This document shows, one piece after another, positions 1 to 64,000 of a stretch of 64,000 nt of DNA (the stretch's first letter is position 1; every line of letters begins with the position of its first letter). Origin of the DNA: Blepharisma stoltei ATCC 30299 (lineage: Eukaryota > Protista > Ciliophora); contig CBFDEM010000005.1 of the NCBI GenBank assembly GCA_965603825.1, forward strand, positions 682,001-746,000. Direction: 5' to 3'. A model generated the notes under the pieces. The model ran no database searches. It worked only from the letters and a program-made list of their open reading frames with translations, and was not told the origin of the DNA. The position numbers were made by a program, and so were the translations under genes.

Positions 1-411
1 CTCAGTTAATTCTCTATCGAAAATCATCGATGATTTTGATGGTAAATTCTCATATAAAATTTTAGTCAATTTGTGCAGAGCTAAGTGCGCAACATCCATA
101 TCTGATAATTTTGAATTTTTCCTATAATTTTCAGTTGAAAAATGATCATGTCGCCTATAAGTTTCGCCTAAAATTTCTGAGCAATAATTAATATGTCGTC
201 AATATTTATTTTCTGGCATTTTTGAATAAATTAAATTAGAGACCCCTATATCTCGAAAAACTTCCATAGTCCTGGAATGTAGAAAATGAGCACTTGGATG
301 CTGACTTAATTTTTTTTGTTTTTCAAGAATAACGTTTTCTATTCCTGATAGACCTAACAGATGGGAACAAGTAAGTCCAACAGGGCCAGCTCCTATTATA
401 ATGATTTTCAT
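1..411 (-). CDS. FAD-dependent aromatic monooxygenase (PheA/TfdB-like, FAD_binding_3), runs off the window edge
   Basis: N-terminal IIIIGAGPVGL Rossmann motif and HPSAHFLHSRTMEVFR. Reading TGA 199-201 as Trp gives KY-W-RHINYCSEILGE..DHF and keeps the frame open to base 1. Confidence 0.8.
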
Positions 412-456
412 TATTATTTTGATAAGAGAAGTTCTGAAGAAATTATATTATTAAAT

Positions 457-798
457 ATGGATAGCCGCGTTAGAGCTTCTCATATTCTTTTAAAGCACAC
501 AGGATCCAGAAATCCTAATGACTCTTACAGAAAACGCCCTGTTACTCGTTCTTTTGAAGAAGCAAAAGCTGGAATTGAGCGGGTTCAAAAGCGTCTGGCA
601 GCTGGAGAAAGGTTTGATGCAATTGCAAGAGAACTCAGTGAGTGTGGAAGTGCAGCAAACGGAGGAGATCTTGGATTTTTCACTAGAGGACAAATGCAAA
701 AACCATTTGAGGATGCCGCTTTCGAATTGCAGCCTGGCCAGATGTCTGGGCCAGTGGTTTCTGATTCTGGGATTCATATCATTTTAAGAACAGGTTAA
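457..798 (+). CDS. PIN1: Pin1-type parvulin peptidyl-prolyl isomerase without a WW domain
   Basis: VRASHILLKH.GSRNP, SECGSA..GGDLGFF.RGQMQKPFEDAAF and SDSGIHII motifs. ATG 457 preferred because the upstream ORF extension overlaps the monooxygenase. Confidence 0.92.
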   Translation: MDSRVRASHILLKHTGSRNPNDSYRKRPVTRSFEEAKAGIERVQKRLAAGERFDAIARELSECGSAANGGDLGFFTRGQMQKPFEDAAFELQPGQMSGPVVSDSGIHIILRTG

Positions 799-878
799 AT
801 TCTTTCTTATATATTTTTGTTTATTATAAAATTACTACAAAAACAATCGAGAAATTCATTGATTATTTATGTGTCAAG

Positions 879-2111
879 CTAATCTTCTCTGTCCATATCT
901 AATTCTTTTTTCCTCTGCTTGCCATCATATGAATAGCATGGGTTTGGTGCGTTGTAAAATGGGCTTTCCGTATAGTTCGAAATGGCAGGAGAGCATGCTA
1001 TGACTTTTTCTCTGAGCATGGTGACAACTTTTTCTGTAGAATGTCTAAGGTATTCTTTTGAGTTTTGGTTTTCCATGTTACTAATAGATGGGACTAATGA
1101 AAAATCAGGACCATAGTAGCCTAAATATTCATCCCAGTCAGGCAGTTTTGGGTCTAGCTCATATCCACAAGCAATAGCTGTTTCATAAGCCCAACATCTG
1201 CCTACATTTCTTAATGTATATCCACCACCGCCTATCAGAAGTATTGGCTTTCCAAAGCTTTTCACGTACTCAACACAAGCTCCATGCCCTTTGATTGACA
1301 AGTTAAAACACCCAAGTCTATCTCCAGACAAAGAGTCAGCGCCAGACTGTAATACAATGACTTCAGGGTTGTAGATCTCCATGACTGTGTCAATGACTGG
1401 CTTGAATATTGTGATATAGCTATCATCGTCCATTCCTTCGTTTAAAGGCACATTAACCGAATACCCATCTCCTACTCCATGGCCGGTATCATTGAAATTT
1501 CCAGTGTCAGGGAAATAGTTCCCAAATTTATGGAATGAACAAGTCATGACTCGATTTGTGGTATAAAAGGCTTCTTCTACCCCATCCCCATGGTGAATAT
1601 CTATATCAATATAAAGTACTCTATAATGGTTTTTTAAAAGCTCTAAAGCCCCTAAAACACAGTCATTTATATAGCAAAAACCACTAGCTTCTTGCTGCTT
1701 AGCATGGTGAAGTCCGCCCGACCAATTTACAGCGATATGATTTCTCCCTTCATTGATTGCGTTAGCGCCTATAATGCTGCCTGCTGCTGTAAGTTTGCAG
1801 TAGTCCCATAGTCCTTCAAAAACAGGACAGTCTTCTCCCATGTTAAAACCAATAAAAAGATCTAAATAATCATTCAGATTTTCAGGAGTCACTGTTTTAA
1901 GGAAATCCAAATAATCTTCTGTATGAAAGTACGATATATCTTCTTCGATAGTAGGAGGGACTGAGCTGCCATCAACTACTTCTAATTGATCAAGGACCCC
2001 ATAATTTTTCAGCAAGGAATTGCACATTCGGACTCTGTGTGGCTTCATGGGGTGTCCAAGGCCATAAATAAAGTTTCCTACTTCATCGTCAAAATAATAA
2101 AGCACTTTCAT
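879..2111 (-). CDS. HDAC1: Class I histone deacetylase (Rpd3/HDAC1-like)
   Basis: GHPMKPHR, GEDCPVF, WSGGLHHAK, ASGFCYIND, YIDIDIHHGDGVEEAFY, GADSLSGDRLGCFNL and GGGGY motifs. Confidence 0.95.
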   Translation of the reverse strand: MKVLYYFDDEVGNFIYGLGHPMKPHRVRMCNSLLKNYGVLDQLEVVDGSSVPPTIEEDISYFHTEDYLDFLKTVTPENLNDYLDLFIGFNMGEDCPVFEGLWDYCKLTAAGSIIGANAINEGRNHIAVNWSGGLHHAKQQEASGFCYINDCVLGALELLKNHYRVLYIDIDIHHGDGVEEAFYTTNRVMTCSFHKFGNYFPDTGNFNDTGHGVGDGYSVNVPLNEGMDDDSYITIFKPVIDTVMEIYNPEVIVLQSGADSLSGDRLGCFNLSIKGHGACVEYVKSFGKPILLIGGGGYTLRNVGRCWAYETAIACGYELDPKLPDWDEYLGYYGPDFSLVPSISNMENQNSKEYLRHSTEKVVTMLREKVIACSPAISNYTESPFYNAPNPCYSYDGKQRKKELDMDRED

Positions 2112-2852
2112 TTAATTTTAACAAACCATTTTAATAACTGGGAAAAATGGACTGCAAAACAAGGGAAATTTAAAGTTTGATATTGGCGGAATAGAAGGAG
2201 TGATGTTTAAAGGATAGGAAGACTTTTTGGATTTGAGTAAATTTGATGATAATAAATGAGATCAGAAAGATTTTTTTTATTTAATTGTGAAAAATAAAGT
2301 ATGAGAATGCTTGTATGGAATATTATTATCATTAAGATCTATAAGCATGTATAAGAATTATTGTTGAGGCTTAATTGATGACTGTGGTGAGCTATTTATA
2401 TATGAATCACACTTTTATTTTAGAAGGCTAATTGGCGTGGCTATTTCTAAGTTAATTCATTATAAAAAGTAATAACTACAAGCAATATAATTCATAGACA
2501 GAAATAAATAAGAATATAACCCTTACGCCATCTTTCTATGTTGAAACTAGCTTATAATGTGAAAATCCACTCAAAAGCTGTTCTGAAAAATTCTGTTTGT
2601 ACACAAAATGTTTTTACGTTATTATATTCTGCATCATTTCCCGGAAAAACTCTAATTAACCAAAGAAAAGCCATTAAATCATCTTTCTCCAAACAAACAG
2701 GGATAGCCAGAAAATGGATAACTCTAGAATAGTTGAGAAATTGCCCTAATGGAGCCAAAATTCATCTCAAAAACTTAACAAAACTTATTTCCCACTTAAT
2801 TATAAACAAAAAGATTGTACGTTTTAATATATAATTACTTTACTCAAAATCA

Positions 2853-3341
2853 CTAATCACTATTAGTCATCGGCGCAGCTTGAGTTTTCCCTATGAATCG
2901 TCCTTTAACTCTTATTCTCCTATCAGCAACCCGCTTCCTGCAGTCGTAGCTGATTTTTTTGCCCCATTGTCTCCTTTTCTTTTTCTCTTGGTATCTGAGA
3001 ATTTTTAATTTTCTCTCTTCAGGACTTAAAGTGCCAATGCGTTTCATTGTGGTTGGTACCAGAATTTGAAAAGCAATTGGCAATTTAGGAACCTCAACAT
3101 TGACGTAGTCGTCTATAATGTGAGGGCTGAGAGAAGAATTGAAAGAGGGTTCTTTGGGCTGGGATTTACATTCGAAATCAAAGGGATCAAAGCTGAAATC
3201 ATCGATGTTTGAGCACGTTGAAGAAGAGAGAAGATCGACAAATGATGAAGATCTCTCTCTCTTCTCTATAAGGGATATGTCAAAATCCAGGAGATTTTGT
3301 TCAAAATCAGTTTGGTTTGCCTCCCACGCGGATAAGTACAT
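2853..3341 (-). CDS. CCT-motif (CONSTANS/CO-like/TOC1) protein
   Basis: C-terminal ERKLKILRYQEKKKRRQWGKKISYDCRKRVADRRIRVKGRF. First in-frame ATG is 3341. Confidence 0.8.
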   Translation of the reverse strand: MYLSAWEANQTDFEQNLLDFDISLIEKRERSSSFVDLLSSSTCSNIDDFSFDPFDFECKSQPKEPSFNSSLSPHIIDDYVNVEVPKLPIAFQILVPTTMKRIGTLSPEERKLKILRYQEKKKRRQWGKKISYDCRKRVADRRIRVKGRFIGKTQAAPMTNSD

Positions 3342-3976
3342 ATTTTTATCAGGCAACAATAGACAATATGCTAATATGAATGGATTAACGTTAGATCTAT
3401 ATAGAGATTTGTTCTTGGAGAAAGAGAATTTCAAGTTTCCTTTATTATGAAATAGGGTTAAATATGATTCTATGGTGTATTTTTTTTGTTTGACTACTGA
3501 TGCGAGGTTAGAGAAAATTAGAGAGATTTAACCCAGAATTCCTTATAATAAGTGATTGGTTAAGAAAGAGATATTTTAATTTCTAAGGATGTACCTTGAA
3601 ATTGCATGAAACTATATAAAAGATAATTAAGATTTTATAAATTTTCACCTAGCTTTTTTATTGATTTTTATAAGATGAATAGCTTAGGGATGCCAAAATC
3701 TTTCCAATGGCCTAGCTTTCATAGTTTTTCCTTCGACCCATATTTACTTCGGTATAGATTTTAATTTGCCCTGCCATATTAAACTATGTTTGAGATCAAA
3801 ATTTGATAAGTTTGAATCTTCAGAGACTCAAAAAAATTATAGCAATTAATAATCACCTTAGTTATATGCAGATTTAAAAATTATAATTATTTTGCAATCA
3901 TAAAAAAATAAATTCTAATAAAATAAAAAAATAGAATTTCATGCAATTTAATTATGCTGAAATTTATGAAAACTTA

Positions 3977-4852
3977 TTACTCTTCTTCTTTTTTATTTCC
4001 TAATGACTTCTCAAAACTTTCCATCAAAATCAGCGTTTTATGTTTTTTATTTCTTTTTTTCTCAGCTTTAAACTCATGCTCCATCATATAATAATCCTGC
4101 TCTTTCCTACTCATTCGTGCTAGCCCTGCCCTTAAGCTATTTCTCGGAATTCTATGCAAATGCTCCTCTAAAAAAGCCCTTAACATAGCTTTTCTTTTTT
4201 TCCCAACCTGCCTCATTACTTGCCCAATGGCATTTTGTATTTCTTTTTCTTCACAGTTATCTAGCAGAAGTCTGCATACTTCTAATGCTAGCGGGGCTTT
4301 ATTTTTATCAATTGCACATTTTCTTATCGCAAGTGCAGAAGCTCTTCTAATATTCGGATGTGGGTCTTTTGCTCAATTTATTATTAAAGCAATTCAGCTC
4401 TGTTTATCATTTATAAATGGCATTAAGCAATATTCACAAAAATCAACCAGTGAATCTTTATCGAATAAGCCTGTCTCTATTCAATTTTTAAAGATATTTA
4501 AATTGGAAATTTCGTCAGAAATTTCATGATAATGATACATCATGTAAAAAATCGATGACATTTGAAGGCTGCGCTCTGGGATGTTGAGGAAAATATATGG
4601 GACAAAGTTCATTACCTCGTGTATTGATCACTGAGAAGTTTTGGCAAGAAGGGATCGGGCTACTTTTCTTAAATAAATACCATTAAGTTTTTCATAATAA
4701 AGAGCAGGGTCGTGATAGATTTGGGTGGGAGGGTGATTTTTAGGGAGAAAGCGAATGAGTTTTTTATTGAATTTTGTAATAAAAAAGTCACGGGCGGATG
4801 GGTAATCTTTTATTAAGCCTTGAGTTTTATTCATGGTAATTATAGGGGGCAT
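3977..4852 (-). CDS. AlkD-like HEAT-repeat DNA alkylation repair protein (291 aa, 4 TGA=Trp)
   Basis: ORFs 4628..4852 and 3977..4216 share a frame and are joined through TGA at 4628, 4481, 4394 and 4373. Motifs N-W-AKDPHPNIRRAS and IQKAIGQVMRQVGK..FLEEH. Confidence 0.7.
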
Positions 4853-4886
4853 TTTTATTATAAGAAAATTTGGGGGCTAATAATTA

Positions 4887-5507
4887 ATGAGAGATATAGC
4901 TATTATCGCTCTTCTTAAAGGAGTCCAACAAACAGCTGCTAAGTTCGGCTATGAAGAAGATATAATTAAATCATGAATTGCAAACTTAAACGACGATCCA
5001 TTTTTTGCTGCAATTAGAAAATTAATATGGGAATGCTTATGTAAATCTGACATAGAAGTGACTTCAATGACTTTTAAACTTTCCCTTAATTCCTTGCAGA
5101 TTTTTAAAAAGCATTATGAGGCAAATATTGATGTAAATGATTTATTGCTGAAAGAAGGCGAAGAAAATAAAATCAGCAAGGTGTCTGTTGAAGGAAACAA
5201 AAAAGTCGAAGAAAATAAAAATGAGGAATTTTCTGAGACAAATATAGTCAAAAATAAAGAGGAAAATGTAGAGGAGTTGATAGATGAAAATATTGAAGGA
5301 AAATTTGAAAATGAAGAAAATACTGATATGGATATAGAATATGAAGAGGAGAAAAAAGAAATCAGCCAAAATCCTGCATGATTTGAAGAGGATGAAGAAG
5401 AAATTAATAATTTAGGTTTAGCTGAAAAAGATAAGACTGGAATGGAGAAAATTGATATTGAAAAACTAGGAGAAGCGCTGGATGAAATGGATTCTGACTA
5501 TGAATAA
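4887..5507 (+). CDS. Hypothetical acidic protein (206 aa, 2 TGA=Trp)
   Basis: ATG 4887 is in frame with ORF 5058..5381 via TGA 4974 and 5379; ends TAA 5505-5507; Glu/Asn-rich. Confidence 0.55.
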
Positions 5508-5908
5508 TTTTTAGACGAATCATAATAAAGTAATTAAAATATGATAATCAAAATAAATATGAAATTTTATTTAAATGAGAGGAAATCATTATCTTAAGCA
5601 AAATTTAGTTTGTAAAAATAAACTTGATGCCTTTTTAAAATGAGTTTAAGAAATTTTCATTAAAATTGAATGCCAGAAAGCAAGCATTTCTGGCTCAATG
5701 TGATGAAATTTATATATAGTAATTTTTTTGTAAATGATTAGTAAAAATGAATATGATGCTTATTATTTATTTTCAAGAATTTTAGCAATGTATAAACAAT
5801 GATCTTATTGAAACAATAAAAATTTACCCAAAACTGCCAGAAAAAAAAACCTTATAAATGGAGTTATTTATAAACAATGTTTTATTTATTAAGCAGCTTA
5901 AATTCTTC

Positions 5909-6307
5909 TTAAGGAAGCCACGAAATAGTATTAAGTAGTTGAATAACATTGTCATGCGGCCTCGATAAATGGTTTCTTAGGTGGTGCATTGATGAGTATT
6001 GCTTATTACACCCCAACATAGGGCATCTGAATTTTTGGCGATCATGAACCATTTTGTGGTGATAAGATCTTGCGCTTGATGATGAAAAAGCTTTATCGCA
6101 ACCCCTCTCGCACTGGTAAGGCTTCTCCAAAGAATGCTTGCTATTGCGATGTCTTCCCAGTTGTTCTTTTGTTGCAAATTGTTTGCCACAGTCACAAGCA
6201 AATGGTCTATAGCCTTGATGAACGACCTTTACATGCCTTTCTAAGGAATAACGATGCTTAATAATTTGGTGACAATATTCGCATTCATATCTGTCATCTT
6301 TATCCAT
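5909..6307 (-). CDS. C2H2 zinc-finger protein (4 fingers)
   Basis: Four C..C..H..H units with RPF/EKPY-type linkers. Confidence 0.85.
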   Translation of the reverse strand: MDKDDRYECEYCHQIIKHRYSLERHVKVVHQGYRPFACDCGKQFATKEQLGRHRNSKHSLEKPYQCERGCDKAFSSSSARSYHHKMVHDRQKFRCPMLGCNKQYSSMHHLRNHLSRPHDNVIQLLNTISWLP

Positions 6308-6652
6308 ATTTTTGCAGAGTAGTAAATAACTTCAAAACTTCCCAATATGCAAGTTTAATAAAGGTTAAGAAAATTCTCATGATATTTAAAGAGAAATAAA
6401 AAATTAATTAAAGTAAAAAATTGGTTTTATTTTAAATTGAAAGATCAAGATTTTAGATTATAAATATTATTATTTTTGAATTTATTGAAAATATCAATTT
6501 ATTGCAAATTAATATTTTTAATACTGAGTAACATATTTTTTCATCTGGATCATAAAATCTCCATTTAAATTTTAATTAACTTTTCTTTTTTCAATTTTTG
6601 TTATTTAATTTTAAAATATTTTATTTTATCAATACATAAATAAAATTCTAGC

Positions 6653-7183
6653 TTAAGCCAACCTAAAGCTTTTGACACCCTCCCTAATCGCCAAAGCATT
6701 TTTTCTGCTCTCCCATATCAGATTCTTTTGCGTCCACTTCCAGCAAAATCCAAAGCATCTTTTCACAGACATTCTATTATTTACGTTAACAGTCATAAAT
6801 TTGACGCTCATTTCATCAGCAATTTTTTTACCGTTAAAAACCTTTTCATTCCCTCTAACTGATGCCACGATTGCACAGCCAAATGCATGCTTACTGATTT
6901 TTCTTAAAGTGTTTATTAAATTTTGGGCGTAATATAAAGACTCCGGCCTTGTAGGATCGTAAATAATTATTACTGAAGAAAATATAAGACCGTTAGGAAT
7001 ATCTCGGCTTTCAATAATTTCTAGTGTTTTTGAGGGAGATGGGTAAGAGATGGTATATTTATATTGCTTGGGCTGAGTAGTCGGGATATATGAAGGGGAG
7101 GTAAATGAATAAAGATATTGGGTTATAAAAGCAGTTTTTCCAGAAAGAGGGTCACCTAAAATCAAACACCTAGAGCAAGCCAT
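6653..7183 (-). CDS. Divergent Ras-superfamily small GTPase-like protein
   Basis: LILGDPLSGKT P-loop, YIPT G2-like and IIIYDPT..ESL; no DxxG or NKxD. Confidence 0.6.
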   Translation of the reverse strand: MACSRCLILGDPLSGKTAFITQYLYSFTSPSYIPTTQPKQYKYTISYPSPSKTLEIIESRDIPNGLIFSSVIIIYDPTRPESLYYAQNLINTLRKISKHAFGCAIVASVRGNEKVFNGKKIADEMSVKFMTVNVNNRMSVKRCFGFCWKWTQKNLIWESRKNALAIREGVKSFRLA

Positions 7184-7483
7184 TTTATTTTGTGATAAAT
7201 TTGAGACTACCTTGATAAGCCAGGGAGAGATATTGCAAAAGTCTTTATTCTAAGTTAATATTTAAATATAAGTGCATATTTTTATGTCAAAACGATTATC
7301 ATTTAGTATGCTAATATTGTCAATAATATTTATATCAATTTTAAATAAGATGCATGAAAGCATTGGCTTTCTGTTGATTAAGAATTTAAAAATAAATTTT
7401 GACGATGAATTTATAAATTAATCATCCATGCATAATAAAAAGAAATGACTTTTTACTAATAATTCTCATAATTTGATTCAAAT

Positions 7484-9110
7484 ATGTAAGATTTTATGCA
7501 GGTCAAATGGAAAAGACTCTCAATTCGAATCGCCCGGGAGGTCTCGCTCAATAGGCCACTATATACTTGGGAAAACTATAGGTCAAGGCACATTTGGAAA
7601 AGTTAAAATTGGCACTCATATCTTAACGGGAGAAAAAGTGGCAATTAAAATTCTTGAAAAAGCAAAAATTTCAGATAAAAATGATGTGGAGAGGGTTGCT
7701 AGAGAAATTCATATATTAAAGCTGCTAAGACATCCTAATATTGTGCAACTTTATGAAATTATTGAAACTCCGAAACTTTTATATCTGATCATGGAATTTG
7801 CAAGCGGCGGAGAGCTTTTCGATTTCATAGTTGCACACAATAGGGTCGAAGAATATGAAGCTTGTGTTATTTTTCAACAAATCCTAGCTGGAGTTGAGTA
7901 TCTTCATAAAATAAATATCGTTCATCGCGATTTAAAGCCAGAGAACTTACTTCTTGATAAAAAAAATCAAATAAAACTAGCCGATTTTGGGCTATCAAAT
8001 ACTTACAAGCCTGGACAGCTATTAAAAACAGCTTGTGGAAGCCCCTGCTATGCTGCCCCAGAAATGATAGCTGGGAAACGATATAAAGGCTCTCAAGTAG
8101 ACATATGGAGCTGCGGGGTAATTTTATATACGTTAGTATGCGGTTATTTGCCTTTTGATGATAAAAATACGACTCAGCTCTATAAAAAAATTTTGGGCGG
8201 AGACTACAAATGCCCAAATTTTATTTCTGAACCTGTGAAAGATCTGATTGGGAAAATTTTAAACGTTGACCCTGAAAACCGTTATAATATTGATCAGGTA
8301 AAACAGCATCCTTGATATAGAATGGCTCGACAAGAAATTCCTATTGGAATTATTATTGGGTTTGATAGAATTTTAATAGATGATGAAATGCTAGAAAGTC
8401 TTAATCAATTTGGCTTCAACATAAGCCAAGCCAGAAAATACATTGAAAGTAACAAGCATAATAACTTGACAACCACTTACTATTTATTGCTAAATAAGCA
8501 TGGGGAAGGAAGAATCAAGCCTCTCCAGCCTAAAATTCCTATCCCAAGAATCTCTATCGAAAAAGTTCCTGGAAACATTACAGAGCGTTCCAGAACGCCA
8601 AATAGCGATCGAAACTCAATTGAACTAAAACGTCCAAATACAACAAGACCCTCTATAGGCGCCCACAATAGAAAAGTTTCTCAAATCACAGAAACCCGTA
8701 AAGTGACAACACCAAAAGAAACTTTCAAATCAGTTTCCCCTACTTCACATAGGCCAAATGCATCACCAAAGCCATCAATTTACAGCAGACTCCAAAATAA
8801 AGAAAATCCTCCAAAAATAAGGCCAGTCATAAAAGTCCATAAAGGTCCTTTTAATGTCAGCTGCACAAGTGTAAAATCTTATGATGACATTGTAAAAATT
8901 GTTGGCAATGCGCTAGAAATAAATGATGTAGCCTTTAAACAAGGAAATTTAGGGAATTTTGAGTGTGAAAAGAGCAAGGTTAAGTTTGGGGTTGAAATTA
9001 ATAGTGTTGAAGGATATTCAAAACTATTAATTGTGAAATTTGTGAAAATTAATAATGGGGTGGGTTATGAGAGTGTATGTGAAGAAATTTTGAGCTCAAT
9101 GAATTTGTAG
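7484..9110 (+). CDS. AMPK/SNF1/MARK-family kinase with UBA and KA1-like tail; join(7484..7485,7502..9110), 536 aa
   Basis: GQGTFGKV, VAIK, HRDLKPEN, DFG and LKTACGSPCYAAPE. TGA 8313 supplies the W of HPW and fuses ORF 8322..9110. The start codon is restored by a 16-nt intron. Confidence 0.9.
7486..7501 (+). other. 16-nt spliceosomal intron (GTAAGATTTTATGCAG) splitting the kinase start codon
   Basis: GT..AG with A at -6. Removal gives AT|G TCA AAT GGA in frame; there is no other in-frame ATG before the kinase domain. Confidence 0.75.
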
Positions 9111-9228
9111 CTGAAATTATAAATAAAATGTGTGGAGATTTCATGTTAATAGCATATAGCCCAAAACAGATCTCTGCGTATTTAATATTATTTTTTAAAA
9201 ATTGATGGTTATTTAATTACATAGGAAT

Positions 9229-10380
9229 TTAAAATAAGATGCACTTAATGCATTTTTGGCTTTCCACGACTATTTGGGATTTCAGATCTGTATCGTCATT
9301 TTGGCTTTGTCTGTGCTTAATGAAAGACTTTTTAACGTTTTCTATATAATTTTCAGGCTCCATTTTTACTATTATTTCAGGTCCTTCATAATAGTCGTTA
9401 GTTGCCTTCTTATTGTCCTCTTCTTCATCGCTAATAAAAGTTTCTTGTGTCTGCTTATTTTCATTAGTCTCAAAGGGATTTACGGAATTTAATTTTTTTT
9501 CGTTTAAATCGTTTTCCAGCTTCTCAATTTCTTTTTCTTTTTCCAAATTAGATTTAACAGTTAAATTTAGCTGCACCAAAAGCCCATTAGTTTTTTCTTG
9601 AATTTCTTCTTTTTGCTTTGATAGCTCCTCTATAATTTCTTGCATTTTTGCTTTTTCTTCATGATTGCTAATAGAGCCTGAATTTTGGTCAGCTTTTCTT
9701 AATACTAAAATCCTTAAGGCCACTAATTCTTCAAATTTTTGTTTAAGCTCGCTCAGCTCATTTCGTCTATTTTCGTAATTTGTTTTTTCTTCATTTTTTT
9801 GGTTTTCCAGTTCCTCTACCACTTTTAAATCAACTCTTTGTTTTTCTTTCGCGTAATTAAGCTGAATTTCTAGCTCTTTTTGTTTTTTTAATAATTCTTC
9901 TTTATTTTTTTGAGCTGTGTTCCGTTTTTGTAATAATAAATCCAGCTGGACATCATAATCAGACTGGCTGTTTTCTAGATCTTCTTCTAAAGTTTTCCTT
10001 TCTTTAGAAAATTTTTCTCGGTTTTCGATTTCTTTATTTATCCTTAACTTTAATTCTGATATTTCTTGCCGATATTTTCTGTACTCACTATGAAAATCTG
10101 TTATTAAAATCCTTTGGCTGCAGGTTATGCACATTTTTTCTAATTTTTGGGTTTCTGGGTGAATAGCTTGTTTAGTGATGCATTTGGCACAGATTCCTCT
10201 ATAGCAAAACATGCAGGAATTTTTTTGTGAATGAGAAATTCCTGGGATATTTAAAGACATTTGGCAGACTTTGCATTGGGTGTCAAGTCTCCACTGTTCC
10301 CGATCTGAAGGAAGCTCAACTGAGAGGTCTTGGTCAGAGACTTCTGAAACCTCACTACTGGAAAATGATGAATAAGCCAT
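9229..10380 (-). CDS. FYVE-like zinc finger plus long coiled coil with C-terminal CaaX (CILF)
   Basis: W..D..CKVC..CMFC..ICAKC..MCITC, heptad-rich middle, ends KCIKCILF. Confidence 0.7.
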   Translation of the reverse strand: MAYSSFSSSEVSEVSDQDLSVELPSDREQWRLDTQCKVCQMSLNIPGISHSQKNSCMFCYRGICAKCITKQAIHPETQKLEKMCITCSQRILITDFHSEYRKYRQEISELKLRINKEIENREKFSKERKTLEEDLENSQSDYDVQLDLLLQKRNTAQKNKEELLKKQKELEIQLNYAKEKQRVDLKVVEELENQKNEEKTNYENRRNELSELKQKFEELVALRILVLRKADQNSGSISNHEEKAKMQEIIEELSKQKEEIQEKTNGLLVQLNLTVKSNLEKEKEIEKLENDLNEKKLNSVNPFETNENKQTQETFISDEEEDNKKATNDYYEGPEIIVKMEPENYIENVKKSFIKHRQSQNDDTDLKSQIVVESQKCIKCILF

Positions 10381-10570
10381 TTATATGATTATTCATTGAA
10401 AAATTGTCTAATAAATTCAATGAAATCAATAAAAAATTATGAATAATTCATTGAGTTGCTATTTAAAATGATATAGCTTCTTGCATTTAAAAAAAATAAT
10501 GTAAGCTTAAAGTAATATAATGACTTTTAAATAACATAAATTTTGCTGAAAAATAAGATTTAGTTGATAT

Positions 10571-11974
10571 ATGAAAATTTCCAACAAACGGACAAGAAGC
10601 CAATCCAGTCTTAGACCTTCAAAAATCCCACTTTATAGACCAGTTTCCCATCAAATGAGTAGGGAGGTTGAAAATGTTATAAAAGATTTAGAAAAAGAAC
10701 ACCGAGAATCACATTATCTTGATGAAGAAATTGAGATTTCCCGATCAAAAAGCCAAACACAAAGATCGTTATGTAAAACCTATGCAAGCTGAGAAACCAA
10801 TAATGACTTACTCAAGATAAAAATATCGGTTCTAGAAAAAGAACTAATAAAAGAGCAAAATCGACTTAATGAAACAATTTTGGAAAATAGTGAGTTACGT
10901 GAAAAAATTAGTAGCAAAAGAAAAATTCAGCAAAACTCAAAAAGAGCTATAAATGAGCTTGAAAAACAATTAAAAACATACAACAACCCGACAGAAAATA
11001 ACGCTAATCTTGATGGCATAGATTTTTTTCAGAAAAGACAAGTTAACTTATTACGGTGCAAAACAGCACGGCCTAAAAGCATGATTTTTGAAAAATCAAA
11101 AACACTAGAGCTTACAGAAAGAACTCTTCCCTCGAGTAAAATTTCTTCGACAAAAGGAGAAAATGAATTATACAAAGTCAGTAGGCCTTATGAGTCAATT
11201 AGAATTGTAAATTTACTAAGAAAGATGATAGAGAATCGACGGATATTATTGAAAGAAAAACAAGCTGTCCTAGATAAATACACATCACATGTAAATTATT
11301 TAGAAGACGCTTTTGAAAAAATAAAAAATGCAACAGGGATGGTTAGTGTTGAGGAAATAGCTGCTGCTTTTATTAGAAGTGAAAGCCAAAGATCACACAT
11401 GCATACTTATTTTAATGATCTAACAATAGAAATAGAAGAGCTCGAAAAAAGCTTTGTCACAATCTCAAATTCTATAAACGATTTAAAGCTTCTAAACTGT
11501 AAAGGAGAAACCCTTGCCATGAGTTCCAAAAATGAAATTTTGGAAAAAGCCAAACAAACTCAGAGTAAAAATACGAAAGCACTTAAAGAGTTAAACCAAA
11601 TTGAAGCAAGCTTTAGAGTTTTAGGCTCCGACATTAATAGGATTTTAAAGCTGTGTGAAGGCTTAGTAGAAAATACTGAATGAGATATAAAGCTTGAGGA
11701 ATTTTCATTTATGAAAGAAGACTATATTAGAAATGTACTAGGAAAAGTAGAAGAGCTTATTCATTTTATCTCAAGTAGCCAAAAACAAACCTCAACATGA
11801 GAATTCGCAACCCAAATTACACAAAACCGCAAAGAAATGAAAAACTTAAAAGAATTTTTAGAAGAAAAAGATATTTCCAATGACTCTAAAGTTGATACTT
11901 TAAAAGGGCCGGCTTCCGTTTTCGAATTAAGAGCGCTTACAGAGATGATGCTCACGAGAAAGAAATACAGATAA
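10571..11974 (+). CDS. Coiled-coil protein resembling outer-dynein-arm docking complex subunits (CCDC63/CCDC114/CCDC151-like), 467 aa
   Basis: One frame via TGA 10790, 11681 and 11798. Contains YLEDAFEKIKNATG..SVEEIAAAFIRSESQ..YFNDL..EIEELE. Confidence 0.6.
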
Positions 11975-12004
11975 TAATTAATTTTGAACTGATGATTTAC
12001 AATA

Positions 12005-13319
12005 TTAATTTCCCAATTTTATCATTTTTCCATGCTCCCATCTGTCTTGGCTTATTTTTCCATCATTTGTAATCGTGTATCCGTTCCCATGTTTTTTACC
12101 TTGCTCCCAGTCTCCTTCATATTTTTTTCCATCTTTCCAAGTGAAAATTCCAAATCCATTCATAACGCCGCTATCTCACCACCCTAGGTATTGCCTTCCA
12201 TCAGCCCACATATATTTGCCTACACCATGGATTTGGTTATTTTTCCATTCACCTATATATTGTGTCCCATCATCCCAAATATAATGGCCTATTCCTTCTT
12301 TTAGGTTTTCTTTATAATAGCCTACGTAGCTACTCCCATCAGTCCATGTATTTTTTCCAGCACCAGTTTGAGTGTCATTTTCCCATTGTCCTTCATACAT
12401 GTCTCCATTTTCCCACAAATTTCTGCCTTTTCCATGTCTTTTCCCTTCCGATAATTCTCCAAAATACCTTATTCCCCCTTCAATTCTGGTTTCTTTGTAT
12501 TTTTCATTGAAATTTTCTTTAAATTCAGCTTTAAGAAGTGCAATTGGTTCTTCAAGTAATTTTTGAATTTTTTTGAAATTTAATTGCAAGTTCCCTACTT
12601 TTCTGCAGTGATCTAAAGAGAATTTTGACGACCTTTGCTTAGGAGGAATTGATTTCATAGCTTCATGTTTATACCAAAGCCACACTAAATAGATAATTAC
12701 AGTATCCATCTCTTTTTCCATTAACAATGCTTTCAAGGAACGATTTTGAGCCTGAATTAAATGGGTGGTTTCCTGAGGCATAAGGATTTCTCCATCTCCC
12801 TTCATATATCTCTTGGTCTACGTGAGTAAATTTTCCTTCACCAAAAGGATAGCCAAAGCTAAATTCTCCTTGATATATACAGCCATCAGGCCAAATCATT
12901 ACTCCTTGGCCATCTCTAAAGCCACCTACCCATTCGCCATCATAAGTAGCTCCAGATTTATAAGTGAAAGTTCCTTTCTTTTTCCTTTTTGTTGATAGAG
13001 GAGCTGATTTAATAGTCTCTTTAATGCTTTCTGAAGTAAAGTAATTATTGTTAGGCTGGCATAGCTTTTTTATATGCTGATATTGTTTGATATTACGATA
13101 AATTTGCCAAGCATTTTTTATTTTTACTGCTGCGATTTCTTGCTGAGAATCTGGACTTGTGGAGGTTGCTTCTGAAGGCTGAGATCCAAGGTTAACACTC
13201 CTTCGTAAATGATTATAGCTTTGCAGAATAATCTAAATAACAAATACTGATGATTTTAGATCGAGTTCGCATTTTTTGTCAGCGCCCTGGCAGCATCGTG
13301 AGCAATTTGCGTTTCCCAT
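12005..13319 (-). CDS. N-acylated MORN-repeat protein, 2 introns, 427 aa
   Basis: MGNANCSRCC start, IQ-like AAVKIKNAWQIYR, many YxGxW..G.G repeats. Introns 13233-13247 and 12685-12700; TGA 12176=Trp; ends TAA 12005-12007. Confidence 0.85.
12685..12700 (-). other. 16-nt intron GTAATTATCTATTTAG
   Basis: Resolves the frameshift between ORFs 12669..12899 and 12176..12805, giving DGY|LWLWYK. Confidence 0.85.
13233..13247 (-). other. 15-nt intron GTATTTGTTATTTAG
   Basis: Removes an in-frame TAG between the MGNANC exon and the rest of the MORN gene. Confidence 0.8.
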
Positions 13320-13464
13320 TTTGAAATTAATTGATGAAATATAAATTGGGAATATGATTTTATGAGATAAATAATTAAGGAATTTTGATTATTCGATTTT
13401 TTGATTAGTTAATTTAAATTGCATTTTAAAATAGCATTGATTTTTGAAAACGAATTTAATATAA

Positions 13465-14385
13465 ATGCCAATTTCAATAACTGAAATTTCACGTTCAAAG
13501 ACTATAATAGCAAAGGACGCAAAAGACATAGCAGTCTATGCTCTAACTGCAGCCTTTTCTTATTTGGCTTGAAAAATAATTTCCAAAAAGGTCATCCCTT
13601 GTATGTTTTCAAAACTATTTGATCGCCTCAAAGCTTTATCAACTGAAACATTAGGATTAACAAAAAGATATGGAGAAAACAGCTGGGCCTTTATTACTGA
13701 TGGTTCAAATTCTCTTGGAAAAAGCTTTATTCATGAGCTTGCTAGAGAGGGTTTCAACATCATAGCAATAGTAAAAGACAATAACGAGTCAGCTTCTGAC
13801 TATAAAAATTCGATTACAGAAAAATTCAATATTGCCTATGAAATAATCCAAGCTGACCTTTCGTTACCAAACTCATATGAAAATATAGTAAACATCATTG
13901 AAGAAAAAAATATCAATATTTCTATGTTAGTAAACAATACTGTTTATTATAATCCCTCATCATTTAGGAAATTAGAAAATGAAGATATATTTAAGTCAAT
14001 CAAATTAAACTGCTTGCTACCTATCCTACTCGAAAATTACTTTTTAAAAATATTTGAGCGAAGAAACCATAAATCAGCAATCATAAACATTTGTGACAAC
14101 TGAAAATCAAATGCAATTTTTAAATCTTCTATAATAGATACTGCAAGTAAACGGTACTTGAGAGATTATACTCTAAATAGCCTGAATAATGAAAAAATTG
14201 ATATTTTGTGCTATGAGCCAGATTTGCCATATATGCAAATTATCCATAACGGTATTACTGTAAAGGTGAACTATGGGCAAAGTTCCGTAAGCGGAGTTCT
14301 ATACGATCTAGGTAAAAAGTCCAAAACTGATGGAAAATCCCACAAAAGATGGGAAATCACAATAACTGAACAAAGACAGAATTAG
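13465..14385 (+). CDS. Short-chain dehydrogenase/reductase, 17-beta-HSD/3-ketoacyl-CoA reductase-like, degenerate (306 aa)
   Basis: N-terminal hydrophobic anchor, KRYGENSWAFITDGSNSLGK, ELAREGFNII, IQADLS, MLVNN, SAIINI; TGA 13570 and 14101 read as Trp. Confidence 0.7.
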
Positions 14386-14395
14386 CCTAATTAAT

Positions 14396-15025
14396 TTATT
14401 GCTGCACACATTCCACATCTCCATCTTGAGGCGGCTTGTTTCCTCTTGTTTTTCTAGCTTCTTCTAGCTGTCTTCTCATTTCTGCTTCCTCTAAAAGTAT
14501 TTCTCTCGGCTTAGGGTACTATTTATCCATTACTGTAATAATAAGTGTATTAAATTGATGAGTATATCTAATAAGATCTGGAATCAGCCTTAATCTTTTC
14601 CTAAATAGATCAGTGATTTCAAATATTTTGAAATATTTCTTATTTGAGGTTCGAATTGTGATTTTACTTGTACTTGAATCACCTGTCACTGAATATACGT
14701 CAAATGGGTATGGCAAATTTCTAATTCTTCATTGGAATTCTGTTGGTAAATCTTTTCTTATGAAAATTGGCTAAATGGAAGTTACATTTGTGGAGCTAGC
14801 AATCATTAAGTCACTTTCTGGGTTAAAGCTAGATGGAGGCTCACCTACTTCGAGCTCCCATTTGCCTTCACCTAATTCAACTGTTTTTTTAACTCTTCTT
14901 GATAAAAGCTCATAAGAATTAATGTCGTATTCTTCGACTATTTCTAGACCATCAGGAAAAGTTGTGTGCAATCTTCTTTTGCCGCCTGCTATTGCACAAG
15001 ATCTAACAGGTCTTGATGATTCCAT
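14396..15025 (-). CDS. DPCD: DPCD (deleted in primary ciliary dyskinesia) homologue, 2 introns, 199 aa
   Basis: GKRRLHTTFPDG.E.VEEYD, W..EVGE, NPIFIRKD, FQ-W(TGA 14729)-RIRNLPYP, IRTSNKKYFK and NTLIITYPKP. Confidence 0.9.
14519..14533 (-). other. 15-nt intron GTAATGGATAAATAG
   Basis: Removal restores conserved LIIT|YPKP of DPCD. Confidence 0.9.
14771..14785 (-). other. 15-nt intron GTAACTTCCATTTAG
   Basis: Removal restores conserved SSTN|PIFIRKD of DPCD. Confidence 0.9.
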
Positions 15026-15754
15026 TTATAAAGAGTAAATATTTGAGAGATGAAGCTAGATTTGCTGTATGGCATTGATTTAAGGAAGAATTTAGATATT
15101 CATAGTATGAGGTGAATGAAAGAAATAAAAATTAAAAATTATAGATATAAAAACAATGAATAAATTATATTTCCCTTGATCTATCTATGGGTCTGTTAAT
15201 TGGATAGCTCAAATAGGAATAGCATTGGCCTATTGGAGATTTAAATTATAAGAATTACTCATATGAGATAAAGAGATCATTTATTGCTCTGCCTGGTCTG
15301 AATCCATTTTTTACTGTTTCATTTGCCTGTCACTAGTAACTGTCACTAGTTTTCATAATTGTTTAATAATCAATGCTTTATCTTTGCTGAAGCGACATGC
15401 ATAAATATTAAAATAGATCCCTTCCAATTTATTTAGTCAATAGATGCAGAGCTGGCTCTAACCGGTATCATCAATAATCATTTAACTCATAAGCACGTTT
15501 TTGGTTTATGAGCTTATAATAGCTAATTGTTCTTAAGCTACAATTTTCGATCCCTGAATCATTCTCAAGCATATATAATTATCATAAGTATTATAATGCA
15601 ATTTCTTCTTTAATTACAATTTCCTTTTACCTTATTTTCATTCCACCTCCAATTTCCAGCTGAAAAATCTTTATTTTTCATTGTCTTCAAATCCAGTCAG
15701 AGCTGACCCAAAAGAACATATAAATTAGCCAATTCTGTTGTGGCCTTATAAAAT

Positions 15755-18700
15755 ATGGACCAACAATTAATTGATCTTCTCGTCGAAGTCCCAGGGAAAG
15801 GACCATTAATCATTGCAGCTCCATCTACTTTAGACGAGCTACTCTTATTGATTTCTCAATACTCTTCATATCAAAAAAACGATATTTCTATCCTTTACAA
15901 GCGAAAAGAAACTTGGTTTGGAATCATAGACCAAGCCACTTATTCATCAATTCTCAAACGTGCACAATCAGCAAGCCAATCTGAGATCGAAATTAAAGTA
16001 GAAATCAGTGCTTCTGCTCCTCAAAATCAATTAGAAGAGCTAAAAACTGAAGTCAGCTGGGAAATCATGTCAAATGTCCCTGCTCCAGCAGTATCAGTAC
16101 CTGAAACTTTGAATGAGTCTGAAGCTACTCCGCTTATTCAATATCGCTACTTAAATAGTGCTGACCCAGAAACATTTAATCAGCTAAGAATCCCAGCCTT
16201 AGATATCACGCTAGAAGACCTATCAAATTTAGTTTTACAGCTTGAAAACAAGCCTCCTGCAGATTTTATTTGTGCATTTTACAGCGAAGATGGATGTCCT
16301 TTGTATGGAAGCTTGTCTCAGATGCCGTTTATTAAATGCAATGAAGTAATACCTGGATCCTGCAAACTTAATGTGATGATTGTGCCCAATTTTGATGTAA
16401 AATCTCTCCCTTCAAAAGATCCTAATGAAGGTTCTGACACTGTGATTTTCCAATCCAGCGCTGATTTGACTAAAACTTTTACTGTAAAAGTGAACTTATC
16501 GACTACCACAATCCAGGACCTAAAGCAAAAGCTTTATTCCTTAACCTTAATCCCTACTTTTGAGGCTAAATTCAAATCCAATGATATTTTCCTAACAAAT
16601 GATACCTTTACACTATCATCTTACAATATAAATCAAAATCAGACTATTATTTATTGGAAAGAAAGCTATGATTACACTACAAGGACTTATAAACCTATTC
16701 TAAAACGCACTGTTGAGCAAACCATTGATGGAATTAAGCTATTTCATTCCTTTTTATATTGCTTTTCTAATGTGATTGGAACTTGTGAAAAGCCTACCCG
16801 TGAAGCCATTTTAGGCATGATAAGGCAAGCGTCTCAAAATAACACCCCACTTTTGCATGCTTTATATGAGCTTAGTATAGGCAAAAATATGAGTTTATTA
16901 GATTCAATTGCTTTAGAAGAAGGCTTTATTTTCATTATTAGCCATTTAGTAAAAGAATTAAATGCAACTGACAAGGTATCAAACGATAAACTATTTGAAA
17001 ATTGTTTAGAAGTGATAGGATTATTATGCGAAATCGGCTGTAAACCAACTGAAGAGTACTCAAGAGATGAGACTTATTTAGAATATGATACAATCTGCCC
17101 ATTATCACTGGTAGAACTAAAAAATCCTGTATGCTTAAGAAAAATTGATGGGACATATGCCTATTATGAGCATGAAGCTGTGCTGAAAAGAGCCCAGGAA
17201 CATACAGAAATTGTTGGTGTCGGACTAGTTAAAGAGTCACAAATAAAAATTTCCAAAGATTTTGTGTACCCTGTAAAGCGAGCTATTTATAACGAAAAAG
17301 AATCTATAATTCTCTGAACTGGGACCTTTGATCGCAGCAACACTTTTCCTAACATCATAAGAGCTTCTTTCCCACAAGGCCTTGTATGGGATCAATTACT
17401 CCAAATTAAGAAAAATTACAAGCTTTCCAAAATTCACTCAGCTTTATCCTTAAAAAGTTCAGAAACCCGCCATTGCATAACCCTTGACAAAAATAAAGAA
17501 ATTGTGGTAAACAGAGGATTATCACCTAAAGAGCCAAATACTGTAGAATTAATGAACATTTTGACAAGAGATGTTTCGAAATATGATATTGACGATATGG
17601 CAAGCATTATAGAAAGGATAAGCAGAGATGACCCTGCAATCGAAACAATTACAAGACCTCCAGACGAAACTATTATTGTGATTTTTGATAAAAGTGGATC
17701 AATGGGAACCACATTTGGACCTGAAGGGGAATATACCAGACTTGATGCCACAAAACAGTTTTTCGAATCTTTTGCTGATAGGACCGTTGGTTATAATCTT
17801 AACCATGTTATGTCTTTATTCCTTTTCAGCACAACTATAGATAGAGCTTGTGGATTTACTGAAAATATTTCGACATTTACAGCAGTTGCCCATCAGTCAA
17901 AACATTCAGGCGGGACTAAACTGTGGGACGCTATATATGAAGCAATCCAGTCACTTGTAGAATTTAAGGTGAAATACCCTAACACTCATCTGAGGATTTT
18001 ATGTTTAAGTGATGGAGAAGATACATCGTCAACCCATGGCTATTTACAAGTAGCACAACAGCTGATTGCAAATAATGTGATTATGGACAGTGTTGTTGTT
18101 GGCGACCTTTCTCAGAATTTGAAAGCTATTTCTTATGCATCTGGTGGCTATGTCTTTTTACCAGCAACTTTGCAAGATGGAATCAAGCTGTTTGAAAGTG
18201 AGACGTTGCTGTCAGTGAGAAATAGAAAATCTATAGTAAAATGTATGGTAAATACTGATAATGATTTAGAGCCTTTAAGGAGAAAAGAGATTAATAACCA
18301 GCAGCCTGCGATGGCAGCTCCAGCTGAAATTTCTCAAGGTGCTGTGACTGCTGAACAAGCTTTGAAAAAAATGGCTGCTTCTCCTCCTGCACCACAAGGT
18401 AAAAGTGGCTCTGCAGGGTGCGTTAAAAGAATAATGAAAGAGCTTCAAAACATTTCTACCAACCCTCATGAAAATATTGTGGTTCTCCCAAATGATAATG
18501 ATATAATGTTTTGGAATTTATATATTGAAGGGCCTGAGCAGACTCCTTATGAAGGAGGCCTTTTCCAAGCCTTTGCAAGATTTCCTAATGATTACCCCTT
18601 CAAGCCTCCTACTATTAAATTTGTGACTCCTATATACCACTGCAACATAAACTCTACAGGATCTATCTGCCACTCTATTTTGAATCAGTTTTATTCACCT

Positions 18701-19117
18701 GCTGTTACTGTAAGACATATGCTGGACTGTATATATGGGCTGCTTATGACTCCAGAGCCTATGGATCCTCTTGATGCTTATATTGCGGCTGAAATTAAAG
18801 ATGATTATGAACTATATATATCAAAATGCAGAGAACATATACAGTTGCATGCTAGCAAATCCTTTGAAGAGCTAACTGGAATGAAAAAGCCTGTAAGTGG
18901 AACAGTCATCCCTGAAGAGTTTTTAGACCCGATTTCGAAAAGGATTATGAGTGACCCTGTTATAATTCATGGGAAAACATATGAAAGAAGTGAAATTGAA
19001 AGGGTGATTGACCAGACTGGAAAAGATCCTGATGGCAATGAAGCAAATAAGGCTGATTTAGTCCAAAATGCTGGACTCTTGCAAAGAATTGATGAATTTA
19101 AACAAGCCCATCCTTAA
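15755..19117 (+). CDS. 1120-aa multidomain ubiquitination protein: PB1-like, Ubl-like, U-box-like, vWA, UBC (E2), U-box
   Basis: ORFs 15755..17317 and 17504..19117 share a frame with only TGA 17315 between them. vWA: DKSGS, GGTKLWDAI, LSDGED. E2: KRIMKEL, GPEQTPYEGG, YPFKPP, YHCNIN..G.IC. U-box: PEEFLDPISKRIMSDPV..GKTYER. Confidence 0.8.
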
Positions 19118-19504
19118 GAATTAAATTAGATTAACAACAATTTGATACCTTGACTTATTATATTCTTTCTCTTTTGCTATTAATTTTTTTATCTTTAAAC
19201 AGTAAACAATATTAATAATAAAGATCTTTAAACGTCTTAATAGCTCTTTGGCATGATATAACCCGATAAAATCATTAGAAAACAACTTTTAATCCAGATT
19301 TTAAGTGTATGTCTCTACCCTTCAAAGTAAAATTCTCTTCTAAGATGCTTCAAATCATTATCGAAATCATCAGAAATCATAATATATTTAAGTAAGTTGA
19401 ATACTTTAGACAAAAAAAGATATAAATGCCCATATTTATACTTAACCATCATTAATTTTTCATTATATTAGACTTTTTATAATAAAATCGCAATTAATTG
19501 ATTT

Positions 19505-20062
19505 TTATCTAGTTTTATTTCTTTTAAGATTTGTCAAATACTTCAAAGTTGCGTCAATATTTGTCATATTTTTAGAACTCACACTATAGCATGCGACAGT
19601 TCTACCTGTAATAGCATTTAAACTTAATGCTGAAATTAGCTCTTCTTCATTAAGTGCTCCATCTAAATCATTCTTATTCCCAAGCACTAATAGTGAAATT
19701 CCTTGTAGCGAAGGCCACGATAACAATTTTTGCAATTGAGCTTTAGCAACTTCAAGATTACCGAAGTCAGCTGAATCCACAACAAAAATAATGCAATCTA
19801 CATTTCTGCAGTATTTTTCCCAGCTTTCCCGAAATTTAGGCTGCCCACCGAGATCCCAGAGTCTCAGTTCGACACCTCCTTTTTTAATTCTTCGATGGTT
19901 AAATCCAATTGTCGGTATTGTGTCTTCATCAAATTCAGAAGTTGCAAGGACATTTACAAAGGTTGTTTTTCCAGCATTTTGAAGGCCGACGATTGAAAGC
20001 TCCATTTGTTGGTTCCAAAACATTGAGCGAAGCCAGTTTAGGAATCGTGACCAGAGTCCCAT
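19505..20062 (-). CDS. ARL8: ADP-ribosylation factor-like GTPase 8
   Basis: WLRSMFW.Q.MELSIVGLQNAGKTT, DTIPTIGFN, WDLGGQPKFR..WE.YCR, GNKNDL and CYSVS. Confidence 0.93.
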   Translation of the reverse strand: MGLWSRFLNWLRSMFWNQQMELSIVGLQNAGKTTFVNVLATSEFDEDTIPTIGFNHRRIKKGGVELRLWDLGGQPKFRESWEKYCRNVDCIIFVVDSADFGNLEVAKAQLQKLLSWPSLQGISLLVLGNKNDLDGALNEEELISALSLNAITGRTVACYSVSSKNMTNIDATLKYLTNLKRNKTR

Positions 20063-20307
20063 AATTATTTACAACATGACATGGTTGTTTTAATTTTAAT
20101 TTATTATAAAATGATATGGAAATTTAGATTTTTTTGAAGGAAAATCATTGAGAATTGGGATAATTTTGATAAATAAAGAGGTTTATATAATTTTTTCTTA
20201 ATAAGTAAATAATTTTAATGAACTTTAAAATATAATGATATAGGATTTAATAATAAATTGTTTAGGGCATCTAGAAATAGATAAATATATTTGAAAATAC
20301 AAATAAT

Positions 20308-20730
20308 ATGGCACCTGATCCAAATTATAATCAAAGATCTAACTTAGGATCGGTTTTTAGAACACTAGCAGCAATTTCTAAAGCCAAAAGTAAAGCGATG
20401 GCGTTAGATAACTTTGTGAAGGCAGAGAGAATAGAAAAACAATCAAAAATCGAAACTTCTCTTATAAAAATAAAAAGAGAAATTTTTCAATTGAATTTAT
20501 CAAGATTAAAGCAGCGCTCAAATACAAGAGAAAAAATCGAAAACGATAGAGATAAAACAGAAAATATCAAATTAAAAGTAATCGAAATAAGAGAAAGTCT
20601 GGGTTCATTCCTTATCAATGAAGAATATAAGAAAAAATTTGATAAAGAATTAGATTTGTGTGAGCAGGTTTTAAACGGAATTGATCTAGGAAGAAAGGAG
20701 CTAATGAATTTTTTGACTTATGGAAAATAA
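20308..20730 (+). CDS. Hypothetical coiled-coil protein (140 aa)
   Basis: ATG..TAA ORF flanked by AT-rich spacers; no recognisable motif. Confidence 0.55.
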   Translation: MAPDPNYNQRSNLGSVFRTLAAISKAKSKAMALDNFVKAERIEKQSKIETSLIKIKREIFQLNLSRLKQRSNTREKIENDRDKTENIKLKVIEIRESLGSFLINEEYKKKFDKELDLCEQVLNGIDLGRKELMNFLTYGK

Positions 20731-21007
20731 AAAATAGAAATAATAAGAAAATTTGTGATATTTTAAAACTCCAATAATCGTAAATTATGATTTCTTTCAA
20801 AAACATAAGTTGAATTCATTTATGATCTAATAAAAGGTTTAAATTTATTTTCTATTATCTGCATGCCATAACGCCCTTCTGATATTAATCGAACGCAATC
20901 AAATTCAATAAAAATAAAATCAATCATAATAATTTAAAATCCCATTTCAAATAAATTACACTTAAAAATTATTATTATATCATATTGACAATGAACTAAT
21001 ATGTAAT

Positions 21008-22315
21008 TTAAAAGTGAAGCGCCTCTTCAAAATTCAAAAGAGTGTGTTTTTCATTATCAAACTTGCTACCTACATAATCAATCAACATGTGAACTTGTCC
21101 AATAATATCATCAGAATTGCTCTTAATAGCTAGATATTTAAGGACTTTAATTTCATCGCTATTCTCCATCTCAACCTCCCCCTTCCAATAATCAACAACC
21201 TCAGTCTTTATTGATTCAATAATTTCAAGCAAACAGTTGATTTTTTCAATAGGAGTTCCAAGATTATATAATTTATTTAGCATTAAAATCGCTTCAGCAT
21301 AAGGCTCTTTTCCATCATCTAACCTCAGCTTAGGCGGTATGTCCAATCTTTCCATAATTGCACTATCTCCAAGCCCTTCACATTCTCTCCTCACATCTTG
21401 CAATTTTTCTTCTAATTTCTCAGTTTTAATATTATAAATTTCTAACAAATGCGACATAAGTTTAGAATAAATATATTTTTCGACTGACGGTCTACAGTAT
21501 ACCATGATTTTTTCAGTGCTGCTTCTTCCATAATTATAATGAGAAAACAAAGAATCCACGGTTTCTTCCACTTGCAACTTTATCGACTCAATTGGCTGAG
21601 GCAGCAGCAAGACTGATTCTTTAGGATTCCTATACTGGCTTTTGAAAGATTCAATAAATTGGCTTAATGATCTTCCTAATGTGTAAGATTCTGATGACAA
21701 AATTTTGTGAAATAAACAATAAGACGAGCTTTCATTTTTGCAGGTCATTGTGCTTTCCTCTTCTTCTTCGTACTCAATTTTGTTATAAGTTTCATTGCAT
21801 TGAGGAGAGCTTAAAAATTTTTCTATTGATTTTTCAATACCATTAAGCAGCTTGGAGATAGGCTTTTCTGTCCCAACCATCCCTTGAATGAGGAGAATTC
21901 TTTTGTTTTTGCGTTCGTCCATTAGGATCAGCATTCTTACGATTGAAGCTTCTTCGTGGGATTTTTCTTTTAATCATCAGCAGCATAAATATTTTTGAAA
22001 TTTATTGTTGGGAGTGTGGACGGCAATTATGGAATTTGGGCTTCTTTCGGTGACTTCAAAGCCTTTTTTGGAGGAAATTTTGGTTAGAAGGTTAAAGAGA
22101 CTCGCATGGGAGTGGGATATGGGCAATTCGATTTTTATTTGAGGGAGAGATCCAGGGGAGTCTGGGATTAAAATGTCGGTGCGAAAAGAGATTGAGCCTC
22201 TTGGAGAGTAGTCTACTGTAAAATCAAGGGAGTCTTTAGCATTTGATCTTTTCTTTTCTTCATTTGGCCGAATAATAGGCATTTCTGAATTTTCATTTCC
22301 TGATTGATCTTTCAT
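21008..22315 (-). CDS. VPS9-domain-like protein (Rab5 GEF family), 435 aa
   Basis: Tandem TGATGA 21974-21979 (CC-WW) fuses two in-frame ORFs. C-terminal VEKYIYSKL, PYAEAI..L, TPIEKINCL, ENSDEI..L.YL.IKS. Confidence 0.7.
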
Positions 22316-22726
22316 TTAATTTATATTAATTTGATAAAAAGATATTCAAAAGCTTGAAAAAAGCTTGTGTAGATAAAATGCTAAGTTTTTCAGTTTCGCG
22401 GGATTTAAGACACTAGATATCTGACTAAAATTTATAACTGAATGAATATATATTGATTATAGGATAATATAAGTTTCATCTATTAGTAAAGTGCAATTGG
22501 CTTGTCTTAGCACGATTTATATTATCTGTTTTAAGTAGTCTCAGGGTTTTTAATCCATCTTCAATAAAATAAGAGTTCTTATTTATTTTAATAAAAATAA
22601 TAATTAATTTGTTGGCAGTCGATGCTATTCTTCCTAATAATCTAAAGTCTTATTATTCTTATTAATTATCTACTTATCAATATATCAGTTATTAATTTAG
22701 AGGTAAATTAATGGATTTTAATATAA

Positions 22727-23341
22727 ATGATTCGAAGCCTGTCGAGGACTCGCTTGTCTGTTCCCCTTCCTCAATGAGAAAAGATCGTCCCAAAAGACAT
22801 GAGCAAGATTTTCCTCAAAAATAAACGTCGGCTTAAATCACATCGAGCAGACGTTCCTCCGACATCTGACACTATAAAGCTTCGAAACAATTTCGAGAGA
22901 TCACCAACAAAATTTGACTCATTATATGAGCATTCCCCAGGCAAAACGAGGAGTAAACTTCTTTCAGCTAGGAATAGTAATAAAACTATTCCTCTACCAG
23001 ATGATTCTCCGGATAGCAAAAGTCCTGATCGTAGATTGAGCAGTACAAGGCTAGAAACTTACAATTTTGATAAAGAAAGCAATACTCATTTGGAAAGGGA
23101 AGTTAAAAGCTATAAAAAAATTATAGTCAAAAATTTAAGAGAAATTAAGGGTAGGGAAGAAGCTTTGCTAACTGATAGAGAAAGAGAGGGCTTCGTTAAG
23201 AGTTTTAGTGATCTAAAGCCTAAGATGTATACGATGACAAAAGGTGGGAGCAACTATAGAAGATCTTTGCTTAGGAAGAAATTCGATAACTTTAAGACGG
23301 ATTCAGCCCGCTTTCTAAAGTTTGATGTAAAAATAATTTAA
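22727..23341 (+). CDS. Hypothetical basic Ser/Arg-rich protein (204 aa)
   Basis: ATG 22727 in ATAAATG context, in frame with ORF 22799..23341 via TGA 22775. Confidence 0.55.
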
Positions 23342-23415
23342 TTAATCTTATTTTTCATAATAGAATTAGTAAATCAGAATAAATATCAATAAATTTGCTT
23401 ATATTGGATATAATT

Positions 23416-24036
23416 TTAATCGTTTTTACGTCCCTTTGTCTTTCGTTTTTTGTCTCTTTGATACCCTTCAAACTCCGACCACAGAATAATGTAATAAACA
23501 AAGCATCCCATACTCGTAAGAACAATCAGTGAAATATTAATTGGCTGACTAAACTCTATAGTTCAATCTTCATCATAATTAACATAACACAATTCTCTTG
23601 CAACAATAAAAAAGCTTTCATCAAAACATTTATCCATAATCGCTTCGCATCGATCTGAAATAACTCCACTGTACCCTTCCTTGCAAGGCAAAAAATAACA
23701 AAAATCACCTAAGCATACTGATTTATTACTATCTTCTGCATGTGTCCTTTCTATATGCTTCTCCAGCCCTTCCTCTTTAGAAAATTGTTTATGACATATC
23801 TCACATTCCCACGTTGCTTGGGAGATCCTTTTCTTTGTTTTTTCATAAGTTTTAAACAAATCTCTTTGCTCTGCATTTTTAAATGGACAATCCTCAGGGA
23901 GCTCATAACTTTTCACTTTATATTGATTCATCAATGGTGCCAGCTTGTCTTGCAAAAAGTCTTTGACATACTTAGAATCTTCCCACGAGCATGCAATAGC
24001 TATTGATATTAAAGCAAAGAAATAATAAAATATCAT
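23416..24036 (-). CDS. Signal peptide + Cys-rich C2H2-like domain + C-terminal TM protein (206 aa)
   Basis: MIFYYFFALISIAIA signal, CPF..DLF..E, WECEICHKQF..LEKHIERTH and CLGDFCYFLPC. TGA 23563=Trp adds a TM helix and basic tail ending TAA 23416-23418. Confidence 0.75.
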
Positions 24037-24865
24037 GGATATAATTACAGTATGCCCTGATGAATCCGAAATTGCTTTTTCAAAAGGAACAGCTGTTTAT
24101 TTTATGAAGGATAATAAAAGGATAGCTTCACTAGAGCACACAGATATAGTGAGAGGAATAGTAAAAGCTGGTAATTATTGAGTATCAATAGGTGATGACA
24201 AAACAATCAAATTTCATAGTCTAAATTGGGAGGCTTCACAATCAGTTATAGCCTATAATCTAACTCATGGCAAAAAGCCTACATCATTAGTGTTTTTACA
24301 TAATTTAATTGTGTTCGCAGACAAAACGGGAGAAGCATGGAAAATTGATTTGGCTAGACTGAGCTCAGGGAGAACCAAGGAGCTTGATTGTATCGCATTT
24401 GCAATGGGGCATCAATCCACAATCACTTATATGGCAAAAGGAGAAAATTCATTAATTACTGCTGATAAGGACAATAAAATAAAGATAAGCGAAAGTCCTC
24501 AGTTTTATGAGGTGAGAAGTGTGCTGCTTGGGCATAATTTTACAGTTTTGTCTGCTATAGAATATGAAGGGAAGATTTATAGCTCTGATGAAAGTGGGTG
24601 CATAAAGAAATGAAATGGGACTGAGGAAGAAGCTAGCATACAGACTATGGAAGCGGTTCAATTATTTGTAGCAAATAATAGGATTTTGGGAGCTTCAAAG
24701 TCGGGGTATTTTTATGTAAATCCAAGAAATTTGCAGTCTTTGCCTATTGCTTTGGAACCGTTTGGAATTGCGGCAGTTTGGGAAAATTATCTTTATCAAA
24801 TAGATAGCGAGTTGAGCATAAGACAAATTGATTTGAGGCTGCAGGGACATAAAACAGATAATTAA
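24035..24865 (+). CDS. WDR4: tRNA m7G46 methyltransferase non-catalytic WD40 subunit (Trm82/WDR4), 276 aa
   Basis: KKPTSL, VFADKTGEAW, MGHQSTIT and LITADKDNKIKIS..PQ.YEV..VLLGH; TGA 24179 and 24611 read as Trp. Confidence 0.8.
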
Positions 24866-25263
24866 TAAGGGTAACTTATAAATTACAAAGAAAAGTTTAA
24901 AAATAGTTCTTGTGGGCTATTAAAATATATAATTTTTTATTGATGAGGCTATTTTGCATTTAAAGTCATTTATTAAGCTTAAATTTATTAAAGACGAGTA
25001 TCTGCCAATTTTATTGCATTAAAATATCGTTTAATTCAAAATTCATCTCCATAATATAGAAATGCGCCCTTTTTCTAAAGGCAACGTTATAATTGCAGTT
25101 TAAAATATAATCGTTAATTTTAAATAATTCACCGGATTATTACTATGCTAAAATAATAGTAGCATTCTTAGCTAAATAATTTATTAACCATCATAGCTCT
25201 CCTTCCGGATAGTTTGCCTAACAAACTCTTAAGCCAGCTTTTTCCCAATTGTTATAAATTAAG

Positions 25264-26106
25264 ATGGAAATATCCCCAAACGGAAATTTGGCACAAAACA
25301 TCAGTTTGCTCACAAATATCTCTAAATACAGAGATTCAGACGAAGAAATCGCCACCGAAGCAAACGGGAAGACTCCTCGTGCAGTTTTCTCCACTCCGAC
25401 TCTTCATAACGCCAAAAATATAATGCCTGAAGAAGATTCCCAAACAATGGATACCGAAACAGACCAAGAAGAGCAGCTGCAAGATGCCTTTGACTTCCTT
25501 TCACGCCTACCTCCAATGCCTTCAGCTCCGAGAAATAAAGTGCTACCTATTAAAACTAGGAGCACTTCAAGACTTACTTTGGTCCTTGATTTAGACGAAA
25601 CCTTGGTACATAGTGAAGCAAAGCCGATATCCAACCCTGATGCTGTTATTAATTTGATATTCAATGGTGTCGCTTGCAATGTTTATACACTCTTTAGACC
25701 AGGAATGTATGAATTTTTGCACAGTGTCAGCAAAAAGTTTGAAGTCGTTGTATTTACTGCTTCACATAAAGCTTATGCTAGTCAACTACTGAGAAAAATT
25801 GACCCTGATAGAAAGCTTATAAAACATAGACTGTATAGAGATTCGTGCTATAATTTGAAGGGAAACTACATCAAGGATTTAAGAGTTCTTGGAAGAGATT
25901 TGAGTGAAGTTATCATAATTGATAACTCGATTCAAGCTTTTGGGTATCAATTGGATAATGGAATTCCAATTGTAAGCTGATTCGATGATCCAAATGATTG
26001 TGAGTTGTTCAATGTGCATGCTCTTCTAATTCATCTCCTTAGTGTGCCAGATGTCAGACCTATTCTTAGGCAAACTTTTAAACTTTCAAGGTTTAGCGCT
26101 CAATAA
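25264..26106 (+). CDS. SCP/CTDSPL2-like (FCP1/NIF family) HAD phosphatase, 280 aa
   Basis: LVLDLDETLVHS, RPG..EFL, FEVVVFTAS, YIKDL.VLGRDL, IIDNS and NGIPIVS-W(TGA 25978)-FDDPND.EL. Confidence 0.9.
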
Positions 26107-26722
26107 TTTTTAATAAATAATTTTAATGCTTATTAAGTGTTCGTTTAATGGGATAAAATTTTATATAAAAATTATCAAATAATGTTATAAACGGTTAATG
26201 AAAAATGAAATTTTAATAAATAGGATAGATTGCATACATGCAATGTTAACTGATGAATTTAGATTATAAAAATTTGTTTATTTTTCAAATCATAAGTCAA
26301 CTTGAATCAATTTTGTTTGAGGTATGTTATAATTTTTGTTGAAAAAAGCTATGAAGACTAATTCTAATATCCAAACGTATTAATTACCCAAATTGTATTA
26401 GAACTCTTTATAATTATATTAAACTTCTAATTCTGATTTAAAACTCACACAAAAATCTATTTCTTTTTCTATTATTTGCAATTTTTATCTTCATCATAAG
26501 ATATAATTAAGTTTAAGCAAATTGAATAAACTAATTATTCGAAAATGGGCTTTTGATAATAAATTTTTTATGAAGTTGAATTAAATTGGCAAGATGACCC
26601 AATTCAATATGGAATTTCTAGAATTACCGCTCTTGGCAATTTAGCTCAAATAACTACAACAATTTTGGAGATTACGTTTCTGAAATGATACGAAATACAA
26701 AATTTTAAAGAAATTGATATTT

Positions 26723-27244
26723 TTATTTATTTTTCGAATACTTAACGACTAAAGATCGCCCACGAATAACAGTGCCATTCAAATTTTTGACTGCTTTGGT
26801 CGCATCTTCAACCTTTTGGTACTCAACTTCTGCAGTCCCTTTTGATTTACCAGTTTGGTCCCAATTTATGCCGCAGGTTTTCAATGGTCCAATTTTTATG
26901 AAAATGTCTCTTAGCTCACCATTGGTAAGCCCAAAATCAAGGCCTTTCACAAAGACTCGGCCAGTCTTTTTGGATCCTTCAGATTTCTCTCCTTTTGGCG
27001 GCTTGGTTTTTTGGCTGCTGCCTTTCTGGGTGTTTCCTTTTTGGGTAGGATTTTTCTTATCTGATTTCTTGGGCTTGTCTGAAGAGAATTTCTTGGGTTT
27101 TCCTCGGGCGTCATTCTTATCTACTCCTTTCTTGTTGAATCCTTTGACTTTATTTTTAACATGAAGTTTTTGCTTCTTTTGCTTACCTTTTTCTTTGTTC
27201 TTCTTGATAATGTCATCAAGGCTCATGTTAATCTTTTCAGACAT
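26723..27244 (-). CDS. ALYREF: mRNA export adaptor ALY/REF (THOC4/Yra1)
   Basis: N-terminal MSLDDII box plus RRM with INWDQTGKSKGTAEV. Confidence 0.88.
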   Translation of the reverse strand: MSEKINMSLDDIIKKNKEKGKQKKQKLHVKNKVKGFNKKGVDKNDARGKPKKFSSDKPKKSDKKNPTQKGNTQKGSSQKTKPPKGEKSEGSKKTGRVFVKGLDFGLTNGELRDIFIKIGPLKTCGINWDQTGKSKGTAEVEYQKVEDATKAVKNLNGTVIRGRSLVVKYSKNK

Positions 27245-27465
27245 TTTATAATTATAAAGAAAAAATAAAAGCTGAATTAAATATGGGTTAATAAGTCAAA
27301 AATTGCGTAACGTAGGTTCAAAGGTTTGCTATGGCTTTTAGAGGTATTTAGCTATAAATAATTTATATATTTTATAAATTATTGTATAAATTTATTTATT
27401 CTTTTATTTGAAATTAATTTCAGTGATTATTTTTATCTCAATTAATTTAAAATTTATGTTTTAAG

Positions 27466-29556
27466 TTATAAAGGTCTTAAATATTTGATGATGCTATCAT
27501 TTTTTTCAATTTCAGTTATTTCAATTTTTCTTCTATCTTCTAAGCATGATTTCCAATGCTTTACCATTAGATTGACAAGATTGTTTTCTCCTGTTACTGA
27601 ATCAGTTATCCAATCATCTAAAATATCATATGCATGCTGCACTTTCTTTTTCATTTTGAGAAGTTCCTCTTTAGCCCAGTTCTTAATTTCTGAAACTCTT
27701 AAAGCAAAAATAGCGCTTAACTCTTGAAGTTCCAATGATTCAAGTCCTAATTGAGAAATAGATAATTTGTATTCTTCACACATTTGGTCCAAGTCATTAT
27801 AAATATCTGAATCTTCAGAAAATTCAAAATTTAGCTCAGGCACACCAACTTTGTTTCGTTCAGAAAGATTAGCTTGATATTGGAAATCTATAATAAGATT
27901 AGTTAAATTCACAAGCTTTTCTAGTTCAGTTTGGATAAGTGCTTTTGTAATCTCCATGGTTCCTTGAGACAGTTCTTTTTCTGAAATTCCTTTCATTATT
28001 TTAAGTCTGTAATTAATGGCTTCAGCTTTTCTTTCTTCAATGATATCCCACAATTTGTCTGAAAAATCATCAATTTCTTCGAAAATAAATTTTCGATCTT
28101 TTGAGGTTATTATCGACCTCCTCTCCATCAAGTTAATAATTTTATTCACAAAAGGCTCAATCATGCTTTGCTTGTGATCTGGCCTCGTCAAAAATTTCTT
28201 AAACTCTACAAATGAATGTTCTATAATAGAATCAATAACATTTCTAAATAACTGTTACTGTGTTGTTGACGTCTTCACTAAATTTTCTTTTAACGACAAA
28301 ATATAATTCTTAAGAGCATTTTCCCATTGCTCATATAAAGATGAAGCCTGACTATAATTTAAATCGATTTCTGTATCCCTAAAGGATATTTTTTTCTTAA
28401 CCTCAGTCTGATCTAATAGTTGATTTTTAGAAATTTCCTCACGAATTTTAAGCCATTCTTGAATTTTGGCTTCAATCATTTCTTTTACTTCTTCAATCCG
28501 ATGTCCTGATATCACGTTTAAGCTTTTCCAGTCTTCAATTCCAAACAGTCGGAATCAGTCTTTAAGTCCATTGGTTTCTTTAATAAACTCGTGGTATTTT
28601 TCTGTAATTTCAGCCTCATTGGGGTGCTCAATTAATTTAAGTTTTGGTAGAAGATTATCTGGAGGAGGGTTATAAGTAAGATTATAGACATTTCCGCTGT
28701 TATCGACTCTTCTGTCTATAGCTCTATGAACTAAATTGGAAAGAGGAGCTTCTAGTCAGAATATTAGGTCAAATCCTGATTTCTCCAGTAAATAAGGTCT
28801 TATTTCTGTAAGTGACGATTTCGCTATAATTTCAGCTTCCCTCTTTTTTATGCTTCCAATTGACTCTGGAAGCTCAGTCGGATGGACATACCCGCTAAAA
28901 ATCTTTTCAAATGACTTAGCTTCTTCTTTATTCCTTGGATACCCAAGTGCAACCCATCCTTGACATTTAACTTCTTCTTTTTTACCTGGCTTTTTTACCT
29001 CTTCTTCTATTTTTGGTTCATCTCCAAACAGCCCTCTGATTTTAGCTCTGAAAAGCCTTGCAAGCTCATCGGGAGAATTCCCAGGACAGTTTATCGATTC
29101 TTGCACAAAAAAATCTGATTCTTCTTCAGGCTTTTTCAGCTTTTTACCTGCATCAAGCTCTGCTTTTCTTTCTAAAACTCCATTTCGGTCTTCTATAATT
29201 TTTTCTATATCAAAGGATTTAATTCCATATTTTGCTTCCAAAAATTTTATTTGTGTGTGTCTTCCTGAAAACAATGGCCCTAAAAAACAAAGTTTTAAGG
29301 GGAAATAGTGAGGACCAGGAGGAAGCGGAGGACGAGTGTATGCAGGAAAAGCAATATGGATAATTGCTTCAATTACATCGCCTAAGTAATAAGGATTCGG
29401 AGCTTCTTCGTTTGTATTCCAAATATCCTTACCATTCAGATAATTATCAATTAGCAGATTTTCTTCTTCAGTTAGCGTGACAGCAGCATCCTCTTCTTTA
29501 GCTATATCATTTGCTTCTTGCTCAGGTGATAAAACTGCCGATTCGTCTAATTCCAT
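27466..29556 (-). CDS. SPEF2/CPC1-like central-pair protein fragment (degenerate adenylate-kinase-like region), 1 intron, 691 aa
   Basis: LKLCFLGPLFSGRHTQ, GWVALGYPRN..EAK..EK..SGY, SGFDLIF-W, Y.LTYNPPP and FLTRPDHKQ. TGA 28756 and 28555; intron 28244-28258. Confidence 0.7.
28244..28258 (-). other. 15-nt intron GTAACAGTTATTTAG
   Basis: Removes in-frame TAA 28255 and joins to the FLTRPDHKQ exon. Confidence 0.8.
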
Positions 29557-29708
29557 TTATTTTATTATTTTCAAACAAAACATCTTTATTTCTCATATTT
29601 CCTCCTTTCACTTATTAGCAAGTCTACTTCGCAATTAATAACTTAAATATATATTATACAAAGCAAGCCATTATTATTAATCGCTTTAAGTTAAGTTTAC
29701 CTAAATTT

Positions 29709-32700
29709 CTAGTTGAAGATTAGGAAGAAGGCCATAAATAGACCAACTGCTGAAGCCCCATCTATTTCATAAGTAAGGATTGTATAGATTGGCAAGGTGC
29801 TGATAGATGGAGTTGTTGTTGTCGCATCAATGCAAGTTGGCCACAAAGGATAGTCATTGCAGGCAGTAAAGCTGCAGTTATAAGGAGTCCCTACTCTCAA
29901 CCCATCGACAAACATCGTAATGTTTTTATTAGCAGTGCTGTTTGAGCAGCTGGATGGAACAATATCACTGTACCCATCAAGCCCAGATATAATCTGCCAT
30001 GCATAAGTTGTCAGTGACTGATATGTCTTTCTAGAACAGCTAACACACATTATACCACTTTGAGTTGGGGTTCCAATAAATGTCACATTGGTCTGCCCAA
30101 TAGCTGCTAGAACAGGCTGGCGTATCCATGAAGGGTAGGTCGTAGAAGAACTAGTTGCTGCTGCATTTGAAAGTGTAGGTGTAGCTGATGTCAATGCTGT
30201 TAAGTCACTAGTTACTTGGCTAACGTCTAAGTTTGCTATAATAGCTAATGGGGAGTATTTAATATTGCTTCTATCATAAAGAACTTCATAAGTAAATGTC
30301 GTTGAAGATGCAAGCATTCTCATTCTTCCAGTTGATGGATTCGCAACCTCTTGATTGGTGAGCCAGCCTGGATTGATTCCCATATTTTTCGCAATTGCAT
30401 TACGAATATCATCTCCTTTGCTTGAAGCAACAGAAGCTGAGAAAGAAACTGTATAAGTATAGACTGATGGCAGGCTAGGGGTTGTCAAGCTTATAGACTG
30501 GCTTTGCATAGCACCAGAATACAGTCTGTTATCAGCATAGACAAAGACATTATAAGTAGTATCAGCATGAAGCCAGTCAAAATCTAGTGTTAAACTTCCA
30601 CTGGCATACAAAACTTCCATATTGTACCAGTTCAAATTGCAATGATCTCTATGTAGCCTTCTGAAAAATGCATAGTAATCTGAATCAAGCTCAGGATTTG
30701 GGTCAATCTCAGTATGTAAATAATCATAAGATCTTTGCTCATATAGCGATAAAGTTGAGTTACTAGGATCTACCAAATCTTTGCATGAATCCTTCACCAT
30801 TCTATAAGATGGCGTAGAGCCTCCAGTGCAAGCTAACCACCAATAGATAACCACGTTTTGTGTGGATGAAATAGTGACTTTGGCATGGTTTCCGTCTATT
30901 ATGCTACTAGCAAGGGTAACTGTTGTGGCGGTATAAGCTGAGGTAGAAGCTGCATTCACTGTTAGACTAATAGTGCTTGGGGCTGTATATGAAGCTTCGT
31001 CAGTCCCTGACAAGTCAAATTTGAGCACAGGAGCTTTCTGAGAGGTAGCATAAGTACTGTTAACAAAAAGTTCAAAGTATTTAACATCTTCGTTAGGCCC
31101 AAACATTAAATAAGTAGGAGAAATGAAGATACCAGAAGGAGCGTTGTTGAAGCTAAGCCAGACTGTAATATCAGTAGCTGGGGCTGCACCTAAAGTAACA
31201 GAAATAGGGATACTTGTGTATCCTACGACTAAATTAGGGATTTGTCCTACAGTGATAGCGACATTTTCAGTTTCAGGCTCACATACTTCTACAAGAATAG
31301 AATATGGAGAGCCATAGAGATCGCTGGAGACTCCTGGCTGGACAGTTTCTTCAGTGCTCCAATCAATGTAATAAAGTCCACTTGTGGCATTGCTTAAAGC
31401 TGCAATTCTGAATGTCATGGAGTCGTACATTTGCAAAATTGTCCAGTCGTGGAAGGTTGAGGAGTATTCGAAAATGTAGTCATCTGGGTAGTTAGGGTTG
31501 CTATGAGGGGTTAATATAAGTTTCTTTGATCTCATAGGCCAGTTTCCTATTGAAATTGTAATGTCGTCACTTTGAGTTCCTGGAAGAAGTCTGATTCTGT
31601 TGTCAGATGTTTGGCCGACACTTTTAGGAGAATAGCTATTGACTTCAATTGGGATGTAGCTTCTGTTATAGCCAATATAAGCTGAGTTAAGGACTCCATA
31701 GCTTTTTCCAAGGACAAGGTTGGCTGTATCATTGTAAATTTTAATTTCAAATCTGCTTGACCAGTAGTCATGCCATGAGAAAGTAGAGTTGTCTTCAATA
31801 TCCCAATAGTCAAAATTCTTTGCGTGTCTTTCAAATCCCCATTGAGGGTTATATGCCTCAATTTCTAAGCTAAGCATATCAGCAGAATTAAAGTTGAATG
31901 TTTTTGTTGTTTGTACACTGAGCTCAAATTTATCTTTTTCTACATTACAAGAAGTTCCGCTAAACCAGGATAAAGCAGTTGATGAGCTTGTATTTACCTT
32001 GCCAGATTGGTCATAATAAACTGAAGAGCATGATGTCGTATCGTTCATTAGTAAAGTGTTGTCGTATTGACTTGGAAGGCCAATTTCAAATCTCAAAGTA
32101 TTATTGACATCCCCTGCATAATAAAACTCAAGGGTATAATTAGCAATTTCTAAGAGTTCTACTTGATCGGTAGAAATTGACTTGAAAATCACACTGCTTG
32201 GGGCCAGATCAGTTGTAGTGACTGTTCCGAATTCTTCCTCATAAGCTTTTACAGTTCCTGCAGAATTCAGATGGTACACTTCAAAGTTTCCAGTTTGCCC
32301 TTTGGCTGGATTCATTACTTCGCTAATCGTAATGTCAATAGTAGTGCTAGCAGAAACAGTTTTATCAATCCCAGAAACGACTACATACCAATGGTCTGCA
32401 GTACAAGAAATAGAACCTAATGATGAAGAGCTACATGGGATATAATATGAATAAGGCTCACAGTCAGTCATATAGTTATCTGCTTTACCTATATACGGGT
32501 CATAATATGACCTAGGGAAAATTATCCAGAAATAATCATTTGCATCTACTTGTGCAGAGGTGAATCTGAAGGTGTATGAAGAATATTCTGCTGCGTTTGT
32601 AATGCTCATTGTTAAAGAGTTGCTGGTGGCAGGGACTAAAGTGCCGGTTACTGCTGAGTTGACAGTAAAGGAAGCTGCTGTTGTATCTGAAGTGATTGTA

Positions 32701-35700
32701 ACCCCGTTCCAAGCTGAAATCACTTTAAAGCCCCCAGATGTAGTGCCTGCTGATGAAGGAAGATTTAAAGCATTATCAAGATAGACCTGAACTGTAGTGG
32801 AGGACAAAAGATCTTGAGACAATGTAAGAATAATTTCGCTTGAGCCACTAGAAACGGTGCAAGATGAATATACAATATTTGACCAGCAGCTATTCTTTAT
32901 ATCGCCAGAGGCAGAATATTGCCAAGTGTCAAAAGCTGATATTGAAATGGTTCCTCCTGCAGGCACCCTTTTAGGTAATGAGAAACTGAGAAAAAAATCA
33001 ACTCCAGGAATTCCAGCTTGATTTGGATATGAGGCAGCTTTTCAGTTTGTTGTAGTTCCTGCATCTGCAGCAGCTGTTAAACTGCATTTAGCTGTAAAAG
33101 TAGATAAAGAATCAATGTAATAGTTAGAGTCAGCATCTTGAGTGTAAATTGAGGTTATATAATAGATTGGGTCTGTGCCTGATGAAGGAGGAAATACGTG
33201 GTTTGCAGTTATTGTTATTGATGTAGATGAGCTCACTGCTGCAAATTGTGATATAACCAAAGTGGTTGAGCTAGAGGAATATTGCTTTGACAATTTTTGA
33301 GATGAGCTTTGATCTGAAAGTCCTGATATTCCGAATGATACATATGTGAAATCCCAGGATTCGGCAAAAACAATAGTGATTGAGCCTCCAGCAGATATTG
33401 CATTAACAGTGGAAAAACTAATTGTTATTGTTGTGTCAACTGAGTCTGGTCCTTTTAATGAAACTGTTGTAGGTGAGAATGTTGGCTCTTTAAGAGTAGC
33501 AACTGCCAAATCATAGTTTGTTAAAGTGTCTCTATAGGTGCATTGAGTGGCTATAGTTGAACTAGCTATGAATATATTAACCGGAATGTTGGTTAGAGTA
33601 CTTGAATTTTTCACCCTACTAGGAGGCGCTATGTTGTCAATTGTTAAAGCAGTACTAGTTAATAGATCAGCAAACTTAAAAGTATCAGTAAATTGTGTAA
33701 TAATAAACGCACCTTTAAAGCCTATTGTTGGAGATGAAACGCGGTAAATAGGGCTAGCTGCAACTCCGCCTAATGAAATTGAAGTTGAAGAACTGGTAGT
33801 AAATCCTTCTGGAAATCCAATGCCAAAATAGTCATTTTTTGAAGGTAAATCCTTATTACTGCCGAGAATTAGATTACCTACGAGGCTTCCACTTTGATTA
33901 ATCGTAAGAGTAGCAGCAGTCCCTGATGCAGTATTAAAGGAATACTTTGGTTCAGAGAATTTGGTTATAGTTTCTGTATAGCCATAAAGTTGGAACTGAA
34001 TACCTGGATATGACGTAGACGTGTAATAAAAAACAGTAGAGTAAGTTCCATAGCCTGCATTTCCAACTGCAATATAAGTGGTTATAGTTGAGCTTGTGGT
34101 TGTTGGACCAAGTCCTGTTAATGTGATAATAGTATCACTACTTTTAGATGTCAATACAGCAGAGGCCGATGATGCAGTTGAAGTCACTGGAATCGAAGCG
34201 CCAGTGGCTAAGCCAGTTCCCAAATCTCCACCTCCTGATACTGTTATGTCAATGTAATAGTTGCCAGAACCAAAATCAAAAGTCTGAGTATCTGATTTGA
34301 ATACACTAACTAGAGGAATCCCTACAGTTGTGCCAGAGCAAAGTGGAACTGTAGAAATAGTATTTCTATTACTGAATGTTTTTGTTGTAACTGTGAATAC
34401 ATATGAATCAATATCATATAATGGTCCTCCTGTTTGAGTCGTGGCTTTAGCCCAACATTCATAAAATGTCACTTTATTTGACGCAACAAATGGAAAAGCT
34501 ACCTGCTCAGTTGTAATGGTAGTAGAGTATGTAGTGTAAAACCCTAACAAATAGTAGCTGCTTGAAGCTAAATCAGTGTTAAGTAGCTCAACTGAAATTT
34601 GATTAGATGAAGGAGTTATTGTATTCTCAACAGTTATCGTTGAATAGCTGCCGCTGGTGGTTAAGCTTGTTGTTGATTCTTGGACTTTTGTTGCTGAACT
34701 ACTAATATAAGAGCTAGTAAATTGAACTCCAGTAGTTACTAATGGCAAGTTGATAGATATAGTTGTAGTTTTATCCCAATCGTTAGCTGGTTTGAAAACG
34801 AACCAAAGAGTTCTACCTGTATATTCTCCACCTCCCTGATACCCTGTAGAAAGTGTAATATCAGTAGGATAATCAGTTGGGGTTAATTTGTAATAAGCAT
34901 GATGTTTAAATTTGGAGAATCTTGTTTTACTAGTACTCCCAAGTGCCCAGGAAATAGGACTGCTGCTAGTTTGGTCAACGGTGTAATATCCATCATATGT
35001 TGTAATTGAATTAACACTAGGAGATGAGCTAAATTTACTCAGTACTATTAAAGATATTGAGCCGGCTGGCTGCGCTTTTGTAAATGAAATCACTACTTTT
35101 GATGTTGCGTCAGAAGCTGATGATATTGAGCAGGAACTACCTGAAATTGAAACATAGCACATTGCATTAGAAGCTCCTGTAGCGTCATCTATATCTACCC
35201 ACCAATTTTGACCAATATTAACATTTGTGAACTCAATGGAAACTCGTCCTACTGTAGAAGAGATATCATGACTGGTAACAAAAGTCAAATTTGTAAAAAG
35301 CGTCATTCCACTCAAAGTATCAGCTTGGGCAATAGTGCTCATAGGACTCCAAGAGGATGCAGTAATCCCTCCTGCATATGTTGCAACTGGGCCAGTGACT
35401 GATGCATAATTAGCTAATAAAGTGTTTGTTCCCCATCTCCAAATATAAACACTCCATGTAAAAGCACTTTTATCTAAAACTACTCCAGGCAAAGTAAAAG
35501 TAGACACACTGATCTTCAATTTCAGCGAAGTCGTTGTTTCTGTTATTAAGACATCTTGAGAGATGCCATAAATAAATACGTGTCCAGAACTATCAGTTTG
35601 ACATGGGAGATTATTGCTCCCATCTGGTCCAATTAGTAAATTACTGTTATCACTAACAGTTACTGAGCTGCAGGTAGCATTGGAGACCTTCCAATTTGAA

Positions 35701-36284
35701 TCCGTATTGATTTCTATTAAGTCATGCTTCCATAAGCTGGTTGTAAGAGTAAATGTAAAATAAATTCCATCAGTGGAACCTACGATTGGTTTTTCAGCGC
35801 CACTAACCGTTGCTATAGAAAGAGTAGATGAATTTATGGTTGATGCTGAGGTAGCGATGCACCCAAAGAAGTAGTTTGCATCGACTATTTGCCCAGTTGA
35901 ACTTGCCCTTGTCACGATGGAAAATGGTCCAAAAACCCCTTGAGAGCTCGGAAGGGTAATTTCGCCTGTGGCTACTGACATATCAGTTTGAGCACTGATA
36001 CCTCCGGAAGGGGAAATGGTTACAGTCTGGCCACTGCTAATTGTGATGGACGAAGGAAAGGTTATTTGAACAACCCCGCTTGAAATGGAAGTTGAAGGTC
36101 TAAAATGGAAGGTAAAAACTACACCAGTTGATCCTTGATTTGTTTGACTCAGCTCTATAGCATTGTTGCTCCACGTGTCTTGCCACCAAGTTATCTTGCC
36201 AGGGTCGAGTGAACTATCTTTTGAGCCTATCGTTAAACTTGATGCTGTCCACAGGACACCAAAGAGACATAGAAGCCATTTCAT
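29709..36284 (-). CDS. Giant Ser/Thr-rich secreted/surface protein (~2191 aa), signal peptide and probable GPI-anchor signal
   Basis: Two ~1080-aa ORFs in one frame joined by TGA 33042. MKWLLCLFGVLWTASS start, beta-rich repeats, hydrophobic end GASAVGLFMAFFLIFN. Confidence 0.85.
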
Positions 36285-37669
36285 TTTATATTAGTGGATT
36301 TAAATCAAGAAAGATTTAAGAAAGGAATAAATAGTTATTTTAATTATAAATTATATCTGCTGAATAAAATTTTAATCCCCTTATATTAAGTTTAGGACAT
36401 GAAGCTGTAGCCTGAAAAAAGATCTTATAATTAGATTATCTTGTCTAAATTTCAGGCGTTTATAAAGGAATTACAATGGATTTTTTTCGATTTCACTATT
36501 TAAGATATATAAAAAATTAATTAAATTAAGCTGGATATTAAGAAACGGCAGTTGAATCGAAGATATAAAATTTTATTGAATTAAATAAAGATAACGAGAA
36601 AATTTTAAATTCCAACCAGAAAGAAGATTAATTTGAATTAGGCTTGAAATAAAATATGAGAAGAAATATGGAAGACTATAAAGGAAAAATTTTTAAATGA
36701 AATATAAAATTAGTTGGAATTAAGTAAGCTTTATTGGTATGTAATAATCTAATAATATGACTTTCTTGCTATTAAAGATTTTAGTTCTCTCTTTAAAATT
36801 AATACACTTACTTATTTTTTTGTTTATTACGATTTTTCCTATTTTAATAATTTGAATTCAAAATATTTTAATTAAATTAAATTAAAAAGAACTTTAAACA
36901 ATAAAACAATAATTTAATCAAATTAACGCTTAATTATTAGTCTACTGTTGAAATGATAGCTCTATGCTTATACACAAAAGAAATAGTTTGAAAATGATTT
37001 GAATTTGAAGAGATGCAGATATAATTTAATTTAAATTAAGTAGATTTATTTTTATTAATTTAATTTTAGGCATTAAAGAATATTTAAACACTAATTATCT
37101 TATCATTTTTAATTTATCCAATGCCACGATAATAAAATAAAAATGTGGAATTTCTAATTGCATAGGATAGATGGATAAAATAGAACTTAAACTATGGCAT
37201 TAAATATGTTTGAGATCAAGCTAAAATAAAGGGCTGCATCTACTGAGCGATTTATTTGATTTCTCATTTATTTTAATTCTATTCTAATTTTTTATCACAT
37301 TTTTTAAATAATTATTTTTCTGATATATCATTTATTTTAAAACTATGTTCAATAATCATAAAACATAATAAATTCCATATTAATTTAGCCACATTGTACT
37401 CCATTCTTCTATTCCTATTTTATTTAGAATATCCATGGATAAACTAACAAAACTTTTAAAATATTTGCATCTTTAGGCCAATATAGAGAAATAGATTAAA
37501 TATTTTAGAAATAAAAATTATTGATCTGAGCAGCAAGCTCGATATTTTTCTATAATAGCCACAAAGCATTAATACCACTTAAATAATCCAAATAAACAAA
37601 ATCTTTAGTTTATTTTAATCATAAGCATAAATTGCCCCTACAATCTAATAAAGATAATAATCAATTAAG

Positions 37670-39061
37670 ATGGGAAGTGCTTCAAGCAATCATATTATTG
37701 ATATGTCTATTGATTCAGGCTTAATTAACACCTATAAAATTGGAAAGCAGATCGGGATCGGCAATTTTGGAATTGTTCGAAAGGCTTCACTTTTAAATGA
37801 TCCATCCCAATCATTTGCAATAAAAACCATCCAAAAATCGAAGATTAAAACCAATAAGGACTATTTATTCCAAGAAATAGAAATCCTCAAGAAAGTGGAC
37901 CATCCGAATATTATAAAACTTTATGACGTTATTGAAGAACCAGGCTGTTATCACTTAGTAATGGAATTATGCTCAGATGGAGAGCTCTATGACAGGATTT
38001 CTGGACAGGGACACCTTGATGAATCAGAAGCAAAACGGCTGGTAAGACAAATTCTTCTGGCTGTAAACCACTTACATTGCAATGGAATCGTTCATCGAGA
38101 TCTTAAGCCAGAAAATTTTTTATTTGAAGGAAACGAGCTCAAACTTATAGATTTCGGCTTATCAGCATTTTGCACTAAAGGGAAAATGAAAACTATGGTC
38201 GGCTCACCTAATTATGTATCTCCTGAAGTGCTGCATAGCAAATATGATACGAAATGTGATATGTGGGCTATTGGAGTGATTACTTATGTTATGCTTTCAG
38301 GAAGTTTTCCGTTTTATGGGAGGACAAATAAAGAAATTTTTTCAAAAATAATTCCAGGGGATTATCGATTTTCAGAACCTTCATGGCAAAATGTAACTCC
38401 TCAGGCCATAAATTTTATAAGGCAGCTCTTAGTTATTAAACCACAGAAGCGTTTGTCTGCATTTCAAGCGCTGCAGCACCCTTGGCTTCAACAGCCTCCT
38501 ACAGATTTGATAACTTCCAAGCTATTGATCTCTCTAAAAGAATACAACTCAGCATGCTCTTTTAAAAAAGAAATCCTAAGCCTTTTAGCCCGATACTTGA
38601 AATCCGAAGAGATTTCAGATTTAATTCAAATTTTCTTTCAAATAAATAAATCGTGCACTGGGGTCATCACTTTTGATGAATTTTCCAGTTCATTGGAAAA
38701 AATAGATTCACGGCTTCTCGATGTGAAGCGGATTGATATTTTGAAAAAGCTTAAATTTAAAGAAGGGAAAATGAAATACTCAGATTTCTTAGCCTCGGTT
38801 TTGTGCTGTAAAACAATTTTAACAGAAAAAAGACTTAAACAGATTTTTAGGATACTTGATATTGAAAAAAATGGATTTTTAAACGCGGAAAGCTTAATTA
38901 AAGTATTTACGAGGTTTGGAAAATCAAAGGAGAAAGGCGACGTGGAAAAAATGATTGAAGATGTGCACCCTTGGGTTGCTGGACAGGTTAATTTCAATGA
39001 GTTCAAGAAATGCATCATGCCTCTTTTTCGAAGCAAATCAAGGTGAAGCTGCCAATTCTAA
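37670..39061 (+). CDS. Calcium-dependent protein kinase (CDPK)-type kinase with degenerate EF-hands, 463 aa
   Basis: MGSASS start, GIGNFG, HRDLKPEN, DFG, GSPNYVSPE and four EF-hand-like segments. TGA 39044 read through to TAA 39059-39061. Confidence 0.88.
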
Positions 39062-39377
39062 TAATTTTAATAATGTGCAATTATTAGATGTCGAAGCTAG
39101 AGATTGGGAAGAATTTATAATTCAAACTCAAGATAAGCTCTTATACATAATTTTTTCATTTACTCGCCTTTGATTTTGGGGAAATCTATTATCTCTTAAA
39201 TCCTTTGTTTTTGATCGGTATGATAATTTTTTGACAGAAACAAGAATTAAACCTTTTATAAATTTTAGTAATTTAAAAATTTTGCATGAGGGAAAATATT
39301 TTATTTCTCACTATCTAAAGATTATATAATTTCTTTATTATTGTCTTTTTAAATTCAATGATTAAAATCCATATAAT

Positions 39378-40449
39378 ATGAGACAGCTAATAATAAGCTT
39401 AGGAGATCATATCACCAAGTATAAGATTGGGCCACTTGTATTGCTTATTTAGATTCGAACGCTTGGAACAGTTTTGGATATAGTTGGATTTAAAATTTCC
39501 TCAACTGCCTACTTAGAAAACTGTAAAATTTTACATAGATGTCCGATCTCTGCGCAATATTCCTACTGAAACTCACATCCCAGACCTAGGCAGCGCCAAA
39601 TTCATTGCTCCAAACACTTCAATAATCGGCGACGTCAAATTTGGAAAGAATTCTTCATTGTGGTATGGCTCAGTCGCTCGTGGAGACATCCAAAAAATCG
39701 AAATCGGAGATAATACCATAATCCAAGACCTCGTAACAATAAAAAGAAATGACGGGAAAACAGACCCAATTGTTATAGGGAAGAATGTATTTATAGGACC
39801 TGGCTGCAAGATTGGCGGATGCACTCTTCATGATCATAGTTTTATTAGCATGGGGAGCACAATTGAAGATGATTGTGTTGTTGAGAGCTATGGATTTCTA
39901 GCTGCTGGAGCTGTTCTTGCAAAAGGCTCAAAGGTACCATCTGGACAAGTTTGGGCAGGAAGCCCAGCTCATTTCTTAAGAGAAGTCACCAATGAAGAAA
40001 GAGATGCAATCTACGAACATTTCAACGAAACAAGTCAACTAGCCGAAGTTCATCATGAAGAAGCTGAAAAGTCATTTGAAACTGTTTTCTTAGATGATTG
40101 GGAAAAAGATCGCAAATTCCGGAGAAACCACATAGAAACCTTGCTTGACAAGCTGGAAGAGCTAGACATTTCTTCACATGGTCATGATGCCCCAGAAACT
40201 GAGTTTATCCACGGCAACCAAAGATGGAACTACAACGAAAGGCAGCAAACTGAAAAAATAAGTGAGAGGAACTGGAAACCTTTCAATGAAGATGGTGCTG
40301 TATTTCCAGATGAATGGAAAGTTTATGGAGAAGACATGGACAGATATGAAAGGGCCAAGAAGGTATTTGACGCTCCTCCTCCTGCTTATGAAGCTCCAAA
40401 TGCTCCTTCAATCCCTAGAGACCAAACCCCATGGACTAGAAGATATTAA
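39378..40449 (+). CDS. Gamma-carbonic-anhydrase-like protein (mitochondrial complex I CA module), 2 introns, 346 aa
   Basis: IRTLG..LD.VG N-terminus, FIAPNTSIIGDV, WYGSVARGD, IGDNT.IQD and VWAGSPA.FLR hexapeptide repeats. Introns 39438-39452 and 39523-39538. Confidence 0.85.
39438..39452 (+). other. 15-nt intron GTATTGCTTATTTAG
   Basis: Removes in-frame TAG, giving IGPL|IRTLG. Confidence 0.8.
39523..39538 (+). other. 16-nt intron GTAAAATTTTACATAG
   Basis: Restores the frame between the N-terminal exons and the CA domain (YLEN|YVRSLR). Confidence 0.85.
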
Positions 40450-40475
40450 ATAATCATATCTTAGTCATAAATAAT

Positions 40476-41513
40476 TTATTTCATTTCAGTCCATTTAATT
40501 CGTTGCCCGTCTTTAAACTCGCCTTTTCTTTTAGGTCCATTTACATGTCCTACTTCGCCTTGTCCGTGCTGCTTTCCTGCTTTCCATTGACCCGAGTATA
40601 CTCTACCGTCAGGCCAATAAAAGGCTCCGAAGCCTTCTTTTTTATCATTTACATAACTCCCTACATATTTTCTTCCATCTGGCCATCGTAGTTCTCCTTT
40701 TCCATGCATTTTATTAGCTTCCCACTGTCCTTCATATACTCTTTGGTCAGGCCAATGATATCTCCCTAACCCCGAAATTTCATTATTTTTAAAATTTCCT
40801 TCATACCATGCCCCATCTGCAAAATTGAGCTTTCCCTTGCCATTTTTCTTCCCATTGCTATAATGTCCTTCATATCTTGCCCCATCAGGCCACATTTCAG
40901 TTCCATTCCCATCTTGTTTGTCATCTTTTCATTCCCCAACATATTTTGCGCCATTCTTATTAGTATACTCCCCAAATCCATTGATTTTATCATCTTTTCA
41001 TTCGCCTTCATATACGTCTTGTTCTATATGTATAAGTCTTCCAAGCCCATGGGCTTTATCATTATATCATTGGCCTTCATATTTAGTTTGGTCAGAGCTT
41101 ATTTGTGTACCGAGTCCATGACGCTTCCCATCTTTCATCTGGCCTGTATATTTGGAGTCTTCAATTGAGATTTCATCAACTCATTCAACGCCATCTTCTT
41201 CTATTGGAAGAATGATAGCTCCGCGGATTTTTAAAACTCCAGGGTCATCATTCATTTTTGGTTTAAGAGAATTGAGCTCTTTTCTAGCAAGGTAGCCTCG
41301 GGCTGCTGCTTTGAGGACTGGAGAGGAATTTTTTACAGGAGGAGGCTCGGAATTTTGTACAGGACGAGGCTCAGCGTGAAGGATGGGTTTTTCTGTAACA
41401 TTTATTTCGATTTCGTCTACTGCTGGCTCTGATATGTTTCGTGCTGAAACTTGTCCAGGTTCTTCTTCAGGCTTGGAATCACAATTGAAAAGAAAAGCAG
41501 TGCAGTTTCCCAT
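40476..41513 (-). CDS. N-acylated IQ + MORN-repeat protein, 345 aa
   Basis: MGNC start and AAARGYLARK IQ-like motif. TGA at 41181, 41067, 40998 and 40929; the last three are exactly 69 nt apart at the W of YxGxW. Confidence 0.9.
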
Positions 41514-41824
41514 TTAATATTCAAGGAAAATCTGATATATGAAAGGACGTTAAATAAATAAATGGTCTTTTTAAAATCGTTTAGAATATGTAGGAATAAT
41601 TGATGGAGGAATTTATAAAGGTTTTAAAAGTTTTTTTTTATGTTAGCAAGGATAAATATCGGCACAGTGCTGAGTACTTGTCTTTTTGTCTTTAAATGCA
41701 TTTAAAATATATATTTTGAAGCAAAATTTGTCTAATAAATTTTAATCATAAATATCGGCCTAAAAATTTAAAATTTGTAAAATTGTCAAACAGCCCTTTT
41801 TATCTCGTTTACAAATCTACTATA

Positions 41825-42442
41825 ATGTTTCAAACTCCTCAAGATTCTAAACACAAACCAAAATACAACTTTTCTGAAACTTCCCAAAAACAGCGAACTT
41901 CATGCAGAACTATTTTTAAGTCTAAAAGAATTTCAAAAAAACCTTTTCGAAAGCGATTTTCATTAGAAGATTCAAATGAAGTTATCGAAAAAGACCAAGC
42001 CAAAGCAGCGACCACCCCAATTTCATCAAAAATAAACAAAAATATTCCCAGAAGCTCCTTGCCACCAATGAAAAACGTGGATTCAGTATTTACCAAAGTT
42101 GGAGAATGCAGCAAATTATCCTTTATAAACACACCTTTTAAAACATATGGCAAAAGAAAAAGAAGCGAAATTGAGACTGTAGAAATAAAAAATGCAAAAA
42201 AAGAACTTAGACCAGTCACAAAAATCGTAACGGAGCTCTATGATCCGAAGCTGGAAAGGTCTGATTATTATAAATGCTTGAGAGAAGGAGAAGTTAGCAG
42301 TGTGAAGTTGAAGGTTGTAGGCTCAGATTTAGGAATTGATGAAGACTGCTTGACCGATGATGAACAAATTTTAAATTGCAGGCTGCCTTTGTCATCTCAA
42401 CTCGTTGAAGCTATTTTCAATGTAAATGTTGAGGTTCAATAA
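41825..42442 (+). CDS. Hypothetical basic protein
   Basis: Uninterrupted ORF from ATG 41825 to TAA; no recognised domain. Confidence 0.6.
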   Translation: MFQTPQDSKHKPKYNFSETSQKQRTSCRTIFKSKRISKKPFRKRFSLEDSNEVIEKDQAKAATTPISSKINKNIPRSSLPPMKNVDSVFTKVGECSKLSFINTPFKTYGKRKRSEIETVEIKNAKKELRPVTKIVTELYDPKLERSDYYKCLREGEVSSVKLKVVGSDLGIDEDCLTDDEQILNCRLPLSSQLVEAIFNVNVEVQ

Positions 42443-43112
42443 TTTGGTTAATTGTAAGTATTCTATTGTTTTCGTGGAATGTAATAATTTCTTTATTTTA
42501 AAAGAAGTTTTGTTTTATTAGTCTGTTAAATCTTTATAATTAATATTATTATTCTATTTTGATAAAGCTGATGCTGCTCTATGCCGTTTTAATAGGATTT
42601 AAGAATTATAGCTACTTCTTGTTGGTTAAAAATAAAATAATTTCAAAGATATTTGGTCTGAAGCTGGGTTTTATATAAAAATTTGCTTTATTTAAATAGA
42701 CTAAACAATGAAAAACTTTTAAAATCAGTTTCAAAATGCTCCATGAAAATACCAATGAATATTAATAGTGTCCAAAGACTAAAGTCGGCAAATAAATTTA
42801 GATTTATCATCTACACATCAACAAAAATATTTCCAAATAATTTTATTTAACATAATTTTGTATAAATTATAGATTATACTCTCTAAATTAAACTCAAATT
42901 ATTATTTAAAAAATATTTTTTGTTTATAATAAAATAAATTCAATTCCATCATCTAATGCATTTAATTCTTTTCAAAAGTAATATCTTTATAGATAAAAAT
43001 TTTTTTTAATCACATATATTTTAAACCTATCTGCAAGTGTACAGAACTTGAGCTCTATCTCCATCTTTTGTTGACATATTTTATCCTCTAGTGATTAACG
43101 AATTAATTGTTA

Positions 43113-44717
43113 ATGCAGGAAATTAAAATAACTGAAAGTCCAGAACGAACTTCAAGAAGATCAGTAACGCCGCACACCCGGCTTCTATCTTCTGATAATT
43201 TTTCATCAACAAATACCAGATCAGAGACCCCATCTCGAAAAAGTTTGGCATCTGAAAGATATCATCAAAGGAGTACAGTTTTTGACGCCACCATTGAGCA
43301 ATCGTCAATTGACCAAGGTTTTATGACTCCAACCCATGTAACTATAGACTTAAATAGATCTCCTACCAAGCAAAGAATAACAAGGACTTTTTCGTCAACG
43401 GTCTTTTTACCTCCAGAGCCAGTAGTTTTAACGGTCAGTCCATATAAGCCTAAAGATCACAGTGTTCATGATTTATTTGGCAGCGAAGAAATAGAATGGC
43501 ACTCTAAAAGAAACACAATCCCTGGCTATGAGCCTAATTTTCAGCCAAAATACAAAGAAATTAACCCAACGGTCACAAAAAACGAAGACATGTATGGAAA
43601 AGCTTCAGAGTCCTGTGTCCCTAAAAGTGAATTGGAAGAAATTCCTCCCTCAAATTTGACTGCAAAAGATGTGTACATTAAAAGGCATCCTTCTGACAGA
43701 GAAATGAGCCCTTCAGCTAGGAAGTCTCTTGATATAGTATCCCAAGTTTTCCCACAAGAAAATGAAAGGATTAAGAAAGTAACTATAAAAGAAGAACCAC
43801 AAAATAATATAAAATCTATAAAAAGAGAAGAACCTCAAAAAAATGCAAAAATAAGAGAATATAACTCACTCACACCAAGGATTATGAGATCAGAAAGATT
43901 TGAGGAATCACAAAATACCCCTTGCAGGGTTAGGCTGATTAAAAGACCTCACAAATATGATGAGAACACAGAAATAAATATACCAAAAACTACAAGAGAA
44001 AGCCTTGAAGAGCCAAAAGAAGGAATCAAGCCGATTCAAAAGCCTCAGCAAAGCAATGCTCAGTGCCAAGCTATAATCGCTAAGGAGCTCAAAATGAGAG
44101 AGTTAAATCTTACAAATATTCCTTACGTAAAAGATGAGCATAAATTTGAAGATTTTGAGCTCACAGGACTATCTCCAAATACAGATGAAAGAAATATCAG
44201 AGACCTTTGTAAGGGTGTCCATGTTGTAAATATAACCCCTCGCTACAATAATATCACTGGAGAATGCACTGGCTCAGCAATTTTATCACTAAGATATCAG
44301 CCTATGTACAAGTCAATTGAAAATCTCCAATTAAATTGTCTTGAAAAAGGCTTGACCTTATCCCCTTCTAAAAAAGACGTTGGGAAAAAAAATAACTACA
44401 CAGAGCTATCTACAAGAAAATTTTTAGACAATATTTTGAAGCCTGAAGAAAAAAGAATTATTGATAAATACGCAACTCCGAGGGTGCAGAGACCAGATTT
44501 AGTTTCTTCAGATGACGTCTATGGAAGCAGTCCAGGTGTTGGAAGAATCAGTTATTTTACTCCAAAATCGCCTGACAAAATGAGAGCGTCACTGGACTCT
44601 TGAAGCAAGGTAAAAAACACTCCTTGCAAAAGCCCAATGAGGTCGACATCCAGAATGAGAACAGCCAACTTTATGAAAAATACAATTTCGTCCTGTAATA
44701 AACTGAAAAAGGTGTAA
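43113..44717 (+). CDS. Hypothetical low-complexity protein with an RRM-like segment (534 aa)
   Basis: Long ORF extended through TGA 44601 to TAA 44715-44717. LTGLSPNTDERNIRDLC..NNITGECTGSAILSL resembles an RRM-like fold. Confidence 0.65.
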
Positions 44718-44766
44718 ATAACCTAATAATTAATTATTGCAATTTTATCTTTAAGCTTTAGATTAG

Positions 44767-45150
44767 CTAAGAAGAATATTTGATCTTGTAGTCTTTTCCA
44801 CAGTCTGGGTTATCACTCCAGCAATAAAAGTTGTTATTCCACTCTCCTCTAATCTTTTTTAGGTCTCTGGACCATTCAAAATATTCAAAAGGCCTTTCAG
44901 CGTGCTTCAGCATTGCAGGGTTAAGCTTGCAGGTTCCTTTTTCGATTGTATAGTAACTAAGGAAAGAAAGCACAGGAAACATAGCTATGGTTACAAGAAA
45001 GAAAAACTGGCCTGTGTTTTTCAAAGATGTATCTATCATTCGATACTTGGTGTATGCAAAGTTCAGTCTTCTAAATGGTCCGAGTGTTGGCTGCCACTTC
45101 ATCAGCTCAGCAGTGTCCATACCTCTTGGATCTGGTCTATATTTCACCAT
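44767..45150 (-). CDS. Small single-TM membrane protein of unknown function
   Basis: 127-aa ORF, one TM (FFFLVTIAMFPVLSFLSYY), aromatic/Cys-rich C-terminus; all Trp codons are TGG. Confidence 0.7.
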   Translation of the reverse strand: MVKYRPDPRGMDTAELMKWQPTLGPFRRLNFAYTKYRMIDTSLKNTGQFFFLVTIAMFPVLSFLSYYTIEKGTCKLNPAMLKHAERPFEYFEWSRDLKKIRGEWNNNFYCWSDNPDCGKDYKIKYSS

Positions 45151-45461
45151 TTTAAAGTTTATTGAGAAGATTTGAGATATTGTCTAAAATTAATTTAATG
45201 GGTTTGTCATTGTAAATATTATCAATGGCTAAGTCGAAAAAATACAGTCAGGAGCATATCATCTGAAATCTTTGGCTATTCCTGGGCTAATTCTTTTTAT
45301 TTATTATGCAATTAGAAATAAAATTAGGAATGCATTTTTCTTTAGAAAATATTTTTGGATTTTATAGCTAATCGTGCAATTCCATTTATTAGATTTTTTT
45401 AATAAATGCTAATCAGTTTATAAGCACTGATATTTATTAAATATATTTTTACACTTTGATC

Positions 45462-46832
45462 CTATATCAAAGCTGAGCTGTTTGGCGGAGGTGTTGTAAA
45501 TTGAACTTGATTTCCTAACACTTTTTCTTCTGATTTAGACTTAGTTTCCTGAATTGTTTTTTTCCTCTCATTTTTTGTTTTTGACTTGCATAATTTCGCC
45601 ACAATTGCATTTACTTTAAGACTGGTCCTAGTTGGGATTCTTTTAATGTGCAAAAATGAAATAATTTTGCTTAAATCTGGCCTTGGTGTTAAGTCCTCTA
45701 CATTATTACTTCTAAAATACAGTTCAGAGTTTTCCGCAGTTAACTCAGAAATTCTTTTTTCTAATTCTTCACTTCCGTCATAAGCTTGTTTTAACTTAAC
45801 TACTAAATTTGTATAAGATGCCATCACATTCTCATATTTGGCTTTTAATTCTTTGTGCTCTTTTTCTAATTTTTGGTACTCAGTGTAGAAATAGTCATAG
45901 TCAAGTTCAGTTCTTTTAACTTGCCATTCTAGATCTTTTATAATTTCTTTTTCATTGCTATTGGTTCTTCTGACTTTTTGGACAGTTATTTCCATATCAG
46001 TTGATTTTTTTACATAAAAGTTCAGCTCTTCTTCAATTTTTTTAAACTCAATCAGCAAATTTGCAGTTTCTTTTTCAGAGTCCTCTTTAGCTTTAGTTAA
46101 ATCAAATATGGTTTTGTTTAATTGGTTAATTAAAGCCTCTTTATCTTCTATTTCTTTCATTAATTTTCCACCTTTATTTGAGCTTATTTCTTTGCTTTTT
46201 TCATATTTAATTTTCAGTTTTGAAAATCCATCTGCAAGTGTCTGATAAAGATAAAAATATGGAATTACTTTATCACTATTGGAAATAAGATAAATATTTT
46301 TATCGTGGAGATGGTCTAAAATATAAGTATTGATGTCTTCTTTTTCAATAAAAATTGCCCTGTTTAAAAAATCCATAATTATTTTAGCTTCATTTTGATA
46401 CTTCACTTCATTCCTTAGTAATATTTCAACAGATTTTAATACAGCATTTACCATTTTAAGAGTTATCTCTTTTCCAGTCTCTTTATGAAGAGCTTCGATA
46501 TTAATCATAATATCATTTTTGGCTCTTTCATTGCTTTTCTTCATATATTCTTCATCACGGCTTTCATCATTATTTTTCAGCGAAATTCGGCTTTCTCTAT
46601 TTTTTAATAGAGCCTGCTTTAATTCATCAAATATCGGCTTTTTCTTAAGAAAATCCATTCTTTCGACAGATTGGCTTCCGTTTAATTTTTTGCGATTTGT
46701 CTTAACTCTAGTTAAATCTTGTTTTATTTCCGACAAATTAGAAGCTCTCTGATTAGTTTCAAAGCCACTCGTTAAGTTATTAGGATTGGCTGCAAGATGA
46801 ATAGCAGGAAAATAAAAGTCTTTTGCTTCCAT
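45462..46832 (-). CDS. Coiled-coil protein, TSNAXIP1-like
   Basis: Long heptad region ending ELYFR...DLTPRPDL; first true ATG 46832. Confidence 0.55.
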   Translation of the reverse strand: MEAKDFYFPAIHLAANPNNLTSGFETNQRASNLSEIKQDLTRVKTNRKKLNGSQSVERMDFLKKKPIFDELKQALLKNRESRISLKNNDESRDEEYMKKSNERAKNDIMINIEALHKETGKEITLKMVNAVLKSVEILLRNEVKYQNEAKIIMDFLNRAIFIEKEDINTYILDHLHDKNIYLISNSDKVIPYFYLYQTLADGFSKLKIKYEKSKEISSNKGGKLMKEIEDKEALINQLNKTIFDLTKAKEDSEKETANLLIEFKKIEEELNFYVKKSTDMEITVQKVRRTNSNEKEIIKDLEWQVKRTELDYDYFYTEYQKLEKEHKELKAKYENVMASYTNLVVKLKQAYDGSEELEKRISELTAENSELYFRSNNVEDLTPRPDLSKIISFLHIKRIPTRTSLKVNAIVAKLCKSKTKNERKKTIQETKSKSEEKVLGNQVQFTTPPPNSSALI

Positions 46833-46842
46833 AATTGTAAAA

Positions 46843-49800
46843 ATGCATAGGGCAATACCTGTTAGCAACAAGATCCTATCCAAAAAATGGGATGAGCATA
46901 CCAACAAGGTCCACCATGATAAACTAAAAAATATAAGGTCTCAAGTGGATTCTAGCTGTCCAGTTACTTTCGGCCAACTAAAAAGAAAACCGAAAAAGGA
47001 ACAGTTAGTTGAGGATCGGTATACAGAAATTGAAAGAGAAAATAGAATTTTGCTTGAAAAAATGTCCCAGATCATGCAAGGGAAAGGAAGCAGAAGTGAA
47101 AGCAGAAATAAAAAAAGTTTGAACCAAGAAAAAAGGAGAAGAGATTTGGTGCAAATTACCATTGAAAATCATGCAATGCTGAAAAGACTGCAAGATAAGC
47201 AGCCTTCTTATAATGTCCATAGGTGGGAAGAAGAAAGAAAGCAAGTAGAAAAAAGACTGCTAAATATTTGTGAATATCCATACAGATTGGGAGCCACTGA
47301 AGATTTAAGAGGGATTAGAAAATTTTCTCAAGATGGCAGAGGTTCTAATATTTCAACAGGAAGCAGACCTGTCATAAGTGCTAATTCCAGAAAAGGCCCA
47401 AGAAAGCTTTCTCCACTAAACAAAAAAAACCAAAAAACAGTTGTTTACAAAAAAGGAATCAATATTGGGCCTCGATACTTTTTAGTAGAAATGCAGGTTG
47501 GAAGAGGCTCAATATGGATTTTCGCTCATGATGTCGAAAATCCTGAAACTTTCAGCTTAGAGCTACCATACAATGAAGCATTAGAATTGATGGATGGCAA
47601 AGAAAATTGGAATATTTTAGCAGCGTCTTTAAGTCTCGAACAGGGAGAATTAGTATTAATTGATACAAGAGATATTGAAGTTCACAGCGGAAGCCAATAT
47701 TTATTCAGAGAACTAAGTGGCCAAAAATCATTGCATGAGCTCGGAAATACAGCTCAAGTAAAGCCAAGCAGAACTGAAGAAGAATTGCCAAAAGAGCAGT
47801 CTTCAAGGTCATCTAACCCTTTTGATAATTCTAAGTCACGATCTTCAAGATCTATAATAAAAGACAGTCTTACTGAGGAGTCAAAATCCAATAAAAAAAT
47901 ATCAAAAGCTGGCCAAGAATTTGATGGGTATAACTCCTATTCATCAGAAGAACAAAATTTTAAAGATGAAAATCAGTTTAGGACTGAAAAAAGTGAAAAC
48001 CAAGAAAAATCGTCAAAAACTGGCTCAAAAATAAAATTTTCAAGAAAAAACTCATCAAGTGATGAAGGTTCACCTGAAGTCGAAGACAAAGAAATAAACA
48101 CTTCAAGAGGCCCATATATATCAGCTGGAGAGCGGTCTATTATAAGAGAAAACAGCAAAGGGCGAAGATTTAATTCAGAAATGAGATATGACCCAGGATG
48201 GGACCCTACATTTGACGAAAGCAAAGACATGCTTAACAGCCACATTCAGCAAGAATCATTGACGTCTAGAGAAGAGGAAAATTCTTCAATACAAAAATCT
48301 TATAATGAAGGAAATGAGAGTGAAGAAGAAAGTGAGGGTGAAGAAGAAAATGGCAGTGAAGTAGAAGAAAGTGGGGAAATAATGGACGAAAATGAACAAG
48401 AAGAAAGTGGGTTTGTAGAGGAAAATAAATTTAAAGAAAGCAGCAGAATATCAGAAAGTGCAAAATCATTGAAAAGTAAAACTGAAAAAAATGCTTATTA
48501 TGATGAGATTGATAAGAGCCCTGATAAAGGAAGTGATGTGTCTGAGGAGAACGAAGCGGAATTATCAAAAAAGCTAGACGAATTGAAAAGCTACTCTTCT
48601 AATAGAAGTTCTAATTACTTGAATAAACAAAGTGATACACCATTTAAAGAAAATTCTGAGCAAGAAGAAATTGCTATTGAGCAGCGATCTATTCAGAATA
48701 AATCGTCTTCAAGCATTCATTCTCCGCAAGTTAATAAAGAATCGATTTTGAAAGATCAAGAGCAGCCAAGCTATGAAAAGCAGACACCTAAAGACCAAAG
48801 TGTTGCAGAGCTAGGTCCAACTCAGCCAGAACACTATTATGAATCAGAGTTATCTTCAATTCCACAGCCATCTAATGAAACAGGGTTTATGGAAGAAGAA
48901 AAATCAAATCAACAGGTGATCAGTGCTGAAGGCTATATGGGAGAAAATGAAAACAGCAATGAAGAGGACTCAAATGTATCAAATAGCTCACAGCATGAAA
49001 TCCAAGTCAAAGAGCCTACTAATTTTAGCATGAATCATGAAATAATGTCAGAAAGCTCAAAGGAAACAAACCAAAAATCTCCAGATCAGAACTTAATCCC
49101 ATTTAACGAGCATGATGTGATACAACACAAGAGCCACTTTGAAGATATAAGCTCTATTCAGCATGAAATGAACCATGAAAGCAGCTCAAACCAAATAATC
49201 AGCGGAGAGATATATGTGAATGAAGCTGAAAAAGTTCCAGAAAATCACCATAGCCAAATTATGGACTCTCAAAATGAAATTAATTTTGAGTCTTTAAAAG
49301 TGAATGAGCTTCAAATGGAAAATGAAGCTGCAGAAGAATTAAAAGAAAATGAACTCCAAGTAGAAAACGAAGCTGCAGAAGTCTTAAAAGAAAATGAACT
49401 CCAAGTAGAAAATGAAGAATCCTTCAAAGAAAATGAACTTGAAATAGAAAATGAAGCCCAGCAGTTCTTAAAGGAAAGTGAGCATCAAGATAGCTTGAAA
49501 ACAGAAAATGAGCATCATGAAAGCTTGCAAGTGGAAAATGAAGAAATAGCAGAACCTTCAATTGAACATCAGGAGAATTCGCTAAAAGAACCTGAAGAAT
49601 TAGCAGGGCATCAGGAGAATTTGCAAATTGAAAATGAAGAATCAGCAGAGCTATCAATGGAGCATCAGAAGAATTCGCAAATTGAAAAGGAAGAATTAGC
49701 AGAGCTATCAATGGTTCATCAGGAGAATTTGCAAATTGAAAATGGAGAGCTAGCAGAATCTTCAATGAAAGGCCAGGAAAGTTTTCAAATGGAAAATGAA

Positions 49801-50487
49801 AGATTAGCAGAGCCTTCAATGGAGCATCAAGAGAATTTGCAGATTGAAAACGAAGTTGAATTTGAGCCTCTGCAAGAAAAACCCAATCAGGAAAGTTTCC
49901 AAATGGAAAACGAAGTATACGAGGAGTCTTCAAAACAAATTAACCATTTCTATTCTCCAAAACTAGAAAAGCCAGAAGAGCAGCACAGCCAAAATGGAAA
50001 AATGACCCAACAAGAGCTTGAGCCTTCCCTACAAAATATTTCTCAAAATGAAGCCAATTTAATCAACTTACTCGGCGAGCCTAAACCTCACCAAGAGCTA
50101 AATTCAAGCTTGCTTAATGAATCTTTTGAGCGCTCTGAAGCCACCCCTATCCTCAAAAATCCTGAAACAAATGAATCAGACTTCGAGATCAATGCCGAAG
50201 TCAATATGATTGCAGAGCACAAAAAGAAATCCGGCTACGTCGACTCTGTGCTGCCTCCTGAGCATCCAAGCCATTTATTAAGTGCCAACACCATTCTCGG
50301 ATCCCCTATAAATAGAGAAGTCGGCATTTCTACTCAACTAATGATGGCTTCAGACTACGAAAACCTCGAAAACATCGCAGAAGAGCCTGAAAACTTATTA
50401 GTAGGCCAAAGCCTGCACCCTGAAAACTTTGAAATTTCAAATGAAGCAATTGCTGATAAATCCCATGAGGAAGATAAATTAACCTAA
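46843..50487 (+). CDS. CFAP97/KIAA1430 (hemingway)-domain protein with long acidic repeat tail, 1214 aa
   Basis: N-terminal MHRAIP..NKIL..KW..H..KL..VD..P..KKEQ..RYTEIERENRILLEKM..SLN..I..EN..LKRL..Y..W. Confidence 0.8.
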   Translation: MHRAIPVSNKILSKKWDEHTNKVHHDKLKNIRSQVDSSCPVTFGQLKRKPKKEQLVEDRYTEIERENRILLEKMSQIMQGKGSRSESRNKKSLNQEKRRRDLVQITIENHAMLKRLQDKQPSYNVHRWEEERKQVEKRLLNICEYPYRLGATEDLRGIRKFSQDGRGSNISTGSRPVISANSRKGPRKLSPLNKKNQKTVVYKKGINIGPRYFLVEMQVGRGSIWIFAHDVENPETFSLELPYNEALELMDGKENWNILAASLSLEQGELVLIDTRDIEVHSGSQYLFRELSGQKSLHELGNTAQVKPSRTEEELPKEQSSRSSNPFDNSKSRSSRSIIKDSLTEESKSNKKISKAGQEFDGYNSYSSEEQNFKDENQFRTEKSENQEKSSKTGSKIKFSRKNSSSDEGSPEVEDKEINTSRGPYISAGERSIIRENSKGRRFNSEMRYDPGWDPTFDESKDMLNSHIQQESLTSREEENSSIQKSYNEGNESEEESEGEEENGSEVEESGEIMDENEQEESGFVEENKFKESSRISESAKSLKSKTEKNAYYDEIDKSPDKGSDVSEENEAELSKKLDELKSYSSNRSSNYLNKQSDTPFKENSEQEEIAIEQRSIQNKSSSSIHSPQVNKESILKDQEQPSYEKQTPKDQSVAELGPTQPEHYYESELSSIPQPSNETGFMEEEKSNQQVISAEGYMGENENSNEEDSNVSNSSQHEIQVKEPTNFSMNHEIMSESSKETNQKSPDQNLIPFNEHDVIQHKSHFEDISSIQHEMNHESSSNQIISGEIYVNEAEKVPENHHSQIMDSQNEINFESLKVNELQMENEAAEELKENELQVENEAAEVLKENELQVENEESFKENELEIENEAQQFLKESEHQDSLKTENEHHESLQVENEEIAEPSIEHQENSLKEPEELAGHQENLQIENEESAELSMEHQKNSQIEKEELAELSMVHQENLQIENGELAESSMKGQESFQMENERLAEPSMEHQENLQIENEVEFEPLQEKPNQESFQMENEVYEESSKQINHFYSPKLEKPEEQHSQNGKMTQQELEPSLQNISQNEANLINLLGEPKPHQELNSSLLNESFERSEATPILKNPETNESDFEINAEVNMIAEHKKKSGYVDSVLPPEHPSHLLSANTILGSPINREVGISTQLMMASDYENLENIAEEPENLLVGQSLHPENFEISNEAIADKSHEEDKLT
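49294..49935 (+). repeat. Coding tandem repeats: ~4 x 45 nt (LKENELQVENEAAEV) then ~7 x ~54 nt (HQENLQIENEELAEPSME)
   Basis: Visible at DNA level, e.g. aaagaaaatgaactccaagtagaaaa twice and catcaggagaatttgcaaattgaaaatg repeated. Confidence 0.85.
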
Positions 50488-50495
50488 AAGAAATT

Positions 50496-50900
50496 TTATT
50501 CTCCTTCAGCCAATAAAGCTTGAAATGACGGCTGCAGTGACAATTTGACCCTATTTGCAGTTTCTATTAGTTTCCCTATTTCTCCTTGGCCTTGTATGCA
50601 GAGACACATCATTCCGAGGCTTGTTGCGATAATTCTTCCAGCTTCTGCTTCAATAATCATTAAATTTAATTCGTCTTCTTCTGCTTGGCCTCCAGCTTCG
50701 CTTGATGGGGCGTTTGCTTCGTAATCACACCAAATAGTTGACGCGATTGCTCCTGAAGTTTTTACATTATCTTGGTCATTTGCGGAGGCTAATAAGGCTC
50801 CTTCTTTGTTAACTAAGCTGAATAATAGTTACAAAATGTTATCAACTCCTTGACTTAAAGCGTTTTGAAGGGTTTGGGTAAGAGCCTTTGCGTTAAGCAT
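50496..50900 (-). CDS. LAMTOR2: Ragulator subunit LAMTOR2 (roadblock fold), 1 intron, 129 aa; missing from the ORF track
   Basis: Manual translation MLNAKALTQTLQNALSQGVDNI|FLVNKEGALLASA..GAIASTIWCDY matches the LAMTOR2 pattern ML.PKALTQ.L..A..GV...LL..EG.LLA..AAIASNIW. Confidence 0.88.
50818..50832 (-). other. 15-nt intron GTAACTATTATTCAG
   Basis: Removes an in-frame TAA in LAMTOR2. Confidence 0.85.
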
Positions 50901-50922
50901 GTTGATTTTTATTATAATTACA

Positions 50923-52419
50923 ATGGAAGGAGGTTATATGGCAAAGTCAGAACGCTTGAAGCTAGCTCAAGAAGTGAGGAATACCCATTTTTCAATGGGT
51001 AACAGAGGCCCAGATTTTAATTCAACTTCTCATGAAAGCTATCCTAAGCAAAATTTTGAAATAAGTAAAGTGGATAAAAACCATGTCAAAGACATAAAAA
51101 GTTCACATTTTCAGTTAGGAGATGCTTTGCACCCTGGAGTTATGAAAACAGAAACTAAAGATAACTACAAACATTTTCAAAATGTAGATAGCGTCGATGT
51201 AAAAGCGATCAAAGACGTGCTCAGTAATTCTCATTTTACACTAGGAAACAACCCATCTATTTTTGCAACTACTTCATCTATGTATAAGCAGTACCCAAAA
51301 GATAATGGAGATCGGAATATTCAAAGAGCGGAAAGTGAAAAGCAGCTGAGGCAGCACAATTTTAAGTTCGGCACAGACAGTGAAACTAAAGAGTCAATTT
51401 TCAGGTCTGATTATTCACCTAAATCTGTCAGCAAAATAAGTGATTCAAACTTATCTTCGCTAAAAAAAGAACTCAGGGCTTCCCATTTTCAGGTAGGCTC
51501 TAATGAAACTTCTTATCTAAGCACAGCCCAAAAAGACTTTGGGCCTAAACCCCGATGCAAGTCTGAAATAAGCAAAGGTATCAGCAACGACCAAAAAAAA
51601 GAACATTTTCAATTAGGGGTCGAAAAATATGGACTTTCCTCTACCTCACAGCTTTACTTTAACCACAAAGAAGCCCCAAAACAAACTTTAAATCAAGAAA
51701 ATCTTCAAGATTTAAGAGTCCACCATTTTTCATTAGGAAACGAAAAACCATTATATTCTGTCACTTCTCATTCTACATTTAAGGCAAAAGACCTAAATGA
51801 GTTAACTGGCTCTCAAAGTTTGGCGTATTTGAAAAAAGACCATATGAAATTTGGCAATGATCCTTCTCATTTTAAAACTGTTTATAATTCAACCCATTAT
51901 GAGCTTCCGCCTGATGAAAAAAATATAGCAAGAGATAGACTTTCTGATTGCCAGTCACATATAAATCTTGGTTCTGACCCTGTTGTAGCACAAAGTATCA
52001 ATAAATTGACTTTTCAGCCTAATTATGGAGCATCCCCTGGAAATTTAGACCCAAAATTAGCAAAAGAGCTGAGGAGTCACCATTTCCATTTAGGAATTGA
52101 TAAAGATATATTTAAAACTACGTCAAGCCTGTATGGGATTGGAAAAGGAGAGCATGCTAGGATTGATAAAGATAAAGTCAGCGACCTAAGGCAAGCTCAT
52201 TTTGCCTATGGGTCAGATGCGCCTCAATTTGTATCAACCACTATGAAAGATTATAAAGCAAGTCCGCAGAAAAATTCAATTTTGCATAAGAACTTAGCAA
52301 AACAATTAGGAGACCATAATTTTGTTATGGGAGAAGAATCTGGGGATTGGAACACAATTCATAAAAGCTCGTTTAAATGGATAAAGCCGGTGCCGAGTGT
52401 GAAATTTCATCAATGATAA
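50923..52419 (+). CDS. Axonemal microtubule-inner-protein-like repeat protein (SAXO5/TEX45-like, LRxxHFxLG repeats)
   Basis: About 12 repeats of (D/E)LRxxHFxLG...(S/T)T...(Y/F); ends CAA TGA TAA. Confidence 0.65.
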
Positions 52420-52501
52420 TTTAAGTAAAAGTTGAAATAAATTGTTGCACTATGAGAATTAATTTAAAAGCCTGCGAGTTATGTGATAAGAAATATAAAA
52501 T

Positions 52502-53290
52502 ATGTCTGGGCCGTTTTCTGCACTTGTAAGCGACGCTATTTCTGCATTAGAATTAAACCCCACTGATTCTCGAACTGTCTCAAAAGTAGACATCCAAAGA
52601 ATTGCAGATTTAATTGGAAAAGAAATAAATGACGAAGCAATTGAAGACTGCTTGCAATATCTCTACTCTAAAAAAAGCATTGGGTCTGGATTTAAGTCTA
52701 AATACTTAATAAACTGGTTCGCAAAACACTACGGTGAAATTTCCTCCTCACAAAGCCCAGTTTCTTATCAGTTCCAAGACAGACAATCCCAAGTCCACAA
52801 ATCAGTTACCAACCGATCTCCAAAAGTGCCTCAAAACAACACAGGAAATCCCGTTAAAGACGCTTGCAACAATTTAATCCAATACCTTGAAAGCCTAGAA
52901 GACCCTGACTCTTCCTTTATTGCTGATGACCAAAATATAAAAAAGTTGATAACAGAATGCTTGACACAATTTGAAAGAAAACCAAAGGCCAGGCAAGCTT
53001 TGCAAAAGGCTTATGAGCTAGTAGAAGAAAATTATAGAAGTGAGCAAGCTAAAAAAGGAGAAGAATTTTCAAACTTGTCAAAAATAAGGCTGCAGACAAC
53101 TAAAAATAATAGAGTTTCGAAGCTACAGAAGGATGTTGATTTTTTGATGAAAAATCAACCGAATTCAAATATTGGGTCGGGGATTTATTTTTTGCTGAGC
53201 CCTGATTGGAATGCTAAACCGAAGCCTCCAACTTCGCTATTGAGGCCAGCACATAATAAAAGGTTAAAAGAGCTTCTTCAGGAGCCATAG
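52502..53290 (+). CDS. Hypothetical protein (262 aa)
   Basis: Uninterrupted ATG..TAG ORF; no recognised domain. Confidence 0.65.
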   Translation: MSGPFSALVSDAISALELNPTDSRTVSKVDIQRIADLIGKEINDEAIEDCLQYLYSKKSIGSGFKSKYLINWFAKHYGEISSSQSPVSYQFQDRQSQVHKSVTNRSPKVPQNNTGNPVKDACNNLIQYLESLEDPDSSFIADDQNIKKLITECLTQFERKPKARQALQKAYELVEENYRSEQAKKGEEFSNLSKIRLQTTKNNRVSKLQKDVDFLMKNQPNSNIGSGIYFLLSPDWNAKPKPPTSLLRPAHNKRLKELLQEP

Positions 53291-53963
53291 TTGTGATCTT
53301 TTAAATATTATAATATTGAATTTTATTATATGTCTGCAAGATTGCTATAATTGCAAGGCTTGATGCAAAATATGCATTGTAATTGTAGTGCTTTAGAACT
53401 TAAATTATAAATAATCCATTTTAAGTATGATATATAAAATAAACAACAGCTCAAAAATTCCTATTTTAGGAAAATTTGGAGATTGCTGGAGAACTTCATT
53501 TTCATAATAAGATAATATTTAAATGATATTAATTAATTGAACGCTTAATTAGTCCATAAGCTAAAAGCGTTCTTTCTTGAATAATATCATGATAAATCAG
53601 CTGAGTAAAATGCCTTTTATAGAATGCCTCGCAGCCAGTTACAAGCTCTAATAGTTTTCATGATACTGCCAATAAACCGGCTTTATCCTTGCTTAGTTCT
53701 ATATCGTGAAATTTTTTATCAATTAATTCAATCATTTCGAATCGTACAATAGAGTGGAGAAGCAAATCACATAAATAATTTTTTTTCACAATCTTGGTTG
53801 TATACAAGGAGTTGTTTTAATTTATCCAAAGCTTTATTCTAATTATTCCATTGTATATGGGAAATCATATTTAAGCACTTTCACTGACCTAATTTCATTT
53901 TTTCCTATTATAAAGACCCATCATTTATTTTCCGTGTCCATCAACATTAAATTTAACGGATAA

Positions 53964-54680
53964 ATGGTTAAGGTACACCTTAAGCTAAAAAGTAGTCAAA
54001 ATTCAATAGTAGTTTGCAAGGATAATCTTAGTAAAAAGCGAAGATCATGAACAATTCAAGAAGACGAAGCAATAAAAGACCTTGTGCATCAAATAGGCAC
54101 CCAACAATGGGCTATAGTAGCTGATCGTCTAAACTCAATGTTCGATCTTCCTGGCAGAACAGGCAAACAGTGCCGAGAGCGCTGGCACAACCACTTAAAT
54201 CCATGTGTAAACAAACAAGCCTGAAGCCTAGACGAAGAATTTTTGCTTTTTCAATCCCATCTCTCCCTAGGGAATAAGTGGGCTGAAATTTCAAAATTAT
54301 TACCTGGAAGAACTGACAATTCAATTAAAAATCATTTCTACTCCTCATTAAAAAGACAATACAGGAAGTTAAATGGAATGGACGGGACCAGAGAAGAATT
54401 AAAACAATGTGACGAGTTTTTAACGAGCTGCATTGTATCGTCCATTTTAAAAAGAATTAAACAAAAGCAAAATAAAATACATGAAGTTGAAGCTGAGGAT
54501 AATTTAGCATCAGCCTCAACAACAGAGTATGGGAATTTTACACCTATAGGTGAAGATTTTGACTTAATTGATTATGCAAATTATGAAAATCAGTTTTGTC
54601 AGGAAGAAGAGATGTATGAGGAAGCTTGGGACTTTAAGGATGAAATGCTTATGATGCCATTTGAAATTTTTGAAAACTAA
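53964..54680 (+). CDS. R2R3-type Myb transcription factor, 238 aa
   Basis: RS-W(TGA 54048)-TIQEDE..W..RTGKQCRERWHNHLNP..A-W(TGA 54222)-SLDEE..GNKWAEISKLLPGRTDNSIKNHFY. Confidence 0.92.
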
Positions 54681-54717
54681 TTAATTTAAATGTAATTTGA
54701 ATTTTTATATACGTTAT

Positions 54718-55530
54718 TTACCTACTCGTTAATGGGATACGGCTTTTTGCCCTGAGTTTTTCTATTTCTTTAGCTTTATTGGCATCGAGCTCACTAATAG
54801 TGATCTCGATTTCTTTATTCATGTTTTTCTTCATCTCATCGATAACAAGCTTTATGATTTCATTATTACCCATTTCATTTGTTTCAGAAATCTGCATTGC
54901 GTAGGTATCTTTAATATTTTGCACTCTTTTAAGTCTTTCCATTATGTATTTTTCCATGATTTTTTCAAGGCTCTCTTCGAACTCCCTTAAATCATCCATA
55001 TTTGGTATCCCTCCACAGATATCACTTTCATAAAATAAATCAATACTTCCAGCCCTACTTCTAATTTTATCTCTCCTTTCTTTAACCTTAGTTTCAAGCA
55101 TATCATCTTGTTTTTTTAAATTTTCTTGTATCAGAACTTTAGAATTTAAAGATTCATTGGTATGCTCTTTCATAGCATTTTCGACCCCTCGAAGTTCTGT
55201 TAATGTCATAGAATGGCCTGTAAAAGTCCTGATAAGCGGATTTTTCCTTTTTTTTGGCTCATTTGTATACTGAAGAATATTTTTTACATCTTTTCGAAGT
55301 AGCAGGTTCTGCAGTCTTTTTGAGTATGCTTTGTATCTCATATCTTTGATAGACTCATAATATTCGATAGCTTTCTAAATATTTCTTACAGAATAATAAG
55401 TTACGATAGAATTTACGGTCTCTATGTCACAGCTGTTGTCAATTTTCAGTTCAAGTTCTATAATCTCCTCTGCAAAATTTGGGGGTAAATTTTCTTTAAC
55501 TGAAAAAATTGTTCGTTTTCTAGTCGTCAT
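54718..55530 (-). CDS. Hypothetical coiled-coil protein, 1 intron, 265 aa
   Basis: LPPNFAEEIIELE..YYS|KAIEYYES..Y..RLQNLL after removal of intron 55375-55389. Confidence 0.7.
55375..55389 (-). other. 15-nt intron GTAAGAAATATTTAG
   Basis: Removes an in-frame TAG and joins two in-frame ORFs. Confidence 0.85.
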
Positions 55531-55860
55531 ATTTAAATATGTGACAGTTAATTTTATGGAAAATATAGTTTCTTTAGCCAGAGATGAGAAAACTTGAATT
55601 TTTATTGGAGAAATTTGAGATAGTTTATCCTCTTTAATTGTACAATTTTTTAATTCTTTTTTTGAGAAAAACAATCCGTATCTATAATTCATACAAAAGT
55701 AAACTAAAATCATCCACAATTAAAAATAGATACTCACTATAATTGCTATAGATATTTCCGCTATTTTTCTAAATTTTTCTCAGCTTTTCTCTTAATTCAC
55801 ATTAATTATATTCTAATATTTAATTATTCTCTAATCAATTTTTGAAATAAATTCAATCCA

Positions 55861-56604
55861 TTAAACTGATGCTCTTTTTTTAAGCTTCCTCTCATTGGGC
55901 TTCAACGCTACAGGATGAAATGGCACTTCAGGGTTAAATCTCTTCCTATACTCCGTATCTCTCATATTCCCATGCATTTCTTTTACAGGTAGCCACCCAT
56001 GTCCATCAAAAAGTGTCGAATTTTGCACAAACCCTGAAGCTTGAGTTGATGGTCTCTTTGAGCATTCCGTATTTTTCCAGAACCCAGAATTTGTCGACCT
56101 ATAGAGCCTTGGTCTTTCTTTTTCTTGATTCAGAAAAGTGGACCTATAAGTAGTGTCCCAATGATGATTCGCTACATTTGGATGCTCTTTAGGAATAGTT
56201 GCTTGGCCATGGAAATGGGAAACTCTATGATACTCATCGTCAAGCCCTCCTCCAAATTTATATAAAGTTCTGCCTATTGAGGTAGTCGTGAAGGGGCGAT
56301 TTGGAAAATACTGTGTAACTCTTTCAGGAAGGTACTTTTCTCTTGTCAATTGTTCACGGGATACACGTGCGAAGGTCTTGGCAAAGTTGTTATCAGAGAC
56401 TGCTCCTGGGATGTAACCTGCATAGCCAGGGTTTGCAGTTGTTTTGGGAGATAATGGATGCTTTTGAGACATATCGACATAGCTTGTGCGATAGTGATTG
56501 TTGTCGGTTCAGGCTCCGAAGTCAGATTGGTGGACGTCAATTTTTTGCTTTGGAAGGTCTTTAAGAGACTGAGTTTTGTAAGGAGTGTTCAAATTTCCTA
56601 GCAT
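55861..56604 (-). CDS. Ciliary microtubule-inner-protein-like (FAM166/PYG-repeat type), 247 aa
   Basis: PGYAGYIPG motif and short TTYR/TEYR-type motifs; extended upstream through TGA 56509 to ATG 56604. Confidence 0.65.
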
Positions 56605-57081
56605 GCTGTTATTTTTCTATTTATAACCATTAATGAGTTCAAACTTGAGATAGAAAAATTTTGCTCCGCTCAGAAAGTAAAGAGAGACTAAATGATTTGT
56701 TATTTGTACGGATTTTAATTTTAGAAGAAAACCTCCTAAACAAAAAATAAACTGTTTTACTATTTAGGGGTTCCAAGCAGAATCTGCTAAGGAAATTTTT
56801 GAAGGAAATTTTTTAAAAAAGTTTAGAGGTTATTATAGATAATTTATATCTCAAATAATATAATAGAAAATAATTATGCAAGCCAATATCACAATGCTTC
56901 AAATATTTTGTGAAATTTAAAATTTTAATATTTGGAATTTTCTATAAATATTATATTTTTCTAAAGCATCATAATAAATTTATAAAATTAATTCAATTTT
57001 TGCCTCCAAATTTGCTTATTTCATATTTCAATCGTTTGAATAGTTCAAAGGATTCTTAGATTAAATTCATTTACAATAAAA

Positions 57082-60000
57082 ATGGTATGGACACTTCTTC
57101 TTTTTATTTGCTCGTTGTCCCTATCAAATGCAGGAACCCGCAAAATAAGTGATGTTTACTTACTATTACCACAAACGCTTCATGCTCCAAACGCTAGACA
57201 TGTCCATTACAAAATCCAAGCTTACGAAGGATGTTATCGCTGGAGCACGGCCAATCCAAAAGTAGTCGCCCTTACAGAAATTCCTGGTGGAATATTACCA
57301 ATGAACTCAGAAGGTTCAGATACAAACCTTATGCGAGATTCTTATGGGAAAAATTGCTACCCAGAATCAGTGTTAGAACCTGTGGCTACTGTAGATCGCC
57401 CGCCAGTCACTCTCGTTACTGCAGCTGATCAATGTAAGATTTTATATAGTAAATAATGGCCAGATCCTCAAATGTGAGGTCAAGGTAGAAAAAATTGTTC
57501 GCTTAGAGATTTTGACCACAGTCAAAAGTTTCAGAGTCCAAGATCATCAGCGACTATTAGCACAAGCCTATGATGCCGAAGGCAACGTGTTCTCCAGCTT
57601 AGAAGGGCTTCGCTTCAGATGGCAGATAGTCTCAGGCTCTGACGCTATGGGAATTCCACGGCTTAAAGACTCTTTAGTCACTTCAAGCGAAGTCAGACGC
57701 GAAATCGAGAACTCAAACTACCAAAGTGACATCATTCTTGTCGAAGGCAAGTCTACTGGCATTGCAAACATCACCCTCAAGATTGAGGAGCCTGGCTACG
57801 AAGACATCCCAGTGGCTTGGACCATTATTTCTATCTCTGAGCCATTCACAATAATCCCTTCAACTGAAATCATCGTCCCAGTCAGATCATTTGTTAAATA
57901 CAGAATTTTCAAGGTGTTCGAAGGGAAACTCTACAAAGAAATCGACCTGCCAAGCAAAGAATTCAAGTGGTCGACGCCTTTTGCTAAGCTTTTAGAAGTA
58001 AAAGACTCAGGCGAGCTTTTCACATTAGACGAAAAAGGGATTGGACATATAGTGGTTCACGACACCAAAATAGAAAGCAACACCCTTCAATGCGAAGTCA
58101 ACGTGGTAGCCCCTGACAGGATGGTTATCATTGTAGAGCCTTATAAAGCTGAAAGCCCACCTAAACGAAGCTACAATGCAGAAGAATTTTTAGAGCTTTC
58201 TAACCCTAAAGAGTCTCCAAAATCTAACTGGAATTTAATTTCAGGTCAAACTTATTCATTAAAAATCAAGCTTTTTTGGAGGAATAAAGAAATTTTGATA
58301 CCAGAAAACGCGAATTTCAAGGTCACTTTTCAGCAGCCGGAATTTTGGGATGTTACTTCAAAATCTCAGAATGGGGACCATTTGGTGGTGATACCTAAGC
58401 TAGCCCCAGACTATGTGAATAATATTTTGCCTACCAAAATCTATGGGAAGCTGGAAGTAGTTAAAAGCAGAAATTCCAAGCTTCAAGACTGGATCCCAGA
58501 CCCAGCTATTACTGATACAGAAGATGTGACAATTTTGAAGCCTGTCAAAATTATTGAAGAAAGAAGACCTGTCTTGCTTCCTTATTTCGCAGTCCTTACC
58601 CAAGCACCAGACAGAAAAGGACATCTCGCACAAGAATATAAGCTAAAAGTCCAAGGTGGCTCTCCTTCTTTACAATGGGAAACCAGCGACTCCTCAGTTG
58701 CCTCAGTCACTCCAAATGGCATTGTGTATGCCCACAGACTAGGAAATACTATTATATCAGTAATAGACGCCAGCAATAATAATAACAGAGACTCTATCTC
58801 AATAGAAGTCGCAATGGTCGAAAAATTGATTTTTAAAGACGACAGAAAAGAAATCATAAAAGACCACTCTGAGGTCTCTGAAATTGTAGGACTCGCCTCA
58901 CAGAGCCGAAAATTCCATAACTGCTCATCAATTTACTTAGACTGGGAAGTCAGAAAAGGCCAAGATATAGTAAAAGTACTTGAAAAAGGCACAGTCACAG
59001 AAAATAAAAGATTTGATGGAGTTTGTGAAGTAAGAGGACTAGGCGGGGCAAGTGAAGGCCAAGCGCTATTAAGTGTAAAATTGATACATCAAGCAACCGA
59101 AATCAGCTCAAAACAGCCAGAAATAAGGCTTAGCTCAGAAGAAGGGAGAATTGGAGTTTTCCTTCCATTGTCATTAGGAATTCAAGAAAAAGTGGAGGTT
59201 TCTGGGAATAATATTACAAGGACGTTTATTTATGAAAAAAATGCCATTGTGCTGACACCTGGGTCGAGTGCAGCAATTCCACTTGTAGGAGGTCCTTTGC
59301 CATGGGACGATTTCCCACAATATTTCCATGAGCAAGCAACTGATGAGCAGCGATATCTAAATATTCAAATCCAAAGCAAAAAGCTGCCTAGAGACAGAAG
59401 AACATTATACGTAGCCTGTCCTGCAGGAGTAAAAAACAAAGATTTCTCAGTCCAAATATCAGTTTACAATGAAAAATTTGAAGAACTAAGAGCTCCTGGT
59501 CTCTCCACACTAAGCTTAGCAATTGGCTGCTACCTACCTAACGCTATGACCCTGAATTGGCTTAATGACAAAGACTACCTTTCAGACCTAAAATGGAAAG
59601 CTCTGCCTACTTACTATGACAGATTCAATAGAAAGCTTCCTTCAGCCTTCTCTGAAGGCTACTGGGTGATCCTTCACAACCAAGAACTTAAAGTAAACCT
59701 AACTCTCTGGGACAATAAATCCCGCCTGTTCTACAACTTCTCAAGCTCCAATTTAGAATGGAGTTCTGACAAGCCAGAACTGATTTCTTACCTTAACTAC
59801 GAAAACCCAATCCACCAAAAAGCTACTTTAATTGGTATTGATGAAGGCCCAGTCACTTTAGAAGCAAGGATAAATAAACTGCAAGACGGGACTGTTCTTT
59901 ATCCATCAGTCTCAGCAAACCTACACAATGAAGTTGTGAAAAACGTCGAAATCTCACCAAATTCGTACTCTTTGTACCTCCACAAGCAAAATGTGCTAGA

Positions 60001-62869
60001 GCTGTATATCAATTATGGCTCTGGACTATTTGAAATTTCTAGCAATTCTTCTGATATTATCCAATACGCCTATGACGGGTATCGAAAAATCTCAGTATTC
60101 CCTAAGCGCTCAGGCAGGGTCAGTATAAGAGTAGACGACAAAGGACTTCCAGGCTCCCTCCCTGCATTTTCCAATATTCTTGTATCAGGCTTAGCAGCAA
60201 TGGAGCTTAAAGAAGGCGGATTAATCCAAGTAAACTCCACAATTGTGCTTCAGTTAACTGCTTTAGACTCAGAAGGCCGCCCATTTAACTTAAACGAGCA
60301 CAAATGGATGAATTTAGAGCTCCAATTTGGCTCAAGTGACGCATTTAAAGTGATCAGTGTTTCTGACAATTTCTATGAATGGGTGCTCAAAGGAGTCGTT
60401 GTAGGGGATTTCCAAGTCTACGCATATGGTAACAAAATGAAGATTGGTGACGATACGTCTACACAAAGGAGTAATATTGTCCTTATTGACGTATTTCCAC
60501 CGTTAGAGATAATCCCACCTGATGTACTTTTATTGCCTGGGTCAAAATATACATTAAATTACAGAGGTGGCCCTGACCCTTCAAAGTATACATTTTACCA
60601 AATTTATTTGAACTGGATCATGACTGACGATAAAGTCGCTATTATTGACTCTACTACAGGTCTTTTAACCACGCTAAAAGTAGGAGAAACACCTATTAAT
60701 TTACAAATGCTGAGGAAACGAGAAGTCCTTACCCAAGCTTTTGGAAGAATCAGAGTAAAACTTGCTACAAGTGTAGGGATTTTAGGTATGGGACCTGGAA
60801 GATCAGTCTTAAAAGACAGCGCCACAAGGCTAGTAGCTGTAATATACCATAATGGCGAAACTTTTACAGATGGGAACACCAATATTGACTATACTTGGAA
60901 AAGCAACAGCCCAACTGTATACTCTATTTTCCAAGAAGGTGACGACATCGGCAAACAAATAGCAGTAACTGGCTTAGCCTTAGCAGGTGGTAAAAGTGAT
61001 ATCACCTTACACGTAGAAATCCACTACCCTGCTGAGTACAAGGGAAATGAACATCTTTTTAACTCAAAAGTGACGGCCTCAGTCGACCAAAGCTTGATCT
61101 CCCAAACTCCATCTCACCGTTGTATATCTTATTTATCCTATGACTGTCAAGAAGAGTTTTCTAGGTGGATGGACTCAACCATTTTCCTTATGCCAATCTA
61201 TTCTCAGTTTAAGCTGCCTTCTAATAAAGAAGACAAAGCTACATTTAGGTGCCTTGAGTGCAGAGAAGAGCTCATAAAAGTATCTGACCAAGGAGTAGTC
61301 ACAGCTGGGTCACAGAAAGGAGAAGCCAGCATTATTATCCACCATGCCAGGGTTAAAGGCGATTTTCACCCAGTCAATATTGCAGTCACTGATATTGAGT
61401 CCATTTTGATAGACAAAGCTTATTTGTCAAGGTCAATGGCACTTGGCTCTGAGCTAGAGTTTAGTGTGATTTGTCAAGATCTTATGGCAAGGAGCTTCCC
61501 AGCTGGATTTGAATATGGGGTCGATATTGGCTTAGAGGTGTCAAATTCAAGGGTGGTGCAGGCATCATTAGAAAATAGAAATTCCACACTGAAAATTAGG
61601 TCACAGTATGTAGGAGATACCCTTGTGAAGGTTTTCTTGAATAGCAACCCATTAGTGAAAGATATCATTTTGGTATCTGTAAGCTCAGTTATGAGACCTG
61701 TCGCCCCTGTTTTGTTACATTTAGGAGGAGAAGTGCAGTTCCAGACAACTCACTCGACACCTGCAGGAGTTGAAGGCAGCTGGAGTGTAGAAAATCCTAA
61801 CATTGTGTCTGTTGACAGCCGCGGCTATGTCAAATCTTTACAAGAAGGAGAAACCTACATCCACTACAAAGAAAAAAGCATGGACCTCAAAAGCCTAGTC
61901 GTCGTCAGCAAGATCAAAGCTATAAATCTCGCCCCTGGTGCTCCTTCCCACATCACGAACTATGAAAAGCACCCCCACTACCAAGAAAACTACAAAATTC
62001 CTCTAAAACTCTATCTAGACTCAGAAAAAACAAAAGAATTAGCTCCTACAAGAGACGAAGACAAAAAATTAATAAAACAAAACATCAGCATGAGATGTAT
62101 AACTCCCAGTCACTCTGAATGGGTAACCGTTAGCAGTGCAGAAGACAAAACTAGCCGATCTGAAGAGCCAAATAGCTACTCTTGTATTATTACTCCTATA
62201 CAAAATCCTGCATCTATTTCTATCCCTCCAAAGGAAATTGCAATAAAAGTCATTTTCAGTGCTAAAGATAAATCACTTTATACTCAGGAAGCCACTGTAT
62301 ATCTTCCATTTATATCAAAATTTGTCATCCCTACGTCAGATAAACAAGTTATCTTGTCAGGGAGGGTTACCAAACATGTGGTACAAATAGGTGGAAACTG
62401 CCAGACGATACAGGCGAATTCTGATTTGTCGTTAATTACTGTTCAAAAGTCAGAAGTCAGCGGAAAATGCCAGCTGGAAATTGGGATTATGGGTGCGGAT
62501 ACTGATATGAGGCAAAGGAAAGTGGAGGTTATTGATAGTGTCACAGGGCAAAAAGAAGATATTTATGTGACTTATTATGTGGAAGCTGGAAAAATTGATA
62601 CTTCAGCGCCTTTTAGCTTGCATGATTTGCTAGTTATAGTGGCTTTAGCATTTTTAGTTTACATTCTTTATTATTTCTTCAAGAGTTCGCCACCTGGACA
62701 TACACCGGTGAGGATCCCACAAGCTCAGTCTGGAATGCATCAGCCAAGAGCTCCACAAGCACATTTATTCCCACAGCCTATGAGGCAAACTCCAAATATA
62801 TCTGCAGGACCTGCTTCATCACCTGGATCATCAGCTTATAAACAAACAGCGTATAGGCCAAACTATTAG
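57082..62869 (+). CDS. NUP210: Nuclear pore membrane glycoprotein gp210, 1 intron, ~1923 aa
   Basis: Signal peptide, LLLP, GCYRWS, GQILKCEVKV, AYDAEGNVFSSLEGLRFRW, Ig-like repeats (W.S....A.V..G), VFPPL, C-terminal TM. Confidence 0.9.
57434..57449 (+). other. 16-nt intron GTAAGATTTTATATAG
   Basis: Restores the frame (ADQ|LNNGQILKCEV) between ORFs 57082 and 57512. Confidence 0.9.
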
Positions 62870-63192
62870 GTAAATTAGAATAAAATTTAATTCTTTGGTA
62901 ATAATCTTGGCTTCTAAAATTTTTTATAATTTTATAGGATTATAAAGCGATAAAAATTTAAAATTATTTTTACTTTAAACAAAAAAGCCAAAAAAATCTT
63001 TTCTTGATAATTCTAAAATAATAAGTTTTCAATAGGGTTTTTGCATTATAAAGTATTGATATGCTTAGAAATTCTAAATTATCTAAAACATGTGATGATT
63101 TAAGTATATTTTGGTTTTCAGACACTATGCGTTTTTTATGATAAAAAGCTTATCCATATTAATTTAAAACTGGCAATAAAAATTAAAATTAA

Positions 63193-63912
63193 ATGATATA
63201 TGAAAATCTAGATTTATCTAGGTGCTTTCCAGCAGCTATGGAAGCGTTTGTGTATTCAAATTCAGCTTCTATGAATTTCGCGCCAAATCTTTTTCCTTTT
63301 TACTATGTCAATCCAATGTTTAACCAGTCTTCTACATTCCCACAAGCAGTTTCACCAATAATATCAGAGAACCAGAACGTAGATATTATTGAAAACCCAG
63401 AAGAAAAACTCCCAGATCCAAGAACTTTATTAGCAAGAAGAAGGCTCAACAGGTCCTTGAAAAATAAGAGGTGAACATTTGAAGAAGATACACAGCTGAT
63501 AGGCCTAATAAAAACCTATTCTTTAGATTGATATAAAATTTCTGCAAAAATGAAAGATCGAGCTCCAGATGCTTTAAAAAACAGATTTTATGGAGTATTA
63601 AAAAAGAACTTACCAGCTCAATTAATTAAAGAGTTGGATTATTCGATTAGGACTACAAGGCAGATAAAGAAAGATTCTAATATAAAACCTTATATTGCTG
63701 ATGAATGAGCAGAAGAAACAAACACAAAAATAATAGAAAGTAGCATAAAAGAATTAGAAGCAGATTTACAGCATTCCGAAGCGTTGCCAAAAAATGAAAA
63801 AAAAATTCTTTTAGAAAAACTCAAAGGAAATATGGATAAATTAGAAGAGCATTTGAGCCTTGTAAGAAATCAGATCATTACATTAAGCACAAAATCGCTT
63901 GCTAGTAATTAA
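63193..63912 (+). CDS. Single-repeat Myb/SANT protein with C-terminal coiled coil, 239 aa
   Basis: KR-W(TGA 63472)-TFEED.QL..LD-W(TGA 63529)-YKIS..MKDR...LKNRFY; third TGA 63706; ends TAA 63910-63912. Confidence 0.85.
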
Positions 63913-64000
63913 TATAACGAAAAAATAATATTAAAAATCAAAAAAATAAATATTCTTATATTATTTTATTTATCTATAATTAAAATATATAAATTGTTAA

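What the first reader, a model, noticed from the sequence alone, without database searches (positions are those of the whole stretch)
15755..19117. Putative self-contained E2-E3 ubiquitin ligase: PB1/Ubl/U-box-like/vWA/UBC/U-box in one 1120-aa chain
Seen: one frame, hidden by a single TGA at 17315. It encodes a PB1-like N-terminus, one or two beta-grasp/Ubl segments (TTIQDLKQKL..TLSSYNI, ~16440-16660), a U-box-like CPLSLVELKNPV..YE (~17090-17180), a vWA domain with intact MIDAS (DKSGS..T..SDGED, from ~17665), a UBC domain with HCN in place of HPN (18638-18646) and catalytic Cys at 18668, and a C-terminal U-box (~18905-19110). Established: U-boxes activate E2~Ub that is normally supplied in trans, and E2/E3 hybrids such as UBE2O and BIRC6 are rare and lack this architecture. 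Inference: an E1-only-dependent ligase with vWA as metal-dependent substrate receptor and PB1 for oligomerisation. I cannot confirm from the sequence alone that the architecture is undescribed.
Basis: partly seen in the sequence, partly recalled or inferred. Interest (0 to 1): 0.85.

Follow-up and report, generated by a model that had tools for sequence, protein, structure and literature searches.

The report
Single-chain E2 plus U-box ligase gene
This ciliate gene encodes one 1,120-residue protein joining a ubiquitin-carrying enzyme (E2) to two U-box ligase domains, a metal-dependent vWA binding domain and ubiquitin-like domains; the family runs from ciliates to sponges and fish, and I found no paper on it.

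Summary
Window 15755-19117 (+) is one reading frame with a single TGA at 17315-17317.

The TGA is a tryptophan codon, not a break:
- The genome is Blepharisma stoltei, published code UGA=Trp.
- Two of the four paralogs in this genome have TGG at that column.
- 48 of 56 homologs have Trp there.
- The public gene model is the same 1,120-residue protein.

Domains, from profiles and a confident AlphaFold model (pLDDT 88.5): three beta-grasp/Ubl-like domains, a helical domain, a cryptic middle U-box, an alpha/beta domain, a vWA domain with a complete MIDAS, a UBE2D-like UBC domain with its catalytic Cys, and a C-terminal U-box. "PB1" is not supported beyond a beta-grasp pattern.

The architecture is not unique. 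At least 150 sequence clusters carry vWA-UBC, many with the whole domain order. Named members come from ciliates, Chromera, a choanoflagellate, a glass sponge, rotifers and salmonid/esocid fish. All are unnamed or "uncharacterized".

The family has its own active-site signature: HPN becomes HCN, and Cys-Leu becomes Cys-His.

The idea of a self-contained E2-E3 ligase is plausible but untested. Cis docking of a U-box on the fused E2 could not be shown, and no RNA data could be obtained.

This scan had not noted the family elsewhere.

The parts
15755..19117 (+). Complete coding sequence: 1,120 codons plus a TAA stop, no intron detected. Identical to the database protein P0165.
17315..17317 (+). 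In-frame TGA, read as Trp521. It lies in a beta-strand of the alpha/beta domain.
   Evidence: At this column paralogs L016 and L018 have TGG, and ours and L017 have TGA. Trp occurs in 48 of 56 homologs. A kinase in the same window has TGA at the Trp of its HP-W motif. UGA=Trp is published for B. stoltei (PMC9942806).
15773..16006 (+). N1: N-terminal beta-grasp-like domain (aa 7-84).
   Evidence: AF2 secondary structure and pLDDT around 90. Pfam PB1 only E 0.19. No significant match to solved structures. A homologous module is fused to a WD40 propeller elsewhere in the genome.
16133..16387 (+). N2: second beta-grasp/Ubl-like domain (aa 127-211).
   Evidence: AF2. The family Ubl HMM cross-hits the N2 region in homologs.
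16436..16660 (+). Internal ubiquitin-like domain (aa 228-302) with no C-terminal Gly-Gly.
   Evidence: Pfam ubiquitin 26.3 bits against a cutoff of 25.4 when scanned alone. Stronger in homologs, E 8e-10.
16724..17038 (+). Conserved helical domain (aa 324-428) with no recognised fold.
17075..17290 (+). Middle, cryptic U-box/RING-fold domain (aa 441-512).
   Evidence: Profile A2 against solved structures: LubX U-box 1, E 8.6e-10. VIA-align Z 8.4 to the CHIP U-box and 7.5 to Ufd2. Foldseek TM 0.6-0.68.
17303..17620 (+). Alpha/beta domain (aa 517-622). It packs with the helical domain and the middle U-box into one unit, and it spans the TGA codon.
   Evidence: The sub-model of aa 306-636 has pLDDT 91 and pTM 0.87.
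17666..18244 (+). vWA domain (aa 638-830) with a complete MIDAS: D645, S647, S649, T721, D753.
   Evidence: Pfam. Invariant columns. Best structural match is the TFIIH p44 vWA, Z 22.2.
18413..18850 (+). UBC (E2) core (aa 887-1032), UBE2D-like.
   Evidence: Pfam E 2e-39. 44-46% identity to UBC-2/UBE2D. Rmsd 0.8-1.4 A and Z 23.
18638..18646 (+). His962-Cys963-Asn964, the family's variant of the HPN motif.
   Evidence: Alignment to UbcH5 H75-P76-N77. Cys at this site in 152 of 197 family sequences.
18668..18673 (+). Catalytic Cys972, followed by the family-specific His973.
   Evidence: Aligned to UbcH5 C85-L86. Cys in 192 of 197 and His in 165 of 197 family sequences.
18902..19108 (+). C-terminal U-box (aa 1050-1118).
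   Evidence: Pfam U-box E 2e-12. Matches to solved LubX and PUB U-boxes.

Best explanation
SHOWN. Window 15755-19117 is one intact Blepharisma stoltei gene. Its single TGA encodes Trp521.

The 1,120-residue product has nine ordered domains:
- three N-terminal beta-grasp/Ubl-like domains;
- a compact helical / U-box / alpha-beta module;
- a vWA domain with an intact metal site (MIDAS);
- a UBE2D-like E2 core with its catalytic Cys;
- a C-terminal U-box.

It belongs to a large, eukaryote-wide family with no characterised member that I could find. The constant core of the family is vWA-UBC, and in most complete proteins a U-box is also present. The family carries its own active-site signature: H-C-N, then Cys-His.

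INFERRED, in order.
1. E1 charges Cys972 with ubiquitin. The helix-1 residues that UBE2D uses for E1 and E3 contact (R5 and K8 equivalents) are kept.
2. One of the protein's own U-boxes, in cis or between subunits of an oligomer, binds the UBE2D-type E3 surface. This copy keeps that surface (F62, S94-P95-A96 equivalents). Binding stimulates discharge of the thioester.
3. The vWA MIDAS holds the substrate or a partner through an acidic side chain.
4. The N-terminal beta-grasp domains mediate self-association or ubiquitin-receptor contacts. Other family members carry SAM or Par3-N/PB1-type oligomerisation domains in that position.

The net proposal is an E2-E3 enzyme in one chain that would need only E1, ubiquitin and ATP.
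For: One chain:
- Paralog codons TGG/TGA at the same alignment column.
- Trp in 48 of 56 homologs.
- A kinase in this window has TGA at the Trp of its HP-W motif.
- PMC9942806 and bioRxiv 10.1101/2023.10.09.561518 report UGA=Trp.
- The ORF of paralog L018, translated with TGA=Trp, is identical to an NCBI B. stoltei protein.
- The AF2 module aa 306-636 spans the codon with pTM 0.87.

Domains: Pfam, a profile against solved structures, and AF2 with fold searches.

Family:
- 460 representative proteins at E < 1e-30, and the top 150 all carry vWA-UBC.
- Domain order conserved in sponge, fish, choanoflagellate and ciliate proteins.
- An ESM Atlas cluster of 458 members with UQ_con, VWA and U-box.

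Catalytic competence:
- Across 197 family sequences, C972 is kept in 192, H962 and N964 in 193, and D1004 (D117 equivalent) in 178.
- The F62, SPA, R5 and K8 equivalents are kept in this copy.

Oligomerisation modules at the N-terminus of relatives: SAM in Oopsacas, Par3_HAL_N_term in P0036.
Against: - No biochemical data exist for any member.
- Cis docking is not shown. Only the E2 part of the model superposes on the UbcH5B-MIB1 RING3 fusion 8v0d: 149 residues by VIA-align, and 209 columns at rmsd 15.6 A by Foldseek. Model coordinates and PAE were not available to me.
- Across the family the canonical E3-binding residues are poorly conserved: the F62 equivalent is Phe in 43 of 197 sequences, and the A96 equivalent is Asp in 95.
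- The UbcH5 L104 position, which contacts donor ubiquitin in the closed state, is Asp here and in most members.
- Paralog L016 has lost the C-terminal U-box.
- About 30 of the family proteins collected have their only U-box upstream of the vWA.
Confidence: 0.55

Rival explanations
1. The TGA is a real stop, or lies in an intron or an assembly error. The locus would then make two separate proteins: about 520 aa of Ubl/U-box-like sequence and about 540-600 aa of vWA-UBC-U-box.
For: Under the standard code the frame breaks at 17315. In vitro, B. japonicum eRF1 recognises UGA weakly (10.1101/2023.10.09.561518).
Against: - TGG in two paralogs at this column, and Trp in 48 of 56 homologs.
- All four paralogs and distant homologs keep both halves in one chain.
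- There is no ATG directly after the TGA; the next start-type codon is a GTG at 17504, inside the conserved domain.
- The codon lies about 600 codons upstream of the stop, far outside the zone of UGA depletion before real stops.
- No GT..AG interval whose length is a multiple of three spans it.
- There is no 5-residue indel relative to the paralogs.
- Selenocysteine is excluded by the same Trp conservation.
Confidence: 0.02
2. It is a two-E2 or E4-like machine. The U-boxes recruit a separate free UBE2D-type E2, and the fused HCN-type E2 does a different step (priming or chain extension) or is served by another E3. The protein is therefore not self-sufficient.
For: - There are two U-boxes but only one E2.
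- The family-wide E3-binding surface of the fused E2 is variable.
- The model does not place the C-terminal U-box at the RING site seen in 8v0d.
- Blepharisma has many free E2s, with more than 60 UBC matches in the genome.
Against: This copy keeps the UBE2D-type F62 and SPA surface. A U-box is linked to vWA-UBC repeatedly in independent domain orders, which argues for a functional E2-U-box coupling.
Confidence: 0.25
3. The fused E2 has altered chemistry or an altered modifier. The H-C-N / C-H pairing around the catalytic Cys could form a redox (disulfide) or metal switch, or a Cys relay. Alternatively the E2 may carry a ubiquitin-like protein other than ubiquitin.
For: - Cys at the HPN proline position in 152 of 197 family sequences.
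- His after the catalytic Cys in 165 of 197.
- Ser at the D87 position in 132 of 197.
- Asp at the L104 position in 84 of 197.
(All.)
- Earlier notes of this scan describe clustered private Ubl systems in this genome (untested here).
Against: The signature is also found in sponge, fish and choanoflagellate members, so it is not tied to Blepharisma's own Ubl clusters. The overall fold and the remaining catalytic residues are canonical UBE2D. I could not measure distances in the model.
Confidence: 0.15
4. It is a non-catalytic scaffold: the UBC and U-box domains serve only as binding modules.
For: The HPN motif is altered and family members have no known activity.
Against: The catalytic Cys, His and Asn are nearly invariant across 197 sequences. 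Conservation of that kind is typical of active enzymes.
Confidence: 0.04

Closest known systems
UBE2D (UbcH5 / Ubc4/5) E2 enzymes
   Same: The UBC core is 44-46% identical and superposes at 0.8-1.4 A. The catalytic Cys, the His and Asn of HPN, and the R5, K8, F62, S94-P95-A96 and D117 equivalents are kept.
   Different: The core is embedded in a 1,120-residue chain. P76 becomes Cys, L86 becomes His, D87 becomes Ser and L104 becomes Asp, and these changes are family-wide.
UBE2O and BIRC6 (E2/E3 hybrid enzymes)
   Same: Large proteins in which a UBC domain is joined to substrate-binding regions. PMC12818219 describes them as the only two E2s known to ubiquitinate substrates without an E3.
   Different: To my knowledge UBE2O and BIRC6 contain no RING or U-box and no vWA. 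No sequence similarity outside the UBC core was found. Here the E2 is fused to bona fide E3 (U-box) domains.
U-box E3 ligases (CHIP, UFD2/E4B, plant PUBs, Legionella LubX)
   Same: Both U-boxes have the U-box fold and sequence pattern. Like LubX, the protein has two U-boxes.
   Different: Known U-box ligases take their E2~Ub in trans, which is established knowledge. Here an E2 is in the same chain.
U-box + VWA protein 'Mb_UBOXa' (Monosiga, Naegleria, Trimastix, Spironucleus; Marin 2010, PMC3087547)
   Same: An ancient protist U-box ligase with a vWA domain. It may correspond to the U-box / alpha-beta / vWA part of this protein.
   Different: The paper describes no UBC domain. I could not fetch its sequence, so homology is untested.
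vWA-plus-RING proteins: plant RGLG1/2 and TFIIH p44/Ssl1
   Same: An intracellular vWA domain joined to a RING-type E3 domain. The p44 vWA is the best structural match of this vWA (Z 22.2, 14% identity). From my own knowledge, RGLG ligases work with UBC13-type E2s.
   Different: Those proteins have no fused E2, their RING binds zinc, and the sequence relation here is only at fold level.
Engineered E2-RING fusions used in structural biology (such as UbcH5B-MIB1 RING3 8v0d and RING1B-UbcH5c 4r8p)
   Same: An E2 and a RING-type domain in one chain.
   Different: Those fusions are artificial; this one is natural and conserved.

Membership tests
UBC / E2 superfamily (PF00179) | UBC fold | tested here: met
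   Pfam E 2e-39, covering 139 of 140 profile positions. Rmsd 0.8-1.4 A to UBE2D structures, Z about 23.
UBC / E2 superfamily (PF00179) | Catalytic cysteine | tested here: met
   Cys972 aligns with UbcH5 Cys85. Cys in 192 of 197 family sequences.
UBC / E2 superfamily (PF00179) | HPN motif | tested here: inconclusive
   His962 and Asn964 are present and nearly invariant. The Pro is replaced by Cys963 here and in 152 of 197 family sequences. The functional effect is unknown.
UBC / E2 superfamily (PF00179) | E1-dependent thioester formation | not testable with these tools
   Needs biochemistry.
U-box E3 (PF04564), C-terminal domain | U-box profile and fold | tested here: met
   47-48 bits against a cutoff of 21.4. 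AF2 pLDDT about 90 with strand-strand-helix then a C-terminal helix, consistent with a U-box.
U-box E3 (PF04564), middle domain aa 441-512 | U-box profile and fold | tested here: met
   No single-sequence Pfam hit. The family profile hits solved U-boxes at E 8.6e-10. Z 8.4 to CHIP and 7.5 to Ufd2. Homologs reach zf-Nse at 30.1 bits against a cutoff of 27.
U-box E3 | Stimulates E2~Ub discharge | not testable with these tools
   Needs an assay. The structural proxy against 8v0d was not met but is a weak test.
vWA domain with MIDAS (PF00092 / PF13519) | vWA fold plus the DxSxS...T...D metal site | tested here: met
   VWA 29.8-31.6 bits against a cutoff of 23.8. D645, S647, S649 and D753 invariant and T721 nearly so. 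Z 22 to the p44 vWA.
Ubiquitin family (PF00240), aa 226-303 | Ubiquitin profile above the Pfam cutoff | tested here: met
   26.3 bits against a cutoff of 25.4 when scanned alone, but 21-22 bits in the whole protein. Homologs score up to E 5e-10. There is no terminal Gly-Gly, so it is an integral Ubl and not a conjugatable modifier.
PB1 domain (PF00564), aa 1-86 | PB1 profile | tested here: not met
   12.1 bits against a cutoff of 23.6, E 0.19. A profile of 16 homologs against solved structures gave nothing significant. Only the beta-grasp secondary structure fits.
E2/E3 hybrids of the UBE2O or BIRC6 type | Homology outside the UBC core | tested here: not met
   Residues 1-640 find no solved relative apart from a marginal ubiquitin-variant hit.
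E2/E3 hybrids of the UBE2O or BIRC6 type | Substrate ubiquitination without a separate E3 | not testable with these tools
   Needs biochemistry.

The most novel reading that the evidence does not exclude
This would be a natural E2-E3 enzyme conserved from ciliates to fish, in which a U-box in the same chain or in a neighbouring subunit activates the fused E2~ubiquitin, so that E1 is the only other enzyme needed. The family-specific Cys next to the catalytic centre (H-C-N ... C-H) would act as a redox, metal or relay switch. The vWA MIDAS would capture substrates, or the protein's own Ubl domains in the way midasin's MIDAS binds Ubl domains. It would be a third, mechanistically distinct class of E2/E3 hybrid beside UBE2O and BIRC6.
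Probability: 0.25. Interest if true: 0.8.

Novelty: new variant of a known kind. Interest (0 to 1): 0.6.

Why it matters
A 2025 paper held in the library (PMC12818219) states that UBE2O and BIRC6 are the only two E2s known to modify substrates without an E3, and to my knowledge neither contains a RING or U-box.

This family is a natural, conserved fusion of a UBE2D-like E2 with U-box domains and a metal-dependent binding domain. It is present in animals (sponge, rotifers, fish) as well as protists.

It offers three things:
- a ready-made system for asking how E2-E3 pairing works when the two are tethered;
- a test of what the strictly conserved HPN proline is for;
- a possible minimal ubiquitination machine.

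It also shows that apparent stops in Blepharisma sequence should be read as Trp before a gene is called broken.

Tried and rejected
1. Intron across the TGA. No GT..AG interval with a length that is a multiple of three spans 17315, and there is no 5-residue indel against the paralogs. Rejected.

2. Selenocysteine at the TGA. The aligned residue is Trp, and TGG in paralogs. Rejected.

I did not try another route.

4. A profile search of the 5.8-billion-protein set with alignment A1 was swamped by the word prefilter and returned only 5 hits. It added nothing to the taxonomic picture.

5. PMC2701696, my guess at the id for 'Anatomy of the E2 ligase fold', is not held, so I could not check whether that survey mentions the family.

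6. Eight literature searches found no description of the family. The library lacks most subscription journals, so this is weak negative evidence.

7. The N1 profile against solved structures gave only marginal O-GlcNAcase and CIDE-N hits, E about 0.02. PB1 is not supported.

8. An OTU-protease reading of the helical plus alpha/beta module. Similarity to OTUB1 and SnOTU is weak (Z 5.4-5.5). The candidate Cys position (aa 363) is Cys in only 33 of 56 homologs and Asn here, and there is no conserved His. Rejected as an active protease.

9. The cis-docking test via fused E2-RING chains is inconclusive. No model coordinates or PAE were available.
Full report
THE OBSERVATION

Translating window 15605-19180 in the frame of the ATG at 15755 gives 1,120 sense codons, one TGA at 17315-17317, and a TAA stop at 19115-19117. 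The window is 29-41% GC and gene-dense. Reading TGA as sense joins several other long frames in the window.

IS THE TGA A BREAK?

No. Six lines of evidence agree.

1. A protein kinase gene in the same window (7449-9107) has its only internal TGA (8313-8315) exactly at the Trp of the HP-W motif that ends the kinase domain. The Pfam Pkinase match stops at profile position 261 of 263, immediately before it.

2. The genome holds four paralogs of this gene. Both halves are contiguous and in frame in every one.

3. In their alignment, the column of our TGA is TGA in two copies and TGG in the other two. Other conserved Trp columns, including the E2 'FW' tryptophan, also alternate between TGA and TGG.

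4. Among 56 homologs from other organisms this position is Trp in 48.

5. The ORF of paralog L018, translated with TGA=Trp, is identical to an NCBI protein of Blepharisma stoltei. Our own translation is identical to database protein P0165, which has Trp at 521. The assembly is 41.46 Mb in 64 contigs, and the window's 29-41% GC is in line with the AT-rich (66%) genome published for that species. That paper reports UGA=Trp and 15-16 bp introns (PMC9942806). A later preprint calls UGA unambiguously Trp in this genus.

6. In the AlphaFold models the codon sits in a beta-strand of a compact module (aa 306-636, pTM 0.87) that spans the junction.

I saw no intron.

DOMAINS

Pfam on the full protein gives UQ_con (E 2e-39), U-box (E 2e-12) and VWA (29.8 bits, cutoff 23.8), plus a marginal ubiquitin hit that passes its cutoff only when the domain is scanned alone.

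With a 56-sequence alignment, AlphaFold2 models the whole chain at mean pLDDT 88.5 and pTM 0.63. Only residues 87-122 are disordered. The ordered units are:

- N1, beta-grasp-like: aa 7-84
- N2, beta-grasp/Ubl-like: aa 127-211
- Ubl: aa 228-302
- helical domain: aa 324-428
- middle U-box: aa 441-512
- alpha/beta domain: aa 517-622
- vWA: aa 638-830
- UBC: aa 887-1032
- C-terminal U-box: aa 1050-1118

A profile of 37 homologous segments hits solved U-boxes and SP-RINGs (LubX U-box 1, E 8.6e-10; plant PUBs; NSE2; Prp19; CHIP). The modelled domain matches the CHIP, Ufd2 and E4B U-boxes at Z 7.5-8.4.

'PB1' is not supported.

The helical and alpha/beta domains have no convincing structural relative. 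A weak OTU-like similarity (Z about 5.5) lacks conserved catalytic residues.

THE E2 CORE

It is closest to UBE2D, at 44-46% identity and 0.8-1.4 A rmsd. Mapping onto UbcH5 numbering:

- Kept: Cys85, His75, Asn77, Asp117, and the E3/E1-contact residues Arg5, Lys8, Phe62 and Ser94-Pro95-Ala96.
- Changed: Pro76 to Cys, Leu86 to His, Asp87 to Ser, Leu104 to Asp.

Across 197 family sequences:

- The catalytic Cys is kept in 192.
- Cys at the Pro76 position occurs in 152.
- His after the catalytic Cys occurs in 165.
- The Phe62 equivalent is Phe in only 43.
- The Ala96 equivalent is Asp in 95.

The active-site signature therefore defines the family, while the canonical E3-binding surface does not.

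THE vWA DOMAIN

The MIDAS residues DxSxS and D753 are invariant and T721 nearly so. The best structural match is the vWA of TFIIH p44, a protein that also carries a RING-type domain.

THE FAMILY

An exhaustive HMMER search with the C-terminal 599 residues found 460 cluster representatives at E < 1e-30. All of the best 150 align across vWA and UBC contiguously, and many continue through the U-box.

Named members:

- Blepharisma, Paramecium and Metopus (ciliates)
- Chromera velia
- Salpingoeca macrocollata (a choanoflagellate)
- Oopsacas minuta (a glass sponge)
- Oncorhynchus, Umbra and Dallia (salmonid and esocid fish)

The ESM Atlas adds a cluster commonest in rotifers and a 458-member cluster, commonest in chordates, whose members carry UQ_con, VWA and U-box.

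With family HMMs I see three main forms:

- The full order, N-terminal module / Ubl / helical / U-box / alpha-beta / vWA / UBC / U-box, in sponge, fish, choanoflagellate and ciliate proteins.
- A form whose only U-box lies upstream of the vWA.
- A shorter vWA-UBC form, some of which are fragments.

The N-terminal module varies. It is SAM in the sponge and Par3-N/PB1-like in others. Blepharisma paralog L016 has lost the C-terminal U-box.

LITERATURE

Eight full-text searches found no description of a vWA-UBC-U-box protein.

Marin (2010, PMC3087547) described an ancient protist U-box + VWA ligase, Mb_UBOXa, without a UBC domain. It may be the unfused relative of the U-box / vWA part.

PMC12818219 states that UBE2O and BIRC6 are the only two E2s known to act without an E3.

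The library omits most subscription journals, and one survey of E2 folds could not be read.

MECHANISM

Shown: one chain; an E2 core that looks catalytically competent; two U-box folds; an intact MIDAS.

Inferred: E1 charges Cys972. One of the protein's own U-boxes, in cis through the 18-residue linker or in trans within an oligomer, activates the thioester. The vWA supplies substrate or partner binding.

Against a simple cis model:

- Only the E2 part of the full-length model superposes on the same-order UbcH5B-MIB1 RING fusion 8v0d. This is a weak test, because I do not know whether that crystal has cis or trans contacts, and I had no coordinates or PAE.
- The C-terminal U-box is dispensable in parts of the family.

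The main rival is a two-E2 or E4-like mode, in which the U-boxes recruit a free E2. The conserved H-C-N / C-H pair suggests a regulatory or relay cysteine, but this is speculation.

VERDICT

This is a normal, intact member of a large, conserved family with no published description that I could find, which amounts to a natural E2-U-box fusion. It is a new variant of the E2/E3-hybrid idea, visible in databases but apparently unstudied. Earlier notes of this scan did not report the family.

Noticed in passing
window 7449-9107 (+), TGA at 8313-8315: A protein kinase gene whose kinase domain ends at an HP-[TGA] motif. It continues for about 264 residues with no Pfam match. It served here as an in-window check that TGA=Trp.
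   Followed up: partly
window 29709-36290 (-), TGA at 33042-33044: A frame of about 2,190 codons with a single TGA and 40 TGG codons. Neither half (1,080 and 1,110 aa) has any Pfam match at E <= 0.01. It is a large gene of unknown function.
   Followed up: partly
L019:2052-3563 (+) = G000:C47, about 533551-535062: The N1 beta-grasp-like module of this protein (first ~110 residues, 33% identity, E 1e-9) also opens a 503-codon gene whose remainder is a WD40 propeller. N1 is therefore a mobile module in this genome.
   Followed up: partly
L016:1781-4975 (-) = G000:C53, about 1194280-1197474: The closest paralog (71% identity, 1,064 aa) has a C-terminal deletion that removes the U-box but keeps everything else, including the middle U-box and the catalytic Cys. 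It is a natural 'U-box-less' control.
   Followed up: partly
window 16724-17620 (aa 324-622): The helical plus alpha/beta module, with the U-box inserted between its two halves, has weak structural similarity to OTU deubiquitinases (OTUB1 and SnOTU, Z 5.4-5.5). Position 363, just before a helix, is Cys in 33 of 56 homologs but Asn here. There is no conserved His, so it is probably not a protease.
   Followed up: partly
ESM Atlas rows (not in the window): The shape search listed other clusters that carry a UBC domain together with another Pfam family: F-box + UBC (57 members, commonest in Arthropoda) and trypsin-like peptidase + UBC (109 members). I did not examine their domain architecture.
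   Followed up: no
window 19505-20062 (-): The 185-aa ORF just downstream, convergent with this gene, reads like a small Arf/Arl-type GTPase (GxxGxGKT and DxGGQ motifs visible in the translation). It was not tested with a profile.
   Followed up: no
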